NCBI RefSeq assembly: GCF_041956535.1 | Contig: NW_027192194.1 | Span: 752,009-816,008, forward strand | Source: Calcarisporiella thermophila CBS 279.70 | Taxonomy: Eukaryota; Fungi; Calcarisporiellomycota | Direction: 5' to 3' | Length of the DNA: 64,000 bases | Shown here: one piece after another, positions 1 to 64,000 of the stretch | Layout: the number at the start of each line of letters is the position of its first letter | Position numbering within the stretch: the first letter of the stretch is position 1 | Notes under the pieces: generated by a model | Seen by the model: only the letters and a program-made list of their open reading frames with translations | Databases searched by the model: none | Told to the model about the DNA's origin: nothing | Program-made: the position numbers and the translations under genes

Positions 1-380
1 CATTTCGGCCAATCAAATTCCATAATCCAAATTTCCTTATATATTTATTGTCTGATTCATTCTGGAAACTCCCATTTCAGATTCGTTCAGCTATAATTTC
101 CATATTTTGATCGGAAACACCTTTCCGCGGGATATTTTGGGATTTCTGAGTCACCAAAGTAGATATCCTGAAGGACTAGTAGGGGGGGATTGTCAAAAAT
201 TCAACACTAGTCTGAGCCAAGCTTGATCTTGTTAGCCAATCCACCATTATCATTATTACCCTTGCCGATTTTCCCCATTGCCACTCTATTGTGAATGGGA
301 AGCGCCCCTTTCCTCTTTGATGAGATAGTTGTCGCTATTCTTGCTCCTCCCTTTTTTCACCTCTTTTTTTCACCCTTTTT

Positions 381-420
381 CTTTCCTCCCCCTCTCTTCT
401 TTCCTCCCCCTCTCTTCTTT
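381..420. repeat. 18-bp pyrimidine tandem duplication in 5' leader
   Basis: ctttcctccccctctctt occurs at 381-398 and 399-416. Confidence 0.8.
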
Positions 421-443
421 AACTCTCTTCAACCAAAACCATC

Positions 444-3400
444 ATGGACTCCCATACCTCGCTAAATAACGACCCTATTGACTCTGAGAGACCCGACAAC
501 ACAAAGAAACGCAAGCGGCTCACACTAGCATGTGATTCCTGCCGCAAGAAAAAGGTTAAATGTGATGGAGGGAAGCCGCATTGTGGCAACTGTCTGCGGT
601 CTAGAGTGCAATGCGTCTACATGCCCTCCAACAAGAAGCGCGGTCCACGCACCGGCTATATCGAACAGCTAGAGAAAAGACTAGAACAAATGGAAAAGCT
701 ATTAAAGCCTCTGCAAAATGGCCAGGGCGATGGCGGAAACGAGGACGGAGCCTCGAATCTGGGGGATCAACAGGATCAGAAACAAATGGATCCATCAAAG
801 GAATCAGAGCGGCCACTTACTCAGGGCTATTACAATGCGCTTACGGAATTTCTACCCGTAGCTGCATCTCCCTCGCATGGCCAAGGCAATGAGCATTCCG
901 CCAACAATAAACCATTCCAAAAAGTTCACGGCACAAGCATACGGATGAATGGCCCATACCAGGTGGAGGAGAGGGAGCAGTCGTCCGACCGATCCGAGGA
1001 GGAGGACGCGGAAATTCAAGAGGAAGAGGAGTCTGTTATTTATTTCGGCTCATCGTCCAGTCTTGCCGACGCAAACCAGGCGAGTTTTTTCCATTTGCGG
1101 ATGCGAGACGTTACCGCTGCCCGGAATTCGCTGCTCTCCTCTGCGGCCAAAGAAGGTGAGCAAGGGCAGGCTCAGGATGGCCAATTCTCTCCTGTGTCCG
1201 CACTCGGCTCTACCAACTCCTCGGAAAGCACCCCACTCTCAATGGTACCCTACGATGGCAGCATCCCGAGGCCAATGCATGGCCTCGACCAATTGCCCCG
1301 GGATCTGGTGGAGGAGTTGGTCGGATACTTCTTCGGCCATATGTGGTCCTCCTTACCTATGCTCCACAAACCCACTTTCATGAAATTGCTTCAGAAGAAT
1401 CGAGTGCAACCCATGCTACTCTATAGCATTTTGGCGCTGTCTGCACGGTGAGTCTCGACCTCTTTATCCCTCTGCATTTGTTGTCATATTCAATGTTTGA
1501 TTCCATCCAGCTTCTCAAAGCGACCCGAATTACGCAAAGAACCCCAATGGACGGCTGGCGAGGCATTCGCCGACCGAGCTCGAGATATGATTGTGGCGTC
1601 GTGGGATCGACCGACCGTGTCTGCTGTTCAAGCAATGCTTATCTTGGGAGTGAATGAAATTGGCTCGGCAAGAGGGCCGAGAGCATGGATGGTATTAGGG
1701 ATGGCCACTAGGTATGTGTTTTTTCATATTTTTTTTCTTTCCAGATGCCATGAATTTTTCTGGAAAATGCGGTGCCTTTGTCTTTTTTTAAGTCCATATT
1801 CATAATCTTTTTCTTTATTTTTTTTTTGGATAGAATGGCGCAGGAACTTGGTATGCATCGCGAGCAGCCCACTAAGAATCGGTTTGTGCGAAAAATGGAC
1901 TGGCTTGAACAAGAAACTCGCCGCCGTTGCTTCTGGGTGTGCTTTTTGCTTGATCGCCTGTCAGCCGCCGCAACCGGCCGCCCCCAAACCATCGATGAGC
2001 GTGACTGCGATTTACTCTTGCCGACGGATGACGAAGACTATGAGATGGAGCGGCCAGTGGTGACGGAGCGCTTGAACGCTAATGAAGAGGAAGGCGAGGG
2101 TGAGATCGTTCGCTCGCGGCGCAAAAGTAGTGGAAACCTGACCACCCTGAGTCGTCTCGCGTATCTTGTGCGCATTACAGCTCTTCTAGGCAGAGTGGTC
2201 CAATTTGTCAACCGCGATCTGCCGATCACTTCTCATGCCTACCTGGCCGAGCTGACGAAATTGGATGCCTCCATTTCTTCCTGGCAACTGTCACTTCCGG
2301 ACCATCTCCGATTAAAGGAAGAGAACTTTGATTCTGAAATTGCACGCGGGCAAGGCTGCTTTATCTTGATGCACCTGTTTTACCACACAGTCATCATTCT
2401 CCTCCATCGGCGCTATCTTCACGCCAAGCCCGAGGATAAGAAAATACTGAGTACCCTCGCGGAGACCTCGGCGGAAAACTGTATCCGCTCCGCCAATGCC
2501 CTTGTCGACCTAGTATGGAGTCTCAACATTGAGAATCTCTACGGGATCGCATCCTACGCATCGAATTGCTTGTATGTAGCCTGCTCAATCCACATCCAGA
2601 ACGTGTTCTCACCGAATCCCGCCGTGGCCGAGCGCTGCCGCGAATCGGTTGAACGCTCCATGGTGCTGCTCGACCGCATGAAGTCTTTTTGGGGGATGAC
2701 CGCGAAGATTCTGGCATTGGTCCGAGATACGTATGAGATGCACTGCAAGGTGTCGGAGTGGCAGCAGAAAAACCAGGGGCAAGATTCAGGGGCAAACTCA
2801 GCTCCGCCTAATATGCAAGGAGGTTGCCCGACTCTCTTCCCGATGCCCGGAGATATTTCCATAGCAGCCTGCAGAGCAGACCTCCTAAGTACCAACTGTC
2901 CGAGCAAGGCCACGGATTCAGACTTCGTGACGAGCTCTTCCCCCAACTCAACCAGCTACTCTATACCATCGTCCCAGACAACTGACCCTCCCTCGAGCTC
3001 CCCTGCAATGCAAATGGATATGCTCTATAGGACAGGCGCCGACCCGATGCAGCCGTCGGTTCAAAACCTCCCCTCCTCCTCCACTGGAAGCTCCACAGAT
3101 ACTACCGGGTCCAGCCTCACTACTACAGGAATGTTTGACCAGTCATTCTCCCTCCCCATCTCCAACTCCCTGCTCACCTCACTGACATCCAATGGTGCCT
3201 TCGGCACGGATGAAAACGTGATCAACGACTATGGGCTTTGGAATGGAACATTGTTTGGGTTGCCCGCGCGGCCGAGCTTCAGCCCTTCTCTGCTCTCGAA
3301 CCTGAATCTCAATCCTTTCGCGGACCTCTCGCTTCGCCCTCCGTACTTTGTCCCACCCCTTTTGGAGAATGAGCGCGGAAGTGAGCAGCAACAGCAACAG

Positions 3401-3565
3401 CAACAGCAACATTTGTCTCCGCAATCACAACATCAACAACCTCAACACTCACTACAACTGCAGCACAACAACCCTGAGCAAGAAGCTATTCTCCGTGAAG
3501 AGAGAATAGGAAGTTTCACCAATTGGCTTCAAAGCTCAACCGTTGGATTTGGAGATTTCTCATGA
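444..3565 (+). CDS. Zn(II)2Cys6 fungal transcription factor with fungal-specific TF (middle homology) domain; 3 exons (introns about 1448-1510 and 1712-1833)
   Basis: ACDSCRKKKVKCDGGKPHCGNCLRSRVQC binuclear cluster; SAVQAMLIL...AWMVLGMAT-RMAQELGMHRE...ETRRRCFWVCFLLDR Fungal_trans motifs; GT-AG introns join the ORFs in frame; Q-rich tail. Confidence 0.95.
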
Positions 3566-4018
3566 TATAAGAGGGGTCTGTTTGTATATAGTATTTTTTT
3601 TATTAAATCCTCATCTGGCATGTCCACTATTGTTTACGTGTTTTTCTTTGTTTTTTTTCTTCACTTTTCTTTCTCCTCCGTGCCCATATAATTTTTTTTT
3701 CGCCCCCTCTATTTATCAAGTATTTATTCTTGTTTCCCGTCCGATAAAATTGTTTATCTTCTCGATTGTAGGCATTACTAATACTATCATTATGATGTTG
3801 CGCGTTGATATAAGAAAATGGACAATGTGAGTTCAAATGAAAAAGAAAAAAAAAAGTGAGCCTTATAAAGATTAGAAAGAGAAATAATACATGCTACATC
3901 CCAAGATAAATAATAAATATTAACAAGTATATACAGCACAATTCGTTCAATGCATGACGAGTAAAAAAAAAAGGAGAAAGCAATAAGAAATGGGATGGAG
4001 GGGGGCGGGCCAAGGAGA

Positions 4019-4174
4019 CTACTCATCGGGATGTTCCCAGATAACTTCGAGAGCAGAGGACTTTCTTCTCAGCCTCCGCCGGAGAGAGCGAATCTGTGTG
4101 GGCCACTGGGGTGGGGACGCAGTGAAGTAGCTTGGGTAGCATTCGGTGAAGCGAGGAGAGCAAATGTTCAACAT
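4019..4174 (-). CDS. Putative 51-aa microprotein MLNICSPRFTECYPSYFTASPPQWPTQIRSLRRRLRRKSSALEVIWEHPDE
   Basis: ATG in atcgccATG context after a pyrimidine-rich leader; coding-like composition between UTR-like low-complexity flanks; contains RRKSS and LxxIxE motifs; no recognised homolog. Confidence 0.5.
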   Translation of the reverse strand: MLNICSPRFTECYPSYFTASPPQWPTQIRSLRRRLRRKSSALEVIWEHPDE

Positions 4175-4437
4175 GGCGATGTGGTGAGAAAGAGGAGGGA
4201 GATGCGTGACATAAAAAGAAAACGAGTTGGGGAGGGACAAGAAAAAAAAATAGGAGAATGAACTGGAAAAAAAACCGATATGCTATGATGCTGTACCCCC
4301 CAATTCGCCTCATTCATTTTGCCACCAACCGTTCCTTGGCGTGACCGAATAAGCCTCATTAGGGAAGGGGAAAGTGTCATCGGCAGGCTTTCCCCACTTT
4401 TTGGCCTCCAATTTTACTAATATAAATTTATCCAAAG

Positions 4438-5498
4438 CTAAAAGTCTAGGCTGATAATGCGAAGATGATTAATCGCGATGACAAAGTAGGACAGGGTGGT
4501 GAGGAAGATAAAGAAGACGTGCGCGTGGTAGAATTTGCACCTAAGGGTGGAGAAAGTCGGGTGAGAGGGCGCATTGGAAACTTTGGAGTCTGCCTAGTGA
4601 TAGGCGAGAAATTACCATTGGCTGTAAGTATCCGCAGGGCAAGGATATTTCGCTATGAGAATAAACCCAAGTAGGAACCATAGGATCCCAATCGCCAGGT
4701 CAAGGACAAACGTCGCAATAGACACCGGATTACTCTGATCGTGGCCCTTGAGACGCAGCGGGAAGCTCACCAGAATATAGACAATGGAAAGTATACTTGC
4801 GACATATACCACATAGATGATGATCGGGTTATCGAATGGAACTTCCTCCCCCGAAGCCTTTGCGGTTGCAGTTAAGCACCCGAATGAATGAGAGGGAACA
4901 ACAAAATAAAGCTAGGGTTAAAAGTGGGGCTTACCGGACTGGCTCCCAGCAAAAATCCAAAGGCACTGGCACTGCCAAAGAGCCCGATTAGACGCATAAT
5001 GATCCACAGCCCCCCCTGCCAACCCCTCCATCCCAGTGGCCTTAATGTCAGCTGGCCGCGGCCATTCTTTGGCGTGTCCGGGGATATGTCCGTCTCCTTG
5101 GCTTTTTCTTGCTGAGCCTGCGGAGATGGTTCCATGCTCACTTCATAAGAGTCCTCCTGCATGAAATCCCGCTTGCTCTCGTCCATATACTCCAAATCAT
5201 TCGCCGGTTGTATATGTAATGCAATCGGCAGAGAATATCTCTTCAACTGTTGCTGGGGAGGAGGAGCGGTCGCAAAATCAGAAAAAATAGGAGGAGAATC
5301 TTCCAAGATAGTCACTGGACGCGGACGTAATGGAGAGGTTTGCGCACGTGTAGGGATAGGGGGAAAAGGGGAGGGCGGGCGAGGAGGAAGAAAATCCTTA
5401 TGATCAGGCATTCGCATTCTAAAATGAGGGGAAGGGGGAGCTTGGGTTCCCTGCCGCAGCTGAGAATAACGAAGCGGCGGTAGAGAATGTGGGTTCAT
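4438..5498 (-). CDS. Four-TM membrane protein (MARVEL/CASP-like) with Pro-rich N-terminus; 3 exons
   Basis: Spliced product MNPHSLPP...LWIIMRLIGLFGSASAFGFLLGASP|ASGEEVPF...KYPCPADTYSQW|CKFYHAHVFFIFLTTLSYFVIAINHLRIISLDF*; four hydrophobic segments; Cys pair in the last loop. Confidence 0.75.
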
Positions 5499-6011
5499 TT
5501 CGAGAATGTAAGGGAGAAAAAATATAGGTGAGCCTATGTAGTGATGCAAAGTTTGAGGAAGAGTGCAAGGTCAAGGTATTTTCTCAAGGTAATTTCAGGA
5601 ATTAGAGTCGGGATGGGTTCATCTCAACTTTTTTTTTGCGGGGGGTTTCGTTTCCTATTTCACACGTTGCTTTATTTCCATATTACATTTAAACAAACAA
5701 AAAAGCATACAGAAGTAAGGGGTTGCTAACAATCCCAGGAACAAGGGCATTCGAGAAAGCATCAAGGGGGGAAGGGGGTCCTGTCACGATCACATGTCCA
5801 TCCCAATCGGTTGTGGCTTACTCTTCGGGCATTATTAGGTTTAGCGTGAAAGAGCCCTTGAATGCGCCCACACCTCAACACTGCTTCAAATCGAGAAATA
5901 ACGGTAGGCGTCACCCATTAGAGGACGCCAAATGGCAGCACATATAAATATGCTGGAACGGATCTGCAATTTGTGGTTAGAATATCTTCACGACGAACAA
6001 CTATCTTAACA

Positions 6012-6644
6012 ATGGAGCAAAAATCGAACCTTCACCCCAGAGACGACGCTACGACTGGATTCACTACTGCAGGCACCAGGGCCTCTGGTGCAGCACCCGT
6101 TGGTGGCGGAAATATTGAGGTAGGGTTAATGCTGCGCATCTCTTTCCATAAACGGAAAACCCGGTATTGATATATCAATATCCTCTATTTACAGACCGCT
6201 GGTCGCGTCAACCAGCCAGGAATGACCGGACATACCGGCGGCACCACAGGCTTCACCGGTCACCAAAATGAACCCTTACTGCAGCAAACCGCAGGAGGGA
6301 CATATGAACAGGGTGCAACGCATCCAGCCTACGGCCAAGGCCACCACACGGGCACTACAGGTGGTGCTGGTGTTGGCCCTATGGGCGAGAACCTTGGAGG
6401 AGCCGCCCCAGGACAAGGCACCCATGGAACTGGTCCTTACACGGGCCGTAGCCCCCACGATGTTTCTGCAACCTCCGATGTAGATCCTCGACATGCGAGC
6501 AGAGCAGGAGGAATGATGGAAAAATTAAAAGGTTCGGTGCAGGAGGGGGCCGGCAAACTAACCGGAAACCAAAATCTGAAGGCGCGCGGTGCGGAGCACA
6601 AGGTCCAAGGCGAAACTGAGGCAGAAATGGCCAAGCGAAAGTGA
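6012..6644 (+). CDS. Gly/Thr-rich hydrophilin with C-terminal CsbD-like domain (Hmp1-like stress protein); intron 6120-6193
   Basis: GMMEKLKGSVQEGAGKLTGNQNLKARGAEHKVQGETE is CsbD-like; TATAAATA at 5943. Confidence 0.85.
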
Positions 6645-7163
6645 AATGGAAGATGAAACTTTTCATCTATTTCAATCGCAATGTATCAATTGCACATTTT
6701 TTTCTTTGACGGTTATGTTATGAGATCTTCTTTTGTATAACTTTTGCATATTTCCGTATATTGAAGACTTGAAGTAAATATCAGTTGGACTAAGTGTAAA
6801 AACAGCCTTCACTCAAGTTTTTCTCTACTTTCGCATTTGTCTTCTCCAAAGTGTAGTACATTTAGGGAGGGTTCCTGTAAAGCTTAGGTCGAAATATAAG
6901 TGAGTAAACGAATCTCGGCAGGACATGAAGAGTGGGAAGTAACTTAAAAAAAAAGATATCTTTATCAAGTTTGGCTTTGCCAAATTCTGGTTGGCTAGAC
7001 CTAACCTTTCATTTATTGTGCAATCCCCTCCCCTAAGCTCTCTCAAAATATCCCCGATCTCGGTAAATCTGACGCTAAGCCACACCGTTTTTTAGAAATA
7101 ACTGTAACTTCAAATTTACCCTAACATGATATTAGCCATATTATCTTGATCAAAAATTTGAGC

Positions 7164-7999
7164 ATGGCAGCTCTTCAATCCCTTCCTGCAGAACTGTTAC
7201 ATGACATTTTTACCCACTTGGATTGCCAGCTATCTCTTTCTGAGATCTCCAAGGTTTCTCATCATTTTCGATCGATTGCCCTCCCCATTCTCTACCGTGC
7301 TCCTCAGTTCAAGACGGTGCGTGCATTCAACGCATTTCTGCAAATTCCAGAATCCTTGGGCAGCCTTGTTCGAGAGATAGATTTATCCATGACTCCACAT
7401 CGGTGGCGACTTGTGGACGACACTCACATGGAAAAATTAACACACATTTGCAATAAACTGGAAAGGTAAACCCGAGCTTTATTATGCAAGCACTCACGAC
7501 TTTCTTACCATCCTCGTATCCATTTATCTCATGAATTATGTTAGAGTGGATTTCGGATACACTAAAATAACCGATTTGGGAGTCCAACTTCTTTGCATTA
7601 CCAACGGAATGACCCTTCGAAGTCTCACCGTCTCACAATGCCCAAAATTAACCGACGAATTCATGTTTGCAATTGCCGAATCCTGCAAAAACCTAGAGCA
7701 ACTAGACATTTCAGAGACCCGAGTAACTGATGACGGGCTTATGCCAGTAGCAAGTAGAGGGCAACTGCGCTGGCTGAGTATAGCCCATTGCGACATCGAT
7801 GAGGGTGTCCGGTTACTACGCACTCTCTGTCCGAATCTTGACTATCTCGACAAGCACGGGGTCTATTACAGTAAGTCGCCAAACTCAGGATGATCCAATT
7901 TAGGATGAAGCGGTTGAATAGGGTGGATGTGTAAATAACATTTTATTATCAGTAGGCTCGGATATAGAAGACGAAGAATCCGACGAAGGTTCCACTTAG
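7164..7999 (+). CDS. F-box / leucine-rich-repeat (RNI-like) protein; 3 exons
   Basis: LQSLPAELLHDIFTHL F-box; LRRs LRSLTVSQCPKLTDE and LEQLDISETRVTDDGL; introns 7466-7544 and 7871-about 7952 (NAGNAG acceptor). Confidence 0.88.
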
Positions 8000-9675
8000 A
8001 TCGTTGGAAAATTGATATAGCAATCACTTGGCTCTACTCCAAGTGAATATGATTGTATAATTCTCGCTATAAATTGTGCGCGAAGCCGACTACGGAGCCG
8101 AAGCAAGCCCCCACTTGGCTCTTTACGTCTTGCTAGACAAGGAACCCGTACGCATTTCGACCAAGGCTTTGGCGTTTGTGTTCAGGCCTATTTGTAACTT
8201 TTTATTCCCTATTAAACACTATTTTAGTCTTATATCATGTTTGGGATCTTGAAGAATAGAATATATCTCCCAATAACACTGGGATTACCACTTTGAAACG
8301 CTTAGGCTGTATTAATTTGGAGGATCTAGGTCTCTGACTAAAATTTTGAGGCGATTTTGCCAGAACAAAACTATTTTATAAAAACGTGGAAATGGGGTTT
8401 GCGTGCTCAAGTGCCCGCACGAAGCCGTTGCTTTATCCTTATATATAACCGTGTAGTTGCTCATTTTAACTTTGATAGTCACTGATCGAGTAACCGGTAA
8501 ATTGGTATTTCACAGGGTTGATTCTCATACTCTAGCTATATTTTTAACAGAGATGTAAAGACTCCTAAGGCTGTTTATGAAATCTTCCGCGCATCAACGC
8601 ATAGGCCTAGCCACATGAGCGCTAAACCTATTAAAGCTGCTGCCGTGCACTCGGGGCTTTCAACATTTCTAATAGATTCAGTATAACATGTCCACGACTG
8701 TTGGCCTAAGGCTTCATTATTTGCCTGTAAGCGAAGGATATAGAGATCGCTTAAACAACGCGATAGTAGTCATCTCGCATCTTCAAAAAGAAATGTAGAG
8801 TACTTTAGCCACGATATAGCTTGTTTTCATTTTTCATGGCAAATCAGGATTAATCCATCATCAATCCATCAAACAGAGCTTTGCATAAAACATAATGGAA
8901 CTCTACTCCCTGGGCAAAAGTCATTCTGATAATTATCTTTTCAGGATAAAAAAGGAATAGGGTACTGGGTTCCAGGGATATCACTTTTAAAAACACGGCT
9001 GGATTGGAGCAATGTATACAAAGCGGGCAATCAGTGATGAGCCGGGATCCTATTGGGAAACCTGATAAGCGTCATTTCTAGACCTTTGTCGACGATTGCC
9101 TGCTCCAGTGTGATGAATAATCTGCCTTTTAAGAGAATGAAGAATTACGTCTGTCAAAATTAAGGAACTGAAACCGTTTTCTTATGCGACGTCAAATCTT
9201 CTCCCGAAAAGGCACTAATCAATTGCCTGATGCAGCGACGGGATGGTGAATCTGTACTGATGAAAGGATCCCACCCAGAACTGCCATTGGCCCTCCAAGC
9301 CGCGAAATAATGATCCTACATTGAATCAATTCATTTTTAATACACCTATTTTCTTTACATTTCATTTACTCCCTAATAAAGAAGGGCATCCCTGCCGTTC
9401 TGAATTGGCAGATGTAGCTATAATTGTATCCTCTCTCTTTTTTCTCGCCTCCTTTGTTTTTTTTGTTTTTCTTATTTTTTTTTGTTTTCTGTCAAGGTCA
9501 GCAAAGTCGTGTGCCATTCTTTCTTTCCTTAAGGTAAACATTATACTACAATGGCACCTTTTGAGAGCCTCTCGTGAAGTTGTGACCTTAGTTTCTCAAT
9601 AGACCTACCCTAATAACCAACAATTAAAGCATAAATTCCCTGCGCTTAATGCCTTGTGTTTAACCTTCAACCATC

Positions 9676-11538
9676 ATGTCCTTGCTCTTCCTCCCTTTGA
9701 ATCCACTCGACCATCATGATACCGACCCTCCTCCCACCCATCCACCAAAACCCGAGGTTGCCGACCCACCGCAAAAGCCGGCAAACTCGGATCCAGTCCA
9801 GAACCACCATTTCCCAGGAGTTTTACCTCCAGCCACGCCCCCTCATCCTGCCCCTGCACCGGTTCCTAATTCATCTATACCCACACAAGATAAACCTGAG
9901 AAGTCGAAGCCTAAGCAAGTAGAGGACAGCTCTGCGCCCAAGAAAGACGAGAAAAAAGATCCACAGCCAAAGTACACTTCAAATGATGGCGGGGTTAAAG
10001 GAGAGAGTAATGGCGGAGCAAAAGAAAATAACAAAGGGGAGGGAAACAACAGTGGAGAAAAGAATAGCGGAGTCACAGGAGATAGCGGTGAAGGAGGACA
10101 AACAGTGTTGAGGGATCCTTTGCAAGCTTCTTCATATACACCCGCTCCAACATTTCCGAAGCACACAGAAAAAAGTACGCCCATTGTCTCTGATATCAAT
10201 CCGGCGTCCGTCCCGATAACCACCACCGTGGGATCACAGTATCCCGTCGCAACCCATAACTGCAATCAAAACACCAATGATTCCTCTACTAACTGCTTAG
10301 GCGGCACCAAGTCCTGCGACCCTCAAAATGACTCATGCATGACCAAGCTGATGAGCGGAGAGCAGTGTATCTCCAATACTCAGTGCCTTTCAGGGTTTTG
10401 TGACATCAGAGGAGTGTGTGCTGAATATTCTCAGCAGGGATCTGGGGCAGGAACAACATCGGCTGCTACCGCAGGCATGATTGCGGGGGTGGTATTTGGT
10501 GTCTTATTAATAGTGGGGTTACTAGTGTTTGCTCTAGTGCAGGGTCTCCGCCGAAAAAATTCACAGAAAGATGAGAAAATGCGAAGCGATTCGGCAATAA
10601 CTAACCCAACCAATCCGGGGTTGAATGGGAAGGAAACGCTGGCAGTGCCTGGACAGGCAATCGACAGGACATCATACATCTCTAATGTGCGTTCATCACA
10701 GACATCCGAAGGATTTTCTAGTGCAATGAAGCGTCTAAGTTGGGTGCTGCCTTGGAATAATGGGGTCAACATAGATCCAGCATATCCTCCAAATAAAAGG
10801 GAGCCTATCTATGGAATACTCACTCGTTATTTTTACAAAATTCGCAATTCTGGGCGATGGTCTTATGGTAGCCGACTACCAAGCCGTGGATTATCAGTGG
10901 ATATGTTTAATGGAATCGTTATAGAGGAGGAGGAGGCAGAGAAGAACCGGGATGTGAACAGAACGGCCCCGACAGTAAGCGTGGCCACAGATGAAGGAGA
11001 AAAGAGATACACAAACGAATTGGACTACCGAGTATCGCGTGGGTATGCATCCACACAGTACACGAGCCAATCGCTGGATGCCGCCTCGATAGACGACGAG
11101 CGAACGCGATCTCACTTTCGTTTCTCCTCTGCACCTGTGCAGACTCTGAGCCGTGGATACGATGGTATCGAGGGTGAATACAGTGCGGATAACATACATA
11201 GATCGTCCCTTGTACGAGATGACCCATATGTTTCACGATATTCATCCGATTTACCCAATCCGTTTGTTCGAATGCTAAGGGAGCAGGCGTCGCCTAACCA
11301 AAAAGACTACAGCGGAAACTCAAATGTACCTTCAATGGTGTACGGAATTCCTCAACAACGATTGGAGAATCAGCTTAATTCATTAAATCCATTTGCGAGC
11401 AGATTGTCTGTCCAGTCCGAAGGGGGTAAACCTATGGCTGCCGATGGCGCGGAGGAGAGTCCTTCATGGGGATCTGAAGAGGGGGCATCATTTATCACGG
11501 TATCATCGGACTTAGATCCTGTAGCACAAGCTAGTTAA
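9676..11538 (+). CDS. Intronless single-pass membrane protein: Pro/Ser/Thr-rich ectodomain, small Cys-rich module, TM helix, disordered Ser/Arg/Tyr-rich tail
   Basis: 620-aa ORF; C..CLGGTKSCDPQNDSC..GEQCISNTQCLSGFCDIRGVC; TM MIAGVVFGVLLIVGLLVFALV followed by RRK. Confidence 0.8.
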   Translation: MSLLFLPLNPLDHHDTDPPPTHPPKPEVADPPQKPANSDPVQNHHFPGVLPPATPPHPAPAPVPNSSIPTQDKPEKSKPKQVEDSSAPKKDEKKDPQPKYTSNDGGVKGESNGGAKENNKGEGNNSGEKNSGVTGDSGEGGQTVLRDPLQASSYTPAPTFPKHTEKSTPIVSDINPASVPITTTVGSQYPVATHNCNQNTNDSSTNCLGGTKSCDPQNDSCMTKLMSGEQCISNTQCLSGFCDIRGVCAEYSQQGSGAGTTSAATAGMIAGVVFGVLLIVGLLVFALVQGLRRKNSQKDEKMRSDSAITNPTNPGLNGKETLAVPGQAIDRTSYISNVRSSQTSEGFSSAMKRLSWVLPWNNGVNIDPAYPPNKREPIYGILTRYFYKIRNSGRWSYGSRLPSRGLSVDMFNGIVIEEEEAEKNRDVNRTAPTVSVATDEGEKRYTNELDYRVSRGYASTQYTSQSLDAASIDDERTRSHFRFSSAPVQTLSRGYDGIEGEYSADNIHRSSLVRDDPYVSRYSSDLPNPFVRMLREQASPNQKDYSGNSNVPSMVYGIPQQRLENQLNSLNPFASRLSVQSEGGKPMAADGAEESPSWGSEEGASFITVSSDLDPVAQAS

Positions 11539-11912
11539 GAAAACCATGATATATATTATATGTATCTTTGTCGAAAATTGTATTCTCAACCTACTTTATA
11601 CCCATTCTATACTTGCCTATTCCCTATTTCTTTCCTGCATTTTGGATGTGTGGCTTTTACGAATAATATACTGTTAAAATAAGTTCACGGGCCCTCCAAT
11701 GGAGTTTAAATCAAATTTTCTAAAGATAGTTCCATAATATAGTTTATTTTTACCTGGAAGATTAACTGAGATTCGTATATTTGTTTTATCGTATTAACTC
11801 CTGAGCAATCCATTCTTCGCGTTTAATCTATCCGAAATTTTAGTTTTTGTACTTTTATACCCAAGCTTCCTCTTTGCATTATTTTCGTTCTACGTAGCTT
11901 TGACCCACCCTA

Positions 11913-13797
11913 ATGATTGCGACTGAGGTTAATGCTCCAATGCAGGACTCAAAAGCCATAATGTCCATAACCAACAGTGATCCCGAAGAAAACGATTGTG
12001 TTGAAATTGGACGCCCGCCTTCTCTTTCTAACACTGAGGATACATCGCTTCGTAACTCAAGCACAAGTATCTCAACTCTGAACCAATCATCTTTTCTGGG
12101 CTGTGAGAATGAGCTAAACTTGGAGAAGCTCAAGCTTGCTCCTCTGGAAAACAAACTTTTACTCAAAACGGCTGGCCGAAATTCACATTACCGCGCTTCA
12201 TGGTCGGGGGGATTTGGTGGGAAAGATGCATATAATTTCACCTCCCAAAGCGAACTTACCGTACCCACAGAGTTGAGTGATGAGCACAGACCACGCCGAG
12301 CTTCCTATATCGACGTTTCAAAAGATTCCGTTCTGTTTACATTCTCGTTTAGTCAAGAGAGAAAAGGTGGAGGGAATGCAGGCCAATGGGCTGAGGCTGA
12401 AGGCGAAGGAGAAACGGCCCAAAGAGAAAAGCATTGTGACAGAAATGCTTATGACGAGATGGTCGACTGGGGTAAGCATTAAATTTTCACGCCCTTTTTG
12501 CCCTGTTAACCAGCGGCATATTTGTTTTGTTTAGAATTATGGGGTCAATTGGCGTCCGATTTTGATGCTCTCTCCAGGCATAACCCTGAAAAAATCACCC
12601 AAGCGGCCTGGTCCGGAGTGCCTTCTGTATTGCGAGGAATGATATGGCAATTGTTTACTCGGTGCAAAGATCAAAGTCTCGAAATGTTCTACAATGAATT
12701 ACTTAAGAAGGATTGCCCATTTGAAAAATGGATCGCGCTGGACGCAGAGGCTGTAGTAGGGGTAGCAATGGGCGAGGAAGAGAACACCATCAACCGGGAT
12801 AGCATTTTTAACCTAGTAAAAGCCTACGTAGTTCATGATGAGGAAATTGGATATGCACCACAACTTTGCGCCATTGCGAGGACTTTGCTTTTGAATGTTT
12901 GTCAATACAGCTGGTAATTTGCATTCGTCCCCTTTCTCACATTAGTTTATTCTATTAGATGCCTGAGGAGGAAGCTTTCTGCTTACTTGTATGCGTTATG
13001 CAAGGTGGGCTCCGGAATTTTATGAAAATTGAGTCGGAGGAACTTCGTATCTGCATGTATCAGCTTGACCGTCTGTTGGAGGAGTATGTGCCTCATATTT
13101 ATCAACATCTAATTGTTCAAGAGTGCAGCTCAAGTATTTTCGCGAATGAATGGTTTATGACGCTCTTTTCCCACCTTTTACCCGCCAATATCCTGCTGCG
13201 AGTATGGGATGTGATCCTTGCGGAAGGTATGGTTTCTCTATTCCAGTTCGCAATCGCTTTCCTTCAGATGACTGAAGGTGTTATTCTCGGGATGGAGCGA
13301 GAGGAACTGGTAACATATTTAAGGATGGAGCTGTTGGTGTCCGAATGGGTGAGAAATATTCCTTTTTCTTTACTGTTTTGGGCGAATAATAGAGTCTTAA
13401 CTTGGAACCATAGGATGCCGAATCTCTGCTACAATATGCCCGCGCTATTCACATCACCGAGAAACAGTTGAAGAAGCTTGAGCGCGAGCAGAAACTTGAA
13501 GTCCAAAAGACTCAAGAATATTTCAGTCGTGAGAATTCTCGTCTTGATCGCAACATTTCGAATTTGACACGGCAACAGGTCGATGTTGCGAAGAAACTTA
13601 TCGAGAGCAAAGCGAAAATGCAGGAAGTGGCCGAACAAAAGGAGGAACTAGCAAAGCAAAATGCAGATTTGGAGCAACAGCTATTCGCCATTGAGGAGAT
13701 GCTTGTAGAAACTCGAGTGAAGTATGCTAAATGCGAGGATGAAAGAGAAACTCTGTTCCAGCGACTGGCATCTATGAAGAAGACATTGGATAGATAG
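11913..13797 (+). CDS. Rab-GAP TBC-domain protein with C-terminal coiled coil (Gyp5/EVI5-like), probably catalytically degenerate; 4 exons
   Basis: GVPSVLRGMIWQL, MPEEEAFCLLV, FANEWFMTLFS, LLRVWDVILAEG; coiled-coil tail. Confidence 0.9.
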
Positions 13798-14632
13798 AAA
13801 ACCCTTTGCTATTTACAGTATTTATTTCTTGTAGTTTGCATGTTTATTTAGTTAATTATTTACGTTTCAATTTTTACGAGCTGTGATGACTGCCTGCATT
13901 TGTCTAACTTTGATGGAGTGTTGTATCAAGAGTGATTGTTTGCTAGCTAGGAGTTAAACCTCTTACCCCTCTCTTCTCTATTTATCTTTCGTAGACGTTA
14001 TTTTTTGCTCTTGGTGTAGTGTCTATTACATGTCTGTTTATTCGGCTATCGTTTCTTTTGCAAAATGAACCAAAATATAATAAAAAACATAAAATACATT
14101 GTACTAGTTTTAGTTTCATTGTATAAACGTAGATCCATATGAGAGAGCAGTAAAATGTCTATTATTAATCTTTTTTCCACAATAGGCTAATAAGGCTGAA
14201 CACTGCTAAAATAATAAATTTATTAGTGATGGGGAGCACCGTAGGTGAGATTGGCAAGAATTAAAATATGCCGATATTAAGGATGTTAACACCCTTCAAC
14301 CATTTATTGATTTGGATGTATTACCCCAATGTCATGACCCAAAATTTAAGAAAGACAAGGAATCTTTGGCTATTACTTTTTATTGTGCATATTTGATTTG
14401 ATTTGATCTAAAATGCCATTAAAAATAAACACACAATAAACACACTCACGCAAACAAGTAACAAAGATTACAGAGCATGAAAACAAACAAGTCACATAGA
14501 ATCAATTCAATTGATTCAAGATCACCATCGGAATATTTTATAAAGTATATATAAACTAGAAAAAAAAACCAAAATAATACAAGTGAAAAACAAGACGAAA
14601 CTAAAAGGCTATGCCACTATTTACAGCATTGT

Positions 14633-17600
14633 CTAAGCATGATGAATAATTAGGCCAAGATCATCTAGTACTGTTTCTTTGTCGTCTAGCTGTGGCAAAG
14701 GATCAGCAGCTAAACATTAGATAGATTGAGTGATTAATCAAGATCAAGCCAATTCTCAATAGGGATGGGTCTTACCTGAAAGTCGCTTTTCCATTCCAAC
14801 AATTGCCTCAGGGGCACCGTCCATATAATTCAGGCTATTCCGGTTATTACGTTGAGCCTGTTCTGAAAGGAACTTTGGAGACGCTAATGGGCCGAACAAA
14901 GATTCCATTTCACCTAGAAACGACGTACTGGAATAAGAAGCCAGTGCCCCCACATCCAGCATAAACCCTACATTTTTCGTTTCGGTGGCACTTAACGTGT
15001 TAGAATCCTTGCTGTCTAGATTAGGTTCTTCCACGGCCTTTTCAGGCAAATTTGAAGGCGACTGTTTTATACGTATCTCCTTCATTCCGTTCGAAGGTGC
15101 GACGGCCTCCACTACAGAGGGATGGTATACGACTGCAGGGATATTCATATTCTTCTCTAATTTCGGTGCTCGTGGATGCTCCTCCTCAGCTTCCTCTTCC
15201 CACGACTCCTTAATTATTCCAAGTGACTCTGGCTGCTGAGGTGGGGTCAGCTCTTGAACAGGGATGGGAGGAGGTGCACTTTGCGGGGGCGGGGGAGGAA
15301 GTTTTGAAAAATCAAACATTCCACCAACCGACATCTTCACCCCACGTTCCTGTACTACTGATAGCTCACGTGTGTGTTTCTTCGCAGCTATACGAGGGTT
15401 TTCAATATTATTCTTTTCATCCTCATTTCCACGACCGCCACTTCTCTTATCATCCTTCTGGTCCTCTCTCGGCTTTTCTGCTCTCTCTTCTTGCCTATTC
15501 TCCTTCCTAATATTTGCTTGTTTCTGTTTCTGTTCCTGTTCTTCCTCATCATCTTCAAGCATTTTTGGCTCTCGCCCTCCGTCTTGATTCACATAAAATA
15601 TATAGTCAAACTCCGCCATAAGCAAACTAAATACACCAGCTGGGATTCCAAGGGAAGGTGAAAACACGATGCCCATATTGCGCATTGTCATGCGGTTCAC
15701 GTTTGCATTCTGGACAATTCGAATAAGATGAGCAGTAAGTGCTCTGAGTAGTGTGTAATTTGCCAGGGGGAGTGCTGAGACAAGACGACCAAGTTCACGG
15801 ACCCGTTCTCGGCGGTCAAGGAGATCTGTTTAAGTGAAGGGAATTAATAAACTAGTGAAATATTTTAAAAAAAAGCATGTTATTTTGGCTACCGATAACC
15901 CGCATAAAATCCTTATGAAGATCTTTGGTCAAAACGCTCGTGGGAAGTTCTCGAAGATAAAGTTTTAACAACCCAGCAATGGCATGCACGTCGTAATATT
16001 CGCCCGATCCCAGTAAGTCAACGTCACCCTCAATATTGAATCGATCTTTTAACATTTTTATGGTTGCAGAGCTTCCAGAGAGCCGGTAAATACCCTCTTC
16101 TTTTTCAGCTATTGGCCAAATAAAGTAGATATGTTTAAAACGGTCAACTTATATTGATTTGCAATATATATAGTTTTACCATTTTTCGCTTCCAAGTATT
16201 CGATACAGCGATACACAACAGCGGGCAACTCATAGCCTTCTTTCACACGGGATACCCGAACAGCTACCTGTAGGGGTACACCAAAAACTATTTTCTGAGG
16301 AGGGGATAGCTCGTCACGCGAGTGTTGCCTACGATCACTATCCTGCGGAGAGAAGCTTCCAGGCCCAGCCGAGCTTAAAGATTCGGAGCGAAACATGCGA
16401 GGCCATGCAAAGGTAAGTCGGCTTTTCTGGTTTTTTCGTAGTGCAGACATAGGGTTTACATCACTTTCGCCTCCCTGCGTCATACCTGGTGGAGTTGCAG
16501 AACGCTCTTGACTTGGCCCATGATCACTATTATTCCCAAACTGGTGCGCTTCTGGAGCCGCGGTATCCATAGCTGGGTTATTTGAATTGGATGGGTCGAA
16601 ATAGGTGTGTAGCGGAGCACCTGATTGATCTTGCAAAGTCCGTGGGTGGTAATTATATCTCGATTGCTGAGGATTATGTTGTTCCGCCACAGGTCCACGT
16701 AAATTAGATCCATCATTTCTTGGATTAAAATTACCAGAAGATGATGGGAGAGGAGAGGTATTTGATTGAGATGTAACGATGCCACCTGTATCAGGTTCCA
16801 AATGCCCGCCTTTTGGGAAATTTTTCTGCGCTGCAGTGCTCGGATCCGAGTTTGAGCGCGCGGGAATATCCTTCGATTCTTCATGAGACATATTTCTTGA
16901 AACTCGATGATGGTTCTGTTTTTCTAAAACACGACTGTCATCTTTTGATGGAAAATATGCCCGCCCAGCAGGTATTATATTATTTGTTTTCTGGCGAGCT
17001 TGTTGCAAATTCTGTTGCTGGTGGTGGTGCTGTTGTTGCAGTTGCGGATGCAGATGTTGTTGCGGCTGATGGCGATGCTGCTGCTGTTGGTAATTCTGTA
17101 GCCTCTGTTGATGATTTTGGTGTTGCTGATTTGGTTGATGTAGTTCACCCATAGTAGCCAAGTCCGATGTGGTCCGCTCTGGAACTCCAACCCATTTTGC
17201 AAGCGCATTTACCCACTCGTCTCGCTCCTCGTCCGATTCTGCACATAGAATATGTCTTAAGACACTGGAGGAGCCGGGCCTCTTTGGTTCGAGGATAAGA
17301 AATGCGTGACGATAGTTGTCTCCACCCGGAGCACCAGACGACACGTCTGTAGGGACAAGATGCCGGCCGATCTGGGAATATGTTAATTTAATTGATCCAA
17401 GCCACTGTCCATCCTTCTGTAATATTGAAATACATAAGTCTATAGGGGTAAAAAAAATAAGCGAAAGTAGTGTCTTACATTTTCAAAGTAATCCAAGACA
17501 GGGCCACTCTTCAATACAAAATAGCGTTTTTTCCATCCTCCAAAATTTTTACCCCGCTTGATCAAATATCCCTCCTTGTGCCCAATTCCCTTAATAATAA

Positions 17601-19773
17601 ATGGATTTTTATGATTAGGAAAAAAAAACTATACATTGAATGAAAAATTCACTTACTTTTGCTGTGATATTTTTCTTATTGTCAACGACGTCGGTGCTTA
17701 AAAATTCACAGATATCACTGGCATCTGTAAAGGGTAAGGATACGATATGTTGTAAATACTTCTGAAGAAGAACCTAGAGAAAAATAAGTGAAAATTAGTT
17801 TTTGTAAGTATCTAGTCAACAGTGGAAATGTACCTTTCTCTGGTCAACAATCGAGGGAACGTTGCTATTGAACATGCTCTTATCCGGAAGCTTGATAGCG
17901 CTATCGGGGGTTGATTTATTCTCTTTACGTTTGATCTAATTGAGATTGAAAATGTATATGTCAGATAGCAAAGATATAAGAACACATAATGCGTGTTCAC
18001 CTTAGAATCAAGTGCCAGAAAATCCGAGTACAGCTTCTCCACACGCCAAAGCTCCTCCAATTTACCAGCTGCATTTAGCTTATTCACGGTTACCACAAAA
18101 CATAATACTTCCTTTCCTTTCTCATTTATGCGAACTGTACTCCCGATCACTTTAACGATTATTCCAGAAACACCCCCCAGTGAAATTGGAGCCTCGTCTT
18201 GGGTGGCCGGAGAAATAGGCTGTTGTTTCGGAGCAGATTCCCGTGGCAATGTAATTCTACTGGGATCCGTGTATGTTTGTTGAGGAGGAGTGCTAGTGTT
18301 TAGAGTGGCCTCAGAGGTCGTCAAGGGGTCCTTTGCTTCTCTTGGTAAGGGCCTTTGATCTTTAACTTTTCTTTGTGCAGACTCTGTATCTATCTCCAGG
18401 AATTGTCGGGTAACAGTCATCGAAGGCATTTCCGCTGCGGAGGGCGGGGAGACCTTATATGGAATAGCATTTAGAAATACGCTTTCTCGATTTGATCTCT
18501 TCGCTTTTGCAGAAGGAGAAGACTTCGCATTAGGGCCGCTATTAGCTTTAGCATCTTGTTCTGCAGGAGAAGGTTGCTTGGGAGGTGGAGAAGCTCGAGA
18601 ATTTGGTTCATGCTCCGGAAAAGGTTTTGGCGGAGGATACATAGATGAGCGAGCACGCGACGATTTGTTTTGAGAAGGAACCGGTTTTTTGGCATGCAAT
18701 GCCACAGGAGAGGTTGATGATGTCGGTTTTGGCTTGAGTACTACTGTAACATCCGTTGAGACCCCGTTTGGCACCTTAGGTGGCGAAGAACTCATTTGAG
18801 CCGAAACGTCCTGGTCGATTTCAAACCTCACACTAAGTGGACCTTGCTTCTTTCTATTAGGCACAGCTCCATCGCTCGCAATAGACGTTTTTTGTTCTGG
18901 AGTATGAGGCGGAGATGAACCGGAAGATTTGTCGGTGTGTATCGGGTCAATGATTTGCGGTGGTTTTGGAGATGTATCCCGTGCTATTGTGCTCTTTTCC
19001 GATGCCCTGTTGGAGGACGGGGAAGTAGATATCTCAGGAGCTGCATTTGCCTTTGATTGCACCGAGTCCTTTGACTTTATCGGCTTGTTTCGGTATAATG
19101 CTTCTGTTTGAGAATCCCATGGAATGGAAAGGCTTGCAAGAGAATCGTCTGGAAGGTTTTCAAGTATAGAGAGGAGTCGACTATCGAGGATTCGCTCTTC
19201 GGCCTTCAGAAGCGCTATATCAGAAGTTTCTCCATTATGTGAGGCAGTATCTTCGCTCTTGGTAACCAAAGCCTCTTCGAGAACCAGTTTCGAAACAGGG
19301 CTCAGAGGACGAGGTTCGGATTGCTTATTGGAAGTGGAGTCAGTTAAATTTGAAGAATCGGTGACTTTTGCGGCTGGCGTTTGAAAAGTGTTTCCGCTTG
19401 ATAACGTGATATTACCGCTACTTGAATTTGAGGCCGCAGAGGATGCTGTTTCAAGCAGTACCTGTACAGAGAATTCCAAATCTTTGTTTGCTTGGCTTAA
19501 TTTATCCTTTTCCTCGGTCACTAATTGCAGATTCGCTTGCAGACTCTGAATCACTCTCCGCTGTTTTTCCACCATTCTCCAAAGCTGATCATTTTGCGAA
19601 CGCAGAGTGGCCTTTTCACTGAGAAGTTGAGTAATACGAGATTGCATCTCAACTTGTGCAGCGATAGCACCAGTATTTAAAGCAACCTCCTTGCCAGAAT
19701 CATGTGAGGGTATACTTGGGCTAATGGTCGATGTAGAGAGGGGAACAGCGGCACTATTCCCTGAATTTGACAT
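14633..19773 (-). CDS. BEM3: Rho GTPase-activating protein with coiled coil, PX, PH and RhoGAP domains (Bem3-like); multi-exon
   Basis: WRVEKLYSDFLALD (PX); HILCAESDEERDEWV (PH); VFGVPL..LPAVVYRCIEYL, EGIYRLSG arginine finger, IAGLLKLYLRELP, NRMTMRNMGIVFSP (RhoGAP). Confidence 0.92.
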
Positions 19774-21230
19774 AGAACCAAAATGCTTGGGATATTTGCA
19801 AGATCTGGAAACAAGAGAAAGAAGATTAAAGTTCTAGGAAAAAAAAATTGATGAGCAAGATGAAAAAGAGAATATCAAGAAAATAAATAAATTAAAGAAT
19901 GAGTTAGGGTGATATAGGGAGAAAAAACTATTGAAATCTATGGGCGGATCAAAGTAGAAAAAATATCTACTAAATTTTAAATAACAATTGATTGTGGATG
20001 ATCTATAAAGTTGAGGATAATAAATACATACCAGAAGACCCGCAACTAATTAAAGATGATCGAGGTGTGTGCAACGTGACTTTTCCTGGGCCATCCAAAA
20101 AGAGGGAACTAATGCATAAGCGACCTTTAAATTTTGTAGTGACGAGCCCCTATAACGCTGCCACATAAAGATTCTTATAAATTTTCCAGTTCTGATACCT
20201 ATTGTCATTGTTTATATTTGCATTATAATTTTGTATGCGGGTTATGAATATTTACTTTGTTACATATAGAATATCGAAACAAACACTCTCAATTAATCTA
20301 AGCTAATTCAGTGCTGGTAAAGCCCAAATCATCTGCCCTTCAACATTATGAATGATTAAGTCGACACAGAACATATTTAATAGCAAAAAAAACGAATCAA
20401 GAAAAATTCTACTTATCAATTAAATTCAATGTCATGCCATATCAATAGAGGATTACAACTATAGGTTCTATATTTCTTTTGAATTACTCGCACTTTCAAT
20501 CATTGCATACATCTATAGTGACACACTGTTTATATCTTGTTACAAATTAATAATATTCTGTATACGTTTGGATTGCAAATTTCAACTCTTCCATCCACAT
20601 AGTAATCTCGTGTAATTATGTAAGTTTGGGTTGCGATAATATTATCCTATTATACTTCCCCTGAAAGAATAATATATTCCAATAATACTGGGAAGAGTGT
20701 GATATTGGCTCTTCTTTTTTTTAATGACTCGATATTCTCATGAATGTTGGATTCCAGATTAGAAAAAATGAAGGATTCGGAGGGGATTAAGTAGAACTTT
20801 GCTTTGATAAGATGAGCAAATAAAAGCTTGTAGCAAATGAGTTAGTAAAATCGTGCACAATCAATTCATCTTTACCATTTTGAACTGTTCTTTCACGTTT
20901 ATCAGTTCTGGATTAAGCTACAGGTGCTTATAATTTTGGTCAAGAAACTCGCATTACTTAAATTTTAAGAAATCCCCTTTTTTCTGCAAAGAAGGTTTAG
21001 CGTAATTAATTTTGTGCCTGTCGATCCTAATGCCTCTCACCTGAGTTTAATGGGATTGCACAACGATTGGTCACTGCACACTCTTGTTTTTGGACATGCA
21101 AGCGAATTAATTGCGACAAAAAAAAACGAGATCGTTAGCCGTGATATGCACGGGTTTAAATACTTTGACTCTCATAATACCCTTCACACTTGCTCCCATC
21201 CTTCCTTTATCATAACACGGCCCATTCACT

Positions 21231-22188
21231 ATGCATCGCATCTCCCATCTTCTAGCACTTATCGTAATCTGTTCATTATTCAATGTATTTGCATTGGCCG
21301 CACCTGCAAAGCACATGGTCGGCGGCGACATTCTCCGTCGCGATGGTGGAACAGCATCTGCGAAGATTATCACACAGTGTTCTGTTCCTGGTACCTTCGC
21401 TATAACATTTGACGACGGACCCCATCCCACATATACCAATCAATTGTTGGAATTTTTGAAACAAAAAAATCTTAAGGCAACGTAAGTGGGCATTTTTTGA
21501 TGGCGATTTCGAGATATCTTAATATAGAAAACATCAGATTTTTTGTGAATGGTCAAAATTATGGAAATATCCGGGACAATTCCGCTATAGTACAAAGAGC
21601 ATTTCAAGATGGACATCTCATTGCCTCACATACTTGGTCTCATAAAGATCTTACCACTCTAGATGAGAATGGGATTAAAACCGAAATGATTCAGTTAGAA
21701 GAGGCACTGAAGGACATTATCCAAGTCCGCCCTATGTAAGCTACTATATTTTTCTATCACTTCATATTTTTCCTATTGACTTCTCCACTTCAAAGATACA
21801 TGCGCCCCCCTTATGGAAATGTAGATGATAGAGTGCTAGGAATCCTCGATAGAATGGGGTACAAAGTGATCAAATGGGATATCGACACTAATGACTTCAA
21901 CGAGAACTTAGAGTCGTCGAAGCAAGCTTATCAAACTAAGTTGCAAAGCCTCAATGCACAAGATAGCGGTCATATGTATATACCAATAATTCTACTTTAG
22001 GATAAACGCTAAGTGTTCATAACCTCTTTTTTCTCTCTAGATCCCTTCAGCACGATACTCATGAAATCACTGTGAGAGATCTCGCGCCCTGGGCATATGA
22101 ATATATTGATAAAATGCATTATAAAGCCGTTACGGTTGCTGAGTGCCTCGGGAACTCAAATCCCTCCACCTGGTACAATCGGGTATAA
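21231..22188 (+). CDS. Secreted CE4 polysaccharide (chitin) deacetylase 1; exons 21231-21481, 21538-21735, 21796-21975, 22041-22188
   Basis: Signal peptide; all five NodB motifs present: TFDDGP, HTWSH, RPPYG, DTNDF, LQHD. Confidence 0.95.
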
Positions 22189-22896
22189 TCAGGCTTAAAT
22201 TTTGTCTTCCGCTTGTTATATTTTATAATTTTGTTATTAATTTCACCAACACTAATTTTCACCCAACATCCCTTCAAATCTAATTAGTCAAAGGATCGAG
22301 TATCCTTGTTTTCAATTAAGAAATTCATAAACAGTAAAGAAGTTTTTTACATAGGCTCTGCTTCAAATATTATGAGAATATATGTCATTTATTCGGAAAA
22401 AAAGCAACCCTACCGAATATTTTCGGTATATGGGTTGTGCTGAAATTTTTCTGTTCGTTGAATATACTTGATTTAATAAAGATTTTAAGTAAATATTCTA
22501 TGAGACATGTTGAGGTCCTTCTCTTAAATAATATTTTATTACCGACTGATACAAGATATCACAATGAGCAATATACTGTATTGAAATAGCTTTACTAACT
22601 TTAGGTATATCAAAGAAGATTAAGAGTATAATTTACCAGTATAGTAACAGCCAAGTTAGACAAATTATAATCTCCATCTACATCTTCCAATAGGATGCTC
22701 TTCGGTGACTCTGCTTTAAAGAATTGTATTAGTTATTATATTTAATAATAATACAATATGAATAGAAATCAAAGTTTTGGTATATTGCAAATCTCATGCT
22801 AGATAAATCACTCTTAGAAAAGCCCGCCAGGTCATCTAGCTCGTTTTCTCTAATTCAGGTACATCGGAGAACTTCTTTCTGCTCTGTAAAGAGAGC

Positions 22897-25387
22897 TTAT
22901 ATAATGCCGGCTTCGCGTTTATCAGGTTGTAACTCAATCTGTTCATCATCCTCTACTGCTTGGTCAATTCTCAGTGGTTTTCTGCCATACGTACACACTA
23001 CATCAATAGTGATACCACTCATGCCCAGCTCTTGGTATACGTTTCGTAGCAGCTCATCATATTCTTCCGGACTTAAAAACATCACTTGAGCTAGATGTGG
23101 TTTCATTGCACTCAGAAACTGCATCCATTGTTCCAGTCCAGAACTCCCGTCTCTATATGAGTGTTTACCGACCGGAAAACTCTGAATCAGTGAGTGAACA
23201 TCCTGAGCACCGATTATTTCCAGATAGCCACCAACTCTATTAGTCCAAGATGGGTGAATGTCGCGTGCACGCAGTGTATTATAAACTGTTATAGAGCATG
23301 GCCAATGTCATTTACCTCATCCAATTCATGCATACAATATAATTCACTTACTTCCATCCGCAAGCTTCCTGAGAGCACCTTCTTCACATTGGATAGAGTA
23401 ATCTACAGTTGATTGCGAGTAGCGTTAGCAAACTAATACTTAATGCTGTTCAGTATTCTCTAGTATTCTACCTACCAGCATCAACCAGTTCCACATAACC
23501 TCCAGGCTTGAGGATCCTTACCACCTCTCCAATTACTTCAGGCCACTCTCCTTGAAATATTCCGAAACTCATGTGGCGAATGTATACGAAGTCAAATTCA
23601 TTGTCTTCGAATGGCAGCCTCTTGAGAATATTAACGATCTGAAATATGCAGTTAACTGGCTTGATGTGGTTGGGGAACATGTTGTAGATGTCGATACCAT
23701 AGAACTGACTATTCGGATATTCTGTAGCCATTTCCATGGTCCATGTGCCTGGTCCACATCTAGGGAAAATACAAGAAACGTCAGCGCCTATCCAAAACAC
23801 TTTTAAGAGCAACATATACCCTGCATCTAGCACCTTGGCTCCATCCTGCAGAAAGGCGTGAACAGGTGATAGAAAATTGCGGTTGCCGAATAATGTACTG
23901 ATAGCGAGGATAAAGTATGAATAACCTTCCAATCTACTCTACAAAAGGGATGTGTACCGGAAGAAATAGTGCTGGCTTATTAATCGATCGAGCTCCTCTT
24001 CGTCGTTAGGCAAGATATAGTGGATCCCTGCATTTATGATCCAGTTTTTAAGTAATATCAGTAATATTATCTGAAAAACTTACCTGGGCTGGCGCAGAAT
24101 CTCCTTCCCAGCATCCATTTGTTTCCACCATCGTCGATCGACGAATCCGGCAAATCTTCGGTTGAAAAAACGAACTGCTGCTGACCAGGTTTGGTTGTTG
24201 TATTGTGATTTGTGTTCAATTGAGCCAATTGCTCTGGCAATATTGTTTCTTCTCTTTCAGGCGTACGCAAGACATCCATGAACCTAACTCTCCGAGCAAG
24301 AGATGAAGATGTCACTTCATTATTCGGTGTTGATGTACAACCGGGTTTATTCTGCATCCATGAGTCCAGATGCGCGAGTGTGTCTCCTCCGTCCAACTTG
24401 GTGGATGCATAGGATATACTTTGAGATTTCGACTGAGGTCCCTTTGATTTGTTAAAGGAGAATTCTCTGATGGCGCTTGAGAAAGTTGGGTTAAAAAAGA
24501 AGATAACCAGGTTGAAAACCCCTTGCAATCCAGTCAAGATTGCCTTAGCTTTTCCAGTGGAATCACCAAAAGAAGTATTGCGGGATTTTGTTACATACAA
24601 AAGAAGAAGTATGCACTCGGCCGGCAGGCATATGATAAGTACCAGTGGGTATCCAAGGAGTCGAATCATAGAAGTCATGACAAGACGTTCTCTAAGACGA
24701 TATTGCTCTCCACGAAGGTCAACCTCTCTTCTTTCACGGGATATCGTAGTGAAGACTTTAATTGCACATGCAAAGATGACAGTGAAGGAATACAAGATGC
24801 AGGCAAAAACGACAACGCTGACCAACACGGTATTAGCCAGCTCTATTTCATAAGGCCAATTTAAGATTAATATTTTCTATTACATGTACACAATGCTTAG
24901 AACCCTATATATACTTTAAGATATCAAATAACCTTACCAGTTTCGAATTATATAGCAAGTTCCCGTAGAAAAGTAAAGGTGATGAAAAGGCAAAAGATAC
25001 TAAAGTGGATAGAGGAAGATACCACCTCTGAAAACTAGCAACATTTAAGTGCTTATGGAAGGCTGAAAGATGAAGATCAAATGCAATGCTCACAGTGAGT
25101 AGTGAGAACCACATAGGGAAAAAGTAATAAGACCAAAGAATAATTCGGCCAAACCAAAGATTGTTAGGTATAACCGCATCACAGAAATCTCTTTCCGCCC
25201 ATACGACGTATAGACTTCGATAGAGAGCATCAGCTAGACCAATCCAGAAGCTAAGTCTAAAAGATATGCTGCAAGTTGCCAGAGGCTGGGTATAACGAAG
25301 GAAAGCCACCAGAATCATTATGAGTGTAGCGCACACAATTGAGGCGAGGTTGATCGCGAGCTCCCCCTCTGATATTGCAAACTTCAT
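22897..25387 (-). CDS. 7TM GPCR-like receptor (cAMP-receptor/Git3-like) fused to a C-terminal LaeA-like class I SAM methyltransferase, 704 aa; exons 25387-24938, 24876-24084, 24027-23958, 23897-23820, 23759-23476, 23402-23352, 23285-22897
   Basis: Seven hydrophobic helices including RLLGYPLVLIIC (TM6) and GLQGVFNLVIFFFNP (TM7); the same exon continues without a stop into WMLGRRF; spliced YILPNDEEELDRLISQH, VLDAGCGPGTW, FYGIDI, LPFEDNEFDFVYIR, ILKPGGYVELVD; six GT-AG introns; exons total 2115 nt with no internal stop. Confidence 0.88.
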
Positions 25388-25523
25388 CAATTACCTTAGA
25401 AGAACGCAGGTCAAACTAAAGCTGAAAAGCTATATACAATATACAATTGCACTTACTTATAGGGCAAAGAGGAGAAGAGTATGCTTCCAACTCGCCTTGC
25501 CCGCACTTTAACCACAGCATATT

Positions 25524-25545
25524 TTTTTCTCGAGTACAAAACTTT
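25524..25545 (-). promoter_or_regulatory. Conserved upstream motif TTTTTCTCGAG(G/T)ACAAAACTT (plus-strand reading) of the GPCR array; also at 27326-27348 and 34741-34762
   Basis: Nearly identical 21-mer 140-160 bp upstream of the ATG in all three paralogs while flanks have diverged. Confidence 0.65.
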
Positions 25546-25963
25546 GTAGTTTGAGCAAATTTTTATCGCAAACCTATTTTCGAGATACAATAGGTTGTTC
25601 AATATGTTAAGTCACGTAATTTTGCTAAAATATATATATTTAGTTGGGCGTAAGTAATTTAGATTTATTAATGAGCAAAATCCCAGGTCATAATAAAATA
25701 CATAAATAGTTCATTTCTAGAGTTTCACCCAAGATTATATAGAAAAATAAGATTTATCCTATAAAAAATAAATAAAACACAGAGTCCGGTTTTTAATATA
25801 GGATGTTGAGCTATACACTCACGGCAAGAAGCTTTACTCGTAATATCACATTACGACATATTAATTAAACTAATTTAGGTAGATATTGTTAGAAGTAGTT
25901 GAGTAAATTAATATCAGAGCGAATAGAAGAAATAGGAAAGAGTAAAATCAATATAGAACTGGT

Positions 25964-27179
25964 TTAACAAGTTGAAAATTCACTCAATCCACTGGAAAAG
26001 GGTATAAGAATACGATCCGCTTTTTTCTTTGCCTCCTTCAATTGCCGTTCTGATAAAACCTGGTTATCTTGCTCTTTAGGAACTTGCTGTACATTGAGTT
26101 GATCATTCGCTTGCCCATTTATCTGATCATTTCTCGGTGCCATTGCTAGCTCATCGTCGGCAACTTGTTGTAGATGTGGATATTTCTTCGCATAATTAGA
26201 ATAGGCAGCAGTGCGGTTCCAATATTTCATATATTTGACATCTTTGAACAACTTGAACTGGCTGAGAGCGCCTGAGAAAGCAGGATTGAATAAAAAGATA
26301 ATCAGGTTGAAGACCCCTTGTAATCCAGTCAAGATCGCTTTGGCCTTTCCGGTGGAATCTCCAAAAGCTGTGTCGCGAGATTTCGTAACATATAAAAGAA
26401 GGATTATGCACTCAGCAGGCAAGCATATGATAAGTACTAACGGATATCCAAGCAATCGAGTTACAGACATCATAACAAGGCGTTCTCTGAGGCGATTCTT
26501 CTCTCCATGAAGATCCTTTTCTCTCCTTACACGAAACACCATAGAGAAAACTTTAATGGCACATGCAAAGATGATAGTGAAGGAGTATAAGATACAAGCA
26601 AAAACAACAACGCTGACCAACACCGTTAAAGCGAGTTCCAGTCCAAATGGCCAATCTAAGATAATTATTTTCTACCACAAGAGTACTTAGATTGGAAAGC
26701 TAAATATACTGAAATAATAGTGGACTTACTATCTTCGAATTGTATACCAGATTACCATAAAAAAGAAAAGGTGAAGATAATGCGAGAGGCACTAATGTGG
26801 ATACAGGAAGATACCACCACTGAAATCTTGCAATGTTTAAGTGTTTATGGAAGGCCGACAGCTGAAGATCGAGAGCAATGCTCACTGTTAGCAATGAGAA
26901 CCACATTGGGAAAAAATAAAAGGACCAAAGAACAATTCGCCCAAACCAAAGATTGCTCGCTATAACCGTATCACGGAAATCTACCTCCATCCACATAACA
27001 TAAAAACTTCGATAGAGAGCATCAGCAAGCCCAATCCAGAAACTAAGTCTAAACGAAACACTACGAGTGGCTTGAGGTTGTGTATATCGAAGGAAAGCGA
27101 CAAGGAACATTATGAGTGTAGCACACACAATTGATGCGAAATTGATCGCGAGTTCCCCATCTGATATCGCAAATTTCAT
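25964..27179 (-). CDS. 7TM GPCR-like paralog without methyltransferase (385 aa); exons 27179-26730 and 26671-25964
   Basis: TM1-7 closely similar to the fusion copy with the same intron; unrelated tail after NP ends ...EFSTC*; no methyltransferase sequence before the next gene. Confidence 0.88.
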
Positions 27180-28587
27180 CTTTAATTACCTGCGCTAAAC
27201 ATTACTTAGAACAAAGACAATCTTTCATCTAAATGCAACAAAGTAGTTTCAACTTACCTGTTTTTACCACAAAAGAAATGTGGATTATCAAACAGCCTTG
27301 CTTCTTTTATCGCAACATTTTAGCGTTTTTTCTCGAGGACAAAACTTTATAGTATGTGCAAATTTAAAATTTAGGACATATTTCAACTTTTACCAAATAC
27401 ATTAGGTTAAAGTCAATTGCTCATATTATATTGTGTAAATTTACATTGGGAATTATTCTTTGTATAAATAATTCGCTTTTTAGGCAAAGTCCTAGTAACA
27501 AATCCTCCAGGCATTACATATATCCGAAGTTTAACCTTAGAGTTCCAGATAGTACCGATTTTCCAATTCCAGTTATATCTGGAGATTGAACAATATATTT
27601 TAACAAATGCTGTTTGTAACACATTATCGGGATTAAATCCAATACTAAAAGATATTTTGAGATCCTCAAATACTCTTGACTCCTTACAAAATTATGCATG
27701 GATAAAACAAGTAGGACCATATGGAAAGGATGGAGAAGGTTTGAGTTTCACTATAATGGTCTAAATTGGTATTCAATATTAAAAAAGAAATTGGCGTAGT
27801 AAGCGCACACGAAGATAATTTATTTATTTTTGATTAAGTGAATCCTTGCTTCATTATATCCCTACAAAAAAAGCGGGTATATAAAGTGTTTAGAAAATAT
27901 CAGGCACTTTGAATCACAAAATAAACCTCTGGGTGCTTCTATATTTTATCATCCCATCTCTCAGTTGTTTATTTGCCAATAATGGATATTTTCCAAGTAG
28001 GTGATTAACCGCAAGTTTTATTAAACGGATATTAAAAAAAAAATTGCCTATACATTATTACTTATTAGGATTTTATCTTATGGCATTGAAGCATGATACC
28101 ATCATCTGATATCTCCGATTCGGCAGAGTCTTCTTCATGGATACCGCTCTCTACAGTATATCATGCAGTATTTGAGTCTTGACTCTCTGTTTCATCAGAA
28201 TGTTATGCTCAATTGTGTTGTATCTCTTGATTTTACTGATCGATATGCATATAAACCATTAATTAAAGTATAAAACGATAATGGTTACGAGTAGCATGAA
28301 TAAGAATGAAATGGGAGTTCCTGAAATTTAAAATCGCCTTGCCACTTTTACGTGTGCCATTTGGCAAGAAATGAGCCCCAAACTGAGAAATAAAAAGGGG
28401 AATGAAAGTCGAAAGAGCTGCCATAATGAAGATAAAATCGTGATATAATAGGTTGATATAAATTGGACATACAATCTATGATTATAAGAAGCTGAAGAAT
28501 GCAAACAAAAGCATTCGAGAATTATTACTCTAGTTATCGAAATTTAAAAAGATTTAAAGTACCTTCGGAAAGTTTTGGGGCACCTCT

Positions 28588-29494
28588 CCCTACAAAAACC
28601 CGCCTGGTGAAAACTGCTAGAAAAANNNNNNNNNNNNNNNNNNNNNNNNNNNNNNNNNNNNNNNNNNNNNNNNNNNNNNNNNNNNNNNNNNNNNNNNNNN
28701 NNNNNNNNNNNNNNNNNNNNNNNNNNNNNNNNNNNNNNNNNNNNNNNNNNNNNNNNNNNNNNNNNNNNNNNNNNNNNNNNNNNNNNNNNNNNNNNNNNNN
28801 NNNNNNNNNNNNNNNNNNNNNNNNNNNNNNNNNNNNNNNNNNNNNNNNNNNNNNNNNNNNNNNNNNNNNNNNNNNNNNNNNNNNNNNNNNNNNNNNNNNN
28901 NNNNNNNNNNNNNNNNNNNNNNNNNNNNNNNNNNNNNNNNNNNNNNNNNNNNNNNNNNNNNNNNNNNNNNNNNNNNNNNNNNNNNNNNNNNNNNNNNNNN
29001 NNNNNNNNNNNNNNNNNNNNNNNNNNNNNNNNNNNNNNNNNNNNNNNNNNNNNNNNNNNNNNNNNNNNNNNNNNNNNNNNNNNNNNNNNNNNNNNNNNNN
29101 NNNNNNNNNNNNNNNNNNNNNNNNNNNNNNNNNNNNNNNNNNNNNNNNNNNNNNNNNNNNNNNNNNNNNNNNNNNNNNNNNNNNNNNNNNNNNNNNNNNN
29201 NNNNNNNNNNNNNNNNNNNNNNNNNNNNNNNNNNNNNNNNNNNNNNNNNNNNNNNNNNNNNNNNNNNNNNNNNNNNNNNNNNNAGGGGGTTCGCGATTCC
29301 CTATAATTTTTCAACAAATTCAAACAATGGGAGAGGAGTCAACAAAAATTTGTAGACTCCTCTCCCATTATTAATATCGAGAAAAATAGGTGAAAAGTTT
29401 GTAAAAATTTAGGGAATCGCGAACCCCCTTCATCTTTTCTACATTCTCCTATACTTTTTCTAGCAGTTTGCGCCAGGCGGGTTTTTTTGTAGGG
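28588..29494. mobile_element. CACTA/CMC (EnSpm-like) element nested inside the Tc1 element; interior mostly an assembly gap
   Basis: TIRs ccctacaaaaacccgcctggtgaaaactgctagaaaaa (28588-28625) and tttttctagcagtttgcgccaggcgggtttttttgtaggg (29455-29494); 3-bp TSD TCT at 28585-87 and 29495-97; subterminal hairpins. Confidence 0.8.
28626..29283. other. Assembly gap (658 N)
   Basis: Run of N. Confidence 1.
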
Positions 29495-29778
29495 TCTTTA
29501 TTTTTAATAAATTGATTATATTTCCTGAAAAATTTCTATTTCAAACATACTCTATTTATGTTTTAAAAACTATCTGTGCCTGCTTTCACGATGTTTACAA
29601 TATGGACTATTTTGTTTGCAATTTTACAGGGATATACCGATTTATTATGAAAAATGAAGTGGGACAATAGGGGTAGAATTGTACCCTTGTAGCTCGATAT
29701 CTAAAGGTGTCTACGGCTCGAAAGTTGCTCCGTATTTTCTGATAATCATACTCTTATTTATTTTATAAAACAAGCCCT

Positions 29779-30803
29779 ATACCTCGAATCACTCCAAGTA
29801 AACGTGCTCGCGTATCCGTCTTCCTCGAAGAGGGATACTCAACACGCAAAATTGCAGCCGGAGAAGGCATTGGAAAAAGTAGCGTGGCGAGAATACTCCA
29901 GAATAAAGAGAATGCATCAAACAATCCTCCAAGAAAGAAAATGGGTCGCCCTCGAAAATTATATAGCAGTGGTGAAAATAGATTATGTAGAAGCGTGGCG
30001 ACGGGAGAGTGTAAGAACGTAGTTAAGGCGCAAGAACTTTGGAACGAGACAACTGAGGAGGTTATTTCCGTGAACACTGTTCGTGAAGCACTCCATCGTA
30101 ATGATTATGTAGCTAGGGTCAAGAGAAAAAAACTTTTCTATCGAAAAGGCATCGCCTTAGGAGACTGGCATTTGCAATGAAATACAGCAGTTGGACCGTT
30201 GAAGGTTGGAGTCGTGTCATATTTTCTGACGAGTGCCAAATACGCGTCGTTGGCAATGAAAGGAGAGAGTGGTTTTGGAAGAAGCGTAATGAACCACTAC
30301 AAGAGCATCATATACAGCCAACGATCAAACACGGTGGTGGAAGTATAATGATATGAGGTTGTATGACTTCATATAGCATTGGAAGGGCATGTCGCATAAT
30401 AGAAAATCTTAATGCTGAGTTATATTCGAGAATCCTCGACGAAGAGTTGTTACCTACGCTCTAGTCATATAATCTCAGTAAGCAATTGACAATGTTTCAA
30501 CACGATAACGACACCAAGCATTAAGCCAAACGCATTGATCGATGGTTCGAAAATAACCAAGTCCAAGTTCTCGATTGGCCTTCACAATCACCAGATCTCA
30601 ACCCTATCGAAAATTTATGGGATGAGCTAAAGGGATGTCTTAGGAGCAGATTTCCAAAGATAACGAGTCAGGATGATCTGTGGGAAAAGGTGAATATTAT
30701 CTGGGAGTCATTCACTCAGGAGGATTGTATGATGTTGATCCGCACGATGCCAGAACAGATCCAAGCTGTTATTAAGGCAAAAGGGGGATATACTAAGTGG
30801 TAG
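29779..30803 (+). pseudogene. Tc1 transposase pseudogene
   Basis: (ATA)PRITPSKR..GYSTRKIA..GRPRKL HTH; WSRVIFSDE, KHGGGSIMI*GC, QHDNDTKH*, WPSQSPDLNPIENLW (D-34-E spacing), AVIKAKGGYTKW*; lost ATG, frameshift near 30140, at least three stops. Confidence 0.93.
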
Positions 30804-32290
30804 TTGGAGAGCACTTTATTTATACAAACTATTGAGTATTCATTATAATGCCCCTGTAAAAAAAAGAGAATAAAAGGTTGGCACCCCGTAAAATCTCTAT
30901 ATTTGGATTTAAGGAATTTTCCGAAATATATTATATTTCACTTGAAGAGAGTTAGCAAAGGATATTCAGTTGTATATGTAATTGTAACGGCGTAAGTGGG
31001 GTTTTCAAATATTTAATTGTTTTTTATATGGACGTTGTTTGTAGAGAAATATTTAGGTAAAAGTAAAAATTTTAAGGTGCCCCAAAACTTCCCAGAGATA
31101 CTTTATTAACAATTGCAGATTTTTCTGAAACTTCGATTTTCCAATAATTGGAGAATCGTGTATTCAGTCACATTCTAGCACTAATTCAAGTAGTTGTTTA
31201 TTAGGAGGCATCAAAATAATTAAAGGATCGTTGTAGCAATTATCTTTAAAAAAAATATAACACCACCTCTTATATATCTCGAGTTTGACTTTGAAATTAT
31301 CAGTGTTGCTCAATATGACCATATTCAGAATACTACCAACTGCAAAACACTGATTAGTACACCCCGGATTCCCACTAAGAATACTATGATGCACTGATAT
31401 CAATTTGAAGGCTTATTAATTGGAAATTAAATTATTCTATCACTGCCAATTTTGCATGATTTGACCTTTATAACTGCGATGTAGCCGTGAAATGTGATAG
31501 TAAAACTGAGATAGTAAAACCAGGATTTTAACTGAACTGAGCATTACAATAGATATATCAATCAGTGGCAATATATAGATTACTTTGATAGAGTAGACTT
31601 ACTTTCTACCAATATTCAAGTAAGTAAAATCTGCATTTCTATTTAATGAGAAAATATCATCGATTTCATGTTTATACATTTGCAATCATTAAAGTTAAAT
31701 ATCAAGAGAAAAAAAATTTTAATATGACATTCGGTGTATTTATTTCGGGTGATGGCTTTTTTATCTTAGGATTGGTAGTTTATTCCAATTTATTATATGC
31801 CACTCAATCAATGAAAAATTCGTTTCTGAAAAGTTATGGGTTGAAGGGTACTCTATCTGAAAAAAATGGTAATATGGTGTTAAATAGCTTGAAATTTTAG
31901 TGTTAACCTAATCTTTATTCCAGAAACTTTATCTAGTGAAGCTCAAGCACCCTTTTATTCATATTAATCGAGCACATTTACAATATTACATTCCAAGTAT
32001 TCCAAGTACAGTGAGCTGATATATCGTGATATAATAGCTAACTAAACCATTCAAAAAGCCGGTTTAACAAAGGTTTACTCTATGCTGTTTATTCAGCACA
32101 TATTCAATATAACTACATGCAATATTAATCAAAGACAAAGTATGTATCTTCAGGAGGTATAATTGTAAGTTATGGTGTATCTAGAATCTTGTGTTAAAGA
32201 AACTCACCCTAGCATAATCTGCCAGATTGTCCAGCTTGATATCTCTAAATCAGTTATATAGGAGAACCACCCCCTTGCTATAAATAGGAT

Positions 32291-34589
32291 CTACTTGTCT
32301 TCCGGCTTGTGCTGATCTTCAGGTTGCATCTCGATCCGTTCATCGTCCTTCACTAGTTTTAATGGCTTCTTGCCATACGTGCACATTACTTCAATGGAGA
32401 TTTCATTCATGCTCAACTCTTGAGATGCTCTTTGTAGCAGCTCATCATATTCGTCCCCGCTGATATACATCACTTGAGCTAGATGTGGCCGCATTGCAAT
32501 CAAAAACCGCATCCATTGCTCCAGTCCTGACCTCCCATCCCTATCTGAGTGTTTACCAACTGGAAACCTCTGAGTCAGCGACTGAACATCCTCGACACCC
32601 ATTGTCTGTAGAATGTCGCCAACCCTACGGCCCCACGATGGATGAATGTCGCGTGCACGCAGAGTGTTGTAAACTGTATTAGAACACGATCAGTGATCTT
32701 TATCTCTTCCAACTAATGTATGTGATAGATTGTATATACTTACTCCCATCTATCAGCTTCATGGTTGCCCTTTCGTCACACTGGATAGAATAATCTATGG
32801 TTGTTTATGAGTTATGTCAGGAAATTGGTGACCTAATTCAATCAAGTATGTTATGATAAACGATATACCGGCATCAACTATCTCAACATAACCTCCAGGC
32901 TTCAGGGCTCTTAGCAAGTCCCCAATTACATCACCCCACTATCCTTGGAACACTCCGAAGCTCATATGGCGGATGTATACAAAGTCAAACTTATTGTCTT
33001 CGAATGATAGCTTCTTGAGAATGTTCGCGATCTGGAAAGTGCAGTTGGATGGCTTGCTGTGGAGCGGGAACATGTTGCTGATGTCGATACCATAGAACTG
33101 ACTATTCGGATATTCTGAGGCCATCTCCATGGCCCATGTACCTGGTCCACATCTAGGGGATATACAGAATACATCAGGACCTATCGAATAACAGTTTTGA
33201 AGAGTAGCATATACCCTGCATCCAGCACCTTGGCTCCACTTTGCAAAATGATGTGAACGGGTGATAGAAAATCCCGGTTGCCAAATAAGGAGCTAGCAGC
33301 AAGAAATATGTGTTAATAGCCTATCAACCCACTCTACAGAGGAAGCTGTGTACCGGATGAAGTAGTGCTGGCTTATCAGTCGGTCGACCTCCTCTTCGTC
33401 GTTAGGCAGGATATAGTGGACCCCTGCGATTTTTGATTTAATCTTCAAGCATCTTCAGCAAAATTATCTGAACAATTTACCCGGACTTGTGCAAAATCGT
33501 CTTCCCAGCATCCATCTGTTCTCTTTATCGTTGATCGTTGAGTCCGGTAAATCTACTGATGAGAAAACTAATTGTGGCAGATTGGGCTCTGTCAATGTAT
33601 CGTGATTTTTATGAGTCTGTCCCCCTCTCTGTCCCACCGTCGCTGTTACCTCTTCTCTTTCGGGTGCGTCATCCATGAATCGGACTCTTCGAGGGGGAGA
33701 TGAAAATGGTTTTTCATACTTCGGAGCCGATATACCAATAGGCTTTTCCCTTAACCACGATTCCAAATGCATAAGCGTGCCTCCTCCACTCAGCTTGGTG
33801 AATGCATAGGAAACACTTCGAGACTTCGACAGGTTGCTATCACAGAATTCTCATTCAACAATTCTGTTGAATGAGAATTCTCTGATAGCACTTGAGAAAG
33901 TCGGGTTGAACAAGAAGATAATCAGGTTGAAAACTCCTTCTTCACGAAAAATTGTAGTGAAGACTCTAATCGCACATGCAATTATGACCGTGAAGGAATA
34001 CAAGATGCATGCAAAGACGACGGCACTGACAATCACAGTAATTGCCATCTCCACTTCATAGGACCAATACAATAATAATATATTCTGTGAGATATATACT
34101 ACGATTAGATATCTGATTACATATACAATACAATAGCTTTACCAGTTTGGAGCTATACTCCAAAGTTCCGCAAAAAAGAAAGGGTGAAGATATAGAGAAA
34201 GACACTAAAGTAGACGCAGGAAGATACCACTTCTGGAAACTCGCAATATTCAAGTGTTTATGGAAGGCTGAGAGTTGAAGATCCAATGCGATACAAACGG
34301 TAAGTAATGAGAACCACATGGGGAAAAAATAAAAGGACCAAAGTATAATCCGGCCAAGCCAATAATTGTTAGGTATAAAAACAGAACAGAAATCTCTCTC
34401 CATGTATATAACATAAAGGCTCCGATTGAGGGCATCAGCAAGACCAATCCAGAAGCTGAGCCTAAAAGAAGCGCTGCGTGTAGCCTGAGGTTGGGTATAA
34501 CGAAGGAAAGCGACAAGGATCATTATGAGAGCAGCGCATGCAATTGATGCGAAATTGATTATTAGTTCTTCTGAAATTGCGAATTTCAT
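32291..34589 (-). pseudogene. Second GPCR-methyltransferase fusion copy, disabled
   Basis: Same 7-exon architecture as 22897-25387; in-frame loss of 69 codons (ICL3/TM6/start of TM7) near 33940; TGA at 33851-53 from an inverted duplication; TAG at 32939-41 where copy 1 has GAG (FQG*W vs FQGEW). Confidence 0.88.
33835..33890. repeat. Near-perfect 26-bp-arm palindrome (inverted duplication)
   Basis: tgctatcacagaattctcattcaaca-attc-tgttgaatgagaattctctgatagca, 25/26 paired. Confidence 0.95.
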
Positions 34590-36825
34590 TTTCAACTCCC
34601 TGGAAATAACACATCTCAAAATAAAAATCCCCTCTAATCTAAATGCCTACAGATTAAGCTTACTTTTTTTGTGTGCATAGAGAAATGTTAAGGCCATTAA
34701 GATATTTTACCTCCGTTTTATCATTACATGCTAGTAATTATTTTTTCTCGAGGACAAAACTTAGTAAATTATATTAACTCTATTTAGTGTTAGATTTTAA
34801 CCATATGCATTTCGTGTTGGTAGTAAATCAATTAATCCTTGCTAAATTAATAAGGCTATTTCTACCTTCTTATTTCTAACAACTTGTTAAATGCTCGCAA
34901 CGACCTATATTTTCTTTTATAAAACACCAACTCGAAATTTTTTGTATATATCTCCAAGGATAACTACGAAATGAAATTAGAAGTTCTTAATGTAGACCCT
35001 TGAACATCCTGGTCACGAACACTTAACGCCAACGCATGTTGTTTTGCGCATGACTTATTACAATCACACATTGCCTTGAAAAGAGATATGGCTAGTATGT
35101 ATCCTATCAGACCAAAAAGGCAGTCAGTTATTAAGTAGCTTGAAATAGCTGGGTTTAATCTACACTTAGTTCAACTACATCTAATAGCATGGTGCCAGCT
35201 AAAAGGGAATGATGTTATTTAAGTATAAAGCTCTTAATCAATGGCGACAGATCAAATTTAAATATCAAAACAATCTTAATGAATAAGATCATGTTATAGC
35301 TTCACCATGAAAAATTCATGTCCTCAGTAAGTAAAGTCTAGATAATAATAATCATCGATTTATAGGTACAAGTAGGGCTCCGGAATGACCCGAGTTAGAG
35401 CGAATATTTTCTTAATCTCTAATAGTCACCTTTAATGATATTATAAGTTCCTTTATATCTTGCATAAAATTCTGATAAAAGAAAACATTGGGCAACATGG
35501 ATGAGCAAAATATGCTACTGGTATTGCATTTTCTTGAGATTACAATAGGATATACATATAATTATATTAGGATAAATATCATTATAGATAAAAGTATAGT
35601 AGTATTGATAAAAAAAAAGGTACATATAAGAGAAAGGAAGCCAAAATTCAATATTGAATCGGTTAAACGAGTTAAAAGTCCACTCAATTAGCTGAAAAAA
35701 AAAATATAAGAATATCAACGAATTTTTTATTTTGCCTCAAGCTTTATAACTACTTATGATTTAAACTATCCCTATGTAATAAGTCGAAAGGCAATATATA
35801 TTAATTGATCTCGAATTGCCCTTAGAGCGCAAATAAAACTTTTCTAAGAAAGTTAGGTGTGACCAGTGACTTTGGCATTGAGAAAATAGCTTTAAATACA
35901 CGATGCAAAAGATCACGAGCTTCTATTAATGCGAGATTACATGGTAGCTTTCACAAATAGAGGCCTCAGAATGCTTTAGAGAGGGTGATGAAATGATCAT
36001 TAGAGCAATACGTATAAAAAAGACATTAAACCGTGTGTTCAACACAAATAGTAATGGTAAATATAATCGTATCTTTCTACTATACATCTTTTGCTAAGGT
36101 AGCTATAGTTCAGGAATATTTTCTCAACTGCATAACATACTTTATTGATAAATGATACGGATTATATTAATCTGCTCACGATTATTCCAGCGTCATGCAT
36201 TTGGAAAGCTTTCAACTGTGATTCAGTACAAAGTATGAAGTCTTAATTTCACAAATCCTAATTTCCTTACTCTTAACATTGGCTAAAATCCATTTCGTTA
36301 AAAATATCCTCTCTTGCAAGTCGCAGAGTTGGCCTGCAAACTCTGTAAGATCGGGTGCCAAGCTAATAACCTGTCTTCAAAACAAAAACGTTCTTTAGAT
36401 GTCATGTGTCGCGCCGCGGAATAGAGGCTTTTCTATATCGAATTTGATAAAGCCAAAAATAAACGACCACGCAGTTAAAAATAGACCAATGAATTGCGAT
36501 TTGTGCAACGTTACCAAGATCGAACACTCTCTGAAACGTATCGATGGCTGTCGCATATTAATGAGCTTAAAACACGTTTTGAAGGCGGCTACTCGTTTGA
36601 TGGCATCGGATGGAGAAGAAAAGCTAATAATTAAAAAGCCACTCGGATAGATTCAACTCAATAAATATCATTGTTTCCGTTGGCGCTATTTTATTTGTTT
36701 TTTATCGTCTTCCTTGGTCCTCCCTCCCTCCCCTGCCTACTCCTTATTCATTCTTCCCCTGTCAATTCCCGAAACTCATAGCTCCTTCCCCTCTCCGCTC
36801 CTTTGGTTTATTCTTCTCCCCTACA

Positions 36826-37852
36826 ATGCGCTGCACTCTCTTTTTCTTCATTCTCGCTACGACCTTCTCTCTGCTTTGTGGCCTTGGCTCGGCTGCAAGG
36901 GCTCGCGTTTACACTAAATGCGCCCGACCTGGTACATTTGCCATCACATTTGACGACGGACCTTATATCTACACCGAACAATTGGTGGACTGGCTTAACA
37001 AAAACAAATTTGTCGCAACGTAATTATTTAGCGCTATTTGAGGCATTTGTGTTTCAAAATTCCCTCCCCTTGCCCTCTAACTTCCTCTCTGTGCATATCC
37101 ATAGATTTTTCGTGAATGGTGATAACTGGGGAAGCATTTACGACTATGCCGCTGTTCTTAGGAAGGCCTATAATGCTGGCCACTTAATCGCGTCACATAC
37201 ATGGTCGCATGCAGATCTCACTAAGCTTAGCACGACTCAAATCAGGACCGAAATGACGCGGTTGGAAGCTGCCCTAAAGAAAATATTAGGCGTGCGTCCC
37301 ACGTGAGTTCTAAGATGTATCAATTTTATCGAGCAAACTTCTGACATTTCCTGGTTTGCTTTAGTTTCATGCGCCCCCCTTATGGCAGCTGTAAGTTTTT
37401 GTTGTTTTCTTCTATCTTAATTCATCTTGGGAATGGGAAGCTTACTGATGCAAAACATCTTTTTCGCACTCCAGCGAATAACAAGGTGCTTGATACTCTA
37501 GGAAATCTTGGCTACAAGGTTATCTTGTGGGATATCGATACTCTCGATTACAATGGGGATGTTGAGGCTTCAAAGAATATCTACGAAACCAGCTTGCAAA
37601 ATTCAAACTCACGTACGGACGCACACATGTAAGAACGTCAATTATCATCAGATACAAATTCTCATTGGGCTCTACATTTTTTATACTAACTATGGCACAT
37701 TAACCATTAGTGCTCTGCAGCACGATGTGCATCAAGCCACCGTGGACCAACTCGCAAAATTTGCGTACGACTATGTACACAAGAAGGGTTACCGTACGGT
37801 GACTGTGGCTGAGTGTCTTGGATTTGGCAAGGGGGCTGGTTACCGCAAATGA
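36826..37852 (+). CDS. Secreted CE4 polysaccharide (chitin) deacetylase 2; 5 exons including a 26-nt micro-exon (about 37365-37390)
   Basis: Signal peptide; TFDDGP, HTWSH, RPPYG, DTLDY, LQHD. Confidence 0.95.
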
Positions 37853-38184
37853 ATTGCTTCTCAGGATTTCTTGGAATATTTATATAATCTTATCAAGTAT
37901 TTAAATTATCCTCAATAATGAGCCATGTCAAGATCAAGACACGGATAATTTAGTTGACCACCACCAAGTGTCGTAAGCCTAATTCATTAGCTGATTTTGC
38001 ACTCTATTTTGCGCGGAATATTTTGTGGTGGATATAAATTATAGAAAAGAGAAAAAAGTAAAATTTTTGGATATTAAGATAAATAGGAAAATAGTAGATT
38101 AAATAAATAATGTATGATATTGGTGATACATATGGATATGCAGTTTAGGGATAGAGAATTAAGCAAAGAAGAATCACTTGGTAC

Positions 38185-40359
38185 TCAGAGCGAGAACCGA
38201 AAAGCCAAATCTCTATCTGTCATTTCTCTGGTATAAATACCGGCTTTCTCCTGCTCCTGCCCATGCGGATCACTCAACTCCGCCGCAGTTTGTCGTTCTC
38301 GCGCACGATTCAGGATATATAGGTGGAGCTTAATACCAAGAGCCAGGACAATGGTCAGGCACATCACTGCGAAACAGATAGAGTGGCCCCGAACTTTCGT
38401 AGTATGAATCAAACAGTATTAGTCAACAAGTGCCGAACCAAAGGAAACGTATTCAATGCGAGTTTACCATAGTCAGGCTGGTCATCTTTGCGATATATAA
38501 GTGGTCCAGTTGCACCAATTGCGTTGCCAACCGTGGTCATGAAAGCAATGGCTACATTGCGCTTCTCGGCGGGGTAAAAATTAGATGTGCACCACGTCAA
38601 CCCTATGGGGGTAGTGGGAAAGGCTCTGTAGCAACAGATGCATGTGAGAAGCATCTTACTTCTGCACAGCCGCGTTATAACTTACCCCGCATACACCAGG
38701 AAGATTGCAAAATAGCGCACGGCATTGTTTCGCACTAACATCAAAATAAGGAAACCGATTGTCCCAACAGCTGCGATCAGTGCAATATGGAGCCCACGCT
38801 CGTAACGCAATTCACTGTGCATCGATAGCAAAATCGTCAGCAGACACGCCACAACATTCGGTGCCACACTCAAAGCTTGAGAAGTAAGCGTATCGTTCCC
38901 CATTTGGTTGATGATACTGGGCAAAAAATACACAATAGCATAGAGGGGGAAGGTAAAGGTGCCACAAAGCACGCCAAACAGATATAGTCTTGGTTCGCGG
39001 AACACATCCATGACCCAGTGCAACTTGACTCGTGTCATTTTTTCTTCGTGGAATCGAACATCCCGCTGAAGTCGCTCCACGGCGAGCTTTCGTTCTTCCG
39101 AGGTGAGAAACTTGGCATTGGTAGGGAAATCTGGAAGCAAGAGGAAAGTGAAGAAGGCAACTATAATAGTGGGGAGACCCTCGATAATAAAGAGCCACTG
39201 CCAAGGTCGCAGCGGTTGACTGATGCGCGTTATTCCAAATGCAATCATACCACCTGAATGATTCGTATCATATTACCATGACCAGAAGTTTCATTAGATT
39301 CTTGGCAATGGTATATAAAATCTTATTATATTACCAAAAGCCCCGGCAAGACTTGCACCAGCAAAGACATAGGCCAGGCGAGATGTGATTTCATGTCTTC
39401 GGTACCAGAGTGTCAAGTCTGTTAAATAAAAATTGAAAATAAAAATTGCCGCTATTATTAGTAAAGCTGATAGCCCCCCTGCTACTTACAATAAATTAGT
39501 CCAGGAAAGAGTCCAGCTTCAAATAGACCAAGTAAGCTATTTGCAATATCAGCTGATCAGCATCACCATGTCCAATATATACTTTTTGATGAATTCCTTA
39601 CAATCTCGTAGAGAGCAAGCTCTTGAAATCGGTCGAGAAAGCCATGCAAACCGCTATTATCCCCCAAAGTAACATGATTAAAGACAGCCATAGCGAAGGT
39701 CGAAGCTAAGAGAACACATAAAAGAGAAATCAGTCTAACTTATGTAAAGTTCAAACATTCAAAAGCTTACTCTTTTTAGCGCAATATTGGAAGGAATTTC
39801 GAATAGTGCGTAGCCTGTAAAAGACATATTAGAAGACAACTGAAAAGTTGTAGTTAAAATTGCGGAATTACCAAAGAAGAATATGATAATGCACCACAGA
39901 AATTGCCCCTCTGTGAGATTAAGATCCTTTTCTATATCAGCTATTTTGGCCTAATGAGGTAGATAATTAGTTGGATATGGGAAGTTCAGAAACACAATGG
40001 AATCAGATATATATACATTCGAAATATTCGTTCGATCGAGGAAAGAAAGCAAGTAGAGCAATGTTCCGAACTAAAAAGTAAATACGGGAATTCAAGTCAA
40101 TAAAGACACGATTTTTTTTAAAAAATAATCGCGTAGGTTACTCAACTGGAAGAATGCGTTTATCGAGCTTCCGAAGCAACCGTTTTTCAGCATCAGGATC
40201 GATGCTTAATTCTTCATTCACGACCCCTTGTGCTTGGGGGTAATCACGAGTCTCTTTACTCTTGGTGCCCATTGCAATAGGGATTTCGGTTTGATTATCT
40301 TCGGGATGTGTGTCCTCCTTCTGGTCCATATCCTTAATTTCAACAAGGAAATTTTTCAT
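38185..40359 (-). CDS. MFS transporter, anion:cation symporter (Tna1/Dal5 allantoate-permease-like) family; many exons
   Basis: EKRLLRKLDKRILP, SFLDRTNI, FEIPSNI, LFEAGLFPG, WYRRHE, WQWLFIIEGLPT, LPDFPTNAKFLT, FRFSL C-terminus. Confidence 0.93.
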
Positions 40360-42024
40360 AACGCTTTGTATTTATACGGAAGTGAGTGGCTTAATTCGCT
40401 AGCAATCATCTTCACTATAATAGGAAGTACAGCCCTGACAATCAGGGGTTGGACAGGGCATGACTTTAGTCTGAATATACTCGGACACAGAGTATAAAAT
40501 CGAAAGGCCGCCTTGATAGACAACTCGTCGAGCAGCTGCGAAAATACGTTATGACTAACTTATTTTAGCAAAGATCGGACCTGCTATTCACCAAATGGAA
40601 ATATAGAGTCGCAACGTGCCTCCTAGCTAGGAAATTCTAGTAAAGTCCTACGTATTGCTTCAACTAAATCCTAATGTTTTGAACTCACTATTAATATCGC
40701 GTGCCCTCTTCTATAAGTAAATATGGAACTAAATCCCTGTGCTCTAACCATCTTTGGAATTTTTCATATTGCTAGTGGAATCCACCTTTCTCAAGAGATT
40801 TTCGTATTATACATGGAAGATTCATTTTGGCTTACTCCTTCTAATTACTATATACTACCTAATTACTTATATTTAAAATTTCATAAGCGGCGACTAGCTT
40901 CAGCATTCATATACTCAAAATATCCTTTCCCACCGTTCATATGAACTCCAGACATTGCATGGTATAATGTGCATGGTATAATGAGCTGCATGAATTGTGG
41001 CAAGTTTTTCCCAATGTGACATTCTTGAACCTTTAACATACAGTAAGATAGATTGGTGAGTGTGAATTTATTAATACTTGAGAGAAAAATTGGATGGGGG
41101 GAAATGCGTTCCTAGGCTATTTTCATCCAAATTTCAAGCGCAAGTACACATCAAGCTCTAGAGCCATCTAGCAAAATTTGCGGGTATAGTGTGCAGGGGC
41201 AGATGGAGTTTATGAGTGCGTAGTTAAAAGTGTGATTTATTTTATAAGATATTTGATTGATTTGATTGAAAGAAAATGAAATAAAAAAAAATAGAGCGAT
41301 CCAGCACAGAGCTTTAAATCCTTTCATCGAGTGAGACAAGAGTGCCTTAGCTTCTAGAGCAATATCAGGATCTCGTATATAATTTATTTCAGCAGTGGGA
41401 CTAATCATATTCCCTGCTGAACTGGGATTCTACGAGAACCGTGCCCTCTCTTAATGACACGCCTCCAAGTGTATCGTGGGTAGAAAACTGTCTATATAGA
41501 AACTCGTATAACCGCTTGACTGGCAGGCCGGTTACCTTATTTCCCTAGCCTCGTACGCAAGCAGTGCTTATATCTCTTGTGATAGTAAGAATAAGGTTTT
41601 TCCATCGGAGTCGCACACTCAACTGATTCATTTTGCAACATGAACGATAAATACTCGACGAAAGATTATGAGGTGAATACGGAATTTTGATCGGATCCGT
41701 TTTCACGGACCACCCCCCGTTTTTAGAACCTGATCTCGATGTTGTCCCCTTTGCTCCCGCCAACCGAATTTTATATTTAGTTTTGCAGTGTGACAATTTC
41801 GGTATTGGAGTGTTTCGGTACGACGAGTGTCAGAAAATGCGAAATTAAATTTCCATGGCACTTATATATTAATGAGGGCATCTAATAAATGCTTGCTGTA
41901 AATACGGTTTCTTTATTAACGCTTTCTCCTCCCTCTCAAAGCCATTCTCTCTTTTTTTTTTTCCTCTCCCTCTGGTTTACTCTTTTTTCTTTTCTTTATT
42001 GCGATCTCCTATATTCTCACAAAT

Positions 42025-43201
42025 ATGCGCGTCATTTCTTATCTCTCCCTCTTACTGCTGGCCGCCTCGGTCTCTTCAGCTGCAAAGTAGGTCACTCACT
42101 GGATTAGCTCTGCCCACGTTTCGCTGATTGACATGCTATGCATTTGATTCTAGGAGTAGCAATGCCACTATGAATGCAGCCATTCAGGGCTCCGTAAACC
42201 TTGGGAATGCCACCACTACCCAAAAGCCAGCAGGGGGCGAAACCTCGGTAAAAACAGGAAGTAAAAATTCCACAGAAACGACTGCAGTTAATGCCACCGG
42301 CACAGAATCAGCCGTGGCCCAAGTGATCACCAAGTGCACTGTCCCAGGCACGTTTGCTATCACCTTTGATGACGGGCCGTTTCAGTTCACAGAGGGTTTG
42401 GTCGACTATCTCAACCAGAACAAACTCAAGGCAACGTAAGTTAAACGCTTCATCTGGGGTTTTGCCATTTTGGTGGTGGTGATTGTGAAGTACCAAGGCT
42501 CACCTTCTCTGCTCTCTCGCTTGTCCAGGTTCTTTGTCAACGGAAAGAATTATGATCGTATCGAAACCTATGCCAAGGTAGTCAAGAAGATGTTCGACTC
42601 AGGACATCAAATTGGCTCGCACACCTGGTCGCATAAGGACCTCGCCACTTTGAAAGAATCAAGCATTCGGTGCCAGATGAAGAAGCTCGACTGCCACCTT
42701 AAGAAGATCATTGGTGTGCGGCCGATATACATGAGACCACCTTTCGGATCGGTGAATAAGCTCTGCTTGAGGGTGCTCGGTGAGATGGGATACAAGGTGG
42801 TGACGTGGGATGTGGACTCGAAGGATTATGAGGTCAACAACCTCGAGAAGGAACAAGCGAATTATCAGAAGGACTTGAATGGTGCAGACCCCAAGACCAC
42901 CGGCCATATGTAAGTTTTATTGGTTGGTTCCGGCGGGCCGGCGTCATATTGCAGCACGTACTGACCATACAATGTTTCCTTCACCTTATAGCTCCCTACA
43001 ACACGATGTCTACAACATCACAGCAGGACAACTTGCTCCCTGGGCATTTGACTTCGTACAAAAGCAGGGCTATAAGGTATGATAGAAATGTAAGAATCGC
43101 TTATAGAATAGGCTCGCTCACATTGTGTCTCTCTGCTATAGGCGGTCACCGTTGCTGAATGCCTGAACGATAGCGATCCAAAAAATTGGTATCGCGCCTA
43201 A
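42025..43201 (+). CDS. Secreted CE4 polysaccharide (chitin) deacetylase 3 with Ser/Thr/Asn-rich N-terminal spacer; 5 exons
   Basis: MRVISYLSLLLLAASVSSA signal; TFDDGP, HTWSH, RPPFG, DSKDY, LQHD. Confidence 0.95.
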
Positions 43202-43621
43202 AATTCTGTGCATGACAGCCGTTAACTTTTTCTCAATTTTTCGAATGCTCTCCTGGTCGAGGCCAAATCTATCATCACTCAGCAATTCCTTATCTAATCC
43301 TCTCCTTCAGCTTAGAGTTTTTTTTTCTTCTCCTGTTACCATATTTTAGTAATTCCACCCATGTGTAGACGCCATATTTAATTATATAGTGAATTTAATA
43401 ATACCACACATATGGATTGAATGAAGTTTTTTTCACATGTGTCTGCGCCACATGTTCTATCCTCACGTAGAATTTTCAAAGAGGTAGAAAACGACTTGAA
43501 GCACGATTAGTATCAGTCAACTTCATTCTTTTCTTTCCCCCCTCTATATTTATTTTTCTCATCAAGCTGCGGTCAAGGCCTGCCTAATTCTCTATTTGGA
43601 TAAAATTGTCTGGGTTGAAAG

Positions 43622-45179
43622 ATGTCTGCTGATGATAATTCCGATCAGAATGCATCTGAATTGCCACCTGCTGTGTCAGAAGATAACAGCACGCTCTCCT
43701 CCGCTCCTAGCGACGATAACTCAGCGCCTACACCATTATCGGAGACGAGAACTACTGATCCCGTGAGAGACCTATTAGGTGAACGCATGACTCCCGAGGA
43801 AAGAAAAAAAAAGCGTGATCAGCTTCTTAAAATGCAACAAAAGGCACGCGAGCGGCAGTCTTTATCCAACTCGACTGCCCCCGACTCTGCGCCCAGTACG
43901 GTTTCAAATATGGCGGCTGCTAATAATGCATCACCACCCCCTACAGTGGCATCATCACCAGAAGTATCTGCAAATGGGAATGGAGGGGCCATTCGTGAGG
44001 ATATGGTTCAACGCGCTGTGCAATTTTTAACCTCGCCCAATGTTCGTTCGGCGCCCCGTGTACGGAAAGTGACATTCTTGGAAAAGAAGGGCTTAACACC
44101 CCGAGAGATCGAGGTTGCTTTTGAGCGGATCGGACCAGAGACCGATGAGAAATCGACTACTGAGGTAATTTCTCAATCCCGCATGACGAGTCCACCTGAC
44201 ATTCACTCGGTCCTTTGCGAAATATTTACTATATTTCTATATTTCATAGGGCGCAGAGGGAGAAGCGTTGCTGTCCTCAACAACAAACACAAAAGAGGTA
44301 AGCCCAGCCCCCGCGCCAGCTCCTCCGCCTCTCCCAGCCAAGACCTATGTTTCCGCCCCATCCCAAGCTTATCTCTACCCTGGTAATGCGATGCCACCAC
44401 AAGGATACCACTACCCATACGCAACACAACAGCAGATGATCCAGCCGGTAAGCCCGTGGAAAGGAGTCGTTTTAACTCTGCTATTGACGGGAGCGCTTGC
44501 CGCGGGCGTACTGAGTTTGATCAAGGTAAAAATGAGCACCGATTTTTTTGGTGGATATCATGAAAAGATAGATAACTGAGCTCGGTCGCGTTAACAGAGG
44601 CTGGCATTACCCTATCTTCACTCCATCATCAAGTTCCGCTCGTCACTCTTTCAACATCAGAATTCACTATTGGCTGCCTTGAGCGCCAAACTTAAATCCA
44701 TGGCCTTCTCCCCGTCTTCCAGGGATCCATCGGAACAGCCTTCTGCCTCCTCCACTGACAACGTCGTCCCAGCTGTCGCCGCAGATAACTCAGCCCTTAC
44801 ACTGGGTCCCACTCTCGAACGCCTGCAAAAGCTCCAAGCATCCCTCATCTCCTACCGTCTCCAGGCCACCGCCAGCGAAGAAACTCGCACTTCGCTCTTG
44901 ACCTCGCTTGGCGAGGTCATCGACACCGTCGCCAAAGAAGCCTACTCTCACGCTAGCGGGTACAACAGCGGCTCCTGGCGGTTTGCGGGGGAGAACAACG
45001 CCGTCGCGCAGGTGAAGAGCGAAATCCGAAGCTTGAAGGGAGTGCTCCTGAATCGCCGAAATTTCCCGACGGTGCCCACCGTGGCATCATCACTGTCGAG
45101 TGGTGTCAACCGGGCAGCGGCCGAGGATAAGTCGAAGCCAGTCGGGGCTAACCCAGCGACAGGGGCCGATCAACAGTGA
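43622..45179 (+). CDS. PEX14: Peroxisomal docking peroxin Pex14; 3 exons
   Basis: IREDMVQRAVQFLTSPNVRSAPRVRKVTFLEKKGLTPREI (Pex14_N); W+TM segment; KSEIRSLKGVLLNRRNFP. Confidence 0.93.
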
Positions 45180-45594
45180 CCCTGTTGATGGCGTGTTTAT
45201 TAGCGGGGGAACGGAGATCCCCTCTATTCTATGGATGGGACGCTTCTCCATTTTGTATATCTTATTTGCTTAGAATGAGGATGAGGACTTTATAATAATA
45301 ATACATACATCAAAGAACAAAGCCGAGAAAAAACCGAAAAACAGGAGGAAAAAAAAACCTAAAGCAACCAGAAAGAAACCCATTTAAACAAGGAAAGGGA
45401 AATAAAAAAACCAGTAGAGATGAAGAGTGAAATAGCAGAAATGATAATAAAATAGAGAGGAATAGCACCATGGAGAGGAATAAATATGCGTGACGGAGGC
45501 AAGGAAAACATGAGAATGGGGAGGGGAAGGGTTGTGAAGCCTAATATGCATATCAGGCTCGATGCGCGCTCTTTTTGATAGGTGACTTTTTGCC

Positions 45595-47384
45595 CTAAAA
45601 GTCTATAAATAATTCCTGGTAGCTCTTCTCGCCCACAGCCAAACTGCCTCCATAAGTGCCCTCCGCCTCTTCCGGGTAAGCGTCGAAGCAGCTGGCATCC
45701 GAATCGGCACTCACGCGTGGGATATAGGGCGGAGTCACCTCTTTCCTCACAAGCTTACCCCAGTCCACCGACTCAAACCACTTGTGTCTCTTCACATCCT
45801 CACACCCGCCTTTCAAGTTCCCGAGCCGCTTACTTAGGTCCTTGGCGAGAAGCCGCTTTATCAAATCTTTTGCGGCGCCGTCAAAGTGGCTGGGGAAGCG
45901 GGGTCTTTTCGCGGCCACAATTTTCTCGTACAACCGCATCGGATCTGGATCGTGGTAGGGGGGGTGCCCTGCCAGCATTTCAAAGATGAGGACACCGAGC
46001 GCGTAAAAGTCGGCAGCCTTGCCGTAGCCTTTGGTCGTGATAATCTCGGGCGCGAGATATTCTATTTAGGCGGGGGAAGCGGAGAGGAGCGGAGGATGTT
46101 AGCTAGGGAGGGAAATCGGAATAAACTTTAGCAAAACCTAAAGCGGTTACCTGGAGTCCCACAGAGTGTGTAGGTGACATTATCGGGGGAATGTTTGGCA
46201 AAACCAAAGTCGGTAATACGTAAATGGCCATTTCGGTCCAATAGAAGGTTCTCGGGTTTCCTAATGCCACGGGGACGCAAAGAAACAAGAACCAAAGTTA
46301 GAACGGGGGTCGTGCAGAGGGAAGCGTTGTGAGAAGGGGTGATTACAAGTCTCGGTAGAGGACATCCATCGAATGCAGATATTCTATTGCAAGCAGGACC
46401 TCGGAGGCATAGAACCTGGCAATGTCGTTGGGGAATCGCTACGGGCACAGCAAAAGCAAGGCTTGAGTCAGCCGGTGCCCACATCTCATAAACCTTAAAG
46501 TGTAAAGATTCACCAACCTGCGATCTCCGCAGCACGCTGAATAGCTCCCCACCCGGCACGAAGTCCATCACCATGAACAGATGGGTAGCATCCTGAAAGG
46601 TGCCCCACAAATTGACGATAAAAGGATGGTTGATTCGTTCAAGGATTCGCTTCTCGTCGTTGGTGTGCTGAACCTGCTTGAAACGCACAATATCCCTTTT
46701 CCGCAGGGTTTTAATGGCGTAGAATTTTTTACTATGGTTCGATTGGGACCTAGAGGGGAGAGGAGAAAAAAATATGAATAAGCACGGTTAGGAGGTAATA
46801 TCTCCACGGCTTACAAATGAACCCTGCCGAATGACCCCGTCCCAAGGGTGCGTATTAGCGTGAAATCCTGCAGCGCCATTTTGCCCAACAATTGAGGTTT
46901 AGGTGGGATTTGTGCGAAGAAATCCTGCGATTTGGATCGTGTTTCTAAGGAGCCAGGCGAAGCGCCTGTAGCTTGAGGAGATGAAATGAGGATCAAAAAG
47001 AGGGGACAAGAAGCTCGTGATATCGAAAAACTTACTGCTCTTCTCATTATTAATCTTTGCCGCGTCCATCGAAGTATCATTCGAGCACTTGTCGCTGGTG
47101 TAGCCACTATCTCGTGGGGCCTGAATCTGCTGCTGCATTTCGCATTGTTTCTGTTGTTCTTGCGCGTAGCTCTTCTCCCATTTTTGTGCCGATGCGGGGG
47201 AATAGAGCGGGTGATCACTGAGGGGTGGCTGGGGCAGTTGGCTGGCTTGGGACTCGACGGGAGGAGTGGGGGTATTAAGGCGAGAGACGTCATGACTGGA
47301 TGGCCCGTTGGATCTGCTAAGCGATTTTTGGCGATGTGAGCCGCCATTCTTAATGACTGAGGTCAGCTTTTGAAGAAACGCCAT
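45595..47384 (-). CDS. pkaC: cAMP-dependent protein kinase catalytic subunit; 6 exons
   Basis: [62 protein letters not shown]-terminal FIDF. Confidence 0.96.
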
Positions 47385-48222
47385 TATTGATGAGAGGGGG
47401 GAGGAGGGCGAGGGGAGGAGAGCCAGACTTTCTCGAGGGTGTTGAGGAGAATGCTCAGATGAATGGAAAAAAAAAAAGAAAATGGAGCGATGTCGGTATT
47501 ACATGTATCTGGAGAGAAAACGGTTAAGTGTTGACAAAAGCTAAAAAAAAAAAGCTAATGGGGATTGGGAAGTGTAGAAGAGCAGAATTAAGAATGGGCG
47601 GGTTAGACAAATGACATTGGTGGCAAAATGATACCACGCCCCTCAGGATTCATTTGATAGGTGACCGCCATTCCACCGGTTTAAGGCCCACCTGCTTAAT
47701 TGCTTGTGGGCTCCTCGATCATGCACACATGGAGACAAAACAAGCACGTTATCACAAAGCAGGACTCGAATTCGCTATTGCTGCAGCCACACAGGGGAGC
47801 TGCGCAACAGAAGGGGCCTCGAGCCCTCCCCTGCTGAGTGGGCGGATCCGATGACGATAACGAGCTCGCTGGCGTCATGCCCCGTTCCGCGCCAGCTTGC
47901 GAGCATTTGCGTTTGCCACCCGAACAGCAGGGGCTCTAGCTGTTAGCCCGAGATCCGGAACACGGGGCTAATGAGTATTTTCAGTTTGGGCAGTGGAAAA
48001 GAAACGACTTTTAGACAAATAGGGATAAATAGTGTATATAGAATGGCGTGGGCATTACAAGCGATAAGTAGGCCGGGATAAGATTAACAATGGTATTTTA
48101 CAATAAACAAAGGGGAAACACACACTTCTCGCTCCTTCTGTTTCAATAAATATCACTTTGTAGAGGTCCGGGGAAAACGTATCTGCTCTTGGCTCTAGGG
48201 AGGGGAGGGGGGAGGAGCCAGG

Positions 48223-49749
48223 CTAGTTGGCAGGCTTCTGGCCGTAGGCAAACACCCACTTGCCGTGTCCATTGGGATAATCTTCGCTCAAGAGCTCCTG
48301 CTGGGCCTTGCTGAAGAGATCCTCGAATTCTTCATCGGACACCTGCATTACCTTGAGCAACGAGGGTTTGGCGGCTCGGATCAACAGGAGGACGTCTTCC
48401 GCGCCCGCAGCGCCAAGTTCAGAAGTGGCTCCGCAAGGGCCGATGCGTTTATTTTCAGCAATGTGGATCAGGCCCAATGACTTGAGATTTGGGCCGAGAT
48501 TGTCAAGAATGCTCGTATCGATGTTTTTCGACTCCATGACCTTATAGACTATCCGCAGAAGTACGAAAGGTTAGAGGGGGGGGGGGGAGGGACAAAGACT
48601 TTCTGGGGTGCCATAGGCGGGGACGCTTACACTGCTTCAGCAAATGAGTCGAGTTGGGGCCACACTCAAACAGGTCAAACATCGGCTCGGCCAACTATAA
48701 AGGGAGCTCGGTTAGTCGGCAGTATGGGGAAGGGGCAAGTCCGCACAGCCTGATGCTCACCTCAATAAAACCACCCGGTTTCAACACGCGGAACAATTCC
48801 TTATATACGTCTTGGGTTTTATCGCTTGGGTATGCAAGAATCGTGGCACGTTGGAATATAAAATCTAGAGTAGTTAGGCATAATTAGAATGGGGAATCGC
48901 TCTAAGAAGCCTCTTTTTGGAGAAGGGCCCAGGCACACGAACCAAAGGTATTGTCCTCGAAGTCGAGGCCATCTAAGATATTGTTTTGAACAAAAGTACA
49001 ATTGGGGGGTTTGATGCTATTTGGGAAGATGGGTAACATGTCCACGCCGACGAACTCGCTGTTGGGGTATTCAGATGCCTATAAGAACGGAGGGTTAGAG
49101 TCGATACAGGATCAACCAAAGACTTGGAAAAGGGGCATCCACCTACCATATCCATAGTCCACGCACCAGAGCTGCAGCTGCAGTCATGAATAGGATACCA
49201 AATGAAAACAAGTTTAGTGCTTCAACCGAGGAATGAATTGGATTCAGTCGACTAACCCAACATCCAGCACTTTAATTCCTTCTTGTAATCTCGCCTTGAT
49301 GGGGGCCATGAAATTTCCAAACAACTGCTTTAAAATGAAGTGCTGCATGGTCATGCGGTCGCTCTCCTTGCTGTCTAGCGGAAGGGAGTAGGGGGAGTCT
49401 AAACGCCGATGGGAGAGAGAGGAAAAAACAGGGATAAGAAATCAAGACCAGATGGGGACATCGAGAAATGCTTACTCTCGATCTTGTGGTATTTCCTCCC
49501 CTCGATCAGGCTAAAATCCTCATTTTCCTCGTAGGAGATGGTCGAGTTGCTGGTATGATCCATGGTATCTGATGGAGGGTACACTGACTGGCGCTGCTTA
49601 CTCTTTTTCCTACTGTTGAGGAGCCGAGAGGGAGAAGCATTACGGCCATCATGGGGTCAGAGCCTTGCAGGAAAGTATACAGCAGGATGCATCACTTACA
49701 CTAGGCGGTATAATCTCTTGAAAACCTTAGAGTAGAGCAGCGCGTACAT
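48223..49749 (-). CDS. Standalone LaeA-like class I SAM methyltransferase with basic amphipathic N-terminal exon; multi-exon
   Basis: EGRKYHKIENSPYSLPLDSKESDRMTMQH, VLDVGCSSGAW, EYPNSEFVGVD, FEDNTF, VLKPGGFIE, YGQKP; upstream exon 49749-49700 splices in frame to 49612. Confidence 0.88.
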
Positions 49750-50780
49750 GTTCCATCAACCTTTTATCTTGTTCTTGAGAAGGAAGATTGTTTCTAGGTT
49801 TTCCATGGTGAGTAGGGGCGGCCCTAGGAAGAAGGTTCATAAAGCTTCTCCGACCGCCCCATTAAGGAAATCCTCTGGGTTTTCTCGAGGCACAAAGGCC
49901 TATCTCCGCCCCAGCGTCCTAAGCGCAATAAATCAAGATAGACCTCGAACACCGAAGAGCACAGAAGCGGTGGGATGCTCTAGATTTTACAGCGGCCGTC
50001 TCACCTGGGCTATGGCCAAGGTCAGTGTCGGTGAGGAATGGCCCCTTTTGTCCAAAGCCGCGCCTTCATCGGCAATCCCTTTGCCGGCATCCGTGAGCCG
50101 AACCTCATGGATGTCGAGGCAATTCCCCTTCCTCGAGGCAGATGTGGCTCAATCGGGCCTGACCTCACCGCGCAAGGATTGCCCCGTGCATTGCTCTTCG
50201 CCAATGTCTTTCGGAGATCAATCCATCGACCAAGTCTCCCTGTGGTTGGAAAAAAAAAATAGAAATTGGCGAAAGAGAGCGTCGCACTGTCGGCTTGCCG
50301 TCAAACCCCTCAACTTACATCAGGGCTTACGTTGAATTGCGGGGCGATGGCCCGGCGGCCTGCTGCGTGTATTTAAGCCGGCCCGCAAACCCTATCCACG
50401 CTACAAAGCTTGCTCGACTCGGCGGCCTCCCATATTAGAGAAAACACCCCCCTACCCATCCAGAGGTAGAATGATTTCAGACCACCTCGTGCATGATCCA
50501 GCTTTCAGAAGTTTCTTATCGCCTTAGCTGAACTGTGCAGAAGAGATTCGCCCCTCGGATTTTCGACCCTTGTTCTCCCTCTCAGGCTAAAAAATAAAAA
50601 AATCACGCTGCGCGCTTTTCATTCCTAGCATCGCATTGCAATCATCGCAGGAATCCCAAGCAATTTATATTGCCCATCATTCTGCCAAAACCAAAACCAC
50701 ACTCTAAACGCAGGAAACTTACGGGCGACCCCGCCTCCGCTGCCGCCACTGCGACCACTTCTTTAGACCACGACCAACCG

Positions 50781-52201
50781 ATGTCATTCCCACCCCACCT
50801 CACCCTTCTAGAACCGCACAAACGCCTACTTGAGGAGCTAGGAGATGAGCTCGCTCGCATCCAGCCAAGTGACGCTTTGCAGTTTTGTTTCAACTACTTC
50901 AGTCGTCGGTTGGAGGAGGAGAGATCGCGTTTCATGAGTGGTAAGTGCCGTGGCTCTCCGCCTTTTTTTTTCGCTTTGTTTATCCATCCGCAACCTAATG
51001 GCTGACGGGATTTTTGCCATGACTTAGGGGGTGCACAGGCTCCCAATCAGGCATTCGAATCCTCCATCCCCCCCTTCGCCCCGGGAGATGAGGCCCAGCT
51101 CCAGCAGGACTTCGACGAGCATCTCATCGACAGCGATGAGGATGACGTCGACGAAGAGGAGAGCGAGGATGTTTCCCCACTCCCCGCAGTCGATCCCTCG
51201 CGTTACAATCCGGCGCGCCGTACAAGTGTCAGCGCCGAATCCATGACCCCTAGCCGTAATCAGCAGGATTACGTGAAGCTGGTCGTGCCCAAATCCGAGG
51301 AACAGCGCCGCCGGATCGAAGCTTCGATTGGGAACAATTTCTTGTTCAAGAATCTGGACGAGGAGCAGCACCGAGACGTGGTCAACGCCATGACAGAAAA
51401 GCGCTTCAAGGCGGGCGACGAGGTCATCCGCCAGGGAGCCGTCGGAGACTTTTTCTACATTGTGGAGACGGGGACCCTCGAGGTCTACATCGACAAGGGC
51501 GCGCCCCAGAAGGTGGCGGAGTATGGGCCGGGCGGCAGCTTTGGGGAGCTCGCACTGATGTACAACGCACCCCGTGCTGCAACCGTGGTCGCCACCTCGG
51601 ACTGTGTCCTCTGGGCCCTGGATCGGGTCACGTTCCGCCGTATCCTCATGGAAAACACGTCCCAGAAGCGCCGCATGTATGAGGCCTTCCTCGAGGAAGT
51701 GCCCCTGCTCGCCTCGTTGCAGCCCTACGAAAGACACAAGATTGCAGACGCATTGGAGAGCGTTTATTTCGACGATGGCCAGCTGGTAATCAAGCAGGGC
51801 GACGTAGGCGACAACTTCTATTTTGTGGAGGCGGGTGAAGGCGTCGTGATCAAGGCCGACGACAAGGGAGTGGAGCACGAGGTGTTGCAGCTGAAGAAGG
51901 GAGACTACTTTGGCGGTAAGCTCAGCCGTTCCTCACCTCTCCCTGCTCGCCCAGTGGGTGGACAACCTTACTAACCCCCTCTCCTTGCCTTTCCGCCCTA
52001 GAATTGGCCTTGCTCAACGACCAGCCCCGTGCGGCAAGCGTCCGCGCTAAAGGCCGGCTAAAGTGCGCAACCCTGGGAAAGAAGGCGTTCACCCGCCTTC
52101 TCGGGCCTCTGCACGAAATCCTCAAGCGCAACAGTGCTCAGTACGTGAGCGTCATTTCCTCGCAGGGCCAAAACTATGGTCAGGATGTGACCATGTCCTA
52201 G
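50781..52201 (+). CDS. pkaR: cAMP-dependent protein kinase regulatory subunit (type II-like); exons 50781-50940, 51028-51915, 52002-52201
   Basis: D/D domain [13 protein letters not shown]; inhibitor site RRTSVSAES; two cNMP cassettes [15 protein letters not shown] and [15 protein letters not shown]. Confidence 0.97.
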
Positions 52202-52790
52202 GAGCAACGCTCCAGCGGCGATGTTTCGTTCTGATTCTTCTATTTTTCTTTCTCTCAGTCTTCAGTTGAAGGGAGGTGTGTGTGGCATGAGTACACTTTT
52301 TTTTCAATAATTTTCCGGATTCTTTTTTTTTTATTTCTTCTGTTTTCTCTTTTTTTCCCCCTTTAATTCTCTCTTGTTTTTCTCTTTGACGAGCATTTTT
52401 TTTCTTTTCTTTTTATTCTGAAAATGCAAAGTTTGAATAAATTTCTATTGGGACAATCTCTTTTTTTCCTCGAGCTCAACAAAACAAAAAAAAATGGACA
52501 AACCATTTGGAAATAACCCATGAGCCATAGGTAGAGGCATGAACGTGGAATGAGTTTCTTCTAACATTTATTTTGAAGGGGAGCATAAGAAAAAAAAAAT
52601 AAGAATCCCACAATATTTGCAAAAAGAAAAGGAAAAAAAAGAACAAGGAATAGCGATATAGAAATGATGGAAAGAAAAGGATGGAAGAAGGAAAAAAAAA
52701 AAGATTGCCTTGCTCTCCCCCACCCTCTGGCCAAAGGGAAATGCCATAAATAAACAAACAGTAACAACACAAAACAAACAAACCGTGAAA

Positions 52791-55784
52791 TCATATCTGT
52801 CCTTTTATATCTATCTTACAATACTTTTTCTTGGCCTCCTCAATGATCGGCAGGGTTATCTTGGTCAGCAGCATACCGTTGGGTTTGTCCGTACACTTAC
52901 CTGCCCCATGCTCCCCCAGAAACTTCGACAAGGCCTCAAGATCTTCAAACGCAAGCTCGTGCCGAAGAAATTCCAAGCTGATGCTTGGACGGTACGCCTT
53001 GCAGATGGTGGCCATGGCCTTCACCCGCTCGCGCGCAACAAAATGATCCATCAAATAACCACACATAAACGGGGCGGAGCGATAGAGGAGAAAGAAGAGG
53101 TGGTAGTTCGAGGTGGCAATCGCGGAGCGGACGCGGAGGGCATGGGCGACGGCTCGATCCTGCTTCTGCTCCTCCGTGAGTTCGGCCATGACTCCATTGA
53201 CCTCTATCGGGATTGGGAGAAACAAGTGTCAGCAGGCATACAAAGAAAAAAAAGAATCATCCAAAGTGGATCACGAACCGGTTCGGTTCTGCGTATGTAA
53301 CAAATACAATATCCTGTAAGCCGTGAACTCCATCACTTTCCCAGGTAACCCAAGCTTGTAAAGCTGGTTAAGCTGCGATTGGCACTGATTGAACTCGCCA
53401 AGGTCACCCTAACGGTCGGGTCCACATTAGCATTCCGTGGGGGAAAAAAGGTGTGGTGTCACAACTATACCTTTTCCAGCGCAATGCGGGCGTGGATTTC
53501 GTACACTTGAACAGTGAAGTCGTTCTTTATCCGTTGTACCTAGTTGGAATTTTTTTTCAAAAAATACAATTACGTAAAATAGTCATTATCATGGACTGTT
53601 TTCTCCACATCCATTAGTAAAGGTGAACTCACCGTTAGGTCCTGGCGCATCGACTTGAATTGATCGCAGATATAGGTGTAGTTGCTTTCCTTTTTCCACT
53701 TGAATTTCAGAAGCTCGAGGGTCTGTTTCAACACAGGTAGTGGGCGTACCGTCGAAGGGTCTGGGGCGGAAGTTAACCTGAGGTATTGCTTCTCCAAAGT
53801 TTGGCACTGTAGAAAGGGCACAAAGGTGAATTCGAGATCATGGGTCAACCCATTTCCAGCAAAATACTCACCGTTCCCACAATGGTATATTCATCCCAAT
53901 CAATCACATCCTACGTTGAAGAGACAAATCATGAGGCCATCCATCTATTCATGATAACTATCTAGGAGACTCACAGGGTTATAGGTAGGAGGTTCGGGGG
54001 GAGGGGCCGGCGAGGGTTGCTTAGCATTAGATTCGTTAGTTTGAAACCGCTTGAGTCGCTTCTCTCGCTTCCGAAGCTCCTCCTCGGTCTCCTCGATGGA
54101 AAGTAATGGAATGTCAGGGGTGGAGTCGCGAGTTGTACTGAAACAAAAAAAGAAATAAGACACAGACATCTGGTAAGTCGCTATGTTCGTGGATCAGCAG
54201 TGAAAGATTATTTTACTTCTTCCGTTTGGACGACTTGGTCTTTTCCACATCTGTGCTCGATAGGTCAATGAAGCTAGGAGTGCAAGAAGAGTGCATAAGA
54301 GATCAATCCATAAAGGCCACAAGCCATCAATTAGATTACTCCAAATTCTCCCGTGTTTTATTTTTGAACCTCTCCACACACCTCGGCAGTGGCATGTTAT
54401 CCCAATCTGTCGTGTTAATCCTGCCTCGACGGAATGCATCTGTTACGATTTCTTTGAGTTCCTCCTGCACTTTGTCCTTGTAGCTCTCAGGAATGTTCTC
54501 AAAAGCCCGATTGATATAATTCCTAGAAACGACCACAGGTGTCAATTATTAACCAACTGGCCAATGGCATATCCTATCATTAAGAGGTTCCTACTTCAAC
54601 GGCACTGGCCAGGATTTTTGGCCAGTCTCTCCCTGCTCGTTAGTTTCAGAAGTTGAAATTTCCTTTGGCCGCGAAGAGGTTGAAGAGGGCGGGGTCGGCT
54701 GAGCAGACTGTGTAGTGGAGGGAGTGTCAGAATCAAATACAATTCTTTTCTCTAGTAATTTTCCCTTTGGTTTGACTGAAATATAAGCGGGGGCTAATGG
54801 TACATATGAAAAAAATAAGAATTCGTTAGGATATAAAGGATGCGGCTGTATTATGCACACAAGGTTCAGCAAACCTTCTTTGACTCCACCCGGTTTCACG
54901 TCAAATCTTCGCTTGCTTTCCACCTTTTTCTCTTTCTCCTTTCCTTCCACACTCGGCGGAACGGGCTGCTTCACAATACTAGCATAAGACCGCTTTTCGG
55001 GTCCTTCCGTGGCCTTTCCACTCTCCGCTGTGTTGGAACCACCACTTGGCCTCATGAGAGGAGGTTGGGAACCGGGAGGAGTGGGATGATAGCCATTAGC
55101 GCCACTAATATATCGATAAATCATTTTAACATTAAAATATAATGATCCATTAAATCTAAAGCATGAAGAAGCCATATATACTTTGCCGTGGCAGGTGTGC
55201 TACCCGGAGGAGCCTTCGATGCCGCATAGCTATAGTCCGGTGTAGTCCCCGGCGCTGCCACTGGTGCTGATGGTGGCGGAGGCGCTGTGGGAGGTGGTTG
55301 CGAGTAATTAGCCGCTTGTCCTGGTGCTGGATTATAAGAATAAGGATATGAATAATAATATCCATACGGATAGCCATAAGTAGACGGGGGAGCCGCAGCA
55401 GTTCCACCCGCCTGTGATACACCTGGTTGGGACGGCGGCGGCGGTGGAGGAGGTTGAGGATAATTAATTGCGCTCGAGGGAGGATTATGGACGGTAGAGT
55501 TGGTGGCAGTATTCACACCAGGAGGAGGAGGGTTTTGCGGAGCAGCAGTCGAGTAATATGCATTATAATTGTACGCATCTGCAGGGTATTGGGCATAGTA
55601 CTGAGGATAGGCGGAGTACGGATTCTGCGGTGGTTGACTCTGGGATGCATAAGAGTACGATGACCTAAAGGAAGACACCAAGGATCAGCTTTAAAGCAGG
55701 GATCTAGAAAGAAGAACTCCTGAATGATTACCAGGACGGATTTCCTGATCCGCCTGTTTGGTAGCTGTCTTTCGAGGGATCCAG
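52791..55784 (-). CDS. THP3: SAC3/GANP-family protein THP3/LENG8 with Tyr/Pro-rich N-terminus; probable CUG start
   Basis: [89 protein letters not shown]-terminus; start position inferred. Confidence 0.92.
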
Positions 55785-56214
55785 GTTGTTGCTCGCTTTT
55801 GCTCGCAATCAGTAAGACGCAGATGGGATGCCTAAGGGCAAGGAAAAAGAAAGCCAGGAAATGGAACTATACGGACTAGCGTCGATCACTGCAAAGTACG
55901 ACTTCGAGATCGGGATGCGGTTTCTACAGCTGGAGCAGAAGGAAATAAGACGAATGGTGGAGGAGATATAATCTTAGCGATCAACCTTGGACAGCCGCGT
56001 TTATTGAGCACTTTGGTTTCTGAAAATCAGAACACTCGGTGGCTTAGAGTCCGGTTACACCATTTCCGTCGTTGTGCCGCTTGAGAGTGGGTTACTGTTA
56101 TTATTCTGGTATCAATAAAATAACAAAGGTGTCATGTTGCATGTCAGTTCATAACTTCATCTCATAAAATTTGTATTTCTTCCCTCCAGTCTTTACTTGC
56201 ATCATCTATTCTTG

Positions 56215-59200
56215 ATGGAAACTTTCCATCCCGTCAACTTCGATCTGCTCAAGCAGCCATCATCTTCCCCAGCCAAACCTCTCATCAATGAAGGCGGCCT
56301 TTATTCAAATAGGAAGATGCTCCCACACTCACCCAATTCCCCACAAGTTCCACTTCCACAGCCGAATCAATCCTCGTATCTCACCCCACCAGCCTCTACC
56401 GAATCGCTAACGCTCGACACTGTACGGCAATGGTCGAAGGAACGAGTGGGAACATGGCTCCACGAGTGCCACCTTGGGCATCATGAAAGAGTTTTTACGG
56501 GTACGGTACAATTGTGGTGGATGGATTCACCAGATGAGATGTATTAATATGCATTGGTTGTGTAGGAAACGATGTGAATGGTGAAGTCCTGTTAGAGATA
56601 GACAATATGTTTCTTAAAGAAATGGAGATTCCGACAGTAGGAGAGCGTGTACGCATCCTAACTGCAGTGCGAGCTTTGCGCCGTGAATGCATGATGAACC
56701 AACATCTACCACAGAGAGTGAGTCTATGGCGCACTTCCACCGAGACTTGTGCCCTTAATTGACTTGAATGCTCTTAAAATTAGAATCTTCGCCAAGAGGC
56801 CGATTTCATTCGTCACCGATGGGAGAAATTTTCGCCACTACTTAGCTCCACCTCGCCCGCCCGCCTGCTCTCTCGTTCAGACTCGAAAAAGAATAGATAT
56901 GATTTATCCGATCAGCTATCACCGATAGAATCCACAAAGGTATGTCTCAGTTCTTGTGCACGAAAAGAATTTATTTTTCCAGCTAATATCCTTTCTCCGG
57001 TTTTCAGAGGAACTCCGTTGAAGCGGATATTATGTCATTGGAGCATGTCAAACAGGTAAAGATGATACGAAGTACTCATGTGCATCCATCACTAATAGCG
57101 ACCTATTCTGTCATTAGCGGTGTGTGCGTGTGATTGGGGATGATGGCCAAACCAGCGTGGTGGATGTTAGCAATGTATCTGATGCAAAGTCCATTCTCGA
57201 CAAAGTGCTCCACAAGTTTGGTATTAATGATCGGTCAGACAGATACGCCATTTTCGTGACTTCTGGTGGAACGGATAAGAAGGGCGAAGGTAAACTAGCC
57301 ATGCTAGCCCATTGTCTTTCTCAGTCATGTGGATTAACAATGCATTTTACTAGCCTCGGCCCGAATGATTAATGACAAGGAGCTTGTGGAAATTTGTAAG
57401 TCGGTCGATCGTCCCGAGCGAGACCGTCTGATTTTACGCAAGCACCACCAATTTATCACACATAATGAGTTCAAGCGCATGGGATCGGTGAACCGCTCGG
57501 TGAACCATCAGTACCAGAAAATTCAAAAAATCCAGAAGATATTCGGCGAACTGCCCCCCACCTATCCCGAATTCGTGCGGTCTCCTGGTCGTGTGAAGAC
57601 CTTTGTGGGTGAGCGACCACCAAGCGAATTGATCTCCTCGAACCTAGCCGAGTTTTTCCCTGGTCATCGAACGGACCTCTTGGCGGAGGTAGGCACAAGG
57701 GTATCCATGCGGGCAAGTCATGCGTCGAGATTGGTGATGGATGGACGCGATTCCGAGATAGATCGAGGCAGTGCGGCCAACGAAGAGAACGCGTCCCATT
57801 CAAACAATCGGCGAAGGTCGTTTGCCTCGGTGTCGGTGAGCAGAACTCCTAATCGGTCCTCGAGTAAGCGGTACTCGATGATTCCGATGGATAACATCAA
57901 AACCCAGGTCGAAGCATTACGGCACCAACGAAGCCCGCTTGCAGAAGTTCAAGAGGAAGGAAGTGATGAAGAAACATTGGCAGAGGAGAAGGAGGAGGAA
58001 GAGGAAGAGGAGGGAGCAACCACTGCAGCCATCGTTTTTGGCCTAGAGGACTCATCAAAAAGCGATGAGGCGGTGTTTGAGGACGCGGAAGAAGTGGGAG
58101 TTGAAGCTAGTGTAGAAGAGGTGGTTAAGCAAGGTAGGAATGCAGCATGGTTCAGTTCATCTAATCTAGACAACCCACTTATATTTCTTGTTTCTATCGC
58201 GTAGAATCCAAAAAACTAAAATGGATGAAGGGTGCTCTGATCGGACGTGGATCTTTCGGTGATGTCTATCTTGGTTTAAATGCGATAAGCGGAGAGCTGA
58301 TGGCCGTCAAACAAGTGGAAATTCCCCAAGTGAACTCGGCAACGAAGGAACGAAAGAAGGCTATGGTAAAACCAATTTTTTCCCCCTTTCTTTGACCACC
58401 CACCGCTAATTCGTTTGTATGGCTTTTTTGTTAGTTGGACGCGCTACAATTAGAGATTTCCCTATTGAAAGACTTGCACCACGAGAATATTGTCCAATAT
58501 CTTGGTGAGTGCTATGTTACCTCCAATGTTTTACACAACATTTCCCCTAAAATAGAATATCCTGACTTCTTTCAGGCTCAAATTGTGACGACACCCATTT
58601 TTACATCTTTTTGGAATATGTTCCTGGAGGGTCGGTCGCAGGCCTTTTGGCTGACTACGGTGCATTTGAAGAGCCACTTGTGCGGACCTTTGTCAAGCAG
58701 ATTCTTCACGGTTTAAGGTATTTGCATGAGCGAGATATTATCCATCGAGATATTAAAGGCGCAAATATCCTGGGTACGTTATCGAAATTGACTAAATCAA
58801 TGACAAACTGTGCAATAGTTAACTTTTCGCCTATCTTCCCCTCATTTTAGTGGATAATAAAGGGTGCGTGAAGATTTCAGACTTTGGTATTTCGAAAAAG
58901 ATCGAGGACGGTAAGTCAACCATGGCGATTTCCCGATGAATCACATAAATCTAACCGCGTCCCACTTTATAATAGATATTCTCACTGCGTCAGGAGCAGC
59001 ACGACCCTCATTTAAGGGATCTGTGTTTTGGATGGCGCCCGAAGTGGTGAAGCAGACGCAATACACCAACAAAGCAGATATATGGTCACTCGGATGCTTG
59101 GTCATCGAGATGTTAAGCGGTGACCACCCCTGGCCAAGCTACACGCAGATGCAAGCTATTTTCAAGGTAAGCTATTTCCTTATCCAAGTAGGTAAATAAC

Positions 59201-59463
59201 TCAGCTCGTTGATATATGCCATTTCTTCTCCTTTAGATTGGTCGATACGCCGCTCCTGATATCCCTGAAGTGGCTTCCAGCGATGCTCGAGACTTTTTGC
59301 AGCGCACCTTTGAATTGTAATTGTCTTTGCCTTGAATGGATGAAAGATTGACCCTAATGGCTTTATCTTCATTTTGCTTTATAGAAATTACCAAGACCGT
59401 CCTTCAGCCACCGAATTACTAAAACATGCCTTCCTAGCGCAACCGGGTGGATCCACGCCCTAA
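56215..59463 (+). CDS. STE11: MAP kinase kinase kinase Ste11/Byr2 (SAM, Ras-association and kinase domains); many exons
   Basis: [19 protein letters not shown]; RA domain; [18 protein letters not shown]; [43 protein letters not shown]. Confidence 0.96.
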
Positions 59464-59663
59464 CTGTTTTATTTTTTACAAATATTTATTTTTTTTCTCC
59501 TAATATGTTAAGGATCCATGTATTTCCTGATGCTGAAAAGTCTGTGTTTTTTAGATTTTTTTTTTCAAGTGGTTACTTTACTTCCAGCTTTTTTCCTTTC
59601 TTTCCTAATGTTGTAGTTTTTTACTTTTATTTATTTTTTTTTAATAATAATCTCATTTCCACG

Positions 59664-60899
59664 TTATTCGGACGAGTAGTCTAAAATCTCAGAGCCACTT
59701 GAGGCGAGCTCATCAGCGATGCTTCGCACATCTACATCCAGGCGTAATGGGATGGTTTCATGTGTGAAGTACGGATACTTCAAAACCTACCAAGGCAAAT
59801 CAATTAGCACACTCATCTCAGCGGGCAGAAAATAGCTAGACAACTTGTTCGCAGCTTATTCGACGTGAAGCGGAATACACGAGGATTTTTTCCAAAATCC
59901 TGAGGGCATCTAGGGACGCAGGTATCCGCTTGTCGAGTGGCAAGGCGGGGAGCGGTTGGAACAAAATCTTTCCATAATCGGGCATATCTTTCCATTCCTA
60001 TGGATAAGCTACATTAAAAATATCCATTGCTTCTTATTCAGAGGGGTATATAAGGGGTTACCGGCCAGGTCAGCTCGTCGGGTGTTCCGAGCAACTCGAA
60101 TATGCAAATTACTTGATGAATATCACTTCGTCCGCAAAATAGTGCCTTATCTCGAATAAATAGCTCAGCAAACACACATCCCGCAGACCAAACGTCTATG
60201 GCACAAGTATAGTTCGAGGAAGCGAACAGAAGTTCTGGTGCACGGTACCACCTTTTTCAAAGAGAAGTTGGCAATGTCAACACCAAGCTACTTACAGATG
60301 GCTGTGTTGCTCACACTTGAATACCTTGTCCCAACGTGAGCGCTCTTATTTTCGTTGGCTTTCGCCATCACCGCCGTACCAAAATCGGAAATTTTAAGGA
60401 CACCCTCTGGAGATATAAGCACGTTGGTCGGTGAGATATCACGGTGCATAAAGCCGCATTCATGAATGTAATCAAGACCACGGAAGAGCATATAAGCACA
60501 GGATTTAATCTGGAGAGCAGAGAGAGGAGGGCCGTTGCGAAGGAGACCATGCAAGTCGAGAGGTAAAAAAGGGTATATGAAGGTGTGGGTGAGGTCGTCT
60601 TCGGATTCAAAATAGTCAAGAAGAGACACCACCTATCGGGTGTTTAGGGAAACAATTAGGAGGTAAGTCTACCACAGGTGCTAGCTAGAGATAGAATAAA
60701 TAGCTACATTTTCATGATGCAACTTCTTGGATCCTTCTAGTTCACGCTTTGCGTGTTGCAAAACCTCTTTCATCATAACATTTTGCGTCGGCCCAATACG
60801 TTTCAGCGCCACCAGTTCACTTGTTTGAATGTTGCAAGCTTTATATACGTTTGAATAGGTTCCTTCTCCAACATGAGAGAGGATTCTGTACTTGTCCAT
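59664..60899 (-). CDS. Cyclin-dependent-kinase-like protein kinase (CDK20/CCRK or Csk1/CAK-like); 5 exons
   Basis: GEGTYSNVYKA, VALKRI, HRDISPTN, KISDFG, VGTRWYRAPELLF, LGTPDELTWP, DMPDYGKI. Confidence 0.88.
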
Positions 60900-61031
60900 G
60901 GGGATTCAGCTCCTGTTTTTCGAACTTCTCTATCTCAATAACTAAATATTTGCCACGAAAAATACACAGTCACAACTGGAGGTAGATTCATTTTCTCTAT
61001 GAACTATAGTTAGGTCAAAGAATTGCTTCAG

Positions 61032-62684
61032 ATGGAATTCCAAGGCTTTCCTCGCCTTCTTTCTGTATTCTATGCAGAATTTCATCCGGATAAAGGCCCC
61101 AAGGTACTATATGAAGTACCTGAAGGCTCAGTGCTTCCTACACCCAATATAACACCTCTTGTCGATTTCGATTCTATATCTGAATACATCGTTCCAAAAG
61201 AAGAGCTCTCAGACCGCCTCGTTACCATCACGACGGGTCATCACAAAGTCATAGGCTATCCTGTACGCCTTGAAGGAATTCGATACCACAAAAGGAGGAA
61301 TTTGTTCCAGTTTAATTTGTGTTTTGTATTCGATAAAGACGCGGAAACAAGCAGCTATGATCCAGTGGTACGAAAATGCGCACGTGTGTTAAAGGCAATA
61401 GAGGTAGGTCGTTAGATGTTTTGGATTGTATGCAGATCACAAGTTTCCCGTCTCATGAATTAACCTTTGTGGATATGCATTTTTAGGAGGAGAATCTTTT
61501 TCTCTCAAATTCGTCTACAGGGGTTGCCGTTCAAAATCTTATTGAGCAGCTTCTAGAAGATCTTAACAGCTACTGCGAATGCCAAATACCTATAAGTAAG
61601 ACGAATCTTTGTAAACTCTTTTTTATCTTTACTCTGCGTGCCCACACTTCATCTCTAATCTTGATTAGACCCAGCAAATACCATTAATCTTAAGCTCTTC
61701 CCCACTTATCCTAATCCACCCCCCGTATACGATTATCAAGTTCCAATATTGACTGTTAATGTTGAGGCACTCATGGATGTGAGTTGGGACATTACCATGC
61801 AACGTATCGCCAAGCACATTGATGGAGTAAAACATGTGCGCAAAATTGCCCATCTTGCCGAAGTGGAGCCATCCTTAGCACGCAAATGTATGGAGCACCT
61901 ATTATATTATATGTGCATTATCATGGTGGATATATTCCAGGTAAGAATCAGTGTCTCTGATGAAATGATCTTGCACATTAAGTATTTATATGCAATATCA
62001 GTTCGGAAATATTTATGCTACAAGGCCGGACGTGAAAAAATTGACGGAAGACATAACATTACAAAATGAATGCATTTCATACTGTACAAAGCCTGGTATT
62101 CAACTTTTTAATTTCTTGATTAGTCCTGCTTGGAATACATGTTAACCTATTTACACGATTTGACGTGAAAGATATGCTTCCGCCACCCTTTTCAAAAATA
62201 CTGAATATTTATTGTAGCTTGAGACACGGGCTAACGCTTCGGGATTGGATAAAACAATACGATGTCTCTTCCTATAATATTGATATTCGGTCAGTAGATT
62301 GGATTATATCATTGCTAGCATATTCAGATGTCGCGGTTGTTAATCTAGTTATTTTTATAGACGCTTCATCTCGTTTGGCGTGATGAAAGGGTTCCTCTAT
62401 CGAGTCCATAAATATCCTTTGTTGCTCAACAATGTACAGCCGGAGAACACAATTGAAGGAGATTATCCTGCATCTTATTCAGAGATATCGCCACGACTGC
62501 GCAAGTAATTATAATTTCATTATGTAATGCTGGATGATTTATTTGATCATCCCTTTGATGAAATGACAGGTATCTTACGGGCACCCATCACTATGATGAG
62601 ATTTGTACAGCGCTCGAGGTTAGCGCACGAGAGCTCGACGACACACTAAGATCAAACCCAAATGTCGTGTTTTTGTATCGATAG
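61032..62684 (+). CDS. NPR2: Nitrogen permease regulator 2 (GATOR1/SEACIT subunit NPRL2); multi-exon
   Basis: FYAEFHPDKGPKVLYEVP, RNLFQFNLCFVF, EDLNSYCECQIPI, INLKLFP, WDITMQRI..IDGVKHV, RRFISFGVMKGFLYRVHKYP, GTHHYDEIC. Confidence 0.95.
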
Positions 62685-63764
62685 CTTCGTGTATTCACAC
62701 TATTTGCTCTTTGTTATTTGTTATTTGTCATTTTTTTCTTTGCATAGCTTACTAATGGTTGTCACTTTAATATATGGGGTTTTTGAGGCCGGAGGTTTCT
62801 GCTGGTGCTTATGAAAGCATATTTTTTCTGGAGTATCTCAAACGGCACTAAGACTCCAAAAATAAACACCAGGAAAGAGAAGCTTTGTAATGCTCAAACA
62901 TTGGCATCGCCTTAAGTCTTGTTAACTAGGCTCCTACGAACAACGAGTGTTCAGCCTGACCGATAGTGAAGTTGAAAAATCTCGAAACTACAAAATTGAT
63001 TATGGAAATACCCAAACCATTTTCAAGTTTGCTCAACAACAACTCCACATCATATGTCCAGCGATGCCTGCGTCATACTCCGTATGTGGTTGGCTTTTTA
63101 TCATTGTGATAATCCTAATAGTGTTGACTCTGGCAACTCCGTCGGCGATATTTCGCACTCACAAAGTTCAGTGGACTCCTTTTAGACCGAGCTTAACTCT
63201 GCCAATAATGGGGCCAGTTGAAAATGTGCTACGGTCAGCCTAGCTCACTTCGGCTAAGCAAATCCACCGCCAAACTTAGAGACTGGGATGGCATGAGGCC
63301 AGTGACTAAGCCAAAGCGGGATTAACTGCAAATAAATGATAAATTCATTACTTCCCGATACATTTAGATGGAAATCGCAGCAACCCCCTTGGGCCGCTCC
63401 TCAGGGCAGCAGCCGTCGCGTCTCTTCAGCCGGTCGGCATGGAGGGCCAAACTTCACATAATGACATTTCATCATCCAAGAATACGTGGCAAGGTTTCCT
63501 TTTGTGCTCATTTTCTGAGCAAAGGCCTATGATTTTGTAATTCGGTCTGGATCCCTCAATATAGTTAAAAATCAAATCTGGTCAGATTTGGTTGTACAAA
63601 ATGCGCGTGAATTGCATCTTTAATATGGACTTTTCCCTCTCTTATAATGAGCTCGGCGCGTTCTTCGTCCCTTATTGCTGTCTGTCCGACCTAGTTTTTC
63701 CTTCCCCCTTCCCTTTGATTATCGATTCTTTCCATTCCTTAATCACTCTTCTCTCCTAAGTAAA

Positions 63765-63960
63765 ATGCGGTTCAACTTGGGCATCGCCGTGATTATGGCG
63801 CTTGTCTCATCATGCGCAGTCGCCGCTAAAGAATTTCCTTTTTGCAAAGGAAAATTTGCAAAGCGTGATGAGATTTGCAAAAAATTTCATTTCCCCCCTC
63901 CTGGCCAGGGACGTACATGTGTCACTCCTAAGAATGGGACAACGTTCTTCGATATCTCAG
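63765..63960 (+). CDS. First exon of a secreted Cys-containing protein (continues beyond the window)
   Basis: MRFNLGIAVIMALVSSCAVAA signal peptide after a pyrimidine-rich leader; GTAAGG donor near 63960. Confidence 0.65.
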
Positions 63961-64000
63961 TAAGGCTCATTCGTATTTTTGCATAGCTACAAGTATACCT

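Follow-up and report, generated by a model that had tools for sequence, protein, structure and literature searches.

The window, a stretch of 64,000 nucleotides from the genome of Calcarisporiella thermophila, contains three paralogues: an intact gene in which a receptor is fused to a methyltransferase, a receptor-only gene and a fused pseudogene. The intact fused gene (22897-25387, minus strand) consists of seven exons separated by six GT-AG introns of 56-73 nt, which splice into one frame of 704 amino acids with a single terminal stop. Exon 1 (24938..25387) encodes the start methionine and TM1-TM4 of the GPCR-fold domain (residues 1-150). Exon 2 (24084..24876, residues 151-414) carries TM5-TM7, helix 8, the entire linker and GRRF, where the methyltransferase starts; 123 stop-free residues lead from TM7 to WMLGRRF, placing the fusion junction inside this exon. 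Intron 2 (24028..24083, 56 nt, phase 1) follows directly after GRRFC. Exon 3 (23958..24027) contains the YILPNDEE...DRL..QH motif of LaeA-like methyltransferases, exon 4 (23820..23897) the first half of SAM-binding motif I, and exon 5 (23476..23759) the methyltransferase core, consisting of the rest of motif I, the acidic residue after beta2, and motifs II and III. Exon 6 (23352..23402) is followed by exon 7 (22897..23285), which encodes the C-terminal part of the methyltransferase and the stop. An acceptor for exon 2 at 24843 was rejected because it breaks the frame; the acceptor at 24877 restores a single frame.

A search with exon 2 retrieved VTP21DRAFT_8596 (P0001) of C. thermophila (Mucoromycota), a public protein annotated as uncharacterised that is identical to the 704-residue spliced model. 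The first-pass annotation had described a seven-exon, 704-residue frame over GT-AG introns, an uninterrupted run from TM5-TM7 through the linker into WMLGRRF, and an intact motif I. The spliced sequence and its identity to the public protein bear out the frame, the linker is continuous, and motif I is complete when read across the exon 4/5 junction. As independent support the public model carries little weight, since the genome was annotated with SnowyOwl, using transcriptomes only when available, and the genome paper leaves GPCRs unmentioned (PMC11393059). Retention of intron 2 would stop translation upstream of the enzyme core. The position of this intron is common to all 12 fusions described below and to the standalone relatives C9a and C5. 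We consider it very likely that receptor and enzyme are produced as a single chain.

The receptor-only paralogue, VTP21DRAFT_8597 (25964..27179, minus strand), lies in tandem with the fused gene and encodes 385 amino acids, with one intron (26729-26672), a different tail and no enzyme. The second fused copy (32291..34589, minus strand) had been taken as a repeat of the same architecture that argues against an assembly chimera. It does keep the domain order and all six introns, and to this extent the argument stands, but the copy is broken: a 207-nt in-frame deletion removes ICL3/TM6, a TGA (33853-33851) follows TM7 and a TAG (32941-32939) interrupts the methyltransferase. It is thus a pseudogene. 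Its public annotation (32291-33710) consists of the methyltransferase half alone (VTP21DRAFT_8598, 326 amino acids) and skips the TAG stretch; several sister fused loci are publicly annotated as partial genes. The interval between the receptor-only gene and the pseudogene (28499-30180) includes an assembly gap (N at 28626-29283) and, judged by inspection of ORFs only, a Tc1/mariner-like transposase fragment (29884-30180).

Fused loci across the genome

Searches of the genome give 63 matches to exon 1 and 39 to the methyltransferase core exon. Models built with a spliced aligner join receptor and enzyme at 12 loci on six contigs, seven of them fully open, one open apart from an assembly gap and four broken, the last indicating a high turnover of fused loci. 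Beyond these 12 there are one fused locus with an assembly gap and one truncated remnant. The five methyltransferase introns share position and phase in all 12 fused loci, and in P0009 a single exon of 414 codons extends from the start methionine through all seven helices to GRRF. We confirm that about a dozen genes of C. thermophila join a GPCR-type receptor and a methyltransferase in one frame. The receptor family as a whole numbers some 45-50 genes in the 28-Mb genome.

The linker of the window gene (24127..24462, minus strand; residues 289-400) is predicted to be disordered, and its length is kept at 118-130 residues in all open copies. Its dN/dS of 0.27-0.54, at dS mostly 1-2, points to purifying selection; for the 7TM and enzyme parts the ratio is near 0.1. 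Shuffles of the linker DNA lack stops with p = 0.0006 for the window gene and, locus by locus, with p from 0.0001 to 0.009. Trees of the 7TM domain and of the methyltransferase have seven of nine splits in common, the other two being weakly supported, compared with a maximum of four for random labels. The agreement of the two sequence trees shows that the domains co-diverged, and a single fused ancestor of the ten-member clade is well supported. For the two distant fusions the trees leave room for a separate origin, as the standalone enzyme P0032 branches together with them at an open fork.

Two other explanations were ruled out. An assembly chimera is contradicted by 12 fused loci on six contigs with common introns, the intact copies on other contigs being better evidence than the pseudogene, and two adjacent genes are contradicted by the position of the junction within one exon and by selection on the linker. 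The earlier claim of a real fusion is upheld by open frames in eight loci, the linker dN/dS and the matching domain trees, from which we judge the predicted GPCR-methyltransferase family to be real, selected and lineage-specific. A short conserved C-terminal helix (residues 717-732 in P0008; near the C-terminus in P0009), preceded by a variable stretch, is common to the two distant fusions and absent from the clade of the window gene.

Receptor-only genes on three contigs (window 25964-27179; L042:5900-7400; L050:4900-6500) have a common, homologous old non-enzyme tail, and their heads group with those of their fused neighbours. In one pair of a fused and a receptor-only gene, identity at third codon positions is 76-92% over TM1-TM6 and 58% at TM7. 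These patterns suggest that gene conversion moves receptor heads between methyltransferase and ordinary tails. Plain repeated loss of the enzyme would leave the common old tail of the receptor-only genes unexplained.

The receptor and methyltransferase domains

Whole-protein searches and folding were carried out on database paralogues (P0002, P0008, P0023) rather than on the window's own joined protein, which was searched exon by exon. The N-terminal region had been expected to model as a 7TM GPCR fold, and in the paralogues it does. The AlphaFold2 model of a receptor-only paralogue has seven helices and helix 8 at pLDDT 88, and all 50 Foldseek matches listed are GPCRs. The best structural match of the paralogue 7TM domain gives Z 22.5 with an rmsd of 3.9 over 278 residues. 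The paralogue models thus show the GPCR fold, with seven TM helices in a rhodopsin-like arrangement and helix 8. The domain was recognised by folding alone: Pfam and sequence searches against solved structures did not recognise it, and hydropathy alone gives four strong peaks. The hallmarks of class A (rhodopsin-like) receptors are lacking, with D-L-Q/H in place of DRY, N-L-x-x-F in TM7 and no NPxxY, and no cysteine in ECL2; 7tm_1 gives one weak match among 17 family members. Coupling to G proteins is therefore not assured. About 14 G-alpha loci are present in the genome.

A closeness to cAMP-receptor-like and Git3-like receptors had been proposed from short motifs, and language-model features give a lead in that direction: the nearest atlas clusters, compared without alignment, carry Dicty_CAR, Git3 and GPR_Gpa2_C at 0.94-0.95. 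The receptors resemble this group, which includes GPR157, in having 7TM and helix 8, RxxxYP in TM6 and GxxN in TM7. They differ in lacking the ECL2 cysteine and in falling below every Pfam cut-off. Of the Pfam matches looked for, the methyltransferase was found above its cut-off (Methyltransf_25, E 4e-13, exon 5), but Dicty_CAR, Git3 and GPR_Gpa2_C were not: the best value was E 0.0014 for GPR_Gpa2_C, which matched two of 17 members, and the window exons matched none. In the searches made, the only receptor relatives outside C. thermophila are receptor-only genes of Dimargaris and Dispira, which have unrelated neighbours. The C. thermophila receptors form a family of their own with these, apart from the Git3-like GPCRs.

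The second domain is a class I SAM methyltransferase, with Pfam matches above cut-off (Methyltransf_23/25) and the class I fold in a LaeA-like domain; motifs I-III and the acidic residue are kept in all intact fusions. The fold of a paralogue model matches 3mgg, an archaeal enzyme, at Z 23.5. Other structural neighbours are peptide and small-molecule methyltransferases at 15-20% identity, and this range of neighbours does not fix the substrate. The motif GR-x-F/Y ... YxLPxDExE.DRL..QH, which we take to be the defining N-terminal motif of LaeA-like (Llm) methyltransferases, is present in the fusions and in fungal relatives from metagenomes. Motifs, Pfam match and fold together support the earlier assignment of an intact LaeA-like methyltransferase. 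The enzyme shares GRRF, YILPNDE-DRL-QH and the motif I-III pattern with the LaeA/Llm family, but it is fused to a receptor, and its nearest kin are Mucoromycota methyltransferases, many of them starting MGxxxS, not nuclear LaeA.

The closest standalone enzyme, P0032, is 66% identical to the P0008 domain, has the same five introns and starts with MGNVKS followed by basic residues. Among eight standalone paralogues with a readable start, six begin MGxxxS and a seventh MGNTLAS, compared with 8 of 104 random MG starts; relatives in Rhizopus and Spinellus likewise begin MGxxxS. MGxxxS corresponds to the established N-myristoylation pattern, making these enzymes putatively myristoylated. The presence of this start in standalone relatives suggests that the enzyme was probably membrane-bound before fusion, and that the receptor probably replaced a lipid anchor. 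MGxxxS plus basic residues is the start of most standalone LaeA-like methyltransferases of this genome (L033-L039, upstream parts). Our literature search found no paper on MGxxxS or myristoylation-type starts of LaeA-like methyltransferases.

Relation to known receptor-enzyme fusions

At the gene level the family fits the definition of a GPCR-bigram, a single protein with an N-terminal GPCR and a C-terminal intracellular catalytic domain. The catalytic types described are PIPK, INPP, AC, PDE, TKL, TK and AP (aspartic protease), with no methyltransferase among them (PMC6033456). The word methyltransferase is also absent from two further surveys, and a phrase search of the literature for a GPCR-methyltransferase fusion found no paper. 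The fusion had been put forward as undescribed, and in the literature searched we found no prior description. From its predicted domains, the GPCR-methyltransferase is a further type of GPCR-bigram and the methyltransferase is new among the enzyme classes. The GPCR-bigrams of oomycetes and other protists (PMC6033456, PMC5784254) resemble it in domain order, in forming a small gene family beside standalone enzymes and in having an open mechanism. In contrast to GPCR-PIPK, -INPP, -AC, -PDE and -TKL, the enzyme is a SAM methyltransferase and not of the lipid, cyclic-nucleotide or protein kinase/phosphatase type, and it comes from a fungus, a group reported to lack GPCR-PIPKs, and has been found in one species only. 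No fusion was found outside C. thermophila among 1.84 billion representatives, homologue searches, the atlas and metagenome scans, searches of limited reach that overlook distant or unannotated genes; a metagenome contig with the label human gut (L095) was excluded from the later analysis. The fungal 7TM-RGS protein GprK (PMC7907439) and LYCHOS/GPR155 also combine a GPCR-fold domain with a cytoplasmic module, and LYCHOS matches the 7TM domain at Z 21, but neither the RGS nor the DEP domain transfers a chemical group.

The family adds an enzyme class and a fungus to receptor-enzyme fusions of open mechanism. It also bears on a long-standing puzzle of the LaeA-like methyltransferases, none of which has a proven substrate, LaeA itself included (PMC4299510). 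With the enzyme tied to a defined location, its substrate can be sought directly by proximity labelling and methyl-proteomics centred on a single receptor.

Linker architecture and proposed mechanism

In the full-length model of the paralogue P0008 both domains fold well and residues 294-396 have pLDDT below 50. The pTM of 0.48 derives from a 31-row alignment and is still compatible with a transient inter-domain contact. The model suggests two domains on a flexible leash and no fixed contact between them. About 100 disordered linker residues and the lack of a fixed domain contact favor tethering over allostery, and the earlier proposal that an extracellular ligand directly gates methylation was not borne out by this model.

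Two short elements of the linker are conserved within the ten-member clade. A Ser/Thr cluster (24400..24432, minus strand; S299, S301, S303, S305, S308 and T309, candidate phosphorylation sites) is kept at each site in 9-10 of the ten members, against 4 of 10 for the median linker column. An RVxF-like motif (24280..24294, minus strand; residues 345-349) occurs at the same place in all ten, with a shuffle rate of 6-24% each. The members are related copies, so these counts are not independent, and neither element occurs in the two distant fusions. In fungi, PP1 docks mainly through RVxF motifs (PMC6506691), making residues 345-349 a candidate PP1 docking site.

Based on these observations, we suggest, with a probability of roughly 0.45, that the receptor positions the methyltransferase at the membrane and that ligand binding controls its access to substrate without direct allostery. 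The receptor would serve as a flexible membrane leash for a LaeA-like enzyme carried on a cytoplasmic tail of ~120 residues. The ancestral enzyme may already have been anchored at the membrane through MGxxxS, the fusion exchanging the lipid anchor for a receptor. Binding of ligand might then alter the reach of the enzyme if the Ser/Thr cluster is phosphorylated, PP1 docks at the RVxF-like motif, a G protein or another partner is recruited, or the protein is endocytosed. The most likely substrate would be a protein of the signalling complex, although a lipid or small molecule is possible, and duplication with head swapping may widen the range of ligands acting on a single conserved enzymatic output.

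A further reading, which we regard as doubtful, is that of a ligand-controlled methyltransferase receptor, in which binding outside the cell would switch methylation without G proteins, and recombination between neighbours would plug heads into either a methyltransferase or an ordinary tail. If it were true, methylation would be a primary output of a GPCR.

It is unlikely, in our estimate, that the receptor is only an anchor, with the fusion protein made, the enzyme constitutively active at the membrane and the receptor signalling independently via G proteins or not at all. The long disordered linker with no predicted contact would agree with this, as would an ancestral enzyme that seems to need just a membrane anchor, the many receptor-only paralogues and the movement of heads between tails. 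However, the linker is held at 118-130 residues with conserved motifs, and about a dozen duplications have preserved the fusion while the heads diverged, which we infer would be best explained if different ligands matter to the enzyme.

Release of the enzyme has a precedent in Aspergillus nidulans, where a signal frees VipC-VapB from VapA, their tether at the plasma membrane (PMC4299510). There, too, LaeA-like methyltransferases are held at the plasma membrane in a signal relay, but the tether is a separate zinc-finger protein bound non-covalently; in C. thermophila the receptor itself would do the tethering within a single chain. This complex is the nearest functional parallel. In a covalent version of that system, a signal would cleave the linker, and velvet proteins or chromatin would become targets of the freed enzyme after its move to the cytoplasm or nucleus. 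The linker is modelled as exposed and disordered, velvet loci are many (roughly 18 velvet-domain loci in the 28-Mb genome), and a cleavage model, among others, has been put forward for GPCR-bigrams (PMC6033456). However, neither a protease site nor a nuclear signal was identified, and the lipid-anchor motif of the closest standalone relatives is permanent, which points to action at the membrane. Overall, we consider release quite improbable.

We give still less credence to a one-component allosteric switch, in which ligand moves TM5/TM6 and switches a docked enzyme, or adaptation comes from methylation of the receptor by its attached enzyme. A single chain, an enzyme on the cytoplasmic side, a conserved linker length and a receptor that lacks the DRY arginine would fit such a switch, but no packing between the domains is predicted across the about 100 disordered residues, and direct control has been called unprecedented for GPCR-bigrams (PMC6033456). 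Finally, it is very improbable that there is no fused protein, with intron 2 retained or the transcript ending early to give a long-tailed receptor, and the enzyme made from an internal start: many intron 2 donors deviate from GTAAGT and several sister loci are annotated as partial, but an internal start is made less likely by the linker, in which no methionine is conserved and two loci have none at all before GRRF; the enzyme begins, with GRRF, in the receptor exon, the same intron and similar donors are also seen in the standalone methyltransferases, and coding selection extends over the linker right up to GRRF.

A receptor-positioned methyltransferase would link surface sensing to methylation. 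Natural controls exist within the genome: besides the fused copies there are receptor-only genes whose heads are nearly identical, and a standalone enzyme of the myristoyl type that is 66% identical. C. thermophila is culturable and its proteins have already been used in structural work, which makes it suited to cryo-EM.

The receptor cluster of the window is flanked by three polysaccharide (chitin) deacetylase-like genes on the plus strand (about 21000-22050, 36800-37850 and 42200-43000), which carry TFDDGP, H(T/S)WSH and RPPxG motifs. Judged from ORF translations, the window also contains a PKA catalytic-subunit-like gene (46100-47400, minus strand) and, ~4 kb away, a PKA regulatory-subunit-like gene (51243-51974, plus strand).
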